Shown here one piece after another: positions 1-64,000 of a stretch of DNA of 64,000 bases; within the stretch, counting starts at the first letter, position 1, and each line of letters starts with the position of its first letter. The stretch is from assembly GCA_963662655.2 (NCBI GenBank), contig CAXXTU010000002.1, positions 32,001-96,000 of the forward strand. Direction: 5' to 3'. This DNA comes from Candidatus Cloacimonadales bacterium. GTDB taxonomy: Bacteria; Cloacimonadota; Cloacimonadia; Cloacimonadales; JAIOQZ01. Below the pieces are notes generated by a model. It ran no database searches. It saw only the letters and a list, made by a program, of their open reading frames with translations, and had not been told where the DNA came from. Both the position numbers and the translations under genes were made by a program.

Positions 1-647
1 GTGTTGGGATTGGTGAGCATGAACCCGGCGACGTCCTCCGATATCAGGGCCTTCAGTTCTTCGATATCGACTTTACCCTTCTCGTTCGATTTGAGCTCGA
101 TAACCTCGAAGCCGGCCAGGGTGCAGCTTGCCGGATTTGTTCCGTGGGCGGAATCCGGGAGGATGATTTTACGTTTGTGGTGATTGCCTTTGGCCTTGTG
201 ATAGGCGTGAATAACCTTCAGTCCCGTAAATTCGCCCTGCGCTCCGGCAACGGGCTGAAGCGTGACATCGGCCATTCCCGAAATCTCTGCGAGGTCGTTC
301 TGGAGCTCGAACAGGATTTCCAGCGCGCCCTGAACGGTGCTCTGGGGCTGCAAGGGGTGAACGTCCATGAACCCGGCGTTTCGTACGAGTGTCTCGTTGA
401 TTTTGGGATTGTATTTCATGGTGCAGGAGCCCAGTGGATAGAATCCCTTCTCGATGAAGTGATTCAGGTGGGATAGCTCGATGAAGTGACGCATCACGTC
501 GAGTTCACTCACTTCCGGCAGGGGAAGCTCGTCCTTGCGGAGGAATTTCTGCGGAATGATGTTTTCGATTTTGCCCTGAACATCGTTCTTGGGAAGCGAG
601 AAGCCAACGCGTCCCGCGGAGTGTTTTTCGAAGATTGTCTTAGCCAT
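1..647 (-). CDS. gcvPB: Glycine dehydrogenase (decarboxylating) subunit 2, 5' part; runs off the left edge of the window
   Basis: Not in the ORF track. Manual translation from ATG at 647 gives MAKTIFEK...LPEVSELDVMRHF...FYPLGSCTMKYNPKINE...TLQPVAGAQGEFTGL...PDSAHGTNPAS...FMLTNPNT, all GcvPB motifs. Start overlaps the gcvPA stop. Confidence 0.95.
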   Translation of the reverse strand, partial: MAKTIFEKHSAGRVGFSLPKNDVQGKIENIIPQKFLRKDELPLPEVSELDVMRHFIELSHLNHFIEKGFYPLGSCTMKYNPKINETLVRNAGFMDVHPLQPQSTVQGALEILFELQNDLAEISGMADVTLQPVAGAQGEFTGLKVIHAYHKAKGNHHKRKIILPDSAHGTNPASCTLAGFEVIELKSNEKGKVDIEELKALISEDVAGFMLTNPN

Positions 648-1984
648 TATAAAACCTCCCCAAGCGCTTTGACGAACGCGTCAATGTCCGCTTTGGTTTT
701 CTTCTCCGTTACGGCAATCAGGAGTCCGTTTTCCATGCCGGTTTCGGCAAGATCGACTCCCGCGAGGATATCCTTTTCAACAAGCTTATCGATGATCTGA
801 GCCGCCGGGACAGGCGTCTTCACGGTGAATTCCTTGAAGAACGGCTGATCGAAAGCGACCTGAAATCCCTCCAGCTTGCCGATCTCGTCCGCGAGGTAGT
901 GGGCCTTGATGGCAGATTGCTCTGCCACTTCCCGCAGACCGTTCTTGCCCATCAGGCACATGTATACGGTCGCGGCAAGGCAGGCCAGCGATTGATTGGA
1001 GCAAATGTTCGAGGTGGCTTTCTCGCGGCGGATGTGCTGCTCTCGCGTTTGAAGCGTAAGCGCATAGCCTCGTTTGCCGTCCAGATCGATCGTTCCGCCC
1101 ACGATGCGTCCGGGCATGGAGCGTTGAAGCTTGAAGCTTGAAGCGAAGAATCCGAAGAGCGGTCCACCGTAGTTGATTTTGTTACCAAGGGCCTGTCCTT
1201 CGCCCACCACGATATCCGCGTTGTATTCGCGGGGAGAATTCAGCACGTTGAGCGAGATGGGATCGACTGCCGCGATGAGGAGCGTCTTCTTCTGCGCATG
1301 CGCGATTCGATCGATCTCGAACATGTCCTCGATGCAGCCATAGTAGTTGGGCGTCTGAACCAGGACGCCGGCGGTGTCTTTGTCGACGAGCTTTTCCAGC
1401 TCGGCCATATCCGTGACACCGTCTTTTTGCGGCGCGATAACCAGATCGAGCCCGATGTCTTCGGTATAGGATTTGATTACGTTGTAAAATCTGGGGTGAA
1501 GCGTTCCCGCCAGGACGACCTTTTCCTTTCTGGTCGCGCGAGAGGCCATCAGGAGCGCTTCGGCAGCGGCGGTCGCGCCGTCGTACATTCCCGCGTTGGC
1601 GATTTCCATTCCGGTCAATTCACAGATGAGGGTTTGGAACTCGTAGATGAACTGAAGGGTCCCCTGACTGACCTCTGCCTGGTAAGGCGTATAGGCGGTG
1701 AGGAACTCCGGGCGGATGATAATGTGGTCAACCGCGGCAGGAATGAAGTGGTCGTACACACCGGCTCCCATGAATGAATTCATGCATTCGGAGTGGTGGT
1801 TTTTCGCTGCAATGCGGTTGATGCGTCTGGTGACCTCGAGCTCGGATAGAGGTTCGTCCAGCTTGAGCAGGCCTTTCAGGCGTAGTTCTTCGGGGATATT
1901 GGCAAGCAAATCCTCGAATTTCGCTACACCGATCGCATCCAGCATTTCTTTTCGCTCTTTGTCGGTATTGGAAATAAACGGCAT
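647..1984 (-). CDS. gcvPA: Glycine dehydrogenase (decarboxylating) subunit 1
   Basis: Motifs FMGAGVYDHFIP, TAYTPYQAEVSQG, YDGATAAAEA, LQTREQHIRREKATSNICSNQ. Confidence 0.97.
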   Translation of the reverse strand: MPFISNTDKERKEMLDAIGVAKFEDLLANIPEELRLKGLLKLDEPLSELEVTRRINRIAAKNHHSECMNSFMGAGVYDHFIPAAVDHIIIRPEFLTAYTPYQAEVSQGTLQFIYEFQTLICELTGMEIANAGMYDGATAAAEALLMASRATRKEKVVLAGTLHPRFYNVIKSYTEDIGLDLVIAPQKDGVTDMAELEKLVDKDTAGVLVQTPNYYGCIEDMFEIDRIAHAQKKTLLIAAVDPISLNVLNSPREYNADIVVGEGQALGNKINYGGPLFGFFASSFKLQRSMPGRIVGGTIDLDGKRGYALTLQTREQHIRREKATSNICSNQSLACLAATVYMCLMGKNGLREVAEQSAIKAHYLADEIGKLEGFQVAFDQPFFKEFTVKTPVPAAQIIDKLVEKDILAGVDLAETGMENGLLIAVTEKKTKADIDAFVKALGEVL

Positions 1985-2011
1985 AATATCTCCTTTATCT
2001 ATACATATCGA

Positions 2012-2485
2012 TCAATCTTCTTGAAGTCCGTTGAGCTCGGACGGATCGAACCACGTCATCGCTCCATGGATACGCTCGATTTCGTCTTCCAGGAGCTGCT
2101 TGTGGTTGTCTTCCTCGGAGGCTAGATAGTTGAAGAGCTCTTTGATCTCATCGTTATCCGTCTGAGCCGCGAGTTCATCGTATTTGTCGTGAGCGGATTG
2201 CTCCATCGAAATGGCAAACTGAAGGACATCGTTGGCGTCTTTCAGATCGATTTCGCTATGGAAGGAGTACATCGCTTTGGGATCGATTTCCGGCTTCTCA
2301 TTCGGAAAAAGCTTCTCGAATTGCTCTATCAACTTCTGCTTGTGGATATTCTCCAGCTCGATGAGCTCTTTGAATATGCTGCCGACCTCTGCTTCGAAGA
2401 AGGCTTTATGAAGAAGCGAATACAGGTTTTTCGCCTTGATCTCGTTTTGGATGCCGAAGAGAAATGCTTCTTTGATTGTATCCAT
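2012..2485 (-). CDS. Ferritin-like / rubrerythrin-family diiron protein
   Basis: Two helix pairs with ExxH ligands (ELENIH, EEDNH) and upstream Glu (QNE, SME); no rubredoxin tail. Confidence 0.8.
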   Translation of the reverse strand: MDTIKEAFLFGIQNEIKAKNLYSLLHKAFFEAEVGSIFKELIELENIHKQKLIEQFEKLFPNEKPEIDPKAMYSFHSEIDLKDANDVLQFAISMEQSAHDKYDELAAQTDNDEIKELFNYLASEEDNHKQLLEDEIERIHGAMTWFDPSELNGLQED

Positions 2486-2514
2486 GTTTACACTCCTTTC
2501 GATGGGTTCTGCAT

Positions 2515-3708
2515 TTATTGTATGCGTTCGAGATTCTTTTGGGCAATCTCGAAATCGGGTTGTAATTTCAAACTCTTTTCAAGCAGGGGACGAGCCTGAT
2601 CCGCACGGGCGCTGTCGATCATGATGGTCGCAAGGTTGTTCATCGCGCGGTAGTCCTCCGGAGTTTGCTCCAGGACAATCTTGTAGAAGCGTTCGGCCTT
2701 CTCCGGTTCTCCGCTTGTTTGCATGATCGTTGCGAGGGTATATCGCGCTTCGGTGAAATTTCCGTCGATCTCAACGGCGTTTTGCAGGTACTTGCGAGCC
2801 TTCTCGGCATTCTGATGGAAATAGTGGTACATCCCCATGTAGTACTGAAGGTCGGCGGAATCCGGGAAGAATTTCAGGAATTTATCGATGTACTCCCAGC
2901 ACTTGCCATCCGCCTGCTGCTGTAGATAGAGTGCGGCCTGGTTCATGATCTTCTGTTGATCGCGATAGATTTCCGCTTTGCCATACACGCGCGATTCGAG
3001 CTTCCACTGGTCGTTCTCGTCGAGGAAATGCAGCGTCATATCGATCTTGCCGTTGATCTCGTACTGGACGAGCGCTTCGCGTTTGTTATCGCTGAGCGCG
3101 GAGGAAATCAAGTCGAAACGGGTCATTCGCTTCATGTTGGAATCTTTCTGGATGCGCATGATGAAATTCTCAACAAGCTCTGGATCGTCGTTCGTCCATG
3201 CCTTGCGCAGGAAATTCGGGAGGGAATCCCAGTCCTGCTCCACGATGGTTCGGAGAAACCGGTTACCAATCGCTTCATGACTGACGGTCTTCGATTTCTC
3301 TTTCTTGAGCTGGATGTTGAGTAAATCCGCCAGGTATTCCACGGGAAGCTCGGCGATGATCTTGAGCTGTTCCACGAGGTCAGTCAGCTCCTTCTTCTCG
3401 TCCGCCTTCTCCGACATCTTGATCGGAACCTTGCCGCCAAAAATCTTCTGCGGCTCGAACACCCAGCGTTTCATGAGCTTTTTGAGCAGGTCCTGATACT
3501 CGCTGCGCGATTCGACCTTCACGCTGGAGGCGAAGATTTCATCGGGATTCTTCTTCGGGAAGTAGCGACACGCCTCGGGGCATTTCTCGTCGATGCGGAG
3601 TTCGTTGCAGCAATGCCAGCAAATTTCCTTTCCGATGCGGATACAGAATCGATGCCCGGGATGCGCCTTACATTTGTTGCAGCGATCGGATTTAAAGATT
3701 TTGAGCAT
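2515..3708 (-). CDS. TPR-repeat protein with N-terminal Cys-rich putative metal-binding domain
   Basis: CNKC...FC...CWHCC...C...C at the N-terminus; about four TPR units at the C-terminus. Confidence 0.75.
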   Translation of the reverse strand: MLKIFKSDRCNKCKAHPGHRFCIRIGKEICWHCCNELRIDEKCPEACRYFPKKNPDEIFASSVKVESRSEYQDLLKKLMKRWVFEPQKIFGGKVPIKMSEKADEKKELTDLVEQLKIIAELPVEYLADLLNIQLKKEKSKTVSHEAIGNRFLRTIVEQDWDSLPNFLRKAWTNDDPELVENFIMRIQKDSNMKRMTRFDLISSALSDNKREALVQYEINGKIDMTLHFLDENDQWKLESRVYGKAEIYRDQQKIMNQAALYLQQQADGKCWEYIDKFLKFFPDSADLQYYMGMYHYFHQNAEKARKYLQNAVEIDGNFTEARYTLATIMQTSGEPEKAERFYKIVLEQTPEDYRAMNNLATIMIDSARADQARPLLEKSLKLQPDFEIAQKNLERIQ

Positions 3709-3717
3709 TTTTCACCT

Positions 3718-4488
3718 TCAGGAAAGCTTGGGGGATGGCGGCATCTGCCGTTTGAACGCAGACCTTTTCACCAACCGGATCGTCTTCTCGATATCGTTCA
3801 TCTGGTACCCCGAGTCGGCAATTTCCTCGGCGGTCCACTCGAGTTCGATCAGGTGATAGAGGATTTTGTCCAGCGTAGCGTAGGTGATACCCAGCTCGCC
3901 TTCGTCCGTCTGGCCGTCCCAGAGATCGGCCGTGGGCTTCTTTTCGATAACGGACTTCGGAAGGCCGAGGCTCTTCGCCATTTCCCATACTTCGGTTTTA
4001 TAGATGTGGCCGATGGGCTCGAACGCGCATGCGCCGTCACCGTGCTGCGTAACGTAGCCGATGAGCAGCTCCGTCTTGTTGCCGGTTCCCACCACTAGTG
4101 CGTTGAGCTTGGCCGATTGGTCGTAGAGAACGCACATGCGTTCACGAGCCATACGGTTGCCTCGTCTCAAAGGGGGAGCATCCGGTTCGTATGTGTTGAA
4201 ATAGGCGTCCACCATGGGCGTAATCTCGATGACAAAGCTGTCGATTCCCAGTTGATCCGCCACTTCCTTCGCGTGGTTGTAGCTGTCGGGATGGCTTCCG
4301 CGATAGGGAAGCATGATTCCGGTAACGTTCTCTCTTCCCACAGCCATAACCGATAAAGCAGCTGCGAGCGATGAATCGATGCCGCCCGAGAGACCGATGA
4401 CAAGCTTGTCCATGCCGGCTTGCTTCAGTTGCTGCCGGATGAAATCAACGATATGTTCAACTTCTTGTTGGAGATCGATTTTCCTCAT
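3718..4488 (-). CDS. nadE: NH3-dependent NAD+ synthetase
   Basis: GLSGGIDSS, GNRMARERM, GTGNKTE, PTADLWDGQTDE; start refined to MRKIDL behind a GAGG RBS. Confidence 0.95.
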   Translation of the reverse strand: MRKIDLQQEVEHIVDFIRQQLKQAGMDKLVIGLSGGIDSSLAAALSVMAVGRENVTGIMLPYRGSHPDSYNHAKEVADQLGIDSFVIEITPMVDAYFNTYEPDAPPLRRGNRMARERMCVLYDQSAKLNALVVGTGNKTELLIGYVTQHGDGACAFEPIGHIYKTEVWEMAKSLGLPKSVIEKKPTADLWDGQTDEGELGITYATLDKILYHLIELEWTAEEIADSGYQMNDIEKTIRLVKRSAFKRQMPPSPKLS

Positions 4489-4496
4489 AAATAACC

Positions 4497-5009
4497 TCAT
4501 TGATCGTATGGCGCACATATAATCTCAAGCACTTTCGCGTCAACAAAATCAGAGGCAAATCCTGGAATTAAAACCACGGCCGTATCCAGAAGGTTTTCCC
4601 GGCCTCCGACGCACAGAATTTTATCGCCGGATTGGACGATTTCGCAAATCAGAGCCATGCTGCCGATGCGCAGGCTCTCCTTGAGGGACTTGCTCATCAA
4701 TTCCAGACTCACCTTCACCAGCTCGTGCGGGAGGCGATGGATATCGAGCTCGGGAAGGTTCTTGACTCGCGCTTTTCGATACATCTCCGGTTTGATGATC
4801 AACATCCCCTTCTCGATCTGCTCATCGCAGAATTCGGTAGTGATATTGTCGGTGTATTTCTCGACCATGAAAAAGGGATTGAATCGCTGGAAAAGTTCGA
4901 TCGTCTCCGGTTTCTTAAGCGCAACGGCCACAGGAATGTCGGGGTCGCACTGATCGAGAATCTTCGCGACTTCACGGTCGCTATGCTCATTCGGATTGAT
5001 GATATACAT
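4497..5009 (-). CDS. Hypothetical protein, possibly a stand-alone pyruvate-kinase C-terminal-like alpha/beta domain
   Basis: C-terminal GDKILCVGG...LDTAVVL.P......KVLEIIC.P resembles PK_C-type proteins. Confidence 0.5.
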   Translation of the reverse strand: MYIINPNEHSDREVAKILDQCDPDIPVAVALKKPETIELFQRFNPFFMVEKYTDNITTEFCDEQIEKGMLIIKPEMYRKARVKNLPELDIHRLPHELVKVSLELMSKSLKESLRIGSMALICEIVQSGDKILCVGGRENLLDTAVVLIPGFASDFVDAKVLEIICAPYDQ

Positions 5010-5191
5010 ACTGCACCACCTTTACCTTTGAACCGTATCATTCACGGCCCATGATCATTTTCCCATTTAAATAACCCCGGTGTGGATGTTAAGAAAAAAA
5101 ACAGTTTTTTTCTTGCGGGTTTTCCTTGCGCATCCATAATTACAATAGAAATGTTGTCGCCGATGCGATATTCTATAATATTGGAGTCCTC

Positions 5192-6958
5192 ATGAAACAG
5201 ATCGTTACGGTTGTTATTGTGTTAATCGTTGCATTTCTTAGTGCTTCTGAAAGCGTTTATCTCACGGTGAAAAATCCGGATAACGCACTGGTGCGGAAAC
5301 TTGATATAGTCCATCGCGAGTATGCCCGTAACAATGGAAACGGGACCCTGCAATTTCTTGCGGATGTCGAAATGCTCGATTTTATTGAAAAAAACAACTA
5401 CGAGTACACCGTTCGCGGCACCCGGGAGGAACTTCAGCGCGAGCTCGAAGAATACCACAACTATTCGGAAGTACTAACCGAGCTTGAAGAGTATTCTTCC
5501 AGCTATGATGATATCGTTCAACTCAGTTCACTGGGCCCTTCTTATGGCAAAATATACTACGATAACGGCAACAATTCCTACTCCGCTCTTCAGCATGAGA
5601 TATGGCTCATGAAAGTCTCGGATAATCCGGATGTCGAAGAGGATGAGCCCAATGTTTTCATCGGTGGCGGTATTCACGGAAGAGAGGTTATCAGCGTCGA
5701 AGTAGCGATGTTTGTGCTCCAGCATATTCTCGAAAACTACGGCACGGACGACGCGATTACAGAGCTGGTGGACAACAACCAGATATGGTTCGTTCCGCTG
5801 ATGAATCCGGATGGACACCGACTTAGCGTTTATGAGCTCGACCTGTTTCACCGAAAGAACATGCGCGATAACAACGAAAACCAGTTGCCGAACTATTCTT
5901 CTATAGATGGAGTGGATCTCAATCGTAATTTTGGTTACGTGTGGGGAAACAACCATGCCTCCGACGCTTATAGCTCGGAGCTTTACCACGGCCCCGAAGC
6001 GTGGTCGGAGCCGGAAGTGTGCTACATTCGCGATTTGATTCGCGAGCGACGTTTCTGGGGGGCGATTACCTATCATTCGTCCGGCGAATATGTGATGTAC
6101 CCATTGGGATTTCTCGACGGGGTTTGCTCGTACGACCACGAAATCATGGGCGCTCTCTCCGACGCGATGGCCGAGAGTATTCCTCGCATTAATGCCATGG
6201 GCTACTACCAATCGATTCAGTGTGTTGATTACGGATACACCTGCCAGGGCACCATGGGCGATTGGGGATACTCGGAGCAGCGAATCTTCGGCTTCACGAT
6301 CGAGCTCGCGGACGAGAGTTTCCCGGAGGAGATCGATGAAATCTGCCAGGACAATCTTGAAGCGGCGCTGATGTTCATCGGTCGTGCTTCCCAATCGACG
6401 CTTTCCGGTGTTATCACCGATCCGGAAAGAAATCCCCTTGTTGCGGACGTGTACGTGGAGGAGATCGATGGCCAGGAGGGAATGACTCCGGTGGAGCCTT
6501 CACGCAGCAATGCAATGTTCGGGCGGTATATCCGTCCTCTATTGCCGGGAAGTTACACGGTCCGTTTCGAACACGAGAATTACAACCCGATCACGGTTGA
6601 AGATGTTGAAATTCACGAGGATAGCAATACATACCTGAATATAACAATGGGTGGAAGCGGTGTTGATAATGATATCGTCGCACCATCCCTTTCGATTGTC
6701 AATTACCCCAATCCGTTCAATCCGGAAACGATAATCGCCATGAGCCTGCCTTCTTCGACAAATATCGATGTGACGCTTTACGACGTCAAGGGCCGGAAGG
6801 TGAAAAAGCTTTTCTCCGGTCGAAGCGAGCAAAATCAGCTTCGGCTGACCTGGGATGGAACCGATGACCAGGGAAGTAAGGTATCCTCCGGAATCTACTT
6901 TGTGCAGGCCAGGACGGCATCTTGTCAGTTAACCCATAAACTCATGCTGGTGAAATGA
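5192..6958 (+). CDS. Secreted M14 zinc carboxypeptidase with carboxypeptidase regulatory-like domain and C-terminal T9SS/FlgD-Ig-type domain
   Basis: Signal peptide; HGRE, RKN, DLNRN, TYHS, TIEL; C-terminal NYPNPFNPET...WDG.D..G..VSSGIYF...KLMLVK. Confidence 0.9.
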   Translation: MKQIVTVVIVLIVAFLSASESVYLTVKNPDNALVRKLDIVHREYARNNGNGTLQFLADVEMLDFIEKNNYEYTVRGTREELQRELEEYHNYSEVLTELEEYSSSYDDIVQLSSLGPSYGKIYYDNGNNSYSALQHEIWLMKVSDNPDVEEDEPNVFIGGGIHGREVISVEVAMFVLQHILENYGTDDAITELVDNNQIWFVPLMNPDGHRLSVYELDLFHRKNMRDNNENQLPNYSSIDGVDLNRNFGYVWGNNHASDAYSSELYHGPEAWSEPEVCYIRDLIRERRFWGAITYHSSGEYVMYPLGFLDGVCSYDHEIMGALSDAMAESIPRINAMGYYQSIQCVDYGYTCQGTMGDWGYSEQRIFGFTIELADESFPEEIDEICQDNLEAALMFIGRASQSTLSGVITDPERNPLVADVYVEEIDGQEGMTPVEPSRSNAMFGRYIRPLLPGSYTVRFEHENYNPITVEDVEIHEDSNTYLNITMGGSGVDNDIVAPSLSIVNYPNPFNPETIIAMSLPSSTNIDVTLYDVKGRKVKKLFSGRSEQNQLRLTWDGTDDQGSKVSSGIYFVQARTASCQLTHKLMLVK

Positions 6959-8679
6959 TGAAGAAACTTGCGATTCTCCTTTTACTCCTTGCTGTGATGG
7001 TTTTCAACGTGTGCTGGGCGGTGGAACAAGAAACTACCCATGCACCAATTGTCGAGTTCTCCGTGACCAATGGCGATGCGGCGTTGATGAAATGGCTGAT
7101 GGACAATGAATACTTGAGTGATTTCCACCAGCAACCGCAATCCCTTCATTTTACCGGCGACGCTGCCGCCCGGGCGCATTTGGCCAGTCATGGATACACC
7201 TTTGAGGAATATACCGTCGATGTGGATCGGTATCTGAGCGGCTATCAGCCCTACGGCGTGATTGCCGACAGCATTTTCGCATTAGCCGCGATGTATCCCG
7301 ATATCACGCAGCTCATCGATTACGGTCCCACGACCTGCCATACCTATTACCTGAATGGAAACGTAGATTACGAGGATTTGCAATTCAACGTATATTGCCT
7401 GAAGCTCTCCGACAATCCTGACGCGGAAGAGGACGAACCTAACGTCTATTTCGCGGGGGGAATCCACGCGCGTGAGACCATCAGCGTGGAAGTGACCATG
7501 CATGTCCTGACGTGGCTCCTGGAAAATTACGGGATCGATAGCGACGCGACGAATTGGATCGACAACAACCAGATTTGGGTGATTCCGGTAATCAATCCCG
7601 ACGGCTACGAAGTGGCGGTGCAAGAGTGGCATGCGTACCACCGTAAGAACATGCGGGATAACGATGGCGACGGCGCTCCCGATTTCAGTACCACAGACGG
7701 CGTGGATTTGAATCGTAATTTCGGGTATGTGTGGGGTCCCAACGGCACTTCGAGCAATCCCTCCAACAGCTTGTACAACGGCCCCTTCGCGTGGTCTGAA
7801 ATTGAAACAGTTTACATGCGCGAGATGATCCAGGCGAGGAGATTCTGGGGCGGAATCACGTACCACTCTTACGGGGAGTGGGTAATCTATCCGCTTGGGC
7901 ATATAGATGGAGCTTGTTCGCTGGATCACGAGATTATGAATGAACTGGCGGTCGATATGGCTGCAACGATTCCTCAGATTGACGGAACGGGGCACTATAC
8001 GCCCGTGCAGGCTTCTGATTTCTCATACACCTGCCAGGGTACGATGGGTGACTGGTCATACTCTGAAGAGCGAGTATTCGGCTTCACGATCGAGCTCAAT
8101 CACTTCTCCTTTGGCGGGTATTATCCACCGCCGCCGTATATCGACCAAATCAAGGCGGACAATCTCGAAGCGGCGTTAATGTTTCTGGATCGAATCAATC
8201 GCCAGACGCTCGTCGGGCATATCACAGACGAAACCGGTGCGCCGGTCGAGGCGGAGGTGTGGGTAATGGGCATCGATGATCAACTGGGATTGTCGCCCGT
8301 CGAGCCTTACCAATGTGACGCGAATACAGGCCGATACGAGCGACCTCTTTTGCCCGGGACTTATCAGGTGACGTTCAAGGCTTTGGGATACTTCGATTGC
8401 GTTTTTGACAATGTAACCATCGATGTAAATAACAATACGGTTGTGAATCCTGTTCTTTACGGAGAAACGGTGCTCTCGTGCCTGATTTCAGCCGAAAACA
8501 ACCAGGTAGAGCTTTCCTGGAACGATCCGGACGGCTTCGATTACTCCGTGACTTCCTGCGAGACGCCTGATGGAGATTTCGAGGTGGATGAATCCGGGCA
8601 GTTTACCCGAGACAACGTCTGGACCGCGCCTCTGATCGAGCCCAGGAGATTCTACCGCGTTCACCGGGCTGCCCGATAG
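6955..8679 (+). CDS. Secreted M14 zinc carboxypeptidase, tandem paralog with a different C-terminal domain
   Basis: HARE, RKN, DLNRN, TYHS, TIEL; long identical blocks shared with the upstream gene (GVDLNRNFGYVWG, YTCQGTMGDW); ends ...PRRFYRVHRAAR. Confidence 0.9.
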   Translation: MMKKLAILLLLLAVMVFNVCWAVEQETTHAPIVEFSVTNGDAALMKWLMDNEYLSDFHQQPQSLHFTGDAAARAHLASHGYTFEEYTVDVDRYLSGYQPYGVIADSIFALAAMYPDITQLIDYGPTTCHTYYLNGNVDYEDLQFNVYCLKLSDNPDAEEDEPNVYFAGGIHARETISVEVTMHVLTWLLENYGIDSDATNWIDNNQIWVIPVINPDGYEVAVQEWHAYHRKNMRDNDGDGAPDFSTTDGVDLNRNFGYVWGPNGTSSNPSNSLYNGPFAWSEIETVYMREMIQARRFWGGITYHSYGEWVIYPLGHIDGACSLDHEIMNELAVDMAATIPQIDGTGHYTPVQASDFSYTCQGTMGDWSYSEERVFGFTIELNHFSFGGYYPPPPYIDQIKADNLEAALMFLDRINRQTLVGHITDETGAPVEAEVWVMGIDDQLGLSPVEPYQCDANTGRYERPLLPGTYQVTFKALGYFDCVFDNVTIDVNNNTVVNPVLYGETVLSCLISAENNQVELSWNDPDGFDYSVTSCETPDGDFEVDESGQFTRDNVWTAPLIEPRRFYRVHRAAR

Positions 8680-8736
8680 AGGATATCTTTACCCGCCTGA
8701 TCTGTTTTTTTGCGAAGAAAACACGGATTCCTCAAA

Positions 8737-8803
8737 GAGTCGAAGGGTCAATCGATGTCTAAACTTCGATACGATTCAGTTAACTGAATCACTCAGCATG
8801 ACA
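8737..8803. repeat. Degenerate dyad of the REP-like repeat family
   Basis: GAGTCGAAGG ... CTTCGAT-[ACGATTCAGTTAACTGAATC]-ACTCAGCATGACA matches both ends of TGTCATCCTGAGCGGAGTCGAAGGA. Confidence 0.55.
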
Positions 8804-8854
8804 TCGGAGGGTAACCTCTACTCACTCGATTTGCAACAGAGCCACATTCTTACA

Positions 8855-8894
8855 TAAAAGGAATCGCTCCCGATGAGGGGAATCGGGAGCGAAT
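8855..8894 (-). terminator. Probable intrinsic terminator of the C25 peptidase gene
   Basis: 11-bp stem TCGCTCCCGAT/ATCGGGAGCGA followed on the minus strand by TTCCTTTTAT. Confidence 0.6.
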
Positions 8895-8943
8895 GGGTTT
8901 TCTTCACAGCTCATGAAGCCGGAAGAAGGAGGAGAATCAAAAT

Positions 8944-11900
8944 CTATTTCAACAACAGCATTTTTCTGTTGAAGTGATCGTCGCCAATCTCCAGCCGATA
9001 GAAGTAAACACCGCTACCGACGGTATTGCCGCTTTCGTTTATACCTTTCCACACCGCTTCGTGCATACCCGAATCAAGTTTCTCGTTGACCAGCGTTCTG
9101 ACGAGCTGTCCTCGGATGTTGTAAATCTTCAGCGTGACGTTCTGTGCTGCGGAAGCCGGGCTCACACTGTACCGGATTTTCGTTTCGGGATTGAAAGGAT
9201 TGGGGTAGTTCTGCCACAACTGGTTTGCCACCTCGGGGGCGTTACCGTTTCCATTCGAGGAGATGTAGAGAGTGTAGTCGCAGTATTCGGAAATTTCTTC
9301 GCCACGCACGCACGCGATGCTGTAAACAAACTGCGTTTCGGTCATTTCGGTCAGATCGTCCGTAAGGTGATTACTGGTGACATTCTCCGCGATGATTTCG
9401 CCGTCGCGCTTGATCGTGAAGCTTTCTACAACGACGTCCGGGCTCACCCAGTCAATCTGGGCGATGCCTTCCGCAAAGCTTCCCTGGATATCGGTTGGAG
9501 GTAACAGCGGCATCTCCGTCTCGATCCTCACGTTGTCGACGTACCAGCCTTCGCCGCTGGTGTTGCCGTCGCTGGCAAACACGAAGCGGACGATGGCTTC
9601 GTCTCCGGCAAAATCCGCGAGATCGAAATAGACCTGCGTCCAAGTTATATCGCCTGAGAAAAGAGGTGTTTCGGATGGAAGGTGGCTGCTGTCGCCCCGG
9701 GAAAGGAATGGATAGCCGCCTTCGGGTTCTATCTGATCCCAGGAATCTCCGCCGTCGGTGGAGATTTGGACAAAACCGCCGTCGTAGGCATATCCCGGAT
9801 AGTTGTTGCTGTCTTCCGCGCCCATCCGGTGCCAGAACGTGAGCCATGCGTCTTCAGGAACGGAGAACTGAGGCCCTTCAAGCGCTGTGTACAGGTCGTC
9901 GTTATAACCGCCTGTTCCGGATGAACCGCATTTCCAGCTATATTCACCGCCTACCGTGTAGTTATCCTCGGTGCTTCGGTGCCATTGGTCGTTGGTACCG
10001 GTTGCCTGCGTGTAGTGCTCCCAATCGTAGTACGTCGTTTCGAAGTTGTCCTGGAAAGGATCGATAGTCAGGTTCAGGATGCGGCCGATCCTGTAACCGC
10101 GCTCGCAACGCATGTTCATATAGAATACGATGTTCGTCGGCGCTACGATATCCGTTCCCAGGGTGATGTTGAAATTGCCGAGTCCCACCGATGAACCGGG
10201 ATCGATATCTGAGAAGCTCAGCACATCCGGTGTGATCGTGACATCGCTGTGATCGGTACAAAGCGTTACGCTGAGCGAATCGAGGATGAAATCGCCTTCG
10301 TTTATTAAATCCGTGTCGATCCGAATTAGATCGCCGGGATCCGGAATCCCGTTCCCGTTGCCGGAGAGCTCTTCGAACACTTCGTTTTGGATACCGAAAA
10401 TCGGAACCTGGATCGGGACGGAGAAATTGTATTGCCATTCGCTCGTTCCGGAAGTGAAGGTCACCGTAAACTCCGCCTGGGTTTCGGCAGGGATATCGAC
10501 CACGGTCGCGAGCGTGAAACTCATCTCGCTCGTAACGGTCTCATGAGCTGCAACAGCTCCGAATTCCACTTCGTCCTCACCCAGCCGGATATACTCGCAA
10601 TCCGTTGTAAGGACCGCGGTCAGGTTGTCCAGTCCCTGGTTTCCAACGTTGCTGGCCGGGATCGAAACTTCAACCGCTTCGTTCCAGCCCAGGAAGTTGT
10701 TGTTGTTATCGAGGAAGGCGATTTCGCCCGGCACAATAAAGGCTTCGTCCGGCGCGATCACGTCGATTTCGCTTGTGGCGTTGAGGATGTTGTGTCCCGA
10801 TACGGAGATGGTGATCGCCCCTGGAATATCAGGGATCGTCATCAATTCTATTTGCTCCGAAACACCGTTTTGCACGATGTATCTGGCAATCAATTCGTCA
10901 TTGAAGAACGCTGCGAGAAGGATTTCTTCCACATTGTTGTCACTGACTGTGACCGTCGCCTCGAAGCTCGAAGAGCCCAGAGGTATTATCTCCGGTGTAT
11001 CGATGGTGACTTCAGCGGGTTGGTCGGACCAGATATCCAGCGTTGGATCGCCAAGCAGCGTTGACTCGAAATAGGACCACAGCATGACGGTGTTTGCGCT
11101 CAGGTAAGGTACGGTATCGTCTTTACTGTCAGCTTGCGCTTTGGAGATAACCGTGATATTCTCGCCGTAAAGCGCATCGTAGAATTCGCGCTGGAGGTGC
11201 TGGGAAGCTCCGTTGGTCTGCTGGCTGTCTCCCCACCCGTAACGTGTGTTGCCAACATAGCATGCAGCGCCGTTTTGCAAGTTGTTCCACTGCTCCGAGA
11301 TGGCGTCTTCGTCCGAGTGGTATCCGTTGGTGTCACGGTTGTCGAAGGCATTGCAATAACAACCTTGCGTATAGATGATGTAGAAGTTGTGATTCGTACC
11401 GTTGTTGGTCATGCGTGTTAGTGTTACGTCGTCAGTCTCGAACTTCATATTATAATGCGTCGAGCAATGTCCGAGATGCCCAATGAGGTTCATGCCGCTG
11501 TTCATCAGGTTGAAGAGCTGTGTTGTCGACCAGGTTCCCTGCATGTCATACAGGCCGGTTACATCGATATGCTCGGGGATGCCGACGGTGGTATAGCCGT
11601 AGTTGGATGATCCATAGTGAACTTCTTCCAGGAAATCCATACCCCAGCAGGCCCATCCCAAATCCTCTCCGACGAGCGCGTTGTTGGTGAGATCGTCGAC
11701 GACAGGTTGGGTTTGATACATCAACTGCTTGTTAACGAAATTCTCCGCTTCCTGAATGTTGTCCACGCATGCGCGTCCGCCGTAAACCTCGGCGTAGAAG
11801 TCGATTTCGTTCCATTCTCCCCAGTTGTTGTCTCCGTCGGAGTTCCAGTCGCCGTCAAGGCAGAAGAAATACATATCCGAAGGGATGTCGTCGTCTTCGT

Positions 11901-12810
11901 AGTAGCCCGGGTCAACAAGGAATCCACGGTGCGGGATATCTTCGTCGTCTCCCGCGAGGAGCACGTACTCGATACCGCAATCGAGGTATTCCGCATTGAT
12001 GTAGTTGCGGATTTTCTCCTGATCGTCGTCACCCTGCATAGCGGCCAGCACGTCATCGACATCGACGATGGTGGTTCGAATGCCAAGGCTGTTCTTGTAT
12101 TCGACCAGCGGAGCGAACGTATCGAGCAATGAGCCGATCGTGATAATTAGGTAGTCGTACGCAACGCGGTCGCGATCTTGCGCCTGTTCCGTGTATGTAA
12201 ACGCGTTCTCGGGATTGATCACCATGCGGGAGAACGCGTCGAGCGTATGTGAATCTTTGCGGACATACGGAGCGTTCTTCTGCGCTTCCGCGTCAAAGGT
12301 TGTCTCGATCGTCAAATCCAGTTCACTATAGAACTCCAGCGCGTTCTCCTGCGGGAGGTAGCGTACGGGATACAGCAACATCGTGTATACTGTGTAACCG
12401 CGATAAACTCCGGTAACTTCGTTTCCGCCCATTTCTTCCGGGAATACGGGCATGGTCGATATATCGTTGCGCATGTTCGTAAACGCCGGCGTCATCGAGG
12501 CGAGCTTGCTGAGCGGGTACTGCTGCTGCACCGGATATACGGGCGCGTGCAGGGCGATGATCTGAGCCGTTCCGTCAATCGAGAAGTCACGAACCATTTC
12601 AGCTTGGGGGAGAAGAATTTTAACCGGGTACGCAGGCAGAAATGGATCGCCCGGGTTGCCGGTATTCGCGAGTTGCGGGACAGTGACTACGCTTTTCCCG
12701 TCTTTTATCTCGATATTGGGTTGATCGAAGTTAAAATGGTACTGAATGGTTTCGGCCGCAAGACAGCAACCAACGATCAGTAAAATAACGGAGATGAGCA
12801 TTCTTCTCAT
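8944..12810 (-). CDS. Secreted gingipain-family (C25) cysteine peptidase with propeptide, Ig-like and jelly-roll domains and C-terminal T9SS/FlgD-Ig-type domain
   Basis: Signal peptide; GDPFLP propeptide motif; YVLLAGD, PSDMYF, catalytic GHLGH and QGCYC, LLGDPTL; YDGGFVQISTDGG..W; NYPNPFNPET...RKMLLLK. Confidence 0.9.
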   Translation of the reverse strand: MRRMLISVILLIVGCCLAAETIQYHFNFDQPNIEIKDGKSVVTVPQLANTGNPGDPFLPAYPVKILLPQAEMVRDFSIDGTAQIIALHAPVYPVQQQYPLSKLASMTPAFTNMRNDISTMPVFPEEMGGNEVTGVYRGYTVYTMLLYPVRYLPQENALEFYSELDLTIETTFDAEAQKNAPYVRKDSHTLDAFSRMVINPENAFTYTEQAQDRDRVAYDYLIITIGSLLDTFAPLVEYKNSLGIRTTIVDVDDVLAAMQGDDDQEKIRNYINAEYLDCGIEYVLLAGDDEDIPHRGFLVDPGYYEDDDIPSDMYFFCLDGDWNSDGDNNWGEWNEIDFYAEVYGGRACVDNIQEAENFVNKQLMYQTQPVVDDLTNNALVGEDLGWACWGMDFLEEVHYGSSNYGYTTVGIPEHIDVTGLYDMQGTWSTTQLFNLMNSGMNLIGHLGHCSTHYNMKFETDDVTLTRMTNNGTNHNFYIIYTQGCYCNAFDNRDTNGYHSDEDAISEQWNNLQNGAACYVGNTRYGWGDSQQTNGASQHLQREFYDALYGENITVISKAQADSKDDTVPYLSANTVMLWSYFESTLLGDPTLDIWSDQPAEVTIDTPEIIPLGSSSFEATVTVSDNNVEEILLAAFFNDELIARYIVQNGVSEQIELMTIPDIPGAITISVSGHNILNATSEIDVIAPDEAFIVPGEIAFLDNNNNFLGWNEAVEVSIPASNVGNQGLDNLTAVLTTDCEYIRLGEDEVEFGAVAAHETVTSEMSFTLATVVDIPAETQAEFTVTFTSGTSEWQYNFSVPIQVPIFGIQNEVFEELSGNGNGIPDPGDLIRIDTDLINEGDFILDSLSVTLCTDHSDVTITPDVLSFSDIDPGSSVGLGNFNITLGTDIVAPTNIVFYMNMRCERGYRIGRILNLTIDPFQDNFETTYYDWEHYTQATGTNDQWHRSTEDNYTVGGEYSWKCGSSGTGGYNDDLYTALEGPQFSVPEDAWLTFWHRMGAEDSNNYPGYAYDGGFVQISTDGGDSWDQIEPEGGYPFLSRGDSSHLPSETPLFSGDITWTQVYFDLADFAGDEAIVRFVFASDGNTSGEGWYVDNVRIETEMPLLPPTDIQGSFAEGIAQIDWVSPDVVVESFTIKRDGEIIAENVTSNHLTDDLTEMTETQFVYSIACVRGEEISEYCDYTLYISSNGNGNAPEVANQLWQNYPNPFNPETKIRYSVSPASAAQNVTLKIYNIRGQLVRTLVNEKLDSGMHEAVWKGINESGNTVGSGVYFYRLEIGDDHFNRKMLLLK

Positions 12811-12994
12811 GGTGGACTCCTCATGTCGATTCTTCAGCAGTTAGAATCATGCAAGGAATGTTCCATTTCGTAACATTAATGAAAGGAATCACGCAATAAG
12901 ATTGATGAATGCTTGCAAGAATGCGTCCTGACTATCCGGCGTAATGCTGCATCCGCGGACACGCGGTTCGAAAATCCTCCGCCGGTGAAATCGA

Positions 12995-15802
12995 TCAGAA
13001 GTCGCGATAGGTCTCCATACGCTCGATGTATTGCCGGATGAACTGCCTGTCGTCCTCGGGGGTTTTGGCTGTTTCGAGCCACTCCTTCATCAGCTCGAAC
13101 GACCACCAATTCAGCTTGAGACCATCATAGAGGTATTTATCGACTTTATCGCTATCATAGGGAAGGTCTCTGAGTCTTCGGGATATCATTTCAAGGAACA
13201 AGGCCACGACAAGCTCCTGATCCTGATCCGTGCGCTCGGGCGCTAGCTTGGCCTGCTTCTCGGCTTCGGCGTAGTCTCCCATGATGATGAGCAGCTCGGA
13301 GTAGCTGAGCAGCGCTCCCATGAAATCGGGTTGGAGCTCGATGGCTCTACGGTAGGTTTCGGTAGCTTCTTCGTATTTCCCGGCGTCAACGAGGATCCCG
13401 GCTCTGGAGGAAAGTAAGTCACCATTCCCCTGGTCGAGCTCAATCGCTTTGTCGATCGCGGCGAGCGCTTCGTCGTACTTCTCGAGCTCCGAGAGGTACG
13501 AAGCCTTGAACTTGTAGAACCTTGGTTCTTCCGGTTCGAGCTCGATCGCCTTGTTGATCGTGTCCACAGCTTTCCGGTAGTTTTTCTTGAAGTAGTAGCA
13601 GTGCGCCAGCATGTCGTAAACAGCCGATTGAGCGCGGTCGAGCAGTCTAAGCGATTCCTGATATGCGTTGATTGCGTTGTCGTATTGATCCAGTGAAAAA
13701 TAAAGGTCGCCCTTCAGTTTGAGATAGAAGCCCTCATCCGCATCCAGCTCGATCGCCCTTTCAATGTCCGCCAGAGCGCTCTCTTTCTGGTCGACGAGCA
13801 TTTTTACGGCGGCGCGCTGACTAAAGGCGTATGGATTCTCCGGATCGAGCGCGATGTATTCATTGAAGTCCTTCAGCGCGAAACCGTACTCGCCGTTTCG
13901 GAAGTAACTGACGCCCCGTTGCAGCCAGGCTTCGGGGTAGTCGGTATCGTGGTTGATCAGCCAGCTCAAATCCTCAATGGATTTCTCGTATTCGCCGGCT
14001 TCCTGGTAATAGATGCCTCGAAGATACAAAACATAGCGGTTGTTCGGATTCCTCTCGATGTAGGCGTCGATATCCTCGATCGCTTCTGCGAGCTTGCCCT
14101 GCATGGCGTAACTCGTACTTCGCCAGTAGAGCAGTTCGATCTTGTCGGAACCAAGCTCGATAGCGCGCGAGAAATCGTTCTCCGCTGCGGGATACTGGTC
14201 AAGCCGCGTGTTGATCTTTCCGCGAATGATAAAGGGATCGACAAGATAGGGGCTCTCCTCGATGCAAAGGGTGAGTTCTTTCTTGGCCTCCTGAAGCGCT
14301 CCCGCCTGGAACAAGGCGAGTCCCTTATGGAAATGGGTGAGATTCTCGTACTTTGTCTGGAGCGAATCGACTTCGCTTTGCATCTCGGAAACGACTTCCT
14401 CGTTGAAGAGGTCGATCGCTTCCTGAACAAGGCTTTCCGGAATGGCAAAGGCGGTTGATTCGTAGTTCATCTCTTCGACCCCGAGCTTGCTCAGGCTATA
14501 GATGTACAGCAGGTAGAATTTGTTCTTCACCTCCTCATCCGCGCTACGCTCCATTCCTCTGCGGTACATGACAGCCGCATAGCCATGCGCATCGAGAAGA
14601 CTCATCATCTGGCCGGAGAGGTAGTAGTAATCGAGCTCGGACGCGAATTGATCCGGCTTCGGGAAGAGGTTGAGCCTGATTTTTGTCATCAGGTAGATGT
14701 CTTTCGCGCTGATGGCCGGGTAGCTGTCCATATAGAGAACGTCGCACTGCTTGTAAATCTTCTCTCTGAATAGCTCGGCGAATTCCTCTTCGCGTCCCTC
14801 GCGATAGTATTCAGGGTATTGCAACATCAGCATGTAGTAGTTGAGATTGGGCGATTTGGGATAGTTCGCGAGAACCGCTTCAAGCTTCTCTTGTGCTCCA
14901 TCCGCGTATCCCTCTTCGAGCTGGTTCGTGATGGGGTCGATATCGCTTTTCAACTGGCGCGACATGATGGCGTAGTAATCCATGGCATCCTGGATGATCA
15001 ACGAGAGCGGTGTGGCGAACGCGGCGTAATTGAGGAATGTCAGGTATACCGAGCTCGCTTTATCGTACTCGCCATGCTGGATGTGAAGTAGTACCCGATA
15101 ATACTGGAGAAGTGGGCGGTCTGTCGAGAACTCGGCGTCCGCCATCCAGAAGAGCTTCTCCCGCTCGGTGAGTTGCTCGGTCGTCAACGTGTCCGGTGCG
15201 CTTTCCACGAAATCCATGTAGGTTTTCAGCGCGGGTACTTTCTCGATAACGTCCTGCATCCCGTCGACGAACAGCGGCATCGCGACTTCGTCGCACCATT
15301 TCTTATAGGCGATGTTTTGCTCCTCCAGATTCATCAGGAAGAAGTTTCTTTTATTCATGTCCTCCAGCTTTTCGAGGAAATCCTGCGGGATTTTCCCTTC
15401 CCGGGGTTGATTGCGATTGAACACGAACAGGAGCTTGAAATCTTTATACTTGGGAACTGGGACTGCATTCATATCGAGGGTCGGTTTGTAACCGGTGATG
15501 GAGGGATTGGTCTTGGCGGTTATCTGATGCTTGCCGTCCTTGTTCAAGACCATGCTGATCCATACGTTGCGCGGGATCGAATCGGCGGGAAGATCGGCTT
15601 CCAGATGGACAAGCGTGGAATCGAGCCATGCTGTAAACGCTTTGCCATCGAAGTTGAGCGGAATGGTTCGTTGATCGGAGATGAAGAGGACTTCCTTCTC
15701 TTTCAGCGGCTTTGGTTCGCCGGATTTATCGAGAGCCGGTTTCTGGGCGGTTGCACAACCCATGATGGTTAAGGTCAGAAAAATCAGTATTATGTTTCGC
15801 AT
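12995..15802 (-). CDS. Large TPR-repeat lipoprotein
   Basis: Lipobox-like TIMGC after a hydrophobic leader; more than ten TPR units in the C-terminal half. Confidence 0.8.
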   Translation of the reverse strand: MRNIILIFLTLTIMGCATAQKPALDKSGEPKPLKEKEVLFISDQRTIPLNFDGKAFTAWLDSTLVHLEADLPADSIPRNVWISMVLNKDGKHQITAKTNPSITGYKPTLDMNAVPVPKYKDFKLLFVFNRNQPREGKIPQDFLEKLEDMNKRNFFLMNLEEQNIAYKKWCDEVAMPLFVDGMQDVIEKVPALKTYMDFVESAPDTLTTEQLTEREKLFWMADAEFSTDRPLLQYYRVLLHIQHGEYDKASSVYLTFLNYAAFATPLSLIIQDAMDYYAIMSRQLKSDIDPITNQLEEGYADGAQEKLEAVLANYPKSPNLNYYMLMLQYPEYYREGREEEFAELFREKIYKQCDVLYMDSYPAISAKDIYLMTKIRLNLFPKPDQFASELDYYYLSGQMMSLLDAHGYAAVMYRRGMERSADEEVKNKFYLLYIYSLSKLGVEEMNYESTAFAIPESLVQEAIDLFNEEVVSEMQSEVDSLQTKYENLTHFHKGLALFQAGALQEAKKELTLCIEESPYLVDPFIIRGKINTRLDQYPAAENDFSRAIELGSDKIELLYWRSTSYAMQGKLAEAIEDIDAYIERNPNNRYVLYLRGIYYQEAGEYEKSIEDLSWLINHDTDYPEAWLQRGVSYFRNGEYGFALKDFNEYIALDPENPYAFSQRAAVKMLVDQKESALADIERAIELDADEGFYLKLKGDLYFSLDQYDNAINAYQESLRLLDRAQSAVYDMLAHCYYFKKNYRKAVDTINKAIELEPEEPRFYKFKASYLSELEKYDEALAAIDKAIELDQGNGDLLSSRAGILVDAGKYEEATETYRRAIELQPDFMGALLSYSELLIIMGDYAEAEKQAKLAPERTDQDQELVVALFLEMISRRLRDLPYDSDKVDKYLYDGLKLNWWSFELMKEWLETAKTPEDDRQFIRQYIERMETYRDF

Positions 15803-15959
15803 GAAGCCTCCGTTGACACAAGGAACAAATTCGACATCGTATGATGTCACTGTTTGAAGAACCCGTTTTTTGTCACGATATTACGCTGTTTTTCAATTGA
15901 TTTCTGTGATTTGCACATGCTTTCTCCCCAGAGGGACATCGACCGACGGGTGAACGGGT

Positions 15960-16307
15960 TTACCCGATGCCTTTTCTGAAGATGAAATAGACAGCTCCGA
16001 GAAGGCAAAGGCTCGCCCACAGATAGTCGAGCGTGAGTCGTTGTCGCATGTAAAACACACAGAACGCCGCGAACACCGTCATGGTGATTACTTCCTGGAT
16101 GATCTTGAGTTGTGGAAGCGAATAGCTCTGGAATCCGATGCGGTTCGCAGGGACTTGCAGGCAGTATTCGAAAAGGGCGATTCCCCAGCTAATCAGAATG
16201 ACGACGATCAGCGGCCGCGTGCTGAAGTCCTTCAGGTGACCGTACCAGGCGTACGTCATAAAGAGGTTGGAGCCAACCAGCAGAAGTAATGGGAGAAGCA
16301 GTTTCAT
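15960..16307 (-). CDS. Small DMT-family membrane protein (DUF486-like)
   Basis: SNLFMTYAWYGHLK, SWGIALFEYCLQVPANRIG, QLKIIQEVIT. Confidence 0.85.
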   Translation of the reverse strand: MKLLLPLLLLVGSNLFMTYAWYGHLKDFSTRPLIVVILISWGIALFEYCLQVPANRIGFQSYSLPQLKIIQEVITMTVFAAFCVFYMRQRLTLDYLWASLCLLGAVYFIFRKGIG

Positions 16308-16535
16308 CGATACCTCGATCAATATAAGAATTTCGCGAATGGTTTCCCGGCATCGCGTTCGGTGTCAAATGCTTTCTTGCTATCGAGTCGGAGGCGGGAA
16401 AATATAGCGGTAAAGGGGAAATCGAGATGGAGATTTTCCGTGGATGCAAAAGTTCATTGACAAAACTTTTGCGATCCGTAGATAGGAACCTTTTACCGGT
16501 TGTGGCTTTCTACGACCGAGGAACTGGAGGTTTTT

Positions 16536-16985
16536 ATGTTCCTTCATACCCTGAACGATCAGGAAAAGCAAGCCTACCTGCGAATCGCGCAATACGCGCT
16601 CAACATTGACTTCGACTTCTCCGTGTGCGAAGAAAACATGCTCAGAAACCAGTGCCACGAAATGGAGATTGCTTATGACGAGCTTGATCTGAGCGATTTC
16701 ATTCTCGAAGACCATCTGGCAATATTCGAAACCGAGCAATCGAAGCGGATCATGTTCATCGAAGTCGTTTCGCTCATGTTTATGGACAAGCATCTCGAGC
16801 CGCTCGAGAAAAAGCTGCTGGATCGAATCGACAAGTACTTCGGTTTCGAGGGCGAATTCATGAACAATGCGACCCAATACGCGCGACAATACATCGAAGC
16901 GTACTACCGCGGCAGGATGCTCGTGTTCAATAACGGCCACGACGAGTTGAGAGACCCGGGTGATCTGGAGAGCCTCGACTCGTAG
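16536..16985 (+). CDS. Hypothetical protein, TerB-like fold possible
   Basis: MFLHTLNDQEKQAYL.IA...D......E..ML pattern repeated as D..L...EKKLL..I; strong GGAGG RBS. Confidence 0.55.
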   Translation: MFLHTLNDQEKQAYLRIAQYALNIDFDFSVCEENMLRNQCHEMEIAYDELDLSDFILEDHLAIFETEQSKRIMFIEVVSLMFMDKHLEPLEKKLLDRIDKYFGFEGEFMNNATQYARQYIEAYYRGRMLVFNNGHDELRDPGDLESLDS

Positions 16986-16991
16986 AGAGTG

Positions 16992-17540
16992 TTAGTTAAT
17001 CTCGGCTCCCGAGATGGTTCTGCCGTCTTTGTTGAAGACGATCTCCGAGGTTTTCCAGCGATTCATGGGGTAGATCCAGTTGTTGAGTTTTGTGGAAAAC
17101 GTCGAACGGTTCGGGGGATACCCCCACGACACCAGAACGGCTTCTTTGCTCATACCCTGGCAGATAACGCCCTTCACGATCGCGTCGACTTCCATTTCGG
17201 TGAAATCCGCCGTAAGCGCTTTGAAATCTTTGTCGGTGAACATCCGCGCTTTCAGGTCGTCGAGGGTGAAGTCTTCGCCCTGAACGCGACTCTGGATATA
17301 GACCTTGAATGATTTCTCGTATTCCGGTGTGTTGAACGCCAGATACATTCGCGTTTTGTTATCCGTCTTGATCTCGATCCGATCGACCAGCGTTCCGGCA
17401 GGCACCATCGTTCCGCGCTTGTAATTGCAGGAGAAAATGATGTCCGGTTTTTCGATCCAGATGTTGTAGGCGAGATACGTTTGAGCAAAACAGATACAGG
17501 TCACGGTCAACAGAACAATCGATAATATCACCTTGCGCAT
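16992..17540 (-). CDS. Exported hypothetical protein with SmpA/BamE-like C-terminal motif
   Basis: Signal peptide; GMSKEAVLVSWGYP...WIY...IVF...G. Confidence 0.6.
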   Translation of the reverse strand: MRKVILSIVLLTVTCICFAQTYLAYNIWIEKPDIIFSCNYKRGTMVPAGTLVDRIEIKTDNKTRMYLAFNTPEYEKSFKVYIQSRVQGEDFTLDDLKARMFTDKDFKALTADFTEMEVDAIVKGVICQGMSKEAVLVSWGYPPNRSTFSTKLNNWIYPMNRWKTSEIVFNKDGRTISGAEIN

Positions 17541-17675
17541 GGCAGCCTCCGCTTGGATTTTTTTCTCAATTCGTATTGATATCATAAAAATCTGTCAATC
17601 TGAATGAGTTGTCAAGTAAATCTCATGACTCTCTTTTCTTGACATGAAAGGGTATGAATAAATGATACGCATCAA

Positions 17676-20228
17676 ATGATAAAGACGGCGCAATCCAAGT
17701 TAGTACCTATATTGATCGTGGTCGCGATCCTGGTGATTGTCCTTCCGCAGCAGGCTCAGGAGAAGCTTGTGGGGGACATCGACAGCCTGCAAGCAGACAG
17801 CCTGCCGGCTGTTTCCGATTCATTGGATAGCCTTTATTTAACATCCGATAGCTTGTTTTCAGACAGCCTTTACACTTTTTCCGATAGTCTGGCTCTGGAT
17901 AGTCTTTATACCCTTGCGGACAGCATTGCCATTGAAGATTCGGTAGCCATCGATTCCATCTATTACAAAGCCGACAGCGTTTTCTACTATGTGCAGAAGG
18001 AACGGATCAAGCTTTCCGGCAACGCGTTCCTGCGGTACCAAGGCGCGACCATCAGCTCGGACACAATTAGCGTCGATATGAAGGAACAGCAAGCATCGTC
18101 CCAGGGGCAGGCACTGATGAAAGAGGGCGCGCACCAGTTGTTGGGCGAGGAAATCCATTTCGATATCGAGAATCAGACCGGCTTGATCGCGCAGGGCGCG
18201 ACGAAGTTCGACAAGGGTTATTACTACGGCAAGGAAGTGAGGAAGGTCGGGAAGGAAGTCTTCGATATCGATAGCGGCTACTTTACCACTTGTGATTCAG
18301 AAGAGCCGCATTACTACATCTTCTCGCGCGATATGCGAATGTATAAGGACGACAAGATCGTTGCCAAACCGGTTGTGTTTTACGTGAATCACTTCCCTGT
18401 GCTTGCCTTGCCGTTTGCAACGTTTACCATCAAGCGGGGGAGGCAGACCGGATTTCTGGTTGCGGAGCCTGGCTATAACAGCAGCGATGGAAAATATTTG
18501 AAGAATATCGCGTACTTCATCGCCTTCAGCGATTACGCGGATGTGACGGCTGCATTGGATTATATGGAAAAGACCGGTTGGGAAAGCCGGGTGAATGGGC
18601 GCTACAATAAGCAATACGATTTCCACGGCGATTATCTAACGCGATTGAAAAAGCGCAACGGAGGCTTGGGAAGCAGCGATACATACGAGTGGTTAATTGA
18701 ATCGAACCATCATCATGATCTCGGATATCAAACAACTTTCGACTCCGATCTTTATTTTATCAGCAACAAAAACATCCTGGATAATAGCGATGATATCAAT
18801 GAGCGTTTGAAGGAAAGCATCAAATCTTCGATGACCTATAAAACGCCGCTGTTTGATCGGACGCTTTCCGTGCATGGATCGTATTCCGAGGATCTCGTCA
18901 AGGATTTGAAGAAGCTCACATTGCCTTCCATCAGTTATTCACTACCATCCAAACCGGTGTATGAGCTTTTCCTGGATAGCAAGGACATCGAAGAGAAAGA
19001 GGATGACGACGACGAGGACAGTTGGTGGGAGCCGCTATCGTATTCGTATTCGTTCGATGGTGCACACACCGGGACGATAACCGAGAAGGATCCTGATCTG
19101 AGATACGTTTTATGGAAGAATCACAAGGATTCAACCGGTACCTATATCAGTGAGCACCATGCCGGTATTCACAATTCGGCGGGATTGAATTACTCCTGGA
19201 AGGCTTTCGGCTGGCTTAGCTTGAGTCAGTCTGTAAAGGGGAATGCGATCATTATCGATCGGGGCCGGAACAGCGACGAGCTTGCCGGCGGTTACGATTA
19301 CAGCACAACTTCCAAAGCGTCTTTTTCCATGTACGGCACCCGGCAGATGCCCGAGAAATACATCAGCGGTGTGCGCCATATCTTTACGCCATCGGTATCG
19401 TTTACATATAAGCCGGATTTCACAGAGAACGAGGATCTTTACAGCTTCGGAAGCGTGTATGTGAATTCCGGGGGGAAGAGCCGGACCATAAGCTATGCGC
19501 TGAACAACACATGGCAGATAAAGCTCCGAGGAAAAGACGATGAAAAAGAGAAAAAGCTGAATGACTTCGTGAGTACCTCCTCCAGGTTGACATACAATAT
19601 GGAGAAGGAAGGCAAGAAATTCAGCAACATAACACATTCCATCTCGTTCAAGCCGGCAAGCGCCGATCTGAGACTAATGAGCCTGAACTGGTACAACTCC
19701 GGTTCGGTGACGCAGGACGCTTACAATTTCGATGTGGACTACTGGAAGCTTTCCAGCAAGCTGACACTTTCCGGAGATGCGCCGTATACGGATTACTTTC
19801 CCGAACCACTGAACAGGTTCGAAACGAGTAAGTTTTTCGTCGAGGACTCGCTGACGACAGAGGACGATTCCCCCAGCAAGCTGGATACGATCGAGAAGAT
19901 TGAGGAGCTTGCCGATACGGAGAATTGGAAGATCACGGTGGATCATGATTACTCGAAGTACGTGACGTCGGACAGATATACAAGCAACCTCAGGATTACA
20001 TCATCATTCCGCGTAACCCAGAACTGGATCATCAGCTACGATAATCAAATCGATCTCAAGGAGAGCGAGTTCGTATCTCACAGCCTTCTTATCACAAGGA
20101 TGCTTCATTGCTGGAAGCTGACGTTCAAGTGGGAGAAGAGCGGAGACTATTGGGATTACCGGCTGACGCTCTTCGCCATCAAGCTGCCCGATGCGTTGAA
20201 GTTCCGTACTTCCGACAACAAGCATTAG
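17676..20228 (+). CDS. lptD: Putative LPS-assembly outer-membrane protein LptD
   Basis: N-terminal beta-jellyroll (Y.ADSV.Y...I.L.GNA...Y), FTTCD...PHY, RQTGFL..P, beta-barrel-like C-terminus ending RMLHCW. Confidence 0.8.
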   Translation: MIKTAQSKLVPILIVVAILVIVLPQQAQEKLVGDIDSLQADSLPAVSDSLDSLYLTSDSLFSDSLYTFSDSLALDSLYTLADSIAIEDSVAIDSIYYKADSVFYYVQKERIKLSGNAFLRYQGATISSDTISVDMKEQQASSQGQALMKEGAHQLLGEEIHFDIENQTGLIAQGATKFDKGYYYGKEVRKVGKEVFDIDSGYFTTCDSEEPHYYIFSRDMRMYKDDKIVAKPVVFYVNHFPVLALPFATFTIKRGRQTGFLVAEPGYNSSDGKYLKNIAYFIAFSDYADVTAALDYMEKTGWESRVNGRYNKQYDFHGDYLTRLKKRNGGLGSSDTYEWLIESNHHHDLGYQTTFDSDLYFISNKNILDNSDDINERLKESIKSSMTYKTPLFDRTLSVHGSYSEDLVKDLKKLTLPSISYSLPSKPVYELFLDSKDIEEKEDDDDEDSWWEPLSYSYSFDGAHTGTITEKDPDLRYVLWKNHKDSTGTYISEHHAGIHNSAGLNYSWKAFGWLSLSQSVKGNAIIIDRGRNSDELAGGYDYSTTSKASFSMYGTRQMPEKYISGVRHIFTPSVSFTYKPDFTENEDLYSFGSVYVNSGGKSRTISYALNNTWQIKLRGKDDEKEKKLNDFVSTSSRLTYNMEKEGKKFSNITHSISFKPASADLRLMSLNWYNSGSVTQDAYNFDVDYWKLSSKLTLSGDAPYTDYFPEPLNRFETSKFFVEDSLTTEDDSPSKLDTIEKIEELADTENWKITVDHDYSKYVTSDRYTSNLRITSSFRVTQNWIISYDNQIDLKESEFVSHSLLITRMLHCWKLTFKWEKSGDYWDYRLTLFAIKLPDALKFRTSDNKH

Positions 20229-20253
20229 AGAGAAGAGAGAGTGAGTACGAAGT

Positions 20254-20391
20254 GTTTGCTCTGGGGCACCTTCGCCCGATCCGCTTTTCAACGTGGATAT
20301 ACCACACCCTTACAAATTGGGTGAAGTAATGAGGTAAGGGTGTGAAACACCACGCCGAAAAGCGGATCGAACGAATCTGCCTCCGGCGAAC
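20254..20391 (-). repeat. Long imperfect hairpin element, family B copy 1
   Basis: Inverted arms TTCGCCCGATCCGCTTTTCAACGTGG...CACACCCTTAC / GTAAGGGTGTG...CCACGCCGAAAAGCGGATCGAACGAA; aligns end to end with the reverse complement of 57995-58128. Confidence 0.85.
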
Positions 20392-20434
20392 GAGGTTGAA
20401 GACCGTGTAACTGCAAGAAGAGAGGGATATCGCA

Positions 20435-21013
20435 ATGAAGACCGTATTTCTCGATCGGGACGGAACCATCAACAAAGACGAAGTGGGCTATATCAAGCGT
20501 GCGGAGGACTTCCATCTGTTTCCCGCGAGCGCGAGCGCGATTGCCTTGCTGAATCAGGCTGGCTACCGTGTGATTGTCGTGACGAACCAGAGCGGGATTG
20601 CGCGTGAGTATTACACCTTTGAGCAGATTGACGCGGTACACGCGCGATTGCATGAGCTTCTCGCGAAGGAAGGGGCGCATGTCGACGACATCTTCATCTC
20701 TCCGTATCACCGCAAAGGAACGCTGCCGCCGTACAACGTGGATCACGAGGACCGCAAGCCGGGACTGGGGATGTTTCGCAAGGCGAGGGGGAAATACGAG
20801 ATTTCCGTGAGCGATTCGTGGATGATTGGCGATAAATACGCGGACGTGTTGTTTGGCCGGAAGGCCGGATTGCGAACGATTCTGGTGGAAACTGGCTACG
20901 GCCGCGAGGAGTTTATCGAGCGTCGCCATGAGTGGGATATCCAGCCCGACTATGTTGCAAAGGATTTACTGGCCGCGGTGAAGTTGATACTGTGGGCGGA
21001 AGGGAATCAATAG
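20435..21013 (+). CDS. gmhB: D-glycero-D-manno-heptose 1,7-bisphosphate phosphatase (HAD IIIA)
   Basis: FLDRDGTIN, VVTNQSGIAR, RKPG.GM, MIGDK..DV. Confidence 0.85.
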   Translation: MKTVFLDRDGTINKDEVGYIKRAEDFHLFPASASAIALLNQAGYRVIVVTNQSGIAREYYTFEQIDAVHARLHELLAKEGAHVDDIFISPYHRKGTLPPYNVDHEDRKPGLGMFRKARGKYEISVSDSWMIGDKYADVLFGRKAGLRTILVETGYGREEFIERRHEWDIQPDYVAKDLLAAVKLILWAEGNQ

Positions 21014-21738
21014 AATTCAGAATCTTTCGCCAGGAGAATCCCGGTCAATTGACCTCCCGCCGAGATCGCTGCCGTTTCCGCGCGAACGATGTGATTACCG
21101 AGCGAGAAGGTCGTAATTCCTTGTTCCAGAATCCAATTCTTCTCATCCTCCGAGAAACCGCCTTCGGGACCTATAACCAGACAAATATTTTCCCTGCCGT
21201 CAACCAGCGTTAGCAGATTCGCTTTCTTTTCCCATTCCGATGCCAACAGAATCTTGTAGCCGGATGCTCGCACCGCATCCAGTTGCTGCCGAAAATCTTT
21301 AACGGGGTGAATCCTGGGGAGAAAGGCACCGTCACACTGTTTGATGGCGGTAATTACAACAGCTTCGAATTTCCCCGCCGCGTTGCCGGAATCCTTTCGC
21401 ACCGTGTAATCGCCGAGAAAGGGAAAGAAATCCTTGAATCCGAGCTCGGTGAGCTTCTCGACAATCATGTGGTCGTGCTTGTTGCGGAGCAGAGAGAACG
21501 CGATTGCGATTCGGGGTTCGCTCGCGACTTTTTCTTCCAGGGAGTCGATCACGAGCTCTGCTTTCTTCTTGCCGATGCTTTCGATGGTCGCTTCCGCGAG
21601 TACGCCGTTGCCGTTGGTCAGCAGAATACGCGTTCCAACGGGCTTGCGCATAACGTGAAACAGGTGATGGAGTTCATCACCTGTCAAAGTCGCTTTCTTT
21701 TGTCCGGGCGAGAGCTCGGGCAGATAATAGCATGGCAT
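21007..21738 (-). CDS. rsmE: 16S rRNA m3U1498 methyltransferase
   Basis: HHLFHVMR, EKLTELG, AIKQC, IGPEGGFS, LGNHIVRAETAA. Confidence 0.93.
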   Translation of the reverse strand: MPCYYLPELSPGQKKATLTGDELHHLFHVMRKPVGTRILLTNGNGVLAEATIESIGKKKAELVIDSLEEKVASEPRIAIAFSLLRNKHDHMIVEKLTELGFKDFFPFLGDYTVRKDSGNAAGKFEAVVITAIKQCDGAFLPRIHPVKDFRQQLDAVRASGYKILLASEWEKKANLLTLVDGRENICLVIGPEGGFSEDEKNWILEQGITTFSLGNHIVRAETAAISAGGQLTGILLAKDSEFY

Positions 21739-22892
21739 CAGACGAAGAATTCCTTGAGCTTGTTCAAGAACGATTTCCCCGGCTGGAGGCGTTTCTCGGA
21801 ATCGTACTGCGCGAGTTCTTCCAGAAGTCGCTTCTCCTCAGGATTGATCTTGGTTGGTGTGATCACGCGAACGCGAACGTAGAGATCGCCCTTGTAGCCG
21901 CTGTTGACCTCGGGAAGTCCCTGGCCGCGGATGCGGAAAATCTTGCCCGACTGCGTTCCGGCCGGAACCTTCATCTTGACCTTACCGGAGAGTGTTGGAA
22001 TCTGTAGGTCGGTTCCCAGCGCAGCTTGCGAGAAGCTGATGGGGAATTCGCAGATGAGGTTGTTGCCGTCACGTTCGAAAACATCGTCCTCTTTCTCCTG
22101 GATGATGACGATGATGTCGCCGCGCTGCCCGTTCCGCTTGCCGATGTTACCCTGTCCGCGCAGGCGTATGTATTGCCCCTCGGCAACGCCTGCCGGTATG
22201 TGAATGTTGATGGTTTTCGAGACAGAGACGCGCCCCTCGGTGTTACACTTCGGGCACGGATTCTCTATGATCTTGCCCTCGCCGTGGCAGCTCGGGCAAG
22301 CCGTCATGGTGGCAACCTGTCCAAAAATAGAGCGCTGTAAGCGACGTACCTGGCCGGTGCCGTGGCACTGCGAACAGGTCTTGGAATTGCCGTCCGTGGA
22401 GCCGCTTCCGTTGCAGGAATCGCACGGGTCCATCACGCTGATCTTGATTTTCTTATCGGTACCGTTGGCAATTTCTTTCAGCTTGAGCGACAACGTGAGT
22501 TGCAAATCTTCACCGCGGTTGGATTGCTGCCGGTGACCTCCGCTGCCGAATCCACCGCCGCCTCCGAAGAAGCTCTCGAAGATGCTGCTGAATCCGCTGA
22601 AGATATCGGAGAACTCGCCCTGATGCGAGAAGTCCTGCCAGGAGAATCCACCACCGCCAAACGCCCCTTCAAGGCCGGCGTGACCGTACTGATCATACTT
22701 CTGGCGCTTGTCGGTGTCGCTGAGAACCTCGTAGGCCTCCGCGGCTTCCTTGAATTTCTCTTCCGCTTCCGGGTTGTCCTTGTTCTTGTCGGGATGATAC
22801 ATCATCGCCAGCTTGCGATATGCCTTCTTGATTTCGGAAGCGTCGGCTGTCTTCTCTATTCCAAGCACTTCATAGTAATCACGTTTTGCCAT
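21738..22892 (-). CDS. dnaJ: Chaperone DnaJ
   Basis: J domain with HPD, G/F-rich region, four CxxC zinc-finger repeats. Confidence 0.98.
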
Positions 22893-23004
22893 TGGGGTAC
22901 CTCGTATAATTTATAGACCCGCAGACATCCTTCTCCGGGTGGGGAAAAGGATGTCGCGGGGTATCATTACGTTATCATATTCGATTTTGTCGTCCTTCGA
23001 TACA

Positions 23005-23158
23005 TCCTTCGACTCCGCTCAGGATGACACTAAAGCAGGCTCAGGATGACACTAAAGCAGGCTAAGGATGACACAAGGGTAGACCCAGGATGTCACTAAG
23101 CTTGGCTCAGGATGCCAAGCAGTATATGCTCCATTCCACTCTCTGTCATTCTGAGCGA
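23005..23158. repeat. REP-like repeat with a tandem array of five 22-bp units and an inverted partial copy
   Basis: TCCTTCGACTCCGCTCAGGATGACA at 23005-23029; unit GCTCAGGATGACACTAAAGCAG exact at 23017 and 23039, degenerate at 23061, 23083, 23105; TGTCATTCTGAGCG near 23144. Confidence 0.85.
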
Positions 23159-23192
23159 GACAAAGCACGACAGCTTAGGACATTCAGGTCAA

Positions 23193-25145
23193 CTATTCGT
23201 CGTCAACGACCTCGAAGTCTGCGTCAACCGGACCATCCTGCTTGGGCTGTTCCTGCTGCGCTTGCTGTTGCGCCTGCTGTTGGAAGTCCTCCGGGCCTGG
23301 CTGTCCGCCACCGGCTTGCGCCTGTTCCTGCTGCATCTTCTGATACATGATTTCGCCGATCTTCTGTGCCTTCTTGGCGAGCTCGTCGCGTGCGGCTTCG
23401 AAGTCTTCCTTGCTCTGGCCTTTTTCGAGCTTCTCTTTCGCGACTTTGAGCGCTTCTTCGATGTTCTTCACATCGTCTTCGGTAAGCTGATCCTTGTATT
23501 CTTCCATGCTCTTTTCAGTGCTGAAGATCAGGGTGTCCAGCTCGTTACGGGCCGAGATGCTCTCTTTGCGCTTCTTGTCCTCGTCCGCGTGCGCTTCGGC
23601 GTCCTTGACCATGCGATCGATTTCTTCCTCGCTGAGGGAGCCCGTTCGTTCGATTTTGATCGATTGCTCTTTGCCGGTGCCCTTGTCCTTTGCGGAGACA
23701 TGCATGATGCCGTTGGCGTCGATGTCGAACGCGACTTCGATCTGCGGCATTCCGCGCGGAGCCGGTGCGATTCCAACGAGGTCGAAACGCCCCAGCGTGC
23801 GGTTGTCTTGCGCCATGGAGCGTTCGCCCTGGAGCACGTGGATCGAAACCGCCGTCTGGTTGTCTGCCGCGGTCGAGAATACCTGGCTCTTCTTGGTGGG
23901 GATGGTGGTGTTGCGCTGGATGAGCGCTGTCATCACGCCACCGAGCGTCTCGATACCCAGCGAAAGAGGGGTGACATCGAGAAGCAGAATATTGTCCAGA
24001 TTCTCGTCGCCGGCGAGGATACCGCCCTGGATCGCTGCGCCAACCGCGACAACTTCGTCCGGGTTCACGCTGCGGTTCGGCTTCTTGTTGAAGAATTTTT
24101 CCACCGCTTCCTGGACAGCCGGGATGCGCGTGCTTCCACCCACCAGGATCACTTCGTCGATCTCGCCGATGTTGAGACTGGCGTCGTTGAGTGCGCTCTG
24201 GCACGGGCGGATCGAGCGTTCGATGAGGTCGGCGACCATGCGGTTGAACTGCGCACGGCTGAGGTTCAGGTTCAGGTGCTTCGGGCCGGACGCGTCCGCC
24301 GTGATGAACGGCAGGTTGATGTCGGTGCTTTCGGTTCCCGAGAGTTCGATCTTGGCTTTCTCGGCAGCTTCTTTGAGTCGCTGCATTGCCATGGGATCGC
24401 CGGCGAGGTTAACGCCCTCGGCCTTCTTGAATTCTTCCACGATCCAGTCGATGATCTTCTTGTCGAAGTCGTCGCCGCCCAGATGGGTGTCGCCGTTGGT
24501 GGAGAGAACTTCCACCACGCCTTCCGCGATGTCGAGGATGGAGATATCGAATGTACCTCCGCCGAGGTCGTAAACCGCGACCTTCTCCTCTTTCTTGCTC
24601 TCGAGCCCGTAGGCGAGCGCTGCCGCCGTGGGTTCGTTGATGATGCGCTTCACATCGAGTCCGGCAATGCGTCCGGCGTCTTTGGTCGCCTGGCGTTGCG
24701 CATCGTTGAAGTATGCGGGAACGGTTACGACCGCTTCCTTGATTTCCTGCCCGAGGTAGGATTCGGCAGTCTCTTTCATCTTCTGAAGCACGAACGCCGA
24801 GATTTCCTGCGGGGTATATTCCTTTTTGGTGTTTTCGACGTACACGGTCGCTTCGCCGCTCTTGCCGCTTCGTACCGGGTAGCCGACGATCTCGATTTCC
24901 GAGCCTACTTCATTGATCTTGCGTCCAACAAAGCGTTTAATGGATGCGACTGTGTTTTTCGAATTGGTGATTGCCTGACGTTTCGCCAGCTGTCCCACCA
25001 GCCGCTGTCCGTCTTTGGAGAATCCAACCACCGAGGGAGTTGTGCGGTTTCCTTCCGCGTTGGTGATGACGACGGGTTTTCCACCTTCCATCACCGCTAC
25101 GCACGAGTTGGTCGTGCCCAGATCAATACCTATGATCTTTCCCAT
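23193..25145 (-). CDS. dnaK: Chaperone DnaK (Hsp70)
   Basis: [45 protein letters not shown]. Confidence 0.99.
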
Positions 25146-25159
25146 GATTCATTCCTCCT

Positions 25160-25798
25160 TTATTTCTCTTCTTGATTATCTTTGGTTGCGTCGGCAGGCA
25201 TCTCGCCGTTCGACACGATCACCTTGGCCGGTCGGATCACGCGGTTGTTCATGATGTAGCCGGTTTGAATGACCTGGCTCACCATGTCCGCGTCGTACTC
25301 GGACGGCAGGTGCGCGATGGCGTCGTGGTACATCGGGTCGAATTCTTTTCCCAATGCCTCGATGCGCTCCACGCCTTCCCTCTTCAGGGTCGAAAGCATC
25401 TGCTGGTGGATCAATTCCACGCCCTTCAGGAAGCTGTCGAACTGGTGTTCCTGCTTGCCAGCGTCCAGGGCTCGCTCGAAGTTGTCGATCACTTCGCAAA
25501 TCTCAAGCACGAGCTGCTGGGTGGCGTTCTTGATCCACTGCGCGCGCTCTTCCGTGTTTCTCCTGCGGAAGTTCTCGAACTCTGCCAGGGTGCGCACGTA
25601 TTTGTCCTTGAGCAGTTGATTCTCGCGCCGAAGCACGGTCAACTCGTCTTCCTGCACAGCCTCTTCCTGCTGCCCGGAATCCGCGTCGGTCTCGTGCGAG
25701 ACCGGGATGTCGTTATCTTCTACCGGTTGGGTGACCTTTTTTTCCGCAGCTTTTTTCGCTTCTTCCTGCGGATCATGTTTCTTTTTATTTCTTGTCAT
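25160..25798 (-). CDS. grpE: Nucleotide exchange factor GrpE
   Basis: AEFENFRRR, DNFERAL, FDPMYHDAI, GY....RVIRPAKVIV. Confidence 0.97.
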   Translation of the reverse strand: MTRNKKKHDPQEEAKKAAEKKVTQPVEDNDIPVSHETDADSGQQEEAVQEDELTVLRRENQLLKDKYVRTLAEFENFRRRNTEERAQWIKNATQQLVLEICEVIDNFERALDAGKQEHQFDSFLKGVELIHQQMLSTLKREGVERIEALGKEFDPMYHDAIAHLPSEYDADMVSQVIQTGYIMNNRVIRPAKVIVSNGEMPADATKDNQEEK

Positions 25799-26843
25799 AT
25801 CTCGGTACCATCATACCTTTCTTAGTAGTTTTCGTTATTGCCTGCGCGATATCCCGGATGATCGGTATGTTGCGCTCGTAGTTCATGCGTATGGGTGCCA
25901 GCACGCCGATAAATCCCGGCACGTCGAAAATCTCGTACCGAGAGAACACCAGCGCGACATCGTTGTATGCCGGATGTCCCAAATCCTCGCCGATCAGCAC
26001 ATGGAAGTCGAACTTCGAATCCTGCCGCTCCATGACATCGATCAGGAAGTCCTGCTGCTGCATCAGGTTCAGGAAACGCAGGATGTTGTGCTTCTCGTTG
26101 AACTCCGGGTGCTCCAGGAACGTGATGTTGCTGTCGAAATGGATGAAATAGCTGCTGATCTCGATCATCACCTTGTGGAGCTCCCTAAGGAAGATCGAGA
26201 GCAGGTAGTTCTCCGTCCCTTCTTCGTTATCCAGATGCTCCAGGTAGTGATGCAGGATGTCGTATATTCGCTGCCCCATCAGCTCGTCGTTCGCGTAGCG
26301 AACCAGTACCCTGAGCTGTTGCTCCGTCAGATCGTAGTCCGTGTTGAGGATCACGGTCTTGTCCAGGCCCGAGCTCAAGCTCACCACGAAAAGCAGCTTC
26401 TGCTTGCCGATGCGGAACACCTCGAGTCGCTTGAGAAAACCGTAGGATATCTCCGGCTCCGCCACGAAGCTGAGTTGATCCGTCTCTTTCGCCAGCAGCC
26501 GCATGATATAGTGCAGCGTTTGGGGCGTATCCCGAAAATTCTTCACGATGAAATCGCGAACCAGGTGAGTCTTGTCATACTGCGAACGCGTCAGATCCCG
26601 CGAGATCATCTTCAAATACCGGCGGAAGCCTAGCGTCGTCGGGATTCTTCCTGCTGACGTGTGCGGCTGGAAGATGAGGTTACGTTTCTCAAGCTTGTGT
26701 AAATCAATGCGAACAGTGGCCGGACTTACATCGGGCACGTACTTCTTGCATAGCAAGCCCGATGAAACCGTCTCGTTTGTATGGATGAACTCCGATACGA
26801 GGGCTCGCAGCACGATTCCTTCGCGGATTTCATTCTTTTTCAT
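25785..26843 (-). CDS. hrcA: Heat-inducible transcription repressor HrcA
   Basis: SPATVR.DL..LE....I.QPHTSAGRIPT..G.R; GVLAPIRMNY; first gene of the grpE-dnaK operon. Confidence 0.95.
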   Translation of the reverse strand: MKKNEIREGIVLRALVSEFIHTNETVSSGLLCKKYVPDVSPATVRIDLHKLEKRNLIFQPHTSAGRIPTTLGFRRYLKMISRDLTRSQYDKTHLVRDFIVKNFRDTPQTLHYIMRLLAKETDQLSFVAEPEISYGFLKRLEVFRIGKQKLLFVVSLSSGLDKTVILNTDYDLTEQQLRVLVRYANDELMGQRIYDILHHYLEHLDNEEGTENYLLSIFLRELHKVMIEISSYFIHFDSNITFLEHPEFNEKHNILRFLNLMQQQDFLIDVMERQDSKFDFHVLIGEDLGHPAYNDVALVFSRYEIFDVPGFIGVLAPIRMNYERNIPIIRDIAQAITKTTKKGMMVPRYDKK

Positions 26844-26873
26844 ACGATTAGCTCCTGTATCTCTTGATTTTAT

Positions 26874-26900
26874 TTAGCAGCACATCGCTTCGACTGCTAA
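26874..26900 (-). promoter_or_regulatory. CIRCE operator (variant), downstream of the promoter
   Basis: Minus strand TTAGCAGTC-N9-TGCTGCTAA versus consensus TTAGCACTC-N9-GAGTGCTAA, about 30 nt upstream of hrcA. Confidence 0.85.
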
Positions 26901-26909
26901 TTCGACAAC

Positions 26910-26938
26910 AAGATAATATTGAGCCCTGAAATTGTCAA
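26910..26938 (-). promoter_or_regulatory. Sigma70-type promoter of the hrcA operon
   Basis: Minus strand TTGACA-17 nt-TATCTT. Confidence 0.75.
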
Positions 26939-26958
26939 ACGAATTCTTTGAGTGCTAA
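26932..26958 (-). promoter_or_regulatory. Second CIRCE operator overlapping the -35 box
   Basis: Minus strand TTAGCACTC-N9-GTTTGACAA: one perfect half-site; the other half contains TTGACA. Confidence 0.7.
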
Positions 26959-27011
26959 CTTTTCCTCCGGCGGGTCTCTCGTTAACCACTCGATCACTAC
27001 GTATAACTGCC

Positions 27012-27160
27012 CGAAATGCGCTCGCAATAAGGGTGGGTGGGAACCGACTCGCGATTGGCGAGGGATTTGCCTTTTGCGGCTTCTGCGTGTAGCAGAAACG
27101 AAAAGCAAATCCCATGACAATCGTCGAGGCGGGGACCTTTGAAAATACGAGCGCATTTCG
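27012..27160. other. About 150-nt rod-like hairpin of unknown function
   Basis: CGAAATGCGCTCG/CGAGCGCATTTCG (13 bp) closing CTCG-CGATTG/CAATCG-CGAG, GGGATTTGC/GCAAATCCC and TTCTGC/GCAGAA. Confidence 0.7.
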
Positions 27161-27275
27161 TCAATGCACGATAATTGACATGTACACCAATGGGCTCAGT
27201 AAGATATCCTGCTTTGTTCTGAAAACAAGTATGATCGGGGTGTCAATCGGTTGTTTCCCAAATAGTTGTCCGCTG

Positions 27276-27300
27276 TGTCATCCTGAGCGGAGTCGAAGGA
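27276..27300 (+). repeat. REP-like 25-nt repeat
   Basis: TGTCATCCTGAGCGGAGTCGAAGGA, exact reverse complement of 23005-23029. Confidence 0.85.
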
Positions 27301-27468
27301 CATAAAGGGGACAACGCCTTTCAGCAGGTAAAGAGTAAGCAGCATAAACAATAATGGGGTGTACAAATAACCCTTTCAAGCTTGACAGAGAAAGCCGATG
27401 AGATATTAAAGCTTAAAGGCTGTGATTCGTTACAGGATCGCACCCCACAAAGATTCAAGAGGTTTGTA

Positions 27469-27675
27469 ATGGATTGCGAAATGAAAGAAAGGAATGCGTC
27501 GAACTGCAATTGTACGTATCCGTGCTCGAAGAAAGGCAATTGCTGTGCTTGCATTTCCTATCATCGAAGCATGGGAGAACTCCCCGCCTGCTATTTCCCC
27601 GATAAATACGAAAAGACATACAATCGCTCGATTGAATACTTCGTTGAGTTGTTCAACGAAGGCAAAATACACTAA
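27469..27675 (+). CDS. Small Cys-rich protein (DUF6485-like)
   Basis: [30 protein letters not shown]...E.TYNRS; AGAGG RBS. Confidence 0.75.
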
Positions 27676-27691
27676 TACTGGAAGAGATAGA

Positions 27692-28909
27692 ATGGAAAAT
27701 CAGAACGAAATATTCGCTTCCATCGAGGAAGCGCTCGAAGATATCAAAGCCGGAATGCTCCTCGTTGTCGTAGATGATCCGGACCGTGAGAATGAGGGAG
27801 ACCTCGTCTGCTCGGCCGAGTTGATAACGCCCGAGACCGTGAACTTCATGATCAGCAAGGGCAAGGGTTTGCTCTGCGCGCCAATGTCGGTTGAAGTGGC
27901 GCAGCGCCTCGATCTGAACATGATGACGGATAGGAACACGGAGAAGCATGGGACGAAATTCACGATCTCCGTGGATGCAAAAGAGGGGACTACGACCGGG
28001 ATCTCCGCCGGTGATCGCTACAGAACCGTGACGAGGCTGGCCGATCCGGATTCGAAGCCGGAAGATTTCGCTCGCCCGGGGCACATCTTTCCGCTTGTCG
28101 CGGAGCCGGGTGGCGTGTTGAAGCGCACGGGGCACACGGAAGCGGTCGTTGACCTGATGAAACTCGCAGGCTTGAAACCGGCAGGCGCGTTGGTCGAAAT
28201 CATCAAGGACGATGGTGAAATGGCTCGCCTGCCCGATCTGATTCCGTATGCGAAAGAGCATGGACTCAAGATCATCACCATACAGCATCTCATCGAGTAC
28301 CGGCGCAAGAAAGAGAAGCTCATTCGAAAGGCGTCCGAGGCGAAGCTTCCCACAATGTACGGCGACTTCAATATCATCACCTACGAGAGTACCGTTTCCG
28401 ACGAGTATCATCTCGCGCTTGTCAAAGGTGATGTGTCGGGCGAAGAAGATGTGCTGGTGCGCGTCCATTCGGAGTGCCTTACCGGCGACGCGCTGTTCTC
28501 CATGCGTTGCGATTGTGGAATGCAGCTCGAAAACGCCTTCCGCATGATCGAAAAAGAGGGTAAAGGCGTTATTCTGTACATGAAGCAGGAAGGCCGTGGA
28601 ATTGGTCTCCTGAACAAGATCAAGGCATATCATTTACAGGATCACGGTAAGGATACGGTGGAGGCCAACGTTGAACTGGGTTTCATGCCTGACCTTCGCG
28701 ATTACGGTATCGGGGCACAGATTCTTGTCGATCTCGGACTGCACACGATTCGCCTTTTAACCAACAATCCGAAAAAATTAATTGCCTTGGAAGGATACGG
28801 ACTTAAAATTAACAAGCGGGTTCCGATCGAAATTCCCCCGCATGAAGAGAATCTGAAGTATCTGAAAACCAAAAAGGAGAAGATGGGACACCTTCTCGAC
28901 AAAGTGTAA
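27692..28909 (+). CDS. ribBA: Bifunctional DHBP synthase / GTP cyclohydrolase II
   Basis: [56 protein letters not shown]. Confidence 0.97.
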
Positions 28910-28912
28910 GAG

Positions 28913-29506
28913 GTGATTGTGATTTTTTTTAAAGCGTTTATTCTCCTGATCATGAACGTGCTGGCCGGTTTTGTACTGGTTCAGCCGGTAAGGCTTTTCA
29001 TCTTCTTCCCGAAACGGCAACTCTTCTTCTTCGGGAAGCCAGTGCCTTTTACTCCGAGCTACATTCGCAGAAAGCGGGACTGGTTTTTCGAACGGGTGAA
29101 TTACTGGGTAACGTACTATCTCGAGAATGCCGCCAATAAAAAAGATCGATCTTCCCGGCTTTATGATTGGGAGAAACGCGTATACGACGAGACTTGGGAC
29201 AAGCTTGCGGGTGTCATGAACATGCGGTATGTTCCGGTTGCGGTCAAGACGAAGATACGAGAGATACTTGCGTTATTCGTGTTTGAGTTTGCCCGGCATT
29301 TTCTGCGCGGATTCGTCCCGTTCCTGGTCAAAAAATACAATCTGACCTCTTATATCGATCTGGTTGCGGCTAAAGCCGATGTCGATATGGTGCTCCACTA
29401 TTTCGATAAATACTTCCACCGCTATGTTACGTGGTTCATGGTGGGACTCGGTTTCATCATCGGCATGTTCAATTTCGTGATTTACCTGTTGCTACAACTG
29501 TTTTAG
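28913..29506 (+). CDS. Hypothetical membrane protein (DUF445-like topology)
   Basis: Hydrophobic N- and C-terminal helices; F.P....F.GK..PFTP..I. Confidence 0.55.
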   Translation: MIVIFFKAFILLIMNVLAGFVLVQPVRLFIFFPKRQLFFFGKPVPFTPSYIRRKRDWFFERVNYWVTYYLENAANKKDRSSRLYDWEKRVYDETWDKLAGVMNMRYVPVAVKTKIREILALFVFEFARHFLRGFVPFLVKKYNLTSYIDLVAAKADVDMVLHYFDKYFHRYVTWFMVGLGFIIGMFNFVIYLLLQLF

Positions 29507-29647
29507 CTGTGCGGGTTCGCACATGAATGTCTCGATTACGTTCATGGAGAAATCGAAGATTGTCCGCAGGAAAAGCGTTTACGGCGTGTCTTGAATTGGT
29601 ATAAGAAATGCAAAAAAAAGAAGCGAAGAAAGGAGAACGCTGAATAT

Positions 29648-30898
29648 ATGAAGAAATTTTTTGTCGCCCTCATGCTCATAAGCGCAGTCGCTATAATGTT
29701 TGCGCAGGAATACACGCTTGACCAACTGATCGAGAACGGCCTCGAACAGGTTACCGCTATTCGTCAGCAGAAGCTGAGTCACAGCAACAGCAAATCGAAT
29801 CTTACTTCGAGCGCTTTGGATTTGTTGCTCCCCGACGCGTCGGTATCGGCGGGTAGAAGCAACACTCGCGGAGATTACAGCAATAACGCTGGTTTGAGTA
29901 TATCGAAGTCTCTTTCGATCAACGAACCGACTTATTTCAGTTTGAAAGAATCGATTATCTCCATGAAGAATGCCGATTATTCATGGGACGCGATCCGCAA
30001 GAGCGTCGCGTACGAGATTTTCTCTCGATACATCGATGTGCTCGAGGCGGAGAAGAATCTGGAGATTCTCAAGGAACAGCACAAGCTCCAGGAGAAGGTC
30101 TACGACCAGACGAACACGCTTTATCAGAGCAATCGTAAAACCATGCTCGATCTCAGGCAGAGCGAGATTGCGCTTCTGAATGCCCAGATATCCGTTCGTG
30201 ACGGTGAAAACCAGCTGCAGAAGAATCGCGAGAATCTTTTCGATTACCTCAATATGGATGACCATGGGTTTAAACTGTCCGATACGACGGTCGAGGTGAG
30301 CTCTCCCGAGGACATCGAATACGATGATCCTCTCGACGTGCGCATCATGAAGAACAACATCAGCATCATGAAAAGCAATCTTACGCACCAGTGGCTCAAT
30401 TTCTTCCCTGATGTTTCTGCATCGTGGAGTTATAGTTATTCATTCAGTCCGGACGACGAGACCTATAACGATATATCGGATTGGGACGAGTACGATGATT
30501 CGTATACAATTGGTTTAACGGCGTCTTACTCGCTTTACAAGCTGCTCGAACATGGATTTGTATACAAGAGAGCCAGAAACAACCTGACTTCCAGCCAGCT
30601 TGATCTGGAAGATACCATTGATGCCGATAAGCTCGAGCTCAAGCAATTGAAGCAGGACTGGCAAACGCTTAATGAGACATGGGAAATTTCGCAACGAGCC
30701 AATCAGCTTGCTCAGGAAAATTTGACAATGGCAGAAGAGAAGTTCCGGCTGGGGATGCTTAACTTACTAGATCTGGATAACGCTCGTATCGATTATTTCA
30801 ACGCGCAGCAAACCTTGAACACCAAGCACTATAACCTGCTCAAGAAACAGGAGGAGATCAATTTGCTCCTCTCCCGTGAAATCCTCGGGAAGTGGTAG
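29648..30898 (+). CDS. TolC-family outer-membrane efflux channel
   Basis: Signal peptide; two repeated halves with P.vS.S beta strands and long helices (A.ENL.MAEEKFRLG....LDL..A). Confidence 0.85.
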   Translation: MKKFFVALMLISAVAIMFAQEYTLDQLIENGLEQVTAIRQQKLSHSNSKSNLTSSALDLLLPDASVSAGRSNTRGDYSNNAGLSISKSLSINEPTYFSLKESIISMKNADYSWDAIRKSVAYEIFSRYIDVLEAEKNLEILKEQHKLQEKVYDQTNTLYQSNRKTMLDLRQSEIALLNAQISVRDGENQLQKNRENLFDYLNMDDHGFKLSDTTVEVSSPEDIEYDDPLDVRIMKNNISIMKSNLTHQWLNFFPDVSASWSYSYSFSPDDETYNDISDWDEYDDSYTIGLTASYSLYKLLEHGFVYKRARNNLTSSQLDLEDTIDADKLELKQLKQDWQTLNETWEISQRANQLAQENLTMAEEKFRLGMLNLLDLDNARIDYFNAQQTLNTKHYNLLKKQEEINLLLSREILGKW

Positions 30899-30920
30899 TC
30901 GGATATTAGAACAACCTTTC

Positions 30921-30955
30921 GCCCCTGCTCGAAATGAGCGGGGGCTTTTTTTTTT
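30921..30955 (+). terminator. Intrinsic terminator after the TolC-family gene
   Basis: GCCCCTGCTC-GAAAT-GAGCGGGGGC followed by T10. Confidence 0.9.
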
Positions 30956-30991
30956 CGGGATGCGTTCGCTTGATGTGAGTTTGTTGCTTCC

Positions 30992-31158
30992 CGCAGGGCG
31001 GGGGACGGCGTTGAAATCCAATCGCCCGGCACAAAACCCGCGATGCATCGCTTGCAGCATTTCCCCGCGCGACTTGTGCCGGGCTGGATATGGATTTCCT
31101 GGAACAACGGATGTTGTTCCGGTGCGCGGAGCGCACAACGCCGTCCCCCGCCCGTGCG
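30992..31158 (+). repeat. Four-way-junction structured element, family A copy 1
   Basis: P1 GGGCGGGGGACGGCGTTG/CAACGCCGTCCCCCGCCC (18 bp); P2 AAATCCA..GCCCGGCACAA/TTGTGCCGGGC..TGGATTT; P3 CTGGAACAAC/GTTGTTCCGG; P4 TGCGC-GGA-GCGCA. Confidence 0.8.
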
Positions 31159-31269
31159 TGCGTCGAGCAAATTCCAGACTGTTTTCTAGAAAAAATCAAT
31201 TTTTCTTGTACTCATTTCATATTGATATGCGTTCATAAAAAACATTTTCCCAGTGGACATGGGTCTCCT

Positions 31270-31311
31270 AAAAATGAAACCCATCCTGAAGCTTCAAGAT
31301 GGGTTCTTTTT
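31270..31311. terminator. Probable (bidirectional) intrinsic terminator downstream of the TonB receptor-lipoprotein pair
   Basis: AACCCATC..TGAAGCTTCA..GATGGGTT flanked by an A-run and a T-run. Confidence 0.65.
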
Positions 31312-31326
31312 ATATCGTTGGGAAGA

Positions 31327-32256
31327 TTATTCGATGCTTTCCACAACCTTGGTGTAGAAAGTAAGGCCGCTGGCTGATCCGAAATAGCCGTAGCCGTTGT
31401 GGATGCCGCCGTATTCGAAGTTGCTGTCCGGTTTGTACTGGTAGTGATAGAAATTATCGTCCACGCTGTAAACGGATATCCGGTAGCGACCGAAGAACAC
31501 GAGGGTTCCCTGGTAGGATGAATTGAATACCCTGTATCCGCCTTCACCGTTTTCTTCAGGAAGGTACTCGCCGATAAAGCTGAGCAAGCGGGGATAGTGA
31601 TCCGCCGGATCGTCGTAATCCACTTCTTCTTCAAAGGTGTCTTCTCCGAATATCGGTTTTACCATGCGAACTTCGTCCCATTCCTCGAGGCAGTAGTACT
31701 TGAGGTACAGGAAAACCGGGTCGCCGTCGGTTGTGTTGATGATCATCGGATGCTCCTCGCCGGCGGTTTCCCACACGAGTTGGTAAGCGTCAACCGAGTC
31801 TTCGTACGCCGTGAAACAGGTGTCCATATCGATGGTCACGCCCTTTGGAATGGTTGTTGTGGCCCATACCGTGTCGATAACGGTCGAGTCCATCGCGCTC
31901 GGTACTCTCGCCTCGATACGATAGGTGTGCGTGGCCTGCGGTACGAGATTCTCGTTGTAGTAGCCGAAATGCAACGTTTCGAAGTCGATACCGAACTGAA
32001 GCGGGTACTCGTTTCCCTCGTCGTCGTAGATGACAACGTCGGCGTCTGTGACGAATGCTTCTTCGATATCGCCGCCCACAGGTATGGTTTTACCCACGTA
32101 GATCGAGTTATGGAACGAGAGCGGCTCGTTCTCGTACAGCGAACCGGCGATGATGTAGTAGAAATCCTTATCGTAACGCTTGGAGCTTGTAGGCCCCTCG
32201 CAGGACATGATAAGCAACGCGCTTGCGATTATGAGGATGATGTATGTGTATTTCAT
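31327..32256 (-). CDS. Lipoprotein partner of the TonB-dependent receptor (DUF4249-like)
   Basis: Lipobox LIMSC; V.DA.V.I, W A.TTIP, C-terminal I.NG.GYFGS; directly downstream of the receptor. Confidence 0.7.
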   Translation of the reverse strand: MKYTYIILIIASALLIMSCEGPTSSKRYDKDFYYIIAGSLYENEPLSFHNSIYVGKTIPVGGDIEEAFVTDADVVIYDDEGNEYPLQFGIDFETLHFGYYNENLVPQATHTYRIEARVPSAMDSTVIDTVWATTTIPKGVTIDMDTCFTAYEDSVDAYQLVWETAGEEHPMIINTTDGDPVFLYLKYYCLEEWDEVRMVKPIFGEDTFEEEVDYDDPADHYPRLLSFIGEYLPEENGEGGYRVFNSSYQGTLVFFGRYRISVYSVDDNFYHYQYKPDSNFEYGGIHNGYGYFGSASGLTFYTKVVESIE

Positions 32257-32266
32257 GATTCCTCCT

Positions 32267-34639
32267 TTACCATTCCACATTGATTCCGATAAACGGTATC
32301 CGTGGGAACTGATAGGTGTCCTCTGTTCTGTATCCGATTTCCGTGGTTTCAGAGAAGTCCTCCGGGTCCTGCTCTCCGAAGTATGGTACATAAGAACGTG
32401 AGTAAACGTTTTCGCGATTGAACACGTTAATCACCTGCACGTATGGTTCGACAGACATGCTTTTGGATTCCCAACGCATTTTCAGACTCAAGTCTATGCG
32501 CTGGTAGTCGGGGAGACGATCTCCGTCCTTATAGCTATAAAAGTACTGGAACGTATCCGTGTCCGGCTCGTAATAAACGTGCTCGGGCTTGGACGTTGGC
32601 TGCCCCGTTCCGAACGCATAGGTGGTTCCAAACAGAAGGTCTGCGCCCCAAAGCTTCTTGCCTGTTGCATTGAGCAGACTGAACGTCTCGACAATGTTGA
32701 TCTGGTGTGTTCTATCGTACTTGGGATAATAGTACTGCGGTTCGCCGGTTTCAGGATCCATGTTGGTGTCTTTGACTTTCTTCCGGGTGAAACCGAGCGT
32801 ATAGCCCACGAATCCTTCGACTCCCAGCCAGTTGTTTCTCACCAGGAGGTCGAGGCCGTAAGAAAATCCGTCGCCGGTGTTCAGCGCGTCCGAGAGCACG
32901 CCGGTGTCGTTGCTCCATTCGTAGTCGACTTCCGGCCTGTAGGCAACAAGGTTCTTGTAATCTTTGTAGTACGCTTCGACGTCGAGCCCCACTTCCTCGT
33001 TGATCTCCGTCTTGTAGCCGAGGATGTAATGATCCGAGCGCCCCGGTTCGATGGTGTCGTCGATCGGGAACCAGAGGTCCATCGGCGAGGCTTCTTCCGT
33101 AGAAACCAGGTTAAGATACTGGTGGTAGCGCCCATAGGAGAAGTAGACGTTGCTGGTCACGTCGAGCTCACGTCGAATGGAGAACCTGGGTGAGAGCCTG
33201 TAGTAGTCGACCGGTCCTCTGTCCTCTCCATAATTGCGCTCATTGTGGCACCAGGTGGCGCGCAGTCCGGGCTGAACCGTCCAGAACGTGTCCAGCTTCC
33301 AGGCGTCCTGAATGTACAGGTCGAGGAGAGAGGATGTCACGTCCACATGCGGCATGGAGTTTTCGTCGACATTCTGGTTCGTGCCCGTATCGAACAAGGT
33401 GTAAAGGTACTTGTAGTCGACACCCATATCGAACATGTGTGCTTCGTTCGGTTTCCACGACAACCCTTCGCGGATGGTGACGTCGTAAACGTCGTCGAGC
33501 CTGTCGAAGCTCTGCGAGTTTTTGCCGGCATCTACTTCGAACTTCATCTTCGAGTAGAAATGACTTCCCGCGACAATCATGTGCGAGAACCACTGTGGAC
33601 TGAAGATATGCGTCCACTGGTTGCTCCAGGTTTCGTTGCCCCACTCGATGTCCAGGTCGTACGAGAAGCCGAATTCGAGCTTGTCTTTACCGAAGTAGAA
33701 ACTCGAGCTGAATTTATCCCTCTCCGAGTGGTCCCAGTTGAGCTTGGCATGGCCATCGTAGAAGTAGTATTTCGGGATATCCAGCCCTATCAATTCTTCC
33801 ATCAGCTCCAGGTATGTTCTTCGGAAGGAGGCCATGTACGATCCCGATTCATCGTATATCCTCCACGGGCCCTCCAGCGTAAGGCTGGTGCTGATGAGGC
33901 TTATACGGGCAATACCGCAGTGTTCTTTGCGGTTACCGTCTTTGTTGGTAACATCCAGTACGGATGAAAGCCTTCCGCCATATTTTGCGGGGAATCCACC
34001 CTTGAGAAGCTGAACGTTCTTCACGGCGTCCGTGTTGAACGTACTGAAAACCCCCCCGAAGTGAGACGGGTTGTATACGTCGATTCCATCCAGCAGGATC
34101 AGATTCTGGTCGGCGCTACCGCCGCGAACGTACAGTCCGTTCGAAAAATCCGAAATCGGCGTCACACCCGGCAAGGCGAGTATGGAGCGGAAGACGTCCG
34201 CTTCCGCCACCGCGACGACTTCTTTGATATCTTTGTTGGTCTGCACGACATTCGCGATGCGGATATCGCGTGTGTTGATCTCGTCATCGATCTCTTTCTC
34301 TACGACTTTAATACCTTCAATTTGTACGGCGGCTTTCTCCATCTCGAGCTTCAGGAAGATTTCTTCTTTCGGGTTCTTCACGAGAACCATCTCCGAAGCG
34401 TACCGGTAACCGATTTGAGATGCGATGACTTCGATGTTCCCCGTCGGTACCGAGTTAATGATAAAGTATCCTTTTTTATTCGTATATTGACCAAGATTGG
34501 TGCCGCGGATGCTCACTGCGGCATAGATAAGTGGCTCGCCACTGCTTTTTTCAACTACATATCCACTGACTGTTGCAGCGTTCAGGCCTGCTGTTGCCAG
34601 TAGGAGCAGCATCAATAATATAGTGAATCTCTGCATCAT
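32267..34639 (-). CDS. TonB-dependent receptor with N-terminal carboxypeptidase-regulatory-like domain
   Basis: SGYVVEKSSGEPLIYA.V, LPGV, LYVRGGSADQNLILLDG, KGGFPAKYGGRLSSVLDV, NVFNREN, C-terminal aromatic residue. Confidence 0.92.
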   Translation of the reverse strand: MMQRFTILLMLLLLATAGLNAATVSGYVVEKSSGEPLIYAAVSIRGTNLGQYTNKKGYFIINSVPTGNIEVIASQIGYRYASEMVLVKNPKEEIFLKLEMEKAAVQIEGIKVVEKEIDDEINTRDIRIANVVQTNKDIKEVVAVAEADVFRSILALPGVTPISDFSNGLYVRGGSADQNLILLDGIDVYNPSHFGGVFSTFNTDAVKNVQLLKGGFPAKYGGRLSSVLDVTNKDGNRKEHCGIARISLISTSLTLEGPWRIYDESGSYMASFRRTYLELMEELIGLDIPKYYFYDGHAKLNWDHSERDKFSSSFYFGKDKLEFGFSYDLDIEWGNETWSNQWTHIFSPQWFSHMIVAGSHFYSKMKFEVDAGKNSQSFDRLDDVYDVTIREGLSWKPNEAHMFDMGVDYKYLYTLFDTGTNQNVDENSMPHVDVTSSLLDLYIQDAWKLDTFWTVQPGLRATWCHNERNYGEDRGPVDYYRLSPRFSIRRELDVTSNVYFSYGRYHQYLNLVSTEEASPMDLWFPIDDTIEPGRSDHYILGYKTEINEEVGLDVEAYYKDYKNLVAYRPEVDYEWSNDTGVLSDALNTGDGFSYGLDLLVRNNWLGVEGFVGYTLGFTRKKVKDTNMDPETGEPQYYYPKYDRTHQINIVETFSLLNATGKKLWGADLLFGTTYAFGTGQPTSKPEHVYYEPDTDTFQYFYSYKDGDRLPDYQRIDLSLKMRWESKSMSVEPYVQVINVFNRENVYSRSYVPYFGEQDPEDFSETTEIGYRTEDTYQFPRIPFIGINVEW

Positions 34640-34973
34640 TATTCCCCTTTTTGCGGATATTAAACACTTTATGGCTCCATTCATAGGGATTGTATTCGCT
34701 TGTCAAACATTTTTATTTTTCTGAAAACATTCGGGCCAAATGCGAATAGATGCATCGTTTTATTCACGATGTAAAATACTGCAATCAAGCAAATTATGTA
34801 GTAGTAATGCACGCTATTCATAAAAATGTGTCTCCAAAAAAAAATCAAAATGTGGAATGCATTCAGCGCCTTAAGTGAATTAAGCACTCGCTAAAGGATG
34901 CTTGAAATACATGCATCTGAATCGAAGAATTCAGGGTCAAAAACAGGGCAGTTTCAGTTGATTTGCTGGTATC

Positions 34974-36206
34974 TTATTTTTCGGGAAACAGAAAATTGGT
35001 GAAAGACTCGGCCCACACTTCAGGAGTAAAGGATTTCATGGCCGCTTCTTTCCCTGCTTTTCCAATATCCAGAAGGAGATCGCTGTGTTCGATTGCCCAT
35101 ATCATGCGCTTGGCGAGAGAGTCGATCGAGTCCGGTTCTGCAAGGATTACGCTCTTTTCGTCCTCCGTGTAGTCTTCAATGTCCGATATGCGGGTCATGA
35201 TGCAGGCAGTGCCGGAGAGAAGGTACTCCGCCAGCTTGGTAGAGAAATTGTAACGATTCTGGAGGCATGTTGTTTTTGCCGAGACCAGAAGATCGGAGCC
35301 AGCCATTCTGCGGGGAACTTCTTCGTTCTCGAGTAATCCATAGAGCGATACATTGTCGGCCACATTGAGATCGTTCAATATTCTCGCAAGGAATTCTTTC
35401 CTCTCATTGATTCCGAAGCCGTACATATCGAGCTGAGTTTCAGGATAGGCTTTTACGACCTTCGCAAAGGCTTTCAATAAAAGAAGTGAGCCTTCCTTTT
35501 CGGGAAAGAACCCACCGAAAAAGCCGATATGAAATTTATTGTCGTCGAAGGCGAATGTTGAGGGATTTGCTTTTTGTGGATCCGCGAGGATGGGGATTCT
35601 TATCAATGAAGCCGGGCTGTTCCTATATACATTGTAGAGGGCTTTCGAAATGGCTACAATGCCTGTGTAGCCTTTATCAAATCGATGATCGAGGCATAGT
35701 GATACAGGCAGATTGCTTACTATGAACAGAAACTTCGGATTTGTGAGACAGTTCCGTAGTGTTATCTGTGTTTTGACGATCTGCGAAAGCGATTCGTTCT
35801 TCTCAAGGTAAACACGCGTGCCCCGATTTTGGATTAGTTTACGAATGAATACTTTGTACCAGAGGCGATTTGTGTAATCGAAAACGACCGTTTCTCCATC
35901 GAGCCCACGGATGAAACCAGCAAGCCAGGACACATAGTCCTCTGCCGATTTCTTCCCAAACAGTGGGGAGTGCTTCTTCAAGCCGGTTCTTCGTCTGAAA
36001 TTTCCGATACGGAAGACATTTTCAGAACTTGAAACTGGGGTTACATGATCAAGATCAATCGGGCATACGATGGATGTAATATAAACGTTTACATTTTTCG
36101 ATGCCAAGGCGTGGGCGTAGCACATGGTACGCGCGAAAGCCGCTCCAAGCCCTTTGTTTATGTCGACATGCATTACGAATACGACGTTGCGGATTGGTAT
36201 TGTCAC
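34974..36206 (-). CDS. Glycosyltransferase, GT4 family
   Basis: G.F.PEKEG...LLKAF, SDLLV, FSTKLAEYL.SG. Confidence 0.85.
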   Translation of the reverse strand: MTIPIRNVVFVMHVDINKGLGAAFARTMCYAHALASKNVNVYITSIVCPIDLDHVTPVSSSENVFRIGNFRRRTGLKKHSPLFGKKSAEDYVSWLAGFIRGLDGETVVFDYTNRLWYKVFIRKLIQNRGTRVYLEKNESLSQIVKTQITLRNCLTNPKFLFIVSNLPVSLCLDHRFDKGYTGIVAISKALYNVYRNSPASLIRIPILADPQKANPSTFAFDDNKFHIGFFGGFFPEKEGSLLLLKAFAKVVKAYPETQLDMYGFGINERKEFLARILNDLNVADNVSLYGLLENEEVPRRMAGSDLLVSAKTTCLQNRYNFSTKLAEYLLSGTACIMTRISDIEDYTEDEKSVILAEPDSIDSLAKRMIWAIEHSDLLLDIGKAGKEAAMKSFTPEVWAESFTNFLFPEK

Positions 36207-36856
36207 GATAATGGTTTATCCTCTTCCGGTTTTGTGAGAGCAAAAAGGAATTGTGCCGGGTTTCCGCCCCAAACCTGATTGGCAGGGACTCTTCCCGAGA
36301 CGAGTGAGCAGGAGGCAATGATCGAGTTCTCTCCGATCCGCGTTCCTTTAAGGATGGTTGTGTGTGCCCCGATAAAGGCGTTGTCGCCGATTCGCACGGG
36401 CCTTCGTGCCGGTGGTACGGATCCTTGGATTCGATCCTCACGCCTGAGCGGATGGAAGTCTGTATCGTAAATCGCGCAGTTCGCGCCGATCATGACATTA
36501 TCGCCGATGGTAACCGATTTCTGGCAGATGATCGCTGAATGGCTGATTCCTACATTGCTGCCGATCTTCAACTCGGCATCCCGGCTGACGGTGAAAACGC
36601 AGGGAAGGGTTCTGCCGATAACATTGTTCGTGAAGCCGTTGTTTAACCGGAAATTCATACCCAATACGATAGTGCCACCCTGGTTGACGATTCGTGGAAT
36701 GCCGTTTGTAGAAAAACCTTTTCCGTACGAGACCATATTGATGCGAAAAAGCATTTTTGTGATTAGCGTCTCAAGAATACTCAGGTATTTCCGTTTTCGT
36801 CCCCTCAAGCGGTTCAGAACTTTGAAGTAAAGCGTTTGCTTCTTCGAAAGAGCCAC
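36203..36856 (-). CDS. Hexapeptide-repeat O-acyltransferase
   Basis: VTIGDNVMIGANC.IYDTDFH, PVRIGDNAFIG, IGENSII, WGGNPA. Confidence 0.88.
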   Translation of the reverse strand: MALSKKQTLYFKVLNRLRGRKRKYLSILETLITKMLFRINMVSYGKGFSTNGIPRIVNQGGTIVLGMNFRLNNGFTNNVIGRTLPCVFTVSRDAELKIGSNVGISHSAIICQKSVTIGDNVMIGANCAIYDTDFHPLRREDRIQGSVPPARRPVRIGDNAFIGAHTTILKGTRIGENSIIASCSLVSGRVPANQVWGGNPAQFLFALTKPEEDKPLS

Positions 36857-36881
36857 ATTTCCCTTCTTCCAGGTAGTCAGG

Positions 36882-37922
36882 TCAGATACTCAGATACCAA
36901 TTATAGACTTCACGAATTCCATCTTCGAGGCCGGTCTTTTCTTTCCAGCCGAGATTGTGGAGTTTGGTTACGTCGAGGAGTTTCTGAGGCGTACCGTCTG
37001 GTTTGGTTGAATCCCAGCGGATTTCACCCTCGAAACCGATGATGGCTCTAACTTTCTCCAGAAGTTCGCCGATTGTGAGGTCTCGTCCAGTCCCAACATT
37101 CACATGCTGATAATCGGAGTAGTTATTCAGCAGGTAGATGAGGGCGTCCGCGAGGTCGTCCGAGAAAAGGAATTCCCGGCGAGGAGTACCGGTTCCCCAG
37201 GCTTTGAGGAAAACGACGTCTCCGTCTCTTCCCACACCGATTTCAGAAAGTACTTTTTCCGCTTCTTCTTCTGAATTGATCTGCATTTCACCCATACGAT
37301 TCAGGTCGTGGTAAATGCCATCGTAATCTTTATTCATCAGGCATTTGGCCAGGTGGCACTTACGGATCAATGCAGGCAGGACGTGGGAATTCTTGAGATT
37401 GAAGTTGTCGCCAATACCGAAGAGATTGGTCGGCATTGCCGAAATGAAATCGGCATTGTACTGTCTTCGATAGAATTCGCACATTTTCAGACCGGCGATT
37501 TTGGCGATTGCGTAGGCTTCGTTGGTAGTTTCCAGCGAATCGGTGAGAAGGTATTCCTCTTTGATAGGCTGGGGACAGAGTTTGGGATATATGCAGGACG
37601 AACCAAGGAAGAGAAGTTTTTCTACTCCGTTCTTCCACGATGCATGAATCAGGTTTGACGCGATCATGATGTTGTCGTAGATGAATTCTGCGGGGTAGGT
37701 GCTGTTGGCAAGGATCCCGCCTACTTTTGCCGCCGCGATGATCACATGGTGCGGCTTATTCTCGGCGATGAATCGTTCCGCTTGTTCCTGAATGCGAAAA
37801 TCCCATTCAGGCCAGGCAGCGAACACGAGGTTATCGAATCCCTGCTTCTTCAGGTTTCTTACAAGAGCTGAGCCGACGAGACCCGAGTGCCCTGCGACGA
37901 ATATTTTATCGGTAGTCTTCAT
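36882..37922 (-). CDS. fcl: GDP-L-fucose synthase
   Basis: AGHSGLVGSA, AAAKVGGI.AN, FLGSSCIYPK, YAIAK, MPTNL.G..DNF, WGTG.PRREF, KPDGTP.K. Confidence 0.95.
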   Translation of the reverse strand: MKTTDKIFVAGHSGLVGSALVRNLKKQGFDNLVFAAWPEWDFRIQEQAERFIAENKPHHVIIAAAKVGGILANSTYPAEFIYDNIMIASNLIHASWKNGVEKLLFLGSSCIYPKLCPQPIKEEYLLTDSLETTNEAYAIAKIAGLKMCEFYRRQYNADFISAMPTNLFGIGDNFNLKNSHVLPALIRKCHLAKCLMNKDYDGIYHDLNRMGEMQINSEEEAEKVLSEIGVGRDGDVVFLKAWGTGTPRREFLFSDDLADALIYLLNNYSDYQHVNVGTGRDLTIGELLEKVRAIIGFEGEIRWDSTKPDGTPQKLLDVTKLHNLGWKEKTGLEDGIREVYNWYLSI

Positions 37923-37925
37923 GAT

Positions 37926-38987
37926 TTATCCTTCTTGTTTGCTGATGGTTTCGTAATCAGCTTTTACCATGATCTGGACAAGTTGCTCCAGTTTTGTTTC
38001 GGGTTCCCAGCCAAGTTCTTCACGCGCCTTGGTCGGATCACCGATGAGGATATCGACTTCCGTCGGACGGAAATAGCGAGGATCGACTTCGATGACACAT
38101 TTACCGGTTTGCGCGTCGTAGCCCTTCTCATCTACTCCCTCGCCTTCCCAGCGAAGTTTGATGCCGAGTTCGCCGAACGCCATTTCGCAGAATTCTCTCA
38201 CCGTGTTCGTCCTGCCGGTCGCGATCACATAATCCTCCGGCTTCGGTTGCTGGAGCATTCGCCACATGGCTTCAACGTATTCGGGGGCGTATCCCCAGTC
38301 GCGCTTGGAATCGAGGTTGCCGAGGTAAAGGCAGTCCTGCAGTCCCAGCTTGATTCGGACGACAGCCATCGTTATTTTACGGGTTACGAAGGTTTCGCCC
38401 CTGCGGGGGGATTCATGATTGAATAGGATGCCGTTGCATGCGTAAAGATTATACGCTTCCCGGTAGTTCTTAACGATCCAGTACGCGTACAACTTGGCCA
38501 CGGCATAAGGACTGCGGGGATAGAACGGCGTGGTCTCCTTCTGTGGAATTTCCTGGACTTTGCCATAAAGTTCGCTTGTGGAAGCCTGATAGAAACGCGT
38601 TTTGATCTCTGTCTCTTTAATTGCGTCGAGAAATCGTATAACGCCTACACCATCCACTTCCGCCGTGTATTCCGGGAGCTCAAACGACACCTTTACGTGG
38701 GATTGCGCGCCCAGGTTGTATATTTCGTTCGGCCTGATTTTGTCCAATAACCTGTTCAGGTTGCTTGAATCGGTAAGATCGCCATAATGCAGGTGCAGCC
38801 TGCGCGATTTCTCGTGAACATCCTGATAGAGGTGGTCGATGCGCTGTGTATTGAACGAGGAGGAACGTCGGATGATTCCGTGTACCTCGTAACCTTTATC
38901 CAGAAGCAGTTCGGCAAGATATGATCCATCCTGGCCGGTAATTCCGCTGATTAATGCTATAGGTGTGTTATTATTACTCACAATCAT
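37926..38987 (-). CDS. gmd: GDP-mannose 4,6-dehydratase
   Basis: [55 protein letters not shown]. Confidence 0.97.
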
Positions 38988-39140
38988 GTCCTTTCTTTCA
39001 ATAATCCTCAAACATCTTACACGCAACGCTGGAGTCAAGTATTTTCTACTTTGCTAAATTCCTGTTTTTATAACGAACTTCTCCTGCAATATTTCAATAC
39101 TAAAATGGAATCGGCTCAACTTCGTCGATTACCACCGTCC

Positions 39141-39320
39141 GCGCGGCGGGGCGGCGCGTAAGCCTTCTGCCAGTTATAAACGCAGGCAGAGCCATTCGCG
39201 GCGTGAGCCAACTCGATTGATTGCTCCATATCGGGTGAAGGCTTACGACAAGCCATGGCGCTGGCAATTCCAGCGCCATGGCTTGTTAATGCGCGAAGCG
39301 CATGCGCCGCCCCGCCGCGC
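39141..39320 (+). repeat. Four-way-junction structured element, family A copy 2
   Basis: P1 GCGCGGCGGGGCGGCGC/GCGCCGCCCCGCCGCGC (17 bp); P2 GTAAGCCTTC/GAAGGCTTAC; P3 ACAAGCCATGGCGCTGG/CCAGCGCCATGGCTTGT; P4 ATGCGC-GAA-GCGCAT. Confidence 0.8.
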
Positions 39321-39379
39321 TGGTGCGAGGTATCCCATGTGTTCGGCTGATGTGTTGGATGGGGCAACGAGCTTTTCAT

Positions 39380-39409
39380 TTGACATGAAAATGAAATGAA
39401 TAATACTAT
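39380..39409 (+). promoter_or_regulatory. Sigma70-type promoter
   Basis: TTGACA-18 nt-TACTAT upstream of a GGAG RBS and ATG 39432. Confidence 0.6.
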
Positions 39410-39431
39410 TGAAAAAAAGCGTGGAGAAAAA

Positions 39432-40196
39432 ATGTACTGTCGTCATTGCGGAAAAGAGATAGCGGATACGGATGCCACATGCCCGCACTGCAAGAGAGAT
39501 CAGTTTGAATACATACCCGTAGCGAGCATGAAGCGGGAATATGAAAAAGGCGAGTTACCGGATCGGTCCGAGCTTCCTCCGGATGATTTCGACCTCAAGG
39601 TTGTCGAGCCGGAGCCGGTGAAGCAGAAGGAATGGATCCCAACCCAACCGAAGCGCGAGAGATGGCGAATGCCCTCCCTGAGGCGTATCATGATGAACCT
39701 CGTTATTGCGCTATTGGCTGTCGTTGGTATCGTTGGTATCTTTTTGCCGTTTTACGAACTGGATGCCGTTATGTCACCCGGTGAAATATCGCTGTCTGAC
39801 CTGATTCAAAGCGGTATTGCCTATTACAAAGATCAGCCGGTGGATTCGATCAGCATCATCGAGTCGTTCAAACAACTGGTAAACCTCTATGCTGGAAACA
39901 CGAAAGCGTGGTATATCGGGGGTATATTCCTGGCTCTGATTCCAGCGTTTCTGGGCCTGACGATGGTGGGAACTTTCCTGAGTGCGCTTCGCTTTCAATA
40001 CAAGCGTCAGACGGGTTTGCGTTGCCTGATTATCCACTCGTTGATCGCCGGCGCATTATTTTACTTCGGCGGACGGGAGATGGGTGTATGGCTCAATTTC
40101 TTCGCGAACGCAGGCGCAGGCTACTGGCTGATTTTCTCATCGCTGATCGCGATAAGCGTTCTCCAGATATTCGACTACCCCGAAGAACGGCGATGA
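39432..40196 (+). CDS. Zinc-ribbon-domain membrane protein
   Basis: MYCRHCG......CPHC followed by about four transmembrane helices. Confidence 0.75.
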   Translation: MYCRHCGKEIADTDATCPHCKRDQFEYIPVASMKREYEKGELPDRSELPPDDFDLKVVEPEPVKQKEWIPTQPKRERWRMPSLRRIMMNLVIALLAVVGIVGIFLPFYELDAVMSPGEISLSDLIQSGIAYYKDQPVDSISIIESFKQLVNLYAGNTKAWYIGGIFLALIPAFLGLTMVGTFLSALRFQYKRQTGLRCLIIHSLIAGALFYFGGREMGVWLNFFANAGAGYWLIFSSLIAISVLQIFDYPEERR

Positions 40197-42211
40197 AATT
40201 CAAGCTCCTTGTCCTCTTCGTATTTCTCTTTACGACTCTCGTGGCGGCACAGTACGACCACTATGCCAAGTCCCCTTACAAGGAAGGCGTTCCCCGCGAT
40301 TTTGTCCGGGATGGTATCCGGCTTTCCGACAACCAGTTGTCCGAGTTCAATGTCTTTCACGTCATGATGTTTCTGGAATCTGAGCTGGCAACTCCCGATG
40401 AGACCGCGGCGGCATATCGTCTGATCGGTGATATGATCAAGCGGGTGAAAAAATCCACCACGCCCGAAATGAGTGTGGAATCGAAGCTGGCGGTCGTGTA
40501 CGATATCGTATCCTCGCAACTCGGTTTCGCGTACGAAGGCGGTGTGAATTCCCTTTGCTCAGGCATGGGCAAGCATGTCCTCGATTGCGATATCGGCGGG
40601 TACCTTTTTATCGCTGTCGGGATGGAGATGGACTGGCCGCTCTATGCCGTGGAGGCTCCGCAACATCTCTTTGTTCGCTGGGACGATGGCCGGACGATCC
40701 TGAATTTCGAGACAACCTCCGGGACGGTCAGTTCCAACATTGCCTACATGAAAGAGATGAATCTCGATATGAAGCATCTGAAATCGGGATTGTACCTGCA
40801 CAACCTCAAGTGGGAAGAACTGGTTTCCAATTTCTATTTGAACATGGCTTCCGAATTGATGACTGTGGACAACTATCCACGAGCGCGCGTGCTTCTGGAT
40901 AGGGCAATCGAGTTGAATCCGGGGGATCCCGATGGGTATGTGAATCGGAGTAACGCCCTCAATGCGCTCGGAGAATACCGGCTGGCAATCGAGGATTGCA
41001 ACCGCGCCCTCAAAATCAATCCTGACGAAGTCAGCGCCTACATCAATCGAGGGACGGCAAAGGATCAGCTAGGGGACCATGCCGGCGCGCTGGACGATGC
41101 ACGTATTGCGCTGAAGCTCGAACCGGACAACCCCAAAATCTGGTTCAACCTCGGTCTCTTTCACAAGAACTCGGGAGATATGAGAAGAGCGCTCGAAGAT
41201 TACACGAGATCGATCGAATTGAACAACCGGTACGAGAAAGCCTATATCAACCGAGGTTTTGTTTTCCTCGATCGGGAGGAGTTCCGCCAGGCGGAGAACG
41301 ATTTTCTTGCCGCGATCGAGCTGGTTCCCGAAGATTCCGCGCCCTATTCCTATCTTGGCTCGCTATACTTCAAGCAGGAGAAGTACGCAGAAGCGCTGGC
41401 ATATTTCAGCAGGGCGATCGAGCTGGAACCGGACAATCTCACAACCCGGTACAATCGCGCTGTCGTATACTCACGTATGAACGATTTGACGAACGCCCTG
41501 GCGGATTACACGATTGTGTTGAACAGCGATCGTGAAAACGGCAGCGCTTTCCTGAATCGCGGATTGATATACAGCCAGCTTGGTGACGAGCTGTCGGCAA
41601 TTAGCGATTACAACGCCGCCCTTGCCCTGAATCCGGAGAACGTCGGCGATATTTACCTGAATCGCGGGATTTCATATCAGACGATCGGGCGGATGCGTGA
41701 GGCGATTGAGGATTATACCCGGGCGATTCGATACGACTCCACTAACGCGGACATTTTCTACAACCGGGGGAACGCGAAGTACGATGTCGGAGATATCGAT
41801 GGAGCCCTGAGCGATTACTCAACGGCGATTGACATCGGATTCTCCGAGGCAAGTGTGTACTACAACCGAGCGATCGTGTACCGGAAGAAGGGCGATTTCC
41901 GCAAGGCGATTCACGACGCGGACTGGTCGATCAAGATGAACCCCCAATACGGCGACGCATGGCTACTGCTTTCCATGCTTAAAATGGAAATCGAAGACTT
42001 CGATGGTGCGCTGGAGAGCGTGAACCGTGCGATTGTTCTGCAACCGGATAATCCATCCTCGTTTGTAAACCGCGCGAACATCCAGTACCGCATGAAGAAT
42101 TACAAAAGCGCGTTGAAAGATATAAACCGTGCCCTTACGCTCAATCCCTCCCTCTTAAACGACTACCGGGAGTTCCAGCAGCATCTGATCAACCTTGTTG
42201 AACGTCCATGA
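40193..42211 (+). CDS. Exported TPR protein with transglutaminase-like (SirB1-type) N-terminal domain
   Basis: Signal peptide MKFKLLVL; LDC.....F.AV.....PLYAVEAPQHLFVRW...NFETT; about thirteen TPR units. Confidence 0.8.
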   Translation: MKFKLLVLFVFLFTTLVAAQYDHYAKSPYKEGVPRDFVRDGIRLSDNQLSEFNVFHVMMFLESELATPDETAAAYRLIGDMIKRVKKSTTPEMSVESKLAVVYDIVSSQLGFAYEGGVNSLCSGMGKHVLDCDIGGYLFIAVGMEMDWPLYAVEAPQHLFVRWDDGRTILNFETTSGTVSSNIAYMKEMNLDMKHLKSGLYLHNLKWEELVSNFYLNMASELMTVDNYPRARVLLDRAIELNPGDPDGYVNRSNALNALGEYRLAIEDCNRALKINPDEVSAYINRGTAKDQLGDHAGALDDARIALKLEPDNPKIWFNLGLFHKNSGDMRRALEDYTRSIELNNRYEKAYINRGFVFLDREEFRQAENDFLAAIELVPEDSAPYSYLGSLYFKQEKYAEALAYFSRAIELEPDNLTTRYNRAVVYSRMNDLTNALADYTIVLNSDRENGSAFLNRGLIYSQLGDELSAISDYNAALALNPENVGDIYLNRGISYQTIGRMREAIEDYTRAIRYDSTNADIFYNRGNAKYDVGDIDGALSDYSTAIDIGFSEASVYYNRAIVYRKKGDFRKAIHDADWSIKMNPQYGDAWLLLSMLKMEIEDFDGALESVNRAIVLQPDNPSSFVNRANIQYRMKNYKSALKDINRALTLNPSLLNDYREFQQHLINLVERP

Positions 42212-42527
42212 CGCTGAGCTGTTCGAGCTCCGTGAGTTGGTTGTTGTACTCGATCGTAATCTTCTCGAGGACTTTTCGGCGTATCTCCGGGGCCATCTCC
42301 ACCAGAACCTTCAACAGCACGTCTCTCGTCATAGGATGCTTCGGAATGAACGGCTTGATGATCGGTTCTTTCTCGGGACTGAGTTCCGAAAGCACGGTCA
42401 GCCCGATCCACAAGTCTCGGCCATCGACGGACGATTCGTACGGCACGCGGATGAACGATTTCAGTTCTGCGATATCTTCCAGCAGTAACATCATCTTCTG
42501 ATGCTTCGGTTTTTGCTTGTTCGGCAT
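42189..42527 (-). CDS. Hypothetical protein
   Basis: 112-aa ORF with AAGGAG RBS; 3' end overlaps the convergent TPR gene. Confidence 0.6.
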   Translation of the reverse strand: MPNKQKPKHQKMMLLLEDIAELKSFIRVPYESSVDGRDLWIGLTVLSELSPEKEPIIKPFIPKHPMTRDVLLKVLVEMAPEIRRKVLEKITIEYNNQLTELEQLSVMDVQQG

Positions 42528-42787
42528 TGTAAAACTCCTTACAGCTACTTTCTGTTTCAGGCCTTTGCTTACAACATGGATTGCACAAACGTCAAGGATT
42601 ATTTACGAATAGCCGAAGGCGTTGCTTTCTTTCTCCGTGCGTGTTCGCGAATAGATGGAACATCTTCGACTCGCAAGAATTGAGAAATCGAGGGGAAACG
42701 CATCTGCAAGGCGGTGGTTGTGTTATTATAAAAGCTTGACGAAAAAGATGGTACGGCAAAATTGTGCGAAAAAAAGCGAGAGATTGT

Positions 42788-43951
42788 ATGGATATAAAGT
42801 TGAACATCTATGAATTTCTGAAATCGATTATCAGGCATCGGGTATTTATCATCATATTCGTCGTGATTGTCAGTATTGCTGCTGTAATCTTCAGCTTGCT
42901 GCATCCGAAGTACTGGAAAAGCGTTGGCGTTGTCAAGGTTACGGACGACGACGCGCTCTTACCCGGAGCGTTGAAGGGATTGATAAGCAGTTATTCCTCC
43001 AGTTTCGGTTCTCTTGCCGGTAACGAAGAAGCCGAGATGCAGAAGCAGATCATGCAAACGCGGGAATTCTCTGTGGACGTCATTCATAAATTCAAGCTGC
43101 TGGACTACCTTGAAGTTCCGCAGGAACTCTATACCGAAGATTCTCTCAAGGTTCTGGACGAGGCGATCGAGATGTTGGGCAAGGAAATCATGACGTTCAA
43201 CATCAACGAGGACACCGGGACGATTGCCGTCGCGGCCGAGACGAAAGACAAGTTCATGTCCATGGAAATGGTGAACTACTACATCGAAAAACTCGATTAT
43301 TACAATAAAGAAGTAAGGCTCACGAAGGGCAAAGAGAAACGGATTTTCCTCGAGGAGCGGATCCAGCAGCTCGAAAAAGAGATCGAACATTCCTCGGAAG
43401 AACTGATCGCGTTCCAGAACGAGCACAATATCATCGAGCTCCAGAGTCAGATCGGCGTCGCCCTGAAAGCCCTCGAAGGTCTGCTGGAAGAGCAGGTTTC
43501 CACGCGGGTTGAGCTTGGCTATATGAAAGAGCATTTTAACGAAGATAACCCATTGATCTTCGAGCACGAATCGCGCTTGAAAATCATCGACGAGCAGATC
43601 GACGATATGCAGTCGGAGCAGATTTCCAAATACCTGCCTCCGCTCGATAAGGTGAACTCTTTCAGCATCGAGTATGCGAAGCTGATGATGAAACTCGAAT
43701 TGTCAAAGGCGATTTATCAGGAGTTGGTTCCGCAGTATGAATACGCGAAGCTGGAAGAAATCAACAACCTCACCACCATCCAGTATATCCAGCGTCCTGC
43801 CCCGGCGGGATTGCGTGAAAGACCGAGAAGAGCGATCATCTGTATCGTCTCGTTTATCCTGGCAATCGTAGTGTCATGCCTCGCGAGTTTCACATTCGAT
43901 TTGATCCGTTCACACAAGGAAAAGTTTATCGAACTTCTCAGAACCCAGTAA
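42788..43951 (+). CDS. Polysaccharide chain-length determinant (Wzz/GumC-like)
   Basis: Two TM helices flanking a coiled-coil region; P..P....RPRR motif before the last TM. Confidence 0.85.
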   Translation: MDIKLNIYEFLKSIIRHRVFIIIFVVIVSIAAVIFSLLHPKYWKSVGVVKVTDDDALLPGALKGLISSYSSSFGSLAGNEEAEMQKQIMQTREFSVDVIHKFKLLDYLEVPQELYTEDSLKVLDEAIEMLGKEIMTFNINEDTGTIAVAAETKDKFMSMEMVNYYIEKLDYYNKEVRLTKGKEKRIFLEERIQQLEKEIEHSSEELIAFQNEHNIIELQSQIGVALKALEGLLEEQVSTRVELGYMKEHFNEDNPLIFEHESRLKIIDEQIDDMQSEQISKYLPPLDKVNSFSIEYAKLMMKLELSKAIYQELVPQYEYAKLEEINNLTTIQYIQRPAPAGLRERPRRAIICIVSFILAIVVSCLASFTFDLIRSHKEKFIELLRTQ

Positions 43952-43957
43952 ACGAAG

Positions 43958-45256
43958 ATGCTGAAAGTACTACGCCCATTGTCGATCCTGGTTGTGGGAT
44001 CTATCGCGGCACTGGTGATTCTCTGGCTTGCTTACATCGGGCAGAACATGTCCGTCGGCCTGTTCGCGTTCACCGTGGTTGCGCTGGGCGCAGTGATGTT
44101 GTATTTCCTCGTTGCCGGGTTGAGTGTCATGAGTGTGCTCGGGCTCTCGCCGATTCTGTTTATCAGACCGATATTCTTCCTGAATATCTGCTATCTGCTG
44201 TTACTGGTTCTTGTCTTCACGTATGAGCAGATTGTCCGTAAAAAGGTTTTCGATTTCAACATACACTATTTCCCGACTTTTCTCATTCTGCTGGCGGCCG
44301 GATTGCGTTCCTTCTTCCTGGGCGTTCGTGGCGATGGCGCTTTCATGTTCCTCATGAACGAGTGTATCACCCCCATTATCGTGTTCACCATCATCATGAA
44401 CACGAGTTTGTCGCTGGACAAGTTCAAGATGATACTGAAAGGGCATTTTACGATCGCGCTCATCCTCGGGATTGCCGGAATCGCGATTGCCGTAACTCAT
44501 CCGGGAGACCGAATCGGTTCGCTGTGGACAACCGCGATGACGATCAACGGATATTACGTTATCAATCTCTTCACCGGAATCGCGCTCATGCTGGAGGAGC
44601 AATCCTCCAACAAGCGTATGTATTACCTGGTTGCGTTGTTCCTGGTATTCCTCGGGATGGTATTCACTTACACGAAGATCGTTCTGATCGGTGTCGCGTT
44701 CGGCTTGTTCCTCATGGCGCTCAAGAAGCCGCGGCTGTTCCGCTATCTCATACCGCTGATGCTTGTCATTCCTTTTATACTACCCGGTGCAATGGTCGAA
44801 CGCCTGGTCGACGCCAAATCAGGTGACGGATCGTCCGTGATTCGTATGGTTGCGTGGTTCTACTCGATTCTGCTGATCAAGGATCACTTCTTCCTGGGGA
44901 ATGGTATCGACTCCTTTTCCGTGCTCTACGATTCGTATATGGAATGGGATTTCCTTTACGCCCGGCACTCTCACAATATTTACCTGAGGATTCTGGTGGA
45001 GATGGGAATCGTTGGTTTCATCGGGTTTTTCACGCCCATTGTCTCAATAATCAAGAAGTGCTATCTTCGGGTGAGGGAGATCAAGGACATCAGCTTCGAG
45101 TACATGCTGTTTGTCGCCATCGCCGTCGAGATGGTGTTTGGCCTCACCGACGTCTTCATCGCCCATTTCACCGTGGGCCTCTATTTCTGGATGCTGCTGG
45201 CACTGACGTACAACTACCTGCTTCACAACGGCAAACCGATCGAAGACACGGAATAG
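43958..45256 (+). CDS. O-antigen ligase/polymerase family membrane protein
   Basis: Polytopic; R...W....LIKDH.FLG.G, HSHNIYL.ILVEMGIVG. Confidence 0.85.
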   Translation: MLKVLRPLSILVVGSIAALVILWLAYIGQNMSVGLFAFTVVALGAVMLYFLVAGLSVMSVLGLSPILFIRPIFFLNICYLLLLVLVFTYEQIVRKKVFDFNIHYFPTFLILLAAGLRSFFLGVRGDGAFMFLMNECITPIIVFTIIMNTSLSLDKFKMILKGHFTIALILGIAGIAIAVTHPGDRIGSLWTTAMTINGYYVINLFTGIALMLEEQSSNKRMYYLVALFLVFLGMVFTYTKIVLIGVAFGLFLMALKKPRLFRYLIPLMLVIPFILPGAMVERLVDAKSGDGSSVIRMVAWFYSILLIKDHFFLGNGIDSFSVLYDSYMEWDFLYARHSHNIYLRILVEMGIVGFIGFFTPIVSIIKKCYLRVREIKDISFEYMLFVAIAVEMVFGLTDVFIAHFTVGLYFWMLLALTYNYLLHNGKPIEDTE

Positions 45257-45271
45257 TCTGTTTCCGCCTTA

Positions 45272-46102
45272 TCAACCCCTCTTTGCAATCAACTGTGTCA
45301 TCATGATATGCTTGAATCCGTAATTCCTGTACAACGTGATGGCCGGAACATCCCGCGAATATGCCTCCAGACGGATCAGTCTGCCCGGATACTCGTTCAT
45401 GAGGCGAGTCAGCAGCTTTCTGCCGATTCCGTTACGACGATAGTCGGGGTGAACGCCGATGCTGTATATATAAATGTACTCTCCGTAATCGATGGACATC
45501 AGGCAGCCGGCGAGCTTGAAGCCGTCGTTGCAGTTTATGCACTTGATGTTGTCGTACTTTGTGAGGTAATCGTGCACCAATGCGTCCCAGGAAAGCCCCA
45601 TATACTCCGGATCGTTCGGGAACACCGTAAGCTGGAAGCTCAACAAGGTCGCCTCGTCCGGCGTGATCATGTTCCAGGAGAACCGGTCCGGTTCGATCTC
45701 AGCCGGCTGCACGGGGCTGTCCATGTGGTAGCTGGAGGAGCTGTTCTCGATCTCCAGGAATTCACCCAGAAGCGGAAGCTGGGTTTTGACCGGCGACACG
45801 CTTCTGTACAGGATTGAAAGGTACTTGTATTCCCGCGATTCAAGAAGTTTCCGCACTTCCTTCATCAGCGATTCTGCTACCCCCGGCTGAAACTCCCGCT
45901 CGTGGTAGAGTGGCAGATATACAATATTCTGCTTCTGTGGGAGCGTAAAAAAGCCTTCGATGGCGCCGTCGATCTCGATGAAGAACAGCTCGAACTCCCG
46001 CTTGCGAGCGGAGAACAGAGCGGTGATATCGTCGAACATTTTCTTGGGGATGCCAATGGGGCAATCGTTGATCTGAGAGAAGCGAACGAAGATGATTTTC
46101 AT
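45272..46102 (-). CDS. GNAT-family N-acetyltransferase
   Basis: IGVHPDYRRNGIGRKLL, AI.LY..YGF. Confidence 0.85.
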   Translation of the reverse strand: MKIIFVRFSQINDCPIGIPKKMFDDITALFSARKREFELFFIEIDGAIEGFFTLPQKQNIVYLPLYHEREFQPGVAESLMKEVRKLLESREYKYLSILYRSVSPVKTQLPLLGEFLEIENSSSSYHMDSPVQPAEIEPDRFSWNMITPDEATLLSFQLTVFPNDPEYMGLSWDALVHDYLTKYDNIKCINCNDGFKLAGCLMSIDYGEYIYIYSIGVHPDYRRNGIGRKLLTRLMNEYPGRLIRLEAYSRDVPAITLYRNYGFKHIMMTQLIAKRG

Positions 46103-46130
46103 GGGGATGTCCTTGCACGATTAAAAAAGA

Positions 46131-46207
46131 TGGGGTGGCTGATGGGACTTGAACCCACGACCACAGGAGCCACAATCCTGTGCTCTGCCAGCTGAGCTAC
46201 AGCCACC
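46131..46207 (-). tRNA. tRNA-His (GTG) with encoded G-1 and CCA
   Basis: GGTGGCTGTAGCTCAGCTGGCAGAGCACAGGATTGTGGCTCCTGTGGTCGTGGGTTCAAGTCCCATCAGCCACCCCA. Confidence 0.97.
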
Positions 46208-46338
46208 ATATTGTAAGTGCATTTGCGAAGAACCACTAATTACATTGAGGAATCCGTGTCAATGAATTTTCGAGGTTGTCGCGAAATAATCCCGTTTGCA
46301 GCTTCATTACCAGATGCTTGCGCCCCTTGCTAATCGAA

Positions 46339-47589
46339 TCAGGGCTGCATCAGCTCGTCGATGAAGATCACGCCGACTCCGAGCTTGCGCTCCAGATCGT
46401 CCACTGTGTGGCCGTCGAGTGTGATGTTATCGGTGTTGAGGATGGAGGAGGGGAGGATGACAGCGTCATAGCCGCTTGCATTGACCTGACGGGTGATATC
46501 CTGATAGGTGAGGAGCCCCGCGACGGTTACGCACTCGCCGAGATAACGATTCTCGACTGCGATCGCGTCGGCATGAATCCCCTCGGAGGCGATATCCTCC
46601 GCGATATGCCGTATGAATGGGAACGCCAGCTTGCCCGTCACGAACAGGATGCGCGACAGGTTCTGCGCCTTGAAATCATCGATGAATTCGTCGCGATATG
46701 CGTTCCAGTTCTCGATCAGGGTGCGGATCATACCGATGCCGTTCTCGATCTGCGCGAAATCGAGGTAATAATCCTCGTCCGGTACATCGATTCCGGCGAG
46801 GAGATAAATCTCGTCGGAGCAGAAAACGCGATTGAAATCCTGCTGTGCGTTGAATCGATCGACCGTCTCGATCATGGCACGAGCTCCGTCACTATCGACT
46901 CTGTTCAGCTCGGGAAGGCGCTCCCGAAAGCGTGTCAAGCCAACCGGCACGACGCCGACGGATGTCACCAACTCAAGTGAAAGAAGGTCGCGGAGCGATC
47001 TCTCGAGGGCCTCTCCGTCATTCCATCCGGGAACCACGACAATCTGCGTGTGCATTTCGATCCCGTTTTCGTTCAGGTAGCTGAGTCGCTGCATGATATC
47101 GAAATCCTGGCGGTAGCGGAGCATTTTCTTGTGGAGGTCGCGATCCGTGGTGTGAACCGAGATGTACATGGGGGAGAGTCGCATATTCACATTATTTTCG
47201 AGCTGTTTCATCGAGAGATTGGTGAGGGTGACGAAGTTGCCGAACACGAAGGAGAAGGCGTAATCGTCGTCCTTCACGTTGAGGGATGGGCGGGACTTCG
47301 GGGGCATTTGATCCACGAAGCAGAAGATGCAATTGTTTACGCATTCCCGGCACTTATGTTGTTCGAGCTCGATGCCCATATCGCCGTCGACCATGTAGTC
47401 GTAATGTACGCGCTGAATTTCATGATTCCGGTCGAGGAATTCCAGGGAAAGGATGTCGTCGTCATCGATATGGAACTGGAAATCGAGGAAGTCGCGGATC
47501 GCATTCCCGTTGATGCGGAGAATCGAATCGCCGCTACGGATACCGACTGTTTCGGCCCAATTGGACACATGCGCTACTTTTACTGCCAT
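46339..47589 (-). CDS. PDZ-domain radical-SAM-like Fe-S protein (DUF512 family)
   Basis: N-terminal PDZ-like region; CxxxCxxC (CVNNCIFC) then VDQMP; KDDDY, VVPVGLT, QIENGIG. Confidence 0.88.
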   Translation of the reverse strand: MAVKVAHVSNWAETVGIRSGDSILRINGNAIRDFLDFQFHIDDDDILSLEFLDRNHEIQRVHYDYMVDGDMGIELEQHKCRECVNNCIFCFVDQMPPKSRPSLNVKDDDYAFSFVFGNFVTLTNLSMKQLENNVNMRLSPMYISVHTTDRDLHKKMLRYRQDFDIMQRLSYLNENGIEMHTQIVVVPGWNDGEALERSLRDLLSLELVTSVGVVPVGLTRFRERLPELNRVDSDGARAMIETVDRFNAQQDFNRVFCSDEIYLLAGIDVPDEDYYLDFAQIENGIGMIRTLIENWNAYRDEFIDDFKAQNLSRILFVTGKLAFPFIRHIAEDIASEGIHADAIAVENRYLGECVTVAGLLTYQDITRQVNASGYDAVILPSSILNTDNITLDGHTVDDLERKLGVGVIFIDELMQP

Positions 47590-48716
47590 TAGTCGTCACT
47601 CAGGATCGCCGTGATCACCCGCAGCGATTCGAACTCGCGGATAATAATATGAATGGTGAGTACGATCGGCACGGCCAGAACCATACCCACGGCTCCCCAT
47701 ACCCAGCCCCAGAAAATGAGGGCGAAGAGTATAACGACCGGCGAGAGATTGTATTGATCCCCGAGGATTTTAGGCTCGATGATGTTTCCGAAGACTGTCT
47801 GGACACCAGTCAGCGCTCCAAAGATGGCAAATGTTTGCCAGCCGAATCCATACTGGAAGATGCTGACAATGATGGGGAACATCGAGGCCAGGATCGAGCC
47901 GATATTGGGGATAAAATTCATGATGAAGAGAAGCAGTCCCGTGATAATAACGAAATCGATCCCGAATATGTAAACGAAAAACATACCGAATAGCGCGGTT
48001 CCGAGACTGATGAAGGTTTTGACAATCAGGTAGCGGATGATGTTCTTCTCAACTTCCTGGAAAATGCTGCTGGAGTGCTTCTGCTCGACCTGCGTCAGAG
48101 CGCGCGCCAGGCGTCTGGCAAAACGCTCCCGCCCCGCCACAATGAAGATCATGAAGATAATGGTCATCATGAGCTTGAACAGGAAATCGCCAAACGTCCC
48201 CATCGTGTTCGTGATCACATTCTGAATAGAGAACTGCCTGAGGATATCCGATATCTCGACGTCCGAGAAATACTCCCGTACTTGCTTCTTCAGCAGGTCC
48301 CTTTCATGCGACTCCAACGGCTTTCCGTCTTTCCCGAAGTTCTCGGGGTGCTCGATGATCTGTTCCTTGTCGATGGTATAATCCGGAAGGCGGAGTCTTT
48401 TTGCCGTATCTTCGAGGAAATGGCCGATTCTTTCTTTGTACCACGGCCAGTCGTCCGCAAAAGTCGCGATTCCAGTGTAAACAAGAGTACCGGCCAATGT
48501 AAATGTAAAGAAGATGATAACAACCAATAATGTAACCGTCAGCATTTTGGGAACTCGTTTCGAGGTGAGATATCGATTGATGGGAGAAAAAATAAATGAC
48601 AGGTAAATGGCAAACGTCAATGGGATGAAAACAGATTTCAATTGCTTGAGAATTGTAACGACAATCGTCATGACGATGATTGTTAGGCTTATGTTAATCC
48701 ACCTGTTGCTGTTCAT
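47589..48716 (-). CDS. AI-2E (UPF0118) family transporter
   Basis: NFIPNIGS, GNIIEPKI.G...LSP.V....L.FWG.VWG..G..LAVP. Confidence 0.9.
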   Translation of the reverse strand: MNSNRWINISLTIIVMTIVVTILKQLKSVFIPLTFAIYLSFIFSPINRYLTSKRVPKMLTVTLLVVIIFFTFTLAGTLVYTGIATFADDWPWYKERIGHFLEDTAKRLRLPDYTIDKEQIIEHPENFGKDGKPLESHERDLLKKQVREYFSDVEISDILRQFSIQNVITNTMGTFGDFLFKLMMTIIFMIFIVAGRERFARRLARALTQVEQKHSSSIFQEVEKNIIRYLIVKTFISLGTALFGMFFVYIFGIDFVIITGLLLFIMNFIPNIGSILASMFPIIVSIFQYGFGWQTFAIFGALTGVQTVFGNIIEPKILGDQYNLSPVVILFALIFWGWVWGAVGMVLAVPIVLTIHIIIREFESLRVITAILSDD

Positions 48717-48966
48717 GGTTTCCCCTGTATTCGTATGAATCCTGAACGAGTATTCTCGTAACAGAAATCATTAATGGGGAATGCAAAAAATGTCAAATGT
48801 TTCTTTACAAAATCTCCGGTATAATCGAGAAGTAGGAAAATTGGGTAAAAACTGGCAAGGTTATTGCTCTGATTATTGCAACGCATATTGTTGCGGATAT
48901 TTACAGTGAAGAATAATGTGTACGTTTTGAATATAGAAAAGACAGATAAAAAATAGTCACGGAGGA

Positions 48967-51957
48967 ATGATGAAGTTATTTTGGATCGTATTGCTTGCCA
49001 TCCTGGCGACGTTTATGTTCGCGCAGAACTCAGAGTGGGTTACATGGCAGGAGAACGGTATCCCTGTAAGACAGGGAGAAAATATCGAGTGGTCTCGTGC
49101 AGCCGCCGCGCTCACGAACGGAACCGTAGTTTACACATGGTCGGACACCAAGCGTGGTGATCGCGACCTCTGGGCTCAACTTGTCGACGCTGACGGCAAC
49201 AAGGTTTGGGGCGATAATCCCGTGTTGGTCGACGGAAAGATCGATCGCCAGGAAGACCCGGTTGTTATCGGAACTTCCGACGGTGGGATCATCATTGCCT
49301 GGGTTGAATTCAACGAACAGCCTGTCTACGGCGATATTTTCATGCAGAAGTTAAGTGTTGAAGGCGAACTATTGTGGCAGGAAGGCGGCGTTCCTCTCTG
49401 TACGGCTCCGAATGTTCAGATCAGTCTGAACATCGTTGCGGATCAGAGTGGTGGCGCGTACATCATCTGGATCGATAGCCGCGCCGCCGGTGGTAAAGAT
49501 ATTTATGGCGCGCATGTTAACGCCGATGGTGAGGACATCTGGGGCGAAAACGGGATCGCGCTTACCAATGAAACGGGCGAACCGGTTACCCATACCTTCT
49601 GGGAAGACGGTCAGGGCGGAGCCGTTCTGGCTTACGTGAATGACAATGGCGGCAAGGACATCCTGGCAAAGAGGATTCTATCCGATGGAACCATCGACTG
49701 GTCCGTAACGCTTTCTGACGCCGTTCAGGATCAGATTGATGTCAAGATGTGCCAGATGAGCGCGACAACATACGGATTCGCATGGTGCGACCGTCGTATC
49801 GAAAATGATGGCGATATCTTCGCGCAGAGCGTTGATGTCAATGGCAACCTGCTTTGGAGCAACAGCCATGTCGTTTATCAGGGAACGAGCGTACAGGAAA
49901 ACCCGCGCGTTACCTCCGCCGTTGACGGAACAATGATCGTGACCTGGGAAGATAAGCGAAATGAAGGCGATAAAACCGATATCTACGCGCAGAAACTCGA
50001 CGCGAGCGGCAACCTCCTCTGGGATACCAACGGTCTGTTGATCTGCGACGCAGAAGAAAACCAGCTCAATCCTCGTCTGCGTCCAGATGATGACGGCGGT
50101 TGCTACATCGTTTGGGACGACGAACGGTTTGGCGGACATAATTACGAAGATATTTATATTCAGCATGTTGTAAACGATGGCTCAGTTGAATGGGCAAGTA
50201 ACGGCATTCCAGTATGTAGCGCAGCGCTGGAACAATACAGCCCGCTTATCAACTCAGCCGGCGACAACTACTTCATCTGCTGGGGCGACCGTCGCGACGG
50301 ATCAATTGGTTTGTATTACCAGGTTATGGATAGCGACGGCGATTTCCTTCTTCAGGACAACGGCGTCATGTTCTACTGGGGACTTGAAGGCGATGCCTCG
50401 GAAATTATCGCTATCGAGCAAAACGACAACACCGTCGTTGTTTGGAATGACGCCCGTTATGGCGTTATCGGCGAAAGAGCGTTCATGCAGATGATCTCGC
50501 CGGATGGCCAGATGTTGTTTCAGGACAACGGCATCAGCTTCACTGAGGATCTGGAGACAGACAATGTCAATCAGGCGTCTATCGACATCGTCGATTACCA
50601 CGATGGCGGCGTTGTTGCTGTATGGGAGCAGGAAGATGTCGCTTTCCTGCGTGCACATGCCCAAGCAATGGATGATGAAGGCAACAGGCTTTGGGGACCC
50701 AATGGTATTGAAATTAGCTCCGCGACACTCTCGCAAAGGAATCCGCACATAGGACGTATCGGATCGGAGTACTATATTGCCTGGTCAAACCTCGTATTTG
50801 ATTCGGAAAATTTTATACACGTATACGCGCTTTACATTCAGAAGATTGTCGATGGAGTACGCCAGTGGGGGGATGAAGGTATTCAATTCCTTATGAACGG
50901 TGTGGATTGTACCGTGGATTGTGTATACGAAGACTATATCCTTTACCACGACCTCGATGATGCTTACATCATTCGCATCGATAGCGATGGCAACCCCGCA
51001 GCGGGATGGCCGACGGAAGGGCTGACATTATGCAATGTCGAAGGTATCCAGAAGAACCTCAAAGCTGAAATGACGAATGACGGACTCCTGGTGATCTGGG
51101 AAGACTTCCGCCACGAATCGTCTTCGATTTACGGGCAGCTTGTTTCCCCCGATGGAACGATCCAGTGGGCGGAAAACGGCATCCCGATCGCAGATTACGA
51201 AAATGCGCAGTACCAGTTTGAACTCTCTACTAACGGCGATGACTATTACTTCATCTGGTCGGATTTCCGTTTGGGAAACGATGAGGATGTCGCGATGCAG
51301 AAAATGGATCCGGCTGGAGACATCGAATGGGGCAACGATGCGCTCTGGATCGCGCAGCAGGACTCGGCGCAGGCTAATCCGGCAGTTCTCGCTTACGACG
51401 ACTATGTAATGATTGCATGGGAAGACTGGAGCGTGATGGACAACGACCTGTGTATGCACAACCTCAAGGCGGACGGAACCGCAAACTGGAGTTCGTACAA
51501 AACCCTTTGCGATGCGATCAAGTGGCAGGAATCACCTCAGATCGTTCCGTCAGGGCCCGGACACACGACGGTTGTCTGGAGCGACCTTCGATCCAGCGGT
51601 AAGTCGTATGTGTACGGCATCTACGCGCAGCGTGTTAACAACAACTACCACGGAATCAGCGATGATAGCGCTCCACCGGCTGCTGCGAAGCTCGGGCAAA
51701 ACTTCCCGAATCCTTTCAACCCTGAGACCACGATCGAATTTTCGATTCTGAACAAGGGCAATGTGGAGCTCGGCGTTTACAACATCCGCGGGCAGAAGGT
51801 CAAAACGCTGGTGAACGAAAGCTTCACTGCCGGAACGCACAAGGTTGTGTGGGATGGCAAGGACGAAAGAAACGAAGGTGTATCCAGCGGTATCTATTTC
51901 TACCGGCTCAACGCAGGCGGAAAGGAACTGACCCGCAAAATGGTCTTGATTAAATAG
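48967..51957 (+). CDS. Secreted repeat (beta-propeller-like) protein with C-terminal T9SS/FlgD-Ig-type domain
   Basis: Signal peptide; sixteen ~55-aa repeats W...G......Q..P......G....W.D.R....DIYAQ.....G; NFPNPFNPET...RKMVLIK. Confidence 0.85.
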   Translation: MMKLFWIVLLAILATFMFAQNSEWVTWQENGIPVRQGENIEWSRAAAALTNGTVVYTWSDTKRGDRDLWAQLVDADGNKVWGDNPVLVDGKIDRQEDPVVIGTSDGGIIIAWVEFNEQPVYGDIFMQKLSVEGELLWQEGGVPLCTAPNVQISLNIVADQSGGAYIIWIDSRAAGGKDIYGAHVNADGEDIWGENGIALTNETGEPVTHTFWEDGQGGAVLAYVNDNGGKDILAKRILSDGTIDWSVTLSDAVQDQIDVKMCQMSATTYGFAWCDRRIENDGDIFAQSVDVNGNLLWSNSHVVYQGTSVQENPRVTSAVDGTMIVTWEDKRNEGDKTDIYAQKLDASGNLLWDTNGLLICDAEENQLNPRLRPDDDGGCYIVWDDERFGGHNYEDIYIQHVVNDGSVEWASNGIPVCSAALEQYSPLINSAGDNYFICWGDRRDGSIGLYYQVMDSDGDFLLQDNGVMFYWGLEGDASEIIAIEQNDNTVVVWNDARYGVIGERAFMQMISPDGQMLFQDNGISFTEDLETDNVNQASIDIVDYHDGGVVAVWEQEDVAFLRAHAQAMDDEGNRLWGPNGIEISSATLSQRNPHIGRIGSEYYIAWSNLVFDSENFIHVYALYIQKIVDGVRQWGDEGIQFLMNGVDCTVDCVYEDYILYHDLDDAYIIRIDSDGNPAAGWPTEGLTLCNVEGIQKNLKAEMTNDGLLVIWEDFRHESSSIYGQLVSPDGTIQWAENGIPIADYENAQYQFELSTNGDDYYFIWSDFRLGNDEDVAMQKMDPAGDIEWGNDALWIAQQDSAQANPAVLAYDDYVMIAWEDWSVMDNDLCMHNLKADGTANWSSYKTLCDAIKWQESPQIVPSGPGHTTVVWSDLRSSGKSYVYGIYAQRVNNNYHGISDDSAPPAAAKLGQNFPNPFNPETTIEFSILNKGNVELGVYNIRGQKVKTLVNESFTAGTHKVVWDGKDERNEGVSSGIYFYRLNAGGKELTRKMVLIK

Positions 51958-52149
51958 ACGCACCCGGTAAATACTTTGATTCTCCGGCGGAGTTGTATCC
52001 GTCGGAGAATCGTGACAATATGGTTTCCGCTTCTCAGGATATCTCCAAACGGGGTTGTTCGGGGCGGAAGTTGCTCTCAGGAAAGGTTTTAGGATCGATG
52101 TTAAGCATGGAAAGCCGATCGATCGAAAACCGTATTAGAGGAGGATCTC

Positions 52150-54453
52150 ATGAAACGCATCTTGACGATGGCGATCATATTCATCACCCTTCAACTCGTT
52201 GCTCAAACGAATATGCCGAGCTACTGGCATACCAATGAGGAAATCAACGAACAACTGATCGCTTGGGCCGATGCCTATCCTGAAATTACACACCTGGAAA
52301 TTATTGGATATTCGAGGCCTTCATCATACATGGAAGCAAAACCGATCTACGCTATGAAGATTTCGGACAATGCCGATGTCGATGAAGACGAACCGGCTGT
52401 ATTTTTTGTGGGCCAGTGCCACGCTGAAGAAGTTACGGGAATTGAAATTGTTCTATTTTATATGAATCTGCTGCTGGAGCACAACACAACAAATCCATAC
52501 AGAATGTTTATCGAGAATCTCGAAATATGGTTCGTTCCCACGATCAACCCTTCGGGGCTTGAAGTTGTAATGAACATGAACGACGACTCATTCCGGAAAA
52601 CGGTAAGAGATAACAACGAGGATGGAATCTTCGATTACATTCCCAATCCCGGAAATGATATCGACGGTGTCGATCCGAACCGTAACTACGATTTCGGTTG
52701 GGTGCACGGCGATACTCTTTACAGTATCAACGGTGACGAGCTCTACGATTACTACCGTGGGCCGTACCCCTTCTCGGAAGGCGGAACTACCGCGATCAAG
52801 GATTTGGGTGACCGGCAGCACTTCATCTACGGTATCAATTATCATGACTCACGCACGGGCAATTTCTCGGAAAAAGTGTTTTACCCGTGGGAGTTCAAGG
52901 GACTCTCAAACCGCAGGAATCCGGACTACCTCATTTGCAAGCAGATTGGGGACAACGTAGCCGGATCAATTGTGAAATCCGCGGGTATCGGAACCTACGA
53001 GCCGTCGGCATCCCAGGGAAGAATCGGGAAGTCGACGCAGTGGTTCTACGCCGAATACGGCACGATCCAGCTTACGATCGAAGTGGCTTACAATCAACCT
53101 GATTCATCCAACATGCACGATACGATTGTGAAGAACGTTCCCGGCATCAACTGGATGCTCAAAAGAACGATGAGCGCGATCATCGATATCTGCCCAATGC
53201 TGACAGGCCATGTCTACGACGCGGTAACCGGGGAACCGATCGTCGCCGAGGTGATCATAGAAGAACGTCAATCGAAGTACTTCACCCCACGCAAGACCGA
53301 TGAATTGTACGGACGTTTCTGGAGGCCGCTCACTCAGGGAACGTACACGTTGACTGTCCAGAAAAACGGTTATGAGACATACTCGCAGTCGGTTGTGGTG
53401 AATCCCACAAGCTGGACAACGCGCGATGTCTACCTCCAACCGCTGGATGAAGTGACATTCAACGGCACGATGTCATCCAACGGGCAGCCGGTTGACGGCG
53501 AGATCATTGTACGCGATGTCGAGGATCAGACCTTCGATGTCGTGGATGGGAACTTCACGATCAATTCCTGGGCCGGCAGCCATGAAGTGATCTTCCGCGC
53601 CGATGGCTACATGACGTGCGTCGACACCTACGATTTCCAGCCGGGAACGCATGGACTCACGATCGAGCTTTCGGATGGCAACGTCCTTTTCTCCGAAGAT
53701 TTCAACGACGCGGAAGCGTTGAGCATGGATGTCGATGGTCCATGGCAGATCATCGATGAATTATCGAATGAGGGAAGCGCGATTACCGATAGCTGGGGCG
53801 GATATGGATTCTATGAGGCGAACTGCGACGTCAACATCGCCACACACGAACCGGTAGCGCTCGACAACTACGAACACTACAATCTCGAATTCATGCAGCA
53901 CCTCTACACCGAACCCGATTGGGATTTCGCCCATGTCGAAGTTTCAAGCGATCAGGAGACCTGGACGGAGATATGGAGAGACACGGGCAAGAAAGACTGG
54001 TGGAGCCGCGTTATCATCCCCCTGGATGAGTATGCCGGACAAACCCTGTATTTCCGCTTCCGCCTTACGGCTGATTCACCGGACCCCGTTCTGGTCGATC
54101 CGGGCTGGACGATCGACGATCTTACGATCACCGGCGGCAACTACATGGTTACCGATGTCGATCCGTCCGAGGTTGTGCCTTTCAAGGTTGTGAGGCTGAA
54201 ACCGAACTATCCCAACCCGTTCAACCCGAAAACCGTGTTCGCCTACTCGGTGCCTTCCTCGGCGAAGACCGCAGAAATCAACGTGTTCAATATCCGTGGT
54301 CAGCGCGTGGAAAAAATCACGCTGAACAAAGAGGATATGGAACGTGGCAAGATATTCTGGGACGCGACCGGTCAGGCGAGCGGCGTCTATTTCTATCGAT
54401 TGACCGTTGATGGAGAGAACACGAAGACACGAAAAGCATGTTTAATTAAATAG
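52150..54453 (+). CDS. Secreted M14 zinc carboxypeptidase with accessory domains and C-terminal T9SS-type domain
   Basis: HAEE, DPNRN, NYHD, TIEV; jelly-roll domain (WDFAHVEVS...GWTIDD); NYPNPFNP...SGVYFYRL. Confidence 0.88.
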   Translation: MKRILTMAIIFITLQLVAQTNMPSYWHTNEEINEQLIAWADAYPEITHLEIIGYSRPSSYMEAKPIYAMKISDNADVDEDEPAVFFVGQCHAEEVTGIEIVLFYMNLLLEHNTTNPYRMFIENLEIWFVPTINPSGLEVVMNMNDDSFRKTVRDNNEDGIFDYIPNPGNDIDGVDPNRNYDFGWVHGDTLYSINGDELYDYYRGPYPFSEGGTTAIKDLGDRQHFIYGINYHDSRTGNFSEKVFYPWEFKGLSNRRNPDYLICKQIGDNVAGSIVKSAGIGTYEPSASQGRIGKSTQWFYAEYGTIQLTIEVAYNQPDSSNMHDTIVKNVPGINWMLKRTMSAIIDICPMLTGHVYDAVTGEPIVAEVIIEERQSKYFTPRKTDELYGRFWRPLTQGTYTLTVQKNGYETYSQSVVVNPTSWTTRDVYLQPLDEVTFNGTMSSNGQPVDGEIIVRDVEDQTFDVVDGNFTINSWAGSHEVIFRADGYMTCVDTYDFQPGTHGLTIELSDGNVLFSEDFNDAEALSMDVDGPWQIIDELSNEGSAITDSWGGYGFYEANCDVNIATHEPVALDNYEHYNLEFMQHLYTEPDWDFAHVEVSSDQETWTEIWRDTGKKDWWSRVIIPLDEYAGQTLYFRFRLTADSPDPVLVDPGWTIDDLTITGGNYMVTDVDPSEVVPFKVVRLKPNYPNPFNPKTVFAYSVPSSAKTAEINVFNIRGQRVEKITLNKEDMERGKIFWDATGQASGVYFYRLTVDGENTKTRKACLIK

Positions 54454-54467
54454 ATAACGGAGGAATT

Positions 54468-57400
54468 ATGAAGAAAACCCCCATCCTGCTGCTTCTAATC
54501 GTAGTATCCGGGCTGCTGTTCGCGGCTCCAGCTCTCGATATCGTCGAGAGTGCAGGAACTGTTCAGGTAAGTTGCAGCTATCAGCAGGAAGAAAGCGTAA
54601 ACCGCTTTGCGCAGCAAACGTTTGCCATTCCGGCTCAAAGCGTCTCGGTTGAAATCCAGTCCATGCGGATTGGACTCTACAATGCGGAAGGCGAACGAGT
54701 TAATCAATATGAACAAATCCAGCCTGAGCGTGTTGCTGTCGCCAAGCAGTTCACGCTGAGAGAAATGCGCGGTTTTACCGTGCGTATTGAAACTTCACGG
54801 GACGAAAACGGTCTTGAAAGTCGCATCGACGACCTGGAATATTCTCTGATATCCAACGGGACATTTACGTATCCTCAGAACGTATCCGAGGCTTATGTCC
54901 CCATTTACAAACAGATGGCAGCGAACTACGAAACCTCGTATCTTCGCCACATGTCGTATCAAAGACCGTCCATGCTTATCATCAGTCACTCGACGATAAC
55001 GCCGAGTATCCAGAACTTCGTGACCTGGAAGAGGTCATTAGGATTTGAAGTTACCATCGAAGACATCGAGAATATCTCCACCAACGCGAACGATATTCGC
55101 GCCTGGATTGCGGATTTCTATAACAACGCCGAGAACCGCCCGGAGTACCTGATCGTGATCGGCGATGTTGTCGGGAGCCTTAGTTGCCCGACTTTCTACA
55201 CTTCTTTGGACAACAATGTTACTGACTTACCTTATACGTTGATCGAGGGAGACGATTTCCTTCCCGAGATGATCGTTGGCCGTGTTTCGATCAATGTTCT
55301 CGATCATGCGCTCAGCATATTTTCGAAGACCATCAAGTATGAAAGAACGCCCTACATGGCCGATACCGCGTGGTTCAACAGAGCGCTGGTTGTCGCCGGT
55401 AACTACGGCCAGCCAATCGTGCCCGTTACACCGGTTTTGATGTCGAAATGGCTCCGGGATCAATTTGTGAATCATGGGTACACGACCGTCGATACGTTGT
55501 TCTACCCGCCGGTTTCGAACGGCGCGCCTTATATAACCCCAATCCTCAACGCTGGCGCTCAGTTTGTCAGTTATCGCGGATGGGGAGCCGAGAACGGCTG
55601 GCATTATCCCCGGTACCACTCGGATGACCTTGCATCGGTAACAAGCGGCGAGAAGATGCACGTTGTATCTTCTGTTGTTTGCGGAACGGGGGACTTCGGC
55701 GACACGGTTGACGGAAACGCATGCTTCGGCGAGCAATGGATGCGCATGGGTTCCGCAAGCGCTCCCAATGGAGCCGTGGCGTTCTTCGGCCCTTCGTATC
55801 TGCACACAAGTACGGAACCGAACAACGCGGTTTCTTCCGGATTCTATCAGGGTGTCTTGGAAGAGGGGATCCATTCCTTCGGAACTGCGGTTCTTCGCGG
55901 AAAAACAGAACTTTACAACAACTATCCCAACGATAACGAGCAGGGTGGGGTAACGGAATTCTACTACCATATCTACAACATTCTGTCTGATCCTTCTCTC
56001 AAAATGTGGAAGCAGGTTCCAGATACGCCGACGGCCGTTCTGCCTGCCCAGATCGAGAAGGGAACAAACTATCTCTCGCTCGATCTATCGGGATGGAACG
56101 GCGGGATCGTTACCGCATCGCGCGACATGGTGAACTTCTCCTTCGCTCGCGTGGATGCAGGTCACGCATTCCTGAACATCGACACGAGCGAGACGGGAAA
56201 TCTTCTGGTGACGATCTCTCGCGAGAATGCCGTGCCGGTTTACCAGTCAATTCCGATTGTTGCTTCCGACAATGTGGGTATCGTGGAGCATACGCTCAGC
56301 AACGTGTACTCGGGTATGACCGCCGGGCTCTCCATCACGGTTCAGAACTTCAACGATGCGGCGGTTAGCGATCTTACCGCCACGCTTACGTCCGATTCAC
56401 CGTATTTCATCAGCACGGACGATGTATGGAACTTTGGCTCGATTGCTGCTGGCGGAACAGCTACAGCGAACGGCACATTCGATATTTCTGTGGAATGTCC
56501 GTTCCATGAATTCATCGAGCTCACGGCTGAATTCTCCAATGGGGACGTGTCCAAGCTTGTCGCAGTAGCGGGTGCTTTGCTGTTTGAAGTCACGGCTTGC
56601 ACGCCAACCGGCGACGGTTTCCTCTCACCGGGAGAGACAACGGATATCACCATTCAGCTTACCAATATCAGTTCTTACGACGCCGTAGGCGTTACCGCGA
56701 ATGTCGTTTCTTCGACAGACGCAGTGACAGTGAACAGCGCCGAGATTACGTTTGGCGACATCGCTTCCGGCTCTACGGGTACCGCGACTCTCAACGTCGA
56801 GGCCGGCTCGAACGCATTTCTCGGCAGAAGCGTTCGTTTCCTCCTGAACATCGAGGATGAAGACGGTCGTGAGACGTACAACTACGCATATACGGAGATC
56901 GGCCCGGTCGATCAGTCGGCGCCCACGGGTCCCGACGCGTACGGGTATTACGCATACGACAACAACGATACCGGATATGACGTTCCTGCTCCAGTATACG
57001 AGTGGCACACGATCGATCCGAACGAAGGTGGCAACGGTACGGTGTTCCTCTGGACAGACGACGCCTCTGAAACCGTCGATCTTCCCTTCACATTCCGTTT
57101 CTACGGTCAGGACTTCGATGAAGTGACGATCTGCTCGAACGGATGGCTCTCCATGGGGAGAACCTGGATGGCGAATTTCCGTAACTGGAACATCCCCGCG
57201 GCGCTTGGTCCCGCAAACCTGATCGCCCCGTACTGGGACGACCTCAAGGGATTGGTTGTTGACGACGAACGCACCGTTAACGACATGCGAATCGTTTATT
57301 ACTACGATGAGGGCGCTAACGAGTTCATCGTTCAGTGGAACGACGCGTACAACCAGGAAAACAATACCTCGATCGAAAAGTTCGAGGTCGTTTTGATCCC

Positions 57401-57917
57401 GCGCGTAGATCACGACGGCGATATCGTTTTCAATTACCAGACGGTTGACAACCCGGATATCGATAGCAATTACAGTACTGTGGGTATTGAGAGCAATCAT
57501 CATGATTCTGGCGTTTGCTATTCATACGCAAATATCTATCCCGCAACCGCGTCGACGCTTGCGAACGGACTGGCAATCAAGTTCACTACGGACGCGCCCG
57601 ATGAGTACACTTCGGTCGATGACGGTACCGTCGCATACAGCGATGTCGTTCTTCAACAGAACTACCCGAATCCGTTCAATCCTGTGACGACCATCGAGTT
57701 CGCTCTGCCGAACGAGATGGATGTTGCGCTAGAAGTATACAATGTACGTGGTCAGAAAGTGAAAACCCTTGTGGCTCAGTACATGGAATCCGGAAAGCAC
57801 GAAGTTACGTGGTTCGGAAAAGACGACAATAACCGCGACGTCAGTTCAGGCTTGTATTTCTACAAGCTCACAACTGGCGACAAGGTGAATGTCAGGAAGA
57901 TGCTTCTTCTAAAATAA
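54468..57917 (+). CDS. Secreted gingipain-family (C25) protein with C-terminal T9SS/FlgD-Ig-type domain; catalytic His position is Trp
   Basis: YLIVIGD, TDLPY, PEMIVGR, SYRGWG, VVCGTGDF, NILSDPS; GPDAYGYY; NYPNPFNP...RKMLLLK. Confidence 0.88.
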   Translation: MKKTPILLLLIVVSGLLFAAPALDIVESAGTVQVSCSYQQEESVNRFAQQTFAIPAQSVSVEIQSMRIGLYNAEGERVNQYEQIQPERVAVAKQFTLREMRGFTVRIETSRDENGLESRIDDLEYSLISNGTFTYPQNVSEAYVPIYKQMAANYETSYLRHMSYQRPSMLIISHSTITPSIQNFVTWKRSLGFEVTIEDIENISTNANDIRAWIADFYNNAENRPEYLIVIGDVVGSLSCPTFYTSLDNNVTDLPYTLIEGDDFLPEMIVGRVSINVLDHALSIFSKTIKYERTPYMADTAWFNRALVVAGNYGQPIVPVTPVLMSKWLRDQFVNHGYTTVDTLFYPPVSNGAPYITPILNAGAQFVSYRGWGAENGWHYPRYHSDDLASVTSGEKMHVVSSVVCGTGDFGDTVDGNACFGEQWMRMGSASAPNGAVAFFGPSYLHTSTEPNNAVSSGFYQGVLEEGIHSFGTAVLRGKTELYNNYPNDNEQGGVTEFYYHIYNILSDPSLKMWKQVPDTPTAVLPAQIEKGTNYLSLDLSGWNGGIVTASRDMVNFSFARVDAGHAFLNIDTSETGNLLVTISRENAVPVYQSIPIVASDNVGIVEHTLSNVYSGMTAGLSITVQNFNDAAVSDLTATLTSDSPYFISTDDVWNFGSIAAGGTATANGTFDISVECPFHEFIELTAEFSNGDVSKLVAVAGALLFEVTACTPTGDGFLSPGETTDITIQLTNISSYDAVGVTANVVSSTDAVTVNSAEITFGDIASGSTGTATLNVEAGSNAFLGRSVRFLLNIEDEDGRETYNYAYTEIGPVDQSAPTGPDAYGYYAYDNNDTGYDVPAPVYEWHTIDPNEGGNGTVFLWTDDASETVDLPFTFRFYGQDFDEVTICSNGWLSMGRTWMANFRNWNIPAALGPANLIAPYWDDLKGLVVDDERTVNDMRIVYYYDEGANEFIVQWNDAYNQENNTSIEKFEVVLIPRVDHDGDIVFNYQTVDNPDIDSNYSTVGIESNHHDSGVCYSYANIYPATASTLANGLAIKFTTDAPDEYTSVDDGTVAYSDVVLQQNYPNPFNPVTTIEFALPNEMDVALEVYNVRGQKVKTLVAQYMESGKHEVTWFGKDDNNRDVSSGLYFYKLTTGDKVNVRKMLLLK

Positions 57918-57941
57918 GCAAAATCCATAATTCAATAAATG

Positions 57942-57972
57942 AAAGGGAGTCCGAAGCCGGACTCCCTTTTTT
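57942..57972 (+). terminator. Intrinsic terminator of the secreted-protein operon
   Basis: AAAGGGAGTCCG-AAGC-CGGACTCCCTTTTTT. Confidence 0.9.
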
Positions 57973-57994
57973 ATGCGCCGATCGCGAGGAAAAG

Positions 57995-58128
57995 ACCGCG
58001 AGGTGTGAGTAGATTTGTTCGAAATGCTTTCCAGCGTGGTGTTACACATCCTTTTTCAAGGCTCGATAGTCAGGAGGATGTGTTATATCCACGCTGGAAA
58101 GCATTTCGGGCGAAGATGCCACACCGGT
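57995..58128 (+). repeat. Long imperfect hairpin element, family B copy 2
   Basis: TTGTTCGAAATGCTTTCCAGCGTGG..ACACATCCT / AGGATGTGT..CCACGCTGGAAAGCATTTCGGGCGA. Confidence 0.85.
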
Positions 58129-58374
58129 AAGCAAACATGAAAAGCATCCGATGAGCATTCCTTCTGGCAGCCGGTGCACCTTCGCTCCATCCGCCGCTTC
58201 ACCCTATAACAACACACCTTCGTCACATTTTTCTCAATTTCAATTGAGAAAAATGTGACTTCGGAGTGTATATAATAGGGTTACGCGGGGATGAAACGAA
58301 TCTGCTACCGGCGGGTGTGATGATTTTGGGAAGTATCGCTTGACGTGAAAGCGGGTGTATAAAAAAGTGCGAAA

Positions 58375-58551
58375 GATTACGGTTCGTCTTAGCGACGCCA
58401 AGATGGAATCCCCGTGAAATTCGGGAGCAGCCCCCGCTCCTGTGAGAAGTAACGAAAGCTCTACGAATGTCACTGACCGAAGGTTGGGAAGGCAGAGCGA
58501 GTAGGCAACCCGAGAGGGTGAAAGCTTCGAGCCAGGAAACATGCCGCAATC
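58375..58551 (+). promoter_or_regulatory. Cobalamin riboswitch
   Basis: GGAATCCCCGTGAAATTCGGGAGCAGCCCCCGCTCCTGTGA, GTCACTG...GGGAAGGC, B12 box GAGCCAGGAAACATGCC; downstream RBS-sequestering hairpin CCTCCTC-ATT-GAGGAGG (58624-58640). Confidence 0.93.
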
Positions 58552-58644
58552 AATATCCAATCACTTTCGGAGGGAGAGCAAGGTTGGAAAATGCACGCGT
58601 ATTGTGGCATTTCCCTTACGAACCCTCCTCATTGAGGAGGAAAG

Positions 58645-59922
58645 ATGAAGAATCTCACCATTTTGTTTTTACTGCTTGTAATGCAGTTTGCAGCGCTATC
58701 GGCATACGATTTCTACGTCGTCAATTCCGAGAGCCAGGTCATGTCGGTAGTCAATTCGGAAAACGGTACCATCGATCCCGATTTCGCAATGCTGGGCGCA
58801 GACGCGTATGCGGCGCCCAATCGCATGGAAATTCTGGATGGGAAAGCGTATGTTACAATAACATACGAAAACACGCTTCAGGTCATCGATCTAGACAATG
58901 ATCGAGATCGAACTTCGATTTATCTGGGCGACAACGTGCTTCCCTACGACGTTTGCGCAGGCAACGGATACCTTTGGATTACGGGTAGCGCGAGCGAAAA
59001 GCTCTATCAAATCGATCCCGCAGACAACGAAATTACGGGAACCGTCGATGTAGGCATCTATCCGCAAAGCGTTCTGTATCGCGGAGGCATACTGTACGTA
59101 TCCAACAGCGGATACACGCCATCCGATATGAGCTACGCCCCCGGTACGGTTACCGTGATCGATGCGCAGACATGCGCGGTTCTTGCAACTATCGATACGG
59201 ACCTGAATCCACAGGATATCGCTGCTTACAACGGTCTTCTACACCTGACCTGCACGGGTGACTATTTCAACAACCCCGGCGTGATCGATATCATCGATCC
59301 CAATACGTACGAGGTGGTTGATGTGCTGGAGATTGGCGGCAGCCCGGGCTCGATCGTCGCCTCGGCAGATGGCAGGATGTACGTGGGCAACGCATGGCCT
59401 GCGGGAGTGTACGTGTATGACGCGACAAGCCTCAATGTCCTGATCACTCCAGACGATGGGATTTTTCTCGGCGGCAACGCTCTGGATATCTTCGGGACGG
59501 AACTCCTGTCCGTCGATGGCGGCGACTACATCCAGAATTCGGACGTCTATCGCTACAATCTGAGCAATCAATCGCTCATCGCATCCTACGAAGTAGCCGT
59601 GGGGGCGACAGACGTGCTGATCGATCCTTCGCAGCAGTCCGTTGACGACGGCGCGATGAATCCGGTCGCTGAGATATCTCTGCGAGTATTCCCCAACCCC
59701 GCGCGCATGGGCAGCCAGATACGTTTCTCCATGCCGGAAGGAATTTCAGTAGATAACTACTTGATCTACGATGTGAAGGGACGCCAGATTGCGAAGATCA
59801 AAGGCGGCAGTTGGGACGGTAACGACAGCCGCGGTAAGGCCGTCGGTTCTGGCGTTTACTTCTGTGTCAGCGCTTCGGGGAACAAGCGACTTGCCGTTAC
59901 GAAAATGACCATCGTTCGGTAA
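58645..59922 (+). CDS. Secreted YncE/BtuG-like beta-propeller protein with degenerate C-terminal T9SS-type domain; probable cobalamin-binding protein
   Basis: Signal peptide; repeated V.VID / P..I......YV blades; VFPNP...IYDVKGRQI...WDGND..G..VGSGVYF; preceded by the B12 riboswitch. Confidence 0.8.
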   Translation: MKNLTILFLLLVMQFAALSAYDFYVVNSESQVMSVVNSENGTIDPDFAMLGADAYAAPNRMEILDGKAYVTITYENTLQVIDLDNDRDRTSIYLGDNVLPYDVCAGNGYLWITGSASEKLYQIDPADNEITGTVDVGIYPQSVLYRGGILYVSNSGYTPSDMSYAPGTVTVIDAQTCAVLATIDTDLNPQDIAAYNGLLHLTCTGDYFNNPGVIDIIDPNTYEVVDVLEIGGSPGSIVASADGRMYVGNAWPAGVYVYDATSLNVLITPDDGIFLGGNALDIFGTELLSVDGGDYIQNSDVYRYNLSNQSLIASYEVAVGATDVLIDPSQQSVDDGAMNPVAEISLRVFPNPARMGSQIRFSMPEGISVDNYLIYDVKGRQIAKIKGGSWDGNDSRGKAVGSGVYFCVSASGNKRLAVTKMTIVR

Positions 59923-59992
59923 TAAAACTGTTGCAAATCTGGTGGGTAGGCAGCTTCGAAGTATGGAATTATTTACTTTGGATATTGCGTTA

Positions 59993-60020
59993 TGTCACCC
60001 TGAGCGGAGTCGAAGGGTGA
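59993..60020 (+). repeat. REP-like repeat
   Basis: TGTCACCCTGAGCGGAGTCGAAGGGTGA, two substitutions relative to 27276-27300. Confidence 0.85.
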
Positions 60021-60110
60021 TGGTAAATAGAAGCATGCAGAGATCGATAACTCAGAGTAATAACGTCACCTGAATATAAAGCAACAGCCCCTCGATTTCT
60101 CTGTCGAATC

Positions 60111-60155
60111 AAAAGAAGAATCCCCAATGGACAACGTCCAGAGGGGATTCTCTTT
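60111..60155 (-). terminator. Intrinsic terminator of the ABC exporter operon
   Basis: AGAATCCCC..TGGAC-AAC-GTCCA..GGGGATTCT with TTCTTTT on the minus strand. Confidence 0.75.
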
Positions 60156-60173
60156 ATCTAGTGAATCGGGTTT

Positions 60174-61385
60174 CTATTCGTATCTCAATGCATCGATCGG
60201 ATTCAATCTCGAGGCCTTCCGGGCTGGATACCAGCCAAAGAACACGCCGACGAATCCCGCAAATAGGAATGAGATGGTGATGATCTTGGGCTCGCCAATC
60301 GCCGGGATGCTGAAATAGTTGTTCATGGCGAAGATCATGCCGAAGGCCAGAAGGATTCCCGTGATACCGCCAATCAGGCTGAGAATGATCGACTCCGTGA
60401 GGAACTGGAGCATTACGTCCTTTCCACGGGCTCCAACGGATAAGCGAATACCGATCTCACGCGTACGCTCGGTTACCGAGACCAGCATGATGTTCATGAT
60501 GCCGATGCCGCCCACGATCAGCGATACTCCCGCGATCGCGGCAAGAAGAACGGTCATGGTATCTGCGGTGGAGGTCATCATGTCGGTGAGTTCCGACTGG
60601 CTACGCACCCAGAAGTCCGCGTCGTCGAGGTTCGATTGCTCGTGCGCGATCAACATGAGCTTCTCGACTTCCGTGATCGCCTCATTCACTGTCTCGGATG
60701 AGCTCGCACTGATGTATATCTGATCGATGTTCGTACCGCCCTTGAGCCGATACAGCGCTGTTTTCACAGGCGTCAGAATGATGTCGTCCTGGTCCTGCCC
60801 GAAGGAGTTTTCCCCCTTCTCTTTCAGCGTACCGACCACCTTGAACGGCGTATTGCGTATGCGTATGCGTGCTCCGATTGGGTTCTCGTCGCCAAAAAGC
60901 TCTTCCACGACGGTCTGGCCGAGGAGGCACACCTTTTTCTTCGTAGTTACGTCGCGGTCCGTAAACATGGCGCCCTGATCGACCTCCCATTTGCGGATGG
61001 TGAGGAAGTCCGGCTCGACCCCTTCAATGGACGTGTTCATGTTGCTGCTTCCGCTGATCACCTGCGCACTGGTGCGAACATTGGCGGAGAAGGCGGAAGA
61101 CAGCTTGCAGTTTTCCTTCAGGAAGTCGACGTCCTCGAAAGTCAGCTTCTCCCTTTCTCCTGAAGAAACACCGCGAAATCTGTGACGGGCGTTTCCAACC
61201 ATGATCATGTTGGTTCCCATCGAAGAGATATTCGCTTCGATCTGCTTGGACGATCCGCGTCCGATACCAACCATGACAATCACCGAGCAGACGCCGATAA
61301 TGATTCCGAGTGAAGTAAGAAAGGAGCGCATTTTATTCTTGAGTATGCTCTTGAGGGACACCTTGAAGATATTAAGCCACTTCAT
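60174..61385 (-). CDS. MacB/FtsX-family ABC transporter permease
   Basis: [54 protein letters not shown]. Confidence 0.95.
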
Positions 61386-62121
61386 CTTCGATCCCCCTCA
61401 TTTTGGTCAGCTCTTCGGCGGCGTTCAAGCGGTTCTGCACGATTTCGTCCTTGGTGATGCGACCGTCCAGCAGCACCACTTTCCTTTTTGCGAAAAGAGC
61501 GATATCCGGTTCGTGCGTTACCAGCACGATGGTTTTCCCTTGCTCGTTCAGGTCCTGGAACAATCTCATCACGTCGACCGAGGTTTTCGAATCGAGGTTG
61601 CCGGTGGGTTCGTCCGCGAGGATGATCGCGGGTTCGTTTACCAGCGACCTGGCGATTGCCACACGTTGTTGCTGTCCGCCGGAAAGCTGGTTCGGCTCGT
61701 GGTGAATTCGCTCGGAGAGTCCAACAAGGTTGAGGCACTCGATCGCCTTTTCTCGAGGATTGGCGATACGATGCGTGCGATCGTATAGCAAGGGCAACTC
61801 CACGTTCTCCAACGCGGTGGTGCGGGGGAGAAGGTTGAAGCTCTGGAATACGAATCCGATCTTCTCGTTGCGGATATCCGCGTATTGATCGGCTTTCAGC
61901 GAGCCAACATCCGTTTCGTCTAGGTAGTATTCTCCCGATGTCATTTCATCGAGGCAGCCGATGATGTTCATGAGGGTCGATTTCCCTGAACCGGAGGCTC
62001 CCATGATGGCCACGAACTCGCCTTCATTAATGCTTAAATCGACTCCGCGCAACGCGTGAACGGTTTGAGCTCCCAAAGAGTAATCCTTCTTCAGGTTGCG
62101 TATTTCGATAACCGGTTTCAT
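61372..62121 (-). CDS. ABC transporter ATP-binding protein (MacB/LolD type)
   Basis: [35 protein letters not shown]. Confidence 0.96.
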
Positions 62122-63365
62122 TAACGTGAACCTCCACTTGGGCGTCCGCCGGGGCCAGGCATCTGGAACAAACCGTTGGAAGTGCTCGATGAACCGCTGC
62201 TTTGCATGCTGGTGATGCAGCGAAGGCCTTCTTTCACCTTGTTGCCGGATATTTCAGTGTAAACGCCATCGGTGGAACCCGTTTCCACAAACATCACATC
62301 GATTTCGCCCGAATCATCGACATACCAGAGTGATGACCGATTCTCTCGCGGTTGAGAGCCAGTTCCTCTTTGCGATGCGGTAGAAGGCGTTCCTGTGCTG
62401 TCATTCTGGCGCTGTGCCCTTTTCTTCTCCATCACGGCGTGCATGACGTCGGTCGATGGACGGAATTTCAAAGCGGTGTTGGATACCCGAAGGATGTCCT
62501 TTTTCTGTTCGATGATGAAATCGACGGTAGCGGTCATGCCCGGCATGAGCTTCATGTCCGTGTTACGGGCGGAAATCACGACGATGTAGTTAACAACGTT
62601 CGAGACGGTTTCCGGCATTAGGCGAACTTGCTTGACTTTGCCCTCGTAGTTGTTGTCCGGGTAGGCGTCAACGGTGAAGCTGACCGGCATGCCTTTGGTT
62701 ATCTGCCCGATATCGCTTTCGTCGACATACGCAAAGATTTCCATCTCCGAAAGATTCTTCGCGATCGTGAAAAGGGTAGGTGTTGAATAGCTGGAGGCGA
62801 CGGTTTGCCCCTCTTCGATATCGCGATCGATCACAATGCCGCTGATGGGGGAGCGGATCACCGAGTAGAGTTCCAGGTTGTTGCGGTTCTTCTCGTAATT
62901 CGCTTTTGTAGACGAATAGGATGCTTCGGATGACATGTAGCTTATCCGGTAGCTTTCAAGGTCGAACGAGGATATCAACTCCTGCTCGAAGAGATCCTGG
63001 TTGCTGTCGTACTCGAGCTTTGCCTGGAGCATTCTGGCTTTGGCTGCCTGAAGTTCCGCCCTCGAGGCTTCCATTGTAAGGTGAAGCTGGGTTGTATCGA
63101 TGATGGCCAGCACCTGATCGACCTCGACAAGGTCGTTGTAATCGACAAGAACCTTGGAGACGGTGCCGGACATCTGGGTACCGACCTCGACTGTGCCGGT
63201 TGTCTCGAGCGTTCCCGTGCTGCTGACAACGTTTTCGATGTCGCCTCTCGAGACTTCCGCCAGTTCCATCCCCGATTCGGATTCCGGTTGTTTCTTCTTT
63301 GTGAAGTATAATATTCCTGCGGCAACGATTGCCAGAACAATGATGATGATTATTATCTTTTTCAT
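62121..63365 (-). CDS. MacA-like periplasmic adaptor (membrane fusion protein)
   Basis: N-terminal anchor; [24 protein letters not shown]...PTLF, VDESDIG, PGMTA.V. Confidence 0.93.
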
Positions 63366-63749
63366 TTAAGCTCCACGTTTCTATTTTTACTACTTCAGAC
63401 ACAATCTAATGCAGAAACCTGCGATGCGACTTAAAAAAACTGAGGAAAACGTCGGTTAGAGATGAATAGAGAACAAGGGGTGATTCGTCGTTCGCTTAAA
63501 CCGGATTTTGGGGAACATTGTAAAAGATAAAATTATGCAGGTGCACGAAAATAACATTGACAATGTTTTAAGAAGAGGCTATTTTATCTTCAGATGGTTA
63601 GATAGCTTTTTCTCACAGCAATTATGGTTCACACCGCCTTATCGTATCACGCTACAGGTACGCGCATTCTCAGATTTGCCGTTCATTGCGAGCGCCCATG
63701 AAGACATAGTCATAGTAAACCGGTTGCATTTTGCAACAAGGAGGTTGAA

Positions 63750-64000
63750 ATGGCTCTGAGCTTCAATGTGGATTCAATTTCGAATCTGATATCCACACAA
63801 TTGAATACATCCCTGAGTACGTTGACGAATTCGGTATATCGTCTTTCAACTGGACTGCGCATAAACAGCGCTGCCGACGATCCGGCGGGGCTGGCGGTCT
63901 TCGAGATGATGCGCGCCCAGGAGGCAACCTATACACAAGCGCGAAACAATGCGCAGGACGCGCAATCCCTGATCCAGACTGCCGAAGGTGCGATGAATGT
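63750..64000 (+). CDS. Flagellin N-terminus; runs off the right edge of the window
   Basis: Not in the ORF track. Translation MALSFNVDSISNLISTQLNTSLSTLTNSVYRLSTGLRINSAADDPAGLAVFEMMRAQ...NNAQDAQSLIQTAEGAM; AAGGAGG RBS. Confidence 0.92.
   Translation, partial: MALSFNVDSISNLISTQLNTSLSTLTNSVYRLSTGLRINSAADDPAGLAVFEMMRAQEATYTQARNNAQDAQSLIQTAEGAMN

Follow-up and report, generated by a model that had tools for sequence, protein, structure and literature searches.

A dispersed intergenic repeat family with a predicted four-way-junction fold in a Cloacimonadales genome

Our analysis places the 180-nt element at positions 39141 to 39320 of the window (the whole stretch of 64,000 nt of Candidatus Cloacimonadales DNA that was analyzed) in a dispersed family of folded repeats. 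The original prediction was built on two copies; the genome that holds the window (G000; 3.81 Mb in two contigs) carries 76 full copies along with two truncated ones, both of them 3' halves. Most probably, the family is a non-autonomous repeat that operates at the DNA level, of the same kind as REP, bcr1, and MITE sequences, although it lacks some of the features that define membership in REP/REPIN and bcr1, and its mobilizer would be of the HUH type. The class of enzyme is the weakest step in this reading. Support comes from the number of copies, their dispersal among intergenic regions, their fixed geometry, and the presence or absence of the element at an orthologous gap. It comes in addition from copies up to 90-91% identical at unrelated loci, the lack of target duplication, a mini-hairpin typical of DNA, and compensated changes in the arms. 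Against the reading stand the failure to find a mobilizer, the lack of lagging-strand bias, the missing REP tag, and the lack of a clean empty site.

Importance

Small structured repeats without a known enzyme, among them the CGTC-type REPs, bcr1, and BOX, pose a long-standing question. With 76 copies, the family described here separates positions that are held by sequence (the junction-proximal part of stem P1, stem P4, and the base of stem P2) from those held by length and pairing (stem P3 and the P2 insert) and from those that are free, and it is a sharp bait for a mobilizing or binding protein. It can also be used to ask whether selection or copying between arms is the source of covariation in bacterial repeats, which bears on the covariation-based pipelines that search for structured RNAs. 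A recombinase that reads shape, if there is one, would be useful in biotechnology because it tolerates arbitrary arm sequence; without an enzyme, the family is one more lineage-specific repeat.

Results

The element at 39141-39320 folds around a four-way junction, and the coordinates and pairings originally given for P1, P2, P3, P4, and the single junction base all proved exact. On the plus strand, the conserved, G-rich 5' arm of P1 (39141-39157) forms 17 perfect base pairs with its C-rich 3' arm (39304-39320). The 5' arm of P2 (39158-39167), whose base is conserved in the family and includes one invariant A-T pair, forms 10 pairs with the 3' arm (39237-39246). Between them lies the insert of the long size class (39168-39236), in which the second stem present in 27 of 40 long copies is degenerate; the hairpins proposed inside P2 of this copy are weak, and RNA and DNA folds disagree there. 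P3 (39247-39287) is a hairpin of variable sequence with 17 perfect pairs and a G.T closing pair, A39288 is unpaired in the RNA fold, and the 6-bp P4 (39289-39303) has a GAA loop and includes the GCGNAGC mini-hairpin described for DNA in PMC13037366. The 5' tail (39131-39140), which follows a degenerate, C-rich family consensus and may belong to element or target, does not pair with the 3' tail (39321-39345), which is about 24 nt long, starts with TG, and likewise follows a degenerate consensus.

Comparison with shuffled DNA, a check that had been proposed at the outset, bears out the predicted structure. The z score is -10.67 with RNA and -10.83 with DNA parameters, and none of 200 shuffles matches the element. 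The minus strand folds at -75.3 kcal/mol, versus -75.8 kcal/mol for the plus strand, with a reverse-strand z of -9.96. The other copy in the window (30996-31153, plus strand) has the same architecture (z = -10.89) and lies between convergent genes. Over window positions 30400 to 40400, a public contig is identical throughout, and no excised form was found in contigs aligned to the window, a type of sequence that drops rare variants.

To the left of the element lies gmd, encoding GDP-mannose 4,6-dehydratase (37926-39038, minus strand; TIGR01472 above cut-off), with a true start probably near 38988. To the right is an orphan protein gene (39396-40196, plus strand) with an N-terminal zinc ribbon (PF13240 just below cut-off). 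A sigma-70-like promoter match at 39380-39409 on the plus strand is directed away from the element, which therefore lies upstream of the promoter. No terminator-like site was found, and 17 of 71 family copies occupy divergent gaps, in agreement with the earlier view that the element is not a terminator. Elsewhere, the window contains a tRNA-His gene (46134-46206) and a cobalamin riboswitch (58363-58562).

Across the family, elements measure 105 to 203 bp and fall into two size classes. The span of P2 is 18 to 33 nt in the 32 short copies and 62 to 99 nt (mostly 80 to 99, with the bulk at 85 to 92) in the 40 long ones. P1 is G+C-rich and 11 to 29 bp long (mean, 16), while P4 has 6 bp, covaries at two positions, and carries a GNA loop closed by C-G in 55 of 72 copies and other loops in 17. 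The idea that P1 and P4 form the conserved motif is borne out across the family. P3 spans 41 to 49 nt in most copies (about 20 bp), with a median pairwise identity of 45%. P2 and P3 had both been described as entirely different between copies; P2, however, is not wholly replaced, since its base is conserved family-wide. Because P3 lineages are common to the short and long classes, the arms appear to be inherited. Beyond P1, the tails are polar and degenerate (about 10 nt on the 5' side and 24 nt on the 3' side), and their pairing with each other is no better than in controls. In 26 close copy pairs the tails are little more alike than in 888 distant pairs, and the difference is confined to the 12 nt of the 3' tail nearest to P1 (p = 0.014), so that the tails may be either ends of the element that evolve fast or the trace of a preferred target.

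Two covariance models return the same set of copies in G000, of which 72 have a 3-nt P4 loop and were parsed and 4 have a 4-nt loop; the exact P4 motif occurs 44 times in this genome. When contig C2 was scanned for the architecture without any motif, 54 junctions emerged, every one a family member, and the same scan returned none from intergenic DNA (377 kb) that had been shuffled 10 times. All 71 copies checked are intergenic, with no overlap of a called gene, the gene calls behind these placement counts being crude ones made in this analysis. Convergent gaps hold 23 copies, divergent gaps 17, and co-directional gaps 31, and the convergent class is enriched over the 12.6% expected from gap length (p = 1e-5). 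There was no link between the orientation of copies and that of flanking genes (35 of 71 are sense to the upstream and 29 of 71 to the downstream gene) and no bias in replication direction within C2 (35 leading versus 34 lagging, with origin and terminus inferred from GC skew). Copies occur singly and never in clusters.

A pair of copies that are 97% identical is a segmental duplication beside an ISL3 element. Two leads from these loci were rejected: a common C-terminal domain in neighboring proteins did not stand out (21 of 72 versus 233 of 1,085 gaps; p = 0.14), and the location of a copy just behind a tyrosine recombinase gene, seen for one of six such genes, was judged a chance event. The two best-scoring tyrosine recombinase genes (G000 C2:1848001-1848712 and C2:1153549-1154146) each adjoin a repeat, the four-way element at one and a member of a second repeat family at the other. 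At two sites (G000 C2:2159230 and C2:2629375), one of the 13 ISL3 copies has inserted about 25 bp or less from an element, on its 5' side, and a third case duplicates one of these. One truncated copy (G000 C2:1165270-1165430) and the single copies of two congeners, G001 (L052) and G003 (L075:1340-1720), each sit inside another inverted repeat that is unrelated to the family, which gives the impression of new arms arising around the element.

In a search of 232 genomes of the class, the junction pattern matched 64 times in G000 and once each in G001, G002, G003, and G006, and covariance models agree with this distribution. The match in G006 is not an element. Horizontal transfer to G002 was also rejected: its copy, 91% identical to one in G000, sits on a misbinned contig (C10, 37.8 kb; L171, L172) whose tetranucleotide use is nearer to that of G000 and which shows near-identity and like depth in the sequencing runs of the window. 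C10 holds housekeeping genes that are absent from G000, which we take to be hisS-, pyrE-, and kdsA-like genes together with flagellar ones. It appears to be DNA of the G000 species filed with G002, so that the G002 copy is not independent and the G000 assembly lacks at least 38 kb. In the 231 other genomes of the class, own copies were found only in the congeners G001 and G003, one in each.

The copies of G001 and G003 occupy an orthologous divergent gap between queD and a zinc-ribbon gene, where they lie between back-to-back -35 boxes; P2 and P3 differ between them, and the structure is kept. At this gap the element is absent from G000 and from G002, whose genome is 90% complete and has no copy of its own. 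Identity to G003 is 83-86% for G002 and 76-77% for G001, and the search for a clean empty site that would define the point of insertion was negative, the queD gap being too diverged. A motif-free scan for an analogous family with another motif gave none in G001 or G003 (400 kb scanned in each), versus seven in 400 kb of G000, and as a control it recovered both known congener copies. Pattern matches in viral contigs and in one metagenome contig are not elements, and plasmid and phage collections yielded none. Most copies are far more diverged than those of ISL3 (99.5% identical), so either the family expanded earlier than ISL3 or its members mutate rapidly.

Our results also confirm that shape is kept while the sequence of the arms turns over. 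Two-sided changes occur at 26 of 39 pairs, more than in either control and a level reached by none of 500 shuffles, and a second count gives 30 of 37 pairs, although related sequences inflate such a covariation score. Related copies were compared in 10 non-overlapping pairs; over 359 Watson-Crick pairs, there were 21 compensated double changes versus 1.6 expected under independence and 32 single changes versus 73 expected. Eight of the 21 are transversions, which are impossible via wobble. Furthermore, the loop of P4 is reversed (TNC) in five copies and the one-step intermediate occurs in one, which indicates copying from arm to arm. Flipping of the hairpin loop is among the effects of template switching. 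Such switching between arms turns imperfect inverted repeats into perfect ones, as reported in PMC5941160. Selection had been put forward as the sole cause of the paired changes; because arm-to-arm copying accounts for them without selection, covariation in this family is not proof of it. Fixed lengths and conserved junction bases are a better argument for recognition than covariation. Recognition by a protein is plausible, and no recognizing protein was identified.

Searches for a mobilizer were negative for Y1, Y2, IS110 (PF02371), TnpB, and serine recombinase/resolvase genes in G000, in an assembly short of at least 38 kb. They also returned no gene-bearing copy or orphan end outside the family in this incomplete assembly, which holds only the two truncated 3' halves. 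In five relatives, 17 Y1 loci are flanked by other repeats and not by this element. Several RAYT-like Y1 genes of relatives have REP arrays of their own (L080, L081, L086, L087, L089, L091), and in G001 and G003 one RAYT-like Y1 gene follows a DinB-like gene. Three resident candidates were set aside. The only reverse transcriptase of G000 (C2:981050-982610, L138) is broken by one TGA and is unlinked to the family; the sole PF05635 gene (Avd-like, four-helix-bundle) belongs to a Mu-like prophage and has unrelated flanks; and the 13 ISL3 copies have ends unlike P1 and are unlinked. The PF05635 gene (G000 C2:2729859-2730224, L116) is flanked by short stuttered inverted repeats.

Discussion

The family shares features with several known repeat types. 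As described in PMC6006769 and PMC3733652, the REP, REPIN, and BIME sequences associated with RAYT are likewise species-restricted, intergenic, multicopy, G+C-rich, and palindromic. Enrichment in convergent gaps (PMC3733652), lack of target duplication, and polar unpaired tails are further likenesses to REPs. Yet the elements described here differ from those accounts in their length of 105 to 203 bp, in having three internal hairpins on one junction, and in that the arms of half the element are free in sequence. Unlike REPs, moreover, they carry no GTAG or GTGG tag in any of 72 copies on either strand (CGTC occurs in 3 of 72 and 2 of 72), never cluster, and share the assembled genome with no Y1 transposase. 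REPs of the CGTC type also occur without a dedicated transposase, and some REP dimers enclose small hairpins (PMC6006769, PMC3733652). IS200/IS605 elements are biased to the lagging strand (PMC6006769), in contrast to the family (35 versus 34).

Another parallel is bcr1 of the Bacillus cereus group, which PMC3184786 presents as a dispersed repeat of about 155 bp with a cruciform-like fold, compensatory changes, non-conserved positions, and no known enzyme of its own. As portrayed there, bcr1 is transcribed, forms two stem-loops, and lies between direct repeats of 5 bp, whereas the family has no such repeats, three stem-loops, and much lower identity between copies (median for P3, 45%). Bacterial MITEs (Correia/NEMIS, Nezha, and RUP; PMC3184786) are also short and gene-less, with a terminal inverted repeat and a stable fold; the family departs from them in lacking target duplication, in that no insertion sequence with matching ends was found in the incomplete assembly, and in its polar inner architecture. 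Integron attC sites and the DUF1874 motif, a multistem candidate, resemble the family in keeping structure while sequence is free and in a known or proposed role for folded single-stranded DNA, as outlined in PMC5737381. Unlike attC sites, copies of the family are dispersed among all four gene orientations, do not fill consecutive cassette gaps, and match no Rfam model. The exact d(GCGNAGC) motif of the phage G4 origin, ssiA, and N4 promoters (PMC13037366) is present in 55 of 72 P4 hairpins, although in this family the hairpin forms a single arm within a dispersed repeat and the loop is a different one in 17 of 72 copies. The family differs from IS110 and bridge-RNA elements in lacking a PF02371 recombinase and in that its loops are not complementary to a target: guide-like complementarity of loops to flanks or genome did not exceed chance, and P2 and P3 fit their own flanks no better than those of other copies. 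Full-text searches of the openly available literature, main texts only, turned up no account of such a family.

We favor gene-less mobile DNA that would be seen by a trans-acting enzyme as a folded four-way junction, either single-stranded or extruded. The working form would be DNA and not RNA. The surface that is recognized may consist of P1, P4, and the base of P2; for P3 and the P2 insert, length and pairing would suffice. Mutations in one arm could be copied to its partner by template switching or hairpin repair, giving rise to double changes and flipped loops. The mobilizer would most likely be a single-strand transposase of the HUH type, either no longer present or encoded in sequence missing from the assembly. 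It is also possible, though we hold it to be rather doubtful, that the family represents an undescribed class of mobile DNA. In that case, an enzyme of an unknown family would read the junction shape and the GNA mini-hairpin on single-stranded DNA, insertion would be duplication-free at a degenerate polar target, and the arms would rewrite themselves.

An argument can be made for a structured RNA repeat, and of the alternatives it survives best, even though we find it unlikely. Such a repeat would be produced mainly from the strand without GNA, would influence the stability of mRNAs or termination from within 3' untranslated regions in the manner of bcr1 or BOX, and would spread by an RNA-dependent or RNA-independent route. 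Among 3,686 arm columns, taken from local alignments that favor matches, 3,520 (95.5%) are Watson-Crick and 62 are G.T or A.C, with 19 G.T versus 43 A.C as read on the GNA strand. In the two copies first compared, the wobbles had been noted on the same strand as the GNA loop; over the family, G.T favors the opposite strand, in 24 copies versus 7 (72 copies; p = 0.003) and in 20 lineages versus 5 of 51. Isolated mismatches without G on the drawn strand outnumber the mirror classes by 63 to 31, which puts G-containing mismatches on the minus strand. With RNA parameters, 48 of 72 copies fold slightly better as the minus strand, a minus-strand gene precedes 42 of 71 copies, and the enrichment in convergent gaps is consistent with the same interpretation, as is the transcribed, cruciform-like bcr1 (PMC3184786). 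Nevertheless, the mismatch bias is the same in divergent gaps (2 versus 7), where promoters aim away: in 17 such gaps, matches to a loose promoter pattern point outward in 27 of 34 flanks and inward in 9, which argues against a general role inside transcripts. Wobbles are rare overall, and Rfam 15 gave no family match at gathering score in a scan of the window and of 10 short-class copies. The GNA triloop, a DNA-stabilizing motif, lies on the other strand; the GCGNAGC mini-hairpin is exceptionally stable as DNA and related RNA hairpins are much less so, according to PMC13037366. The mismatch bias fits RNA from the opposite strand, selection on that DNA strand, or damage to cytosines on an exposed strand, and cytosine damage on a single-stranded minus strand would yield an equal bias.

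An improbable alternative is a classical MITE, in which a resident DDE transposase would act on double-stranded DNA with P1 as the terminal inverted repeat, and template switching would have produced the inner hairpins as a by-product. The perfect terminal inverted repeat of 11 to 29 bp and the active insertion sequence families of the genome, the 13 ISL3 copies among them, are what such an origin would entail. However, direct repeats at the ends showed no excess, as the longest word shared by a copy's own flanks equaled that shared with the flanks of other copies at 15, 30, and 45 nt, in a test that a G+C duplication of 2 to 4 nt inside the palindrome end would escape. A short duplication might be concealed in this way as the outer GC/GCGC. 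The ends of ISL3 are unlike P1, and the polar tails, the polar order of P2, P3, and P4, and the tight arm lengths would be superfluous for a DDE enzyme.

Less probable still is a chromosomal site selected by the host, as a target of a nucleoid, gyrase, primase, or junction-binding protein, and retained for host benefit after its amplification in this lineage. The single copy at the orthologous queD gap of G001 and G003, whose structure persists although its arms have been replaced, favors this explanation; retention of one copy by two species that are about 77% identical could reflect function rather than selfish persistence. In addition, GCGNAGC-type motifs are found at priming or promoter sites of phages and plasmids (PMC13037366). 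On the other hand, the element is missing from that gap in G002 and G000, G002 has no copy of its own anywhere in a 90% complete genome, the copy number is 76 as against one in the congeners, and there is no link with replication direction. Last, we regard as very improbable a retro-element whose minus-strand RNA would be reverse-transcribed, possibly with DGR-like adenine mutagenesis, into cDNA bearing the GNA hairpin: the strands do differ in signal (wobbles on one, the DNA mini-hairpin on the other), copies diverge fast, and conserved stems are G+C-rich, but adenine-specific mutagenesis, hinted at by T in 35 of 47 unpaired differences, finds no support in the mismatch classes (A.G 7 versus C.T 19), and neither the stop-interrupted reverse transcriptase nor the prophage PF05635 gene is connected with the family.

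The same genome contains another repeat family, which is larger. Its members are long hairpins of about 130 bp in which the outer and inner segments and two T.G pairs are conserved and the middle varies yet stays paired. In the window it is represented at 20265-20380 (minus strand) and 57994-58129 (plus strand). G000 holds 122 to 125 loci, none overlapping a called gene, and each congener has 6 to 12 copies of its own. This second family is strongly oriented, with 88 of 117 copies on the lagging strand and, for 94 of 122, a preceding gene that is read from the opposite strand, and the one copy compared with Rfam gave no match. Two branched variants of it (G000 C2:3147222-3147361 and 3150728-3150867) lie 3.5 kb apart around two genes.

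Follow-up and report, generated by a model that had tools for sequence, protein, structure and literature searches.

Introduction

Folded single-stranded DNA (ssDNA) elements have so far been represented by attC arrays accompanied by IntI, and by short REP sequences or IS200 ends located beside a transposase. The attC sites are characterized by the core motifs RYYYAAC and GTTRRRY. The orientation of such elements relative to replication has also been described. Passages of PMC5371416 report that attC bottom strands share one orientation in 25 of 30 sedentary integrons, which limits excision, and parts of PMC4125073 describe the cleavage by SbcCD of hairpins on the lagging-strand template. The lagging-strand template is favoured by IS200-type elements, and IS91 and ISL3 show the opposite direction, according to sections of PMC3971601.

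We analysed a window of 64,000 nt from Candidatus Cloacimonadales bacterium (JAIOQZ01), corresponding to positions 32,001-96,000 of the forward strand of contig CAXXTU010000002.1 in the assembly GCA_963662655.2. Coordinates given without a contig name refer to this window. The genome under study is designated G000, and its genus was covered by four genomes (G000, G001, G002, and G003). An earlier note had pointed out a hairpin element in this window, referred to here as Family B, and had proposed that its conserved imperfections are determinants recognized by a ssDNA-acting enzyme or an RNA-binding protein.

Results

Fold and surroundings of the studied copy

The covariance model detected three Family B copies in the window, at 57997-58131 (+), 20254-20392 (-), and 58164-58317 (-). 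The first of these is the studied copy (130 bits), and its core, bounded by the two arms of the basal stem, spans 58002-58125 with the plus strand as the folding strand. The DNA fold of this copy had an energy of -39.4 kcal/mol (z -7.8), and the RNA fold of the plus strand was -82.5 (z -11.4), while the opposite strand folded worse as RNA (-59.3). The G-T wobbles and the perfect helix described in the earlier note were both confirmed, as tandem T·G at 58018-58019/58109-58110 and a variable stem of 20 bp, perfect in this copy, formed by 58020-58039 and 58089-58108. The minimum-free-energy structure also drew the bulged T and the T·T mismatch that had been noticed, with TGTT (58040-58043) facing TATAT (58084-58088) in a T-rich internal loop, the 3' side of which contains the bulged T. 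The two sides together make up a pseudo-symmetric GTG-N6/7-CAC module. An inner stem (58044-58052/58075-58083) and a variable terminal part fill 58044-58083. The core as originally described was thus real, but its length had been set too short, as the element runs outward through the tandem G·A (58012-58013/58115-58116), a 3-bp stem, and a bulged A (58008) to a variable 6-bp basal stem in which 58002-58007 pairs with 58120-58125. On the 5' arm, the basal stem with the bulge occupies 58002-58008, followed at 58009-58019 by the 3-bp stem, the tandem G·A, a 4-bp stem, and the tandem T·G. The 3' tail (58126-58140) is weakly conserved, and many copies have a C/T-rich tract 25-45 nt out.

The same irregularities had been claimed for a first copy on the minus strand, and they were indeed present in the copy at 20254-20392 (107 bits), which lies just behind the stop codon of lptD, with lptD on the other strand. 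The third copy, at 58164-58317 (z -9.8; 67 bits), is divergent with the sides of its inner loop swapped. As it is located on the minus strand between the studied copy and the riboswitch, it forms a tail-to-tail doublet with the studied copy. The element had been placed between a terminator and a B12 riboswitch leader. Both flanks were found, but the second Family B copy intervenes before the riboswitch. The upstream flank is a terminator-like hairpin (57942-57969; scored on the minus strand, with a T run following on the plus strand) preceded by a C25 peptidase gene (54468-57917), and the downstream flank is a cobalamin riboswitch at 58363-58562 (+, 96 bits) ahead of the gene for a beta-propeller protein (58645-59922). 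The position next to the riboswitch looks incidental, because it belongs to a set of about 130 sites whose spread is like that of random intergenic gaps. The beta-propeller protein encoded behind the riboswitch (58363-59922 for the two together) is secreted, shows weak matches to DUF5074 and to a T9SS tail, and is likely a B12-binding surface protein. The window also contains another repeat, Family A, at 23005-23117, 27271-27300, and 59988-60019 (also locus L008).

Size and distribution of the family

The search of G000 with an iterated profile identified 146 Family B places at E ≤ 0.001, 136 of them near full length, and the combination of two models gave 144 places at E ≤ 1e-4. The family in this genome thus amounts to about 140 dispersed intergenic copies, and none was contained in a predicted gene of our own gene calls. 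The other three genomes of the genus had no fewer than 33, 33, and 59 separate places, counted after the scoring of 150 candidates per genome and the merging of reverse-strand duplicates. Outside the genus, no match was detected in 41 genomes searched, nor in 151 genomes in each of which 21 candidates were scored. An exact pattern run against 185,579 species genomes matched only Ca. Cloacimonadales records (13 loci). Viral contigs, plasmids, and phages gave no match by exact pattern or BLAST, searches by which remote relatives would be missed, and 17 pattern matches in metagenomes were rejected as not being the Family B element. A published description was not found at the level of titles and abstract openings in a mainly open-access literature. 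Family B is apparently an undescribed repeat of one genus.

Conserved defects in a covarying stem

Anchoring at four motifs succeeded for 114 of the 146 places, and the remaining 32, which were partial, deleted, or atypical, were excluded. Read from the foot, the 6-bp stem and the bulge are followed by 3 bp, G·A, 4 bp, T·G, and a variable stem, after which come the T-rich loop, the inner stem, and a terminal part that varies. The basal stem was free in sequence and covarying, with Watson-Crick pairs in 83-104 of the 114 copies depending on the pair. The bulged base near the foot was A in 100 of the 114, and the basal pairing collapsed when the bulge was disallowed. The two positions of the tandem G·A were kept in 94 and 96 of the anchored copies, and those of the tandem T·G in 101 and 102. 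Covariation was examined with 47 aligned copies, namely 40 from G000 chosen for diversity and seven from relatives. It was found that 92.5% of the stem cells were paired and that double changes occurred in 37 of 42 pairs. None of 500 shuffles reached the observed level, and slid controls paired at 36-46%. The perfect helix seen in the studied copy corresponds to a variable part in the family as a whole, as a GNA/GNA 3×3 loop interrupts it in 46 of the 114 copies.

The inner loop was parsed in 190 of 208 copies (18 were not parsed; the parser required Ts). The plain commonest form, TGTT opposite TATAT, accounted for 119 of the 190, and at least 35 had a symmetric 4×4 loop without the extra base, some with the sides swapped. 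The TGTT side was on the right arm in 24 copies. A single extrahelical T as the determinant was therefore not supported, and the steady bulge of the family is the A near the foot. Since the bulged T is only one loop form among 4×4 and swapped forms, what is conserved is the loop module itself, in which an open, T-rich loop is bordered by GTG and CAC on each arm with two-fold pseudo-symmetry. Column by column, the positions of the A bulge, G·A, and T·G were constant, whereas the form of the T-rich loop varied. The view of the earlier note that the imperfections are conserved thus holds for strand-specific defects at fixed places in stems that covary, but not for the bulged T.

The terminal part measured 3 nt in the short variants and exceeded 200 nt at the other extreme, and can carry another repeat as cargo. 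At least 23 Family B copies had the Family C repeat inserted there. Family C is a repeat of ~80 nt with GNA-triloop hairpins that also occurs in free tandem arrays (G000:C2:606541-606890, 772293-772615, 1736780-1737040, and others), and no partner gene was seen for it. Sharp ends of the Family B element were not found, and flanking direct repeats showed no excess over shuffled pairing that would indicate target duplication.

Filled and empty sites and changes of the interior

Comparison of syntenic gaps holding a copy in a relative showed that six of ten were empty in G000, and at one site the copy belonged to a different subtype and faced the other way. The mean identity among 82 short copies was 0.62, and the nearest neighbour was in the own genome for 78 of the 82 own copies (median identity 0.80). 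Changes of the interior were also observed. Exactly the interior between two GTG repeats was lost in three copies, a deletion that simple slippage of replication at a hairpin could explain, and the interior type differed within the same outer frame in two of 12 orthologous pairs. In the six of the 12 pairs that were examined further, the element was 0.83-0.96 identical, and the four-fold sites of the genes beside it 0.43-0.83. As same-subtype paralogues are already about 0.8 alike, an identity of 0.83 can come from replacement.

Family B might be an old family of inert relic palindromes, the arms of which are kept complementary by template switching and the orientation of which is set only by the loss of lagging-template folders. 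Two copies in which the left arm had been rewritten as the perfect complement of the right arm agreed with this explanation, as did the ragged ends, the low identity among copies, and the lack of an enzyme. Template switching, however, would erase the G·A, the T·G, the bulge, and the loop, which persisted in 94-102 of the 114 copies. The orthologous copies moreover outlast synonymous sites, and G003 had near-identical copies at different, unrelated sites, pointing to recent spread. We consider inert relics quite improbable.

Of 55 gaps with a copy, 45 were synteny breaks, as were 52 of the 87 gaps lacking one (p 0.009, a value that overstates the significance because the copies are related; nor are the genomes independent). 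Orientation-preserving block shuffling was not seen (50 of 88 blocks kept their orientation; p 0.29). Joints across copies in DNA contigs are most readily explained by further copies of the repeat, and none of the sequencing runs listed for the sequence was of RNA. Heavy local rearrangement was seen between G001 and G000, in which the distance from the origin was kept (Spearman 0.69) and the block orientation was not.

Orientation relative to replication and genes

By GC skew, replication of G000 starts at about 2.768 Mb and ends at about 0.809 Mb, with dnaA at 2.766 Mb. The folding strand was the leading-strand template, i.e. had the sequence of the nascent lagging strand, in 105 of 141 main-contig copies (105 of 139 in a recount). 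In convergent gaps, where the gene direction cancels, it was on the leading template in 44 of 60. The proportion in G000 dropped to 92 of 141 when local third-position skew was used in place of global replichores. In G001, a single contig, the folding strand was the template of the leading strand for 32 of 33 copies, with the terminus assumed opposite dnaA (skew samples broadly agree, and are mixed near 1.5-2.1 and 3.6-3.8 Mb). One contig of G003 gave nine of 12. Leading and lagging copies did not differ in score.

With respect to genes, 114 of the 146 copies lay antisense behind a gene end, and 62 copies were in convergent and 10 in divergent gaps. All eight doublets were tail-to-tail. The solo units of Family A were oriented opposite to Family B, being on the lagging-strand template in a ratio of 17:4 with nine mixed clusters set aside. 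A small GIY-YIG gene at C2:885 kb also has the Family A repeat on its flanks. Family C gave 24:25 with a loose pattern that includes false matches. The polarity of Family B could stem from insertion rather than survival.

A domesticated replication signal is an alternative explanation, consistent with the near-complete bias in G001, with the six well-conserved orthologous pairs, and with the lack of a detected mobiliser. GNA mini-hairpins occur in primase/polymerase start sites such as ssiA, and the ssi priming signals of the RSF1010 ssiA/RepB' type described in parts of PMC13037366 resemble Family B as ssDNA hairpins with a C(GAA)G loop. Family B differs from these signals in having about 140 chromosomal copies with filled and empty sites, and a RepB'-type primase was not found in nine genomes, a search in which the control was silent too. 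Its restriction to one genus, the opposite orientation within doublets, and the reversal of a quarter of the G000 copies also argue against a signal of this kind. The spacing of copies was not more even than random (CV 1.07 vs 0.97), and the identity of the orthologous pairs at the lower end may reflect the replacement mentioned above. A replication signal therefore seemed unlikely.

ssDNA rather than RNA as the probable substrate

Among 70 copies from relatives, 22 short ones ended in C(GAA)G, two in C(AAA)G, and one in T(GAA)A. A larger triloop count of 53 vs 4 was inflated by the separate repeat carried in the terminal loop. GNA triloop mini-hairpins are very stable in DNA, with a much lower stability for a related RNA hairpin (reported in sections of PMC13037366). 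The mismatches in the stems, counted in related copies against 3034 Watson-Crick pairs, were 78 G·T vs 43 A·C, 55 G·A vs 21 C·T, and 39 G·G vs 11 C·C. The tolerance of G·G and G·A matches the stability order in DNA. With either parameter set, it was the same strand that gave the better fold (108 and 113 of 114 copies), and the energies did not separate DNA from RNA.

We considered a multi-copy structured RNA, either a non-coding RNA or a transcript-end element, bound by an RNA-binding protein. The very stable RNA fold of one strand is in line with this explanation, RNA too frequently contains G·U wobbles, tandem G·A, and 3×3 loops of purines, and a gene points into the 5' side in 84 of the 146 copies. 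If transcribed, however, the folding strand would mostly be head-on to replication (105 of 141) and antisense to its neighbours, as observed in 52 of 74 co-directional gaps, and the bias persisted at 44:16 in convergent gaps. No upstream motif was shared among copies, no sigma-70-like site was found at the studied locus, and no Rfam family matched at the gathering score. The C(GAA)G terminal triloops and the swappable loop sides are further points against RNA, which we regard as improbable. The replication polarity and the DNA-type triloops favour ssDNA over RNA, and the substrate of Family B is likely ssDNA. In addition, the retention of shape despite changes of letters and the mostly one-way facing suggested that the element likely acts as folded ssDNA. 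Of the two partners proposed in the earlier note, the evidence thus leans to a ssDNA-acting enzyme, although no partner of the IntI or TnpA type was found.

Search for a partner enzyme

Genes for IS110, resolvase, and DUF559 proteins were not found in G000, nor was a Y1 transposase. A Y2 transposase was also absent from G000, the search giving one weak match. The IntI model TIGR02249 exceeded its cut-off in none of nine genomes, with the controls also below the cut-off, and the two chromosomal tyrosine recombinases of G000 scored best as XerC and XerD. The single reverse transcriptase match in G000 was broken, and none was present in G001. PF13366 gave no match, a scan of our own gene calls for the HUH motif yielded nothing convincing, and a dif site was looked for and not located. 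An IS200/IS605 or IS91 HUH transposase with matching ends was found neither in the genome nor in the genus.

The loci fetched from relatives for Y1, reverse transcriptase, DUF559, GIY-YIG, IS110, resolvase, and integrase contained no Family B copy. Fifteen of 20 Y1 matches in relatives were fetched, and none carried a copy. Within the genus, IS110 occurred only in G002 and resolvase only in G001. Several candidate links were rejected. A copy follows xerD in G000, but none of 25 integrase loci of relatives held one; copies flank a terS-terL-portal operon in G000, but not in G001 or G003; and three of 13 ISL3-like elements lie within 52 nt of a copy, but have their own ends and A/T-rich targets. 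The flanks read for Y1, DUF559, and small GIY-YIG genes carried other repeats with no Family B match, and no copy lay beside any reverse transcriptase. No enzyme gene tested was consistently flanked by Family B copies.

Several other features were observed in these searches. The terS-terL-portal operon (G000:C2:1733634-1736683; L133:11634-14683) is solitary with no other phage genes nearby, and its terL is 82-83% identical in G001 and G003 and 55-58% in G006 and G011; it is a conserved packaging module that may be domesticated. The DUF559 genes of relatives, and several of their Y1 genes, are each surrounded by short hairpin repeats of their own (L272-L278; L085-L098). G000 has about four near-identical prophage copies, Mu-like by eye (C1:11-20 kb; C2:0.4-10, 476-506, 2730-2758, and 3290-3322 kb), and 13 ISL3-like and eight IS3-like insertion sequences. 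An ORF of 1,100-1,300 aa for a reverse transcriptase resembling the eukaryotic non-LTR type (L080, G004:C2) is probably contamination of the G004 assembly.

Discussion

Family B resembles attC sites in the conservation of structure over sequence, in the presence of an extrahelical base and an open central loop, and in a variable terminal structure from 3 nt, although the positions of these features differ. It also lies antisense behind gene ends with the folding strand on the leading template, as described for sedentary integrons in passages of PMC5371416. In contrast to attC, however, Family B lacked the RYYYAAC/GTTRRRY cores on either strand (0 of 114 copies), had neither a cassette array nor IntI, was dispersed among housekeeping operons, and had an inner loop that can swap between arms. 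The likeness to REP, REPIN, and BIME sequences, as far as these are described in parts of PMC3733652 and PMC6006769, includes lineage specificity, high copy number, intergenic location, enrichment in convergent gaps, and inverted heterodimer doublets. Yet Family B is about 125 nt long compared with the hairpin of 20-65 nt of REP, and the GCA of the GCAG at its foot pairs with TGC and covaries, leaving no unpaired GTAG/GGAG guide. It also differs from the RAYT system in that no REPtron was found, the Y1 genes of relatives carrying other repeats and G000 having none. The IS200/IS605 elements, as portrayed in sections of PMC3971601, likewise have a strand-specific imperfect hairpin, no target duplication, and a replication-linked orientation. 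The polarity of Family B is nevertheless opposite to the use of the lagging-strand template by the IS200 type, and Family B is one long self-paired hairpin instead of two end hairpins, with no TnpA in G000. A MITE of a DDE transposon was rejected, as there was no target-site duplication and the 13 ISL3-like copies possess ends of a different kind. By the features tested, Family B belongs to neither attC nor REP. By analogy, it may work as the folded-ssDNA recognition sites of attC or REP type do.

On balance, and with confidence only slightly better than even, we favour the reading that Family B is an orphan attC-like folded-ssDNA repeat that spread in trans and was retained where its folding strand stays double-stranded. 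A strand-transfer enzyme acting in trans, which we infer, would copy the folded ssDNA to new gene ends, and a protein would read the shape over the sequence as IntI reads attC. The bulged A, G·A, and T·G might constitute the outer recognition module, and the inner module might comprise the pseudo-symmetric GTG-N6/7-CAC on both arms, the open T-rich loop, and the variable terminal cap. Crossovers at the inner module would give the deleted, swapped, and exchanged interiors. Survival would be best where the folding strand is both the leading-strand template and the transcribed strand, as in this protected orientation the folding strand would rarely be single-stranded and may escape excision or hairpin cleavage. 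The likeliest candidate partner is a HUH or tyrosine-type enzyme, unlinked or lost. Several observations stand against this reading: no partner enzyme was found among the families tested, there were neither sharp ends nor target duplication, the polarity was 75% in G000, and orthologous copies were more conserved than synonymous sites, beyond the need of a purely selfish passenger.

The interior deletions and swaps at GTG/CAC, the constraint on resident copies, and the synteny breaks hint at a further possibility, namely that Family B is an equivalent of attC on a genome-wide scale and without an integrase. Some 140 structure-encoded ssDNA recombination sites behind operon ends, with the leading template as a safety catch, would then allow a host or unrecognised recombinase to exchange interiors and reshuffle operons. 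We hold this to be distinctly unlikely.

Family B combines an anatomy and orientation like those of attC with a dispersed distribution, and none of the enzyme classes tested is linked to it. A second repeat family of this genome faces the opposite way. The about 250 diverse natural variants across the four genomes map which defects matter. On this basis, the family can readily be used to probe for a new structure-specific DNA enzyme and to test if the replication polarity of hairpin repeats arises by insertion or by survival.
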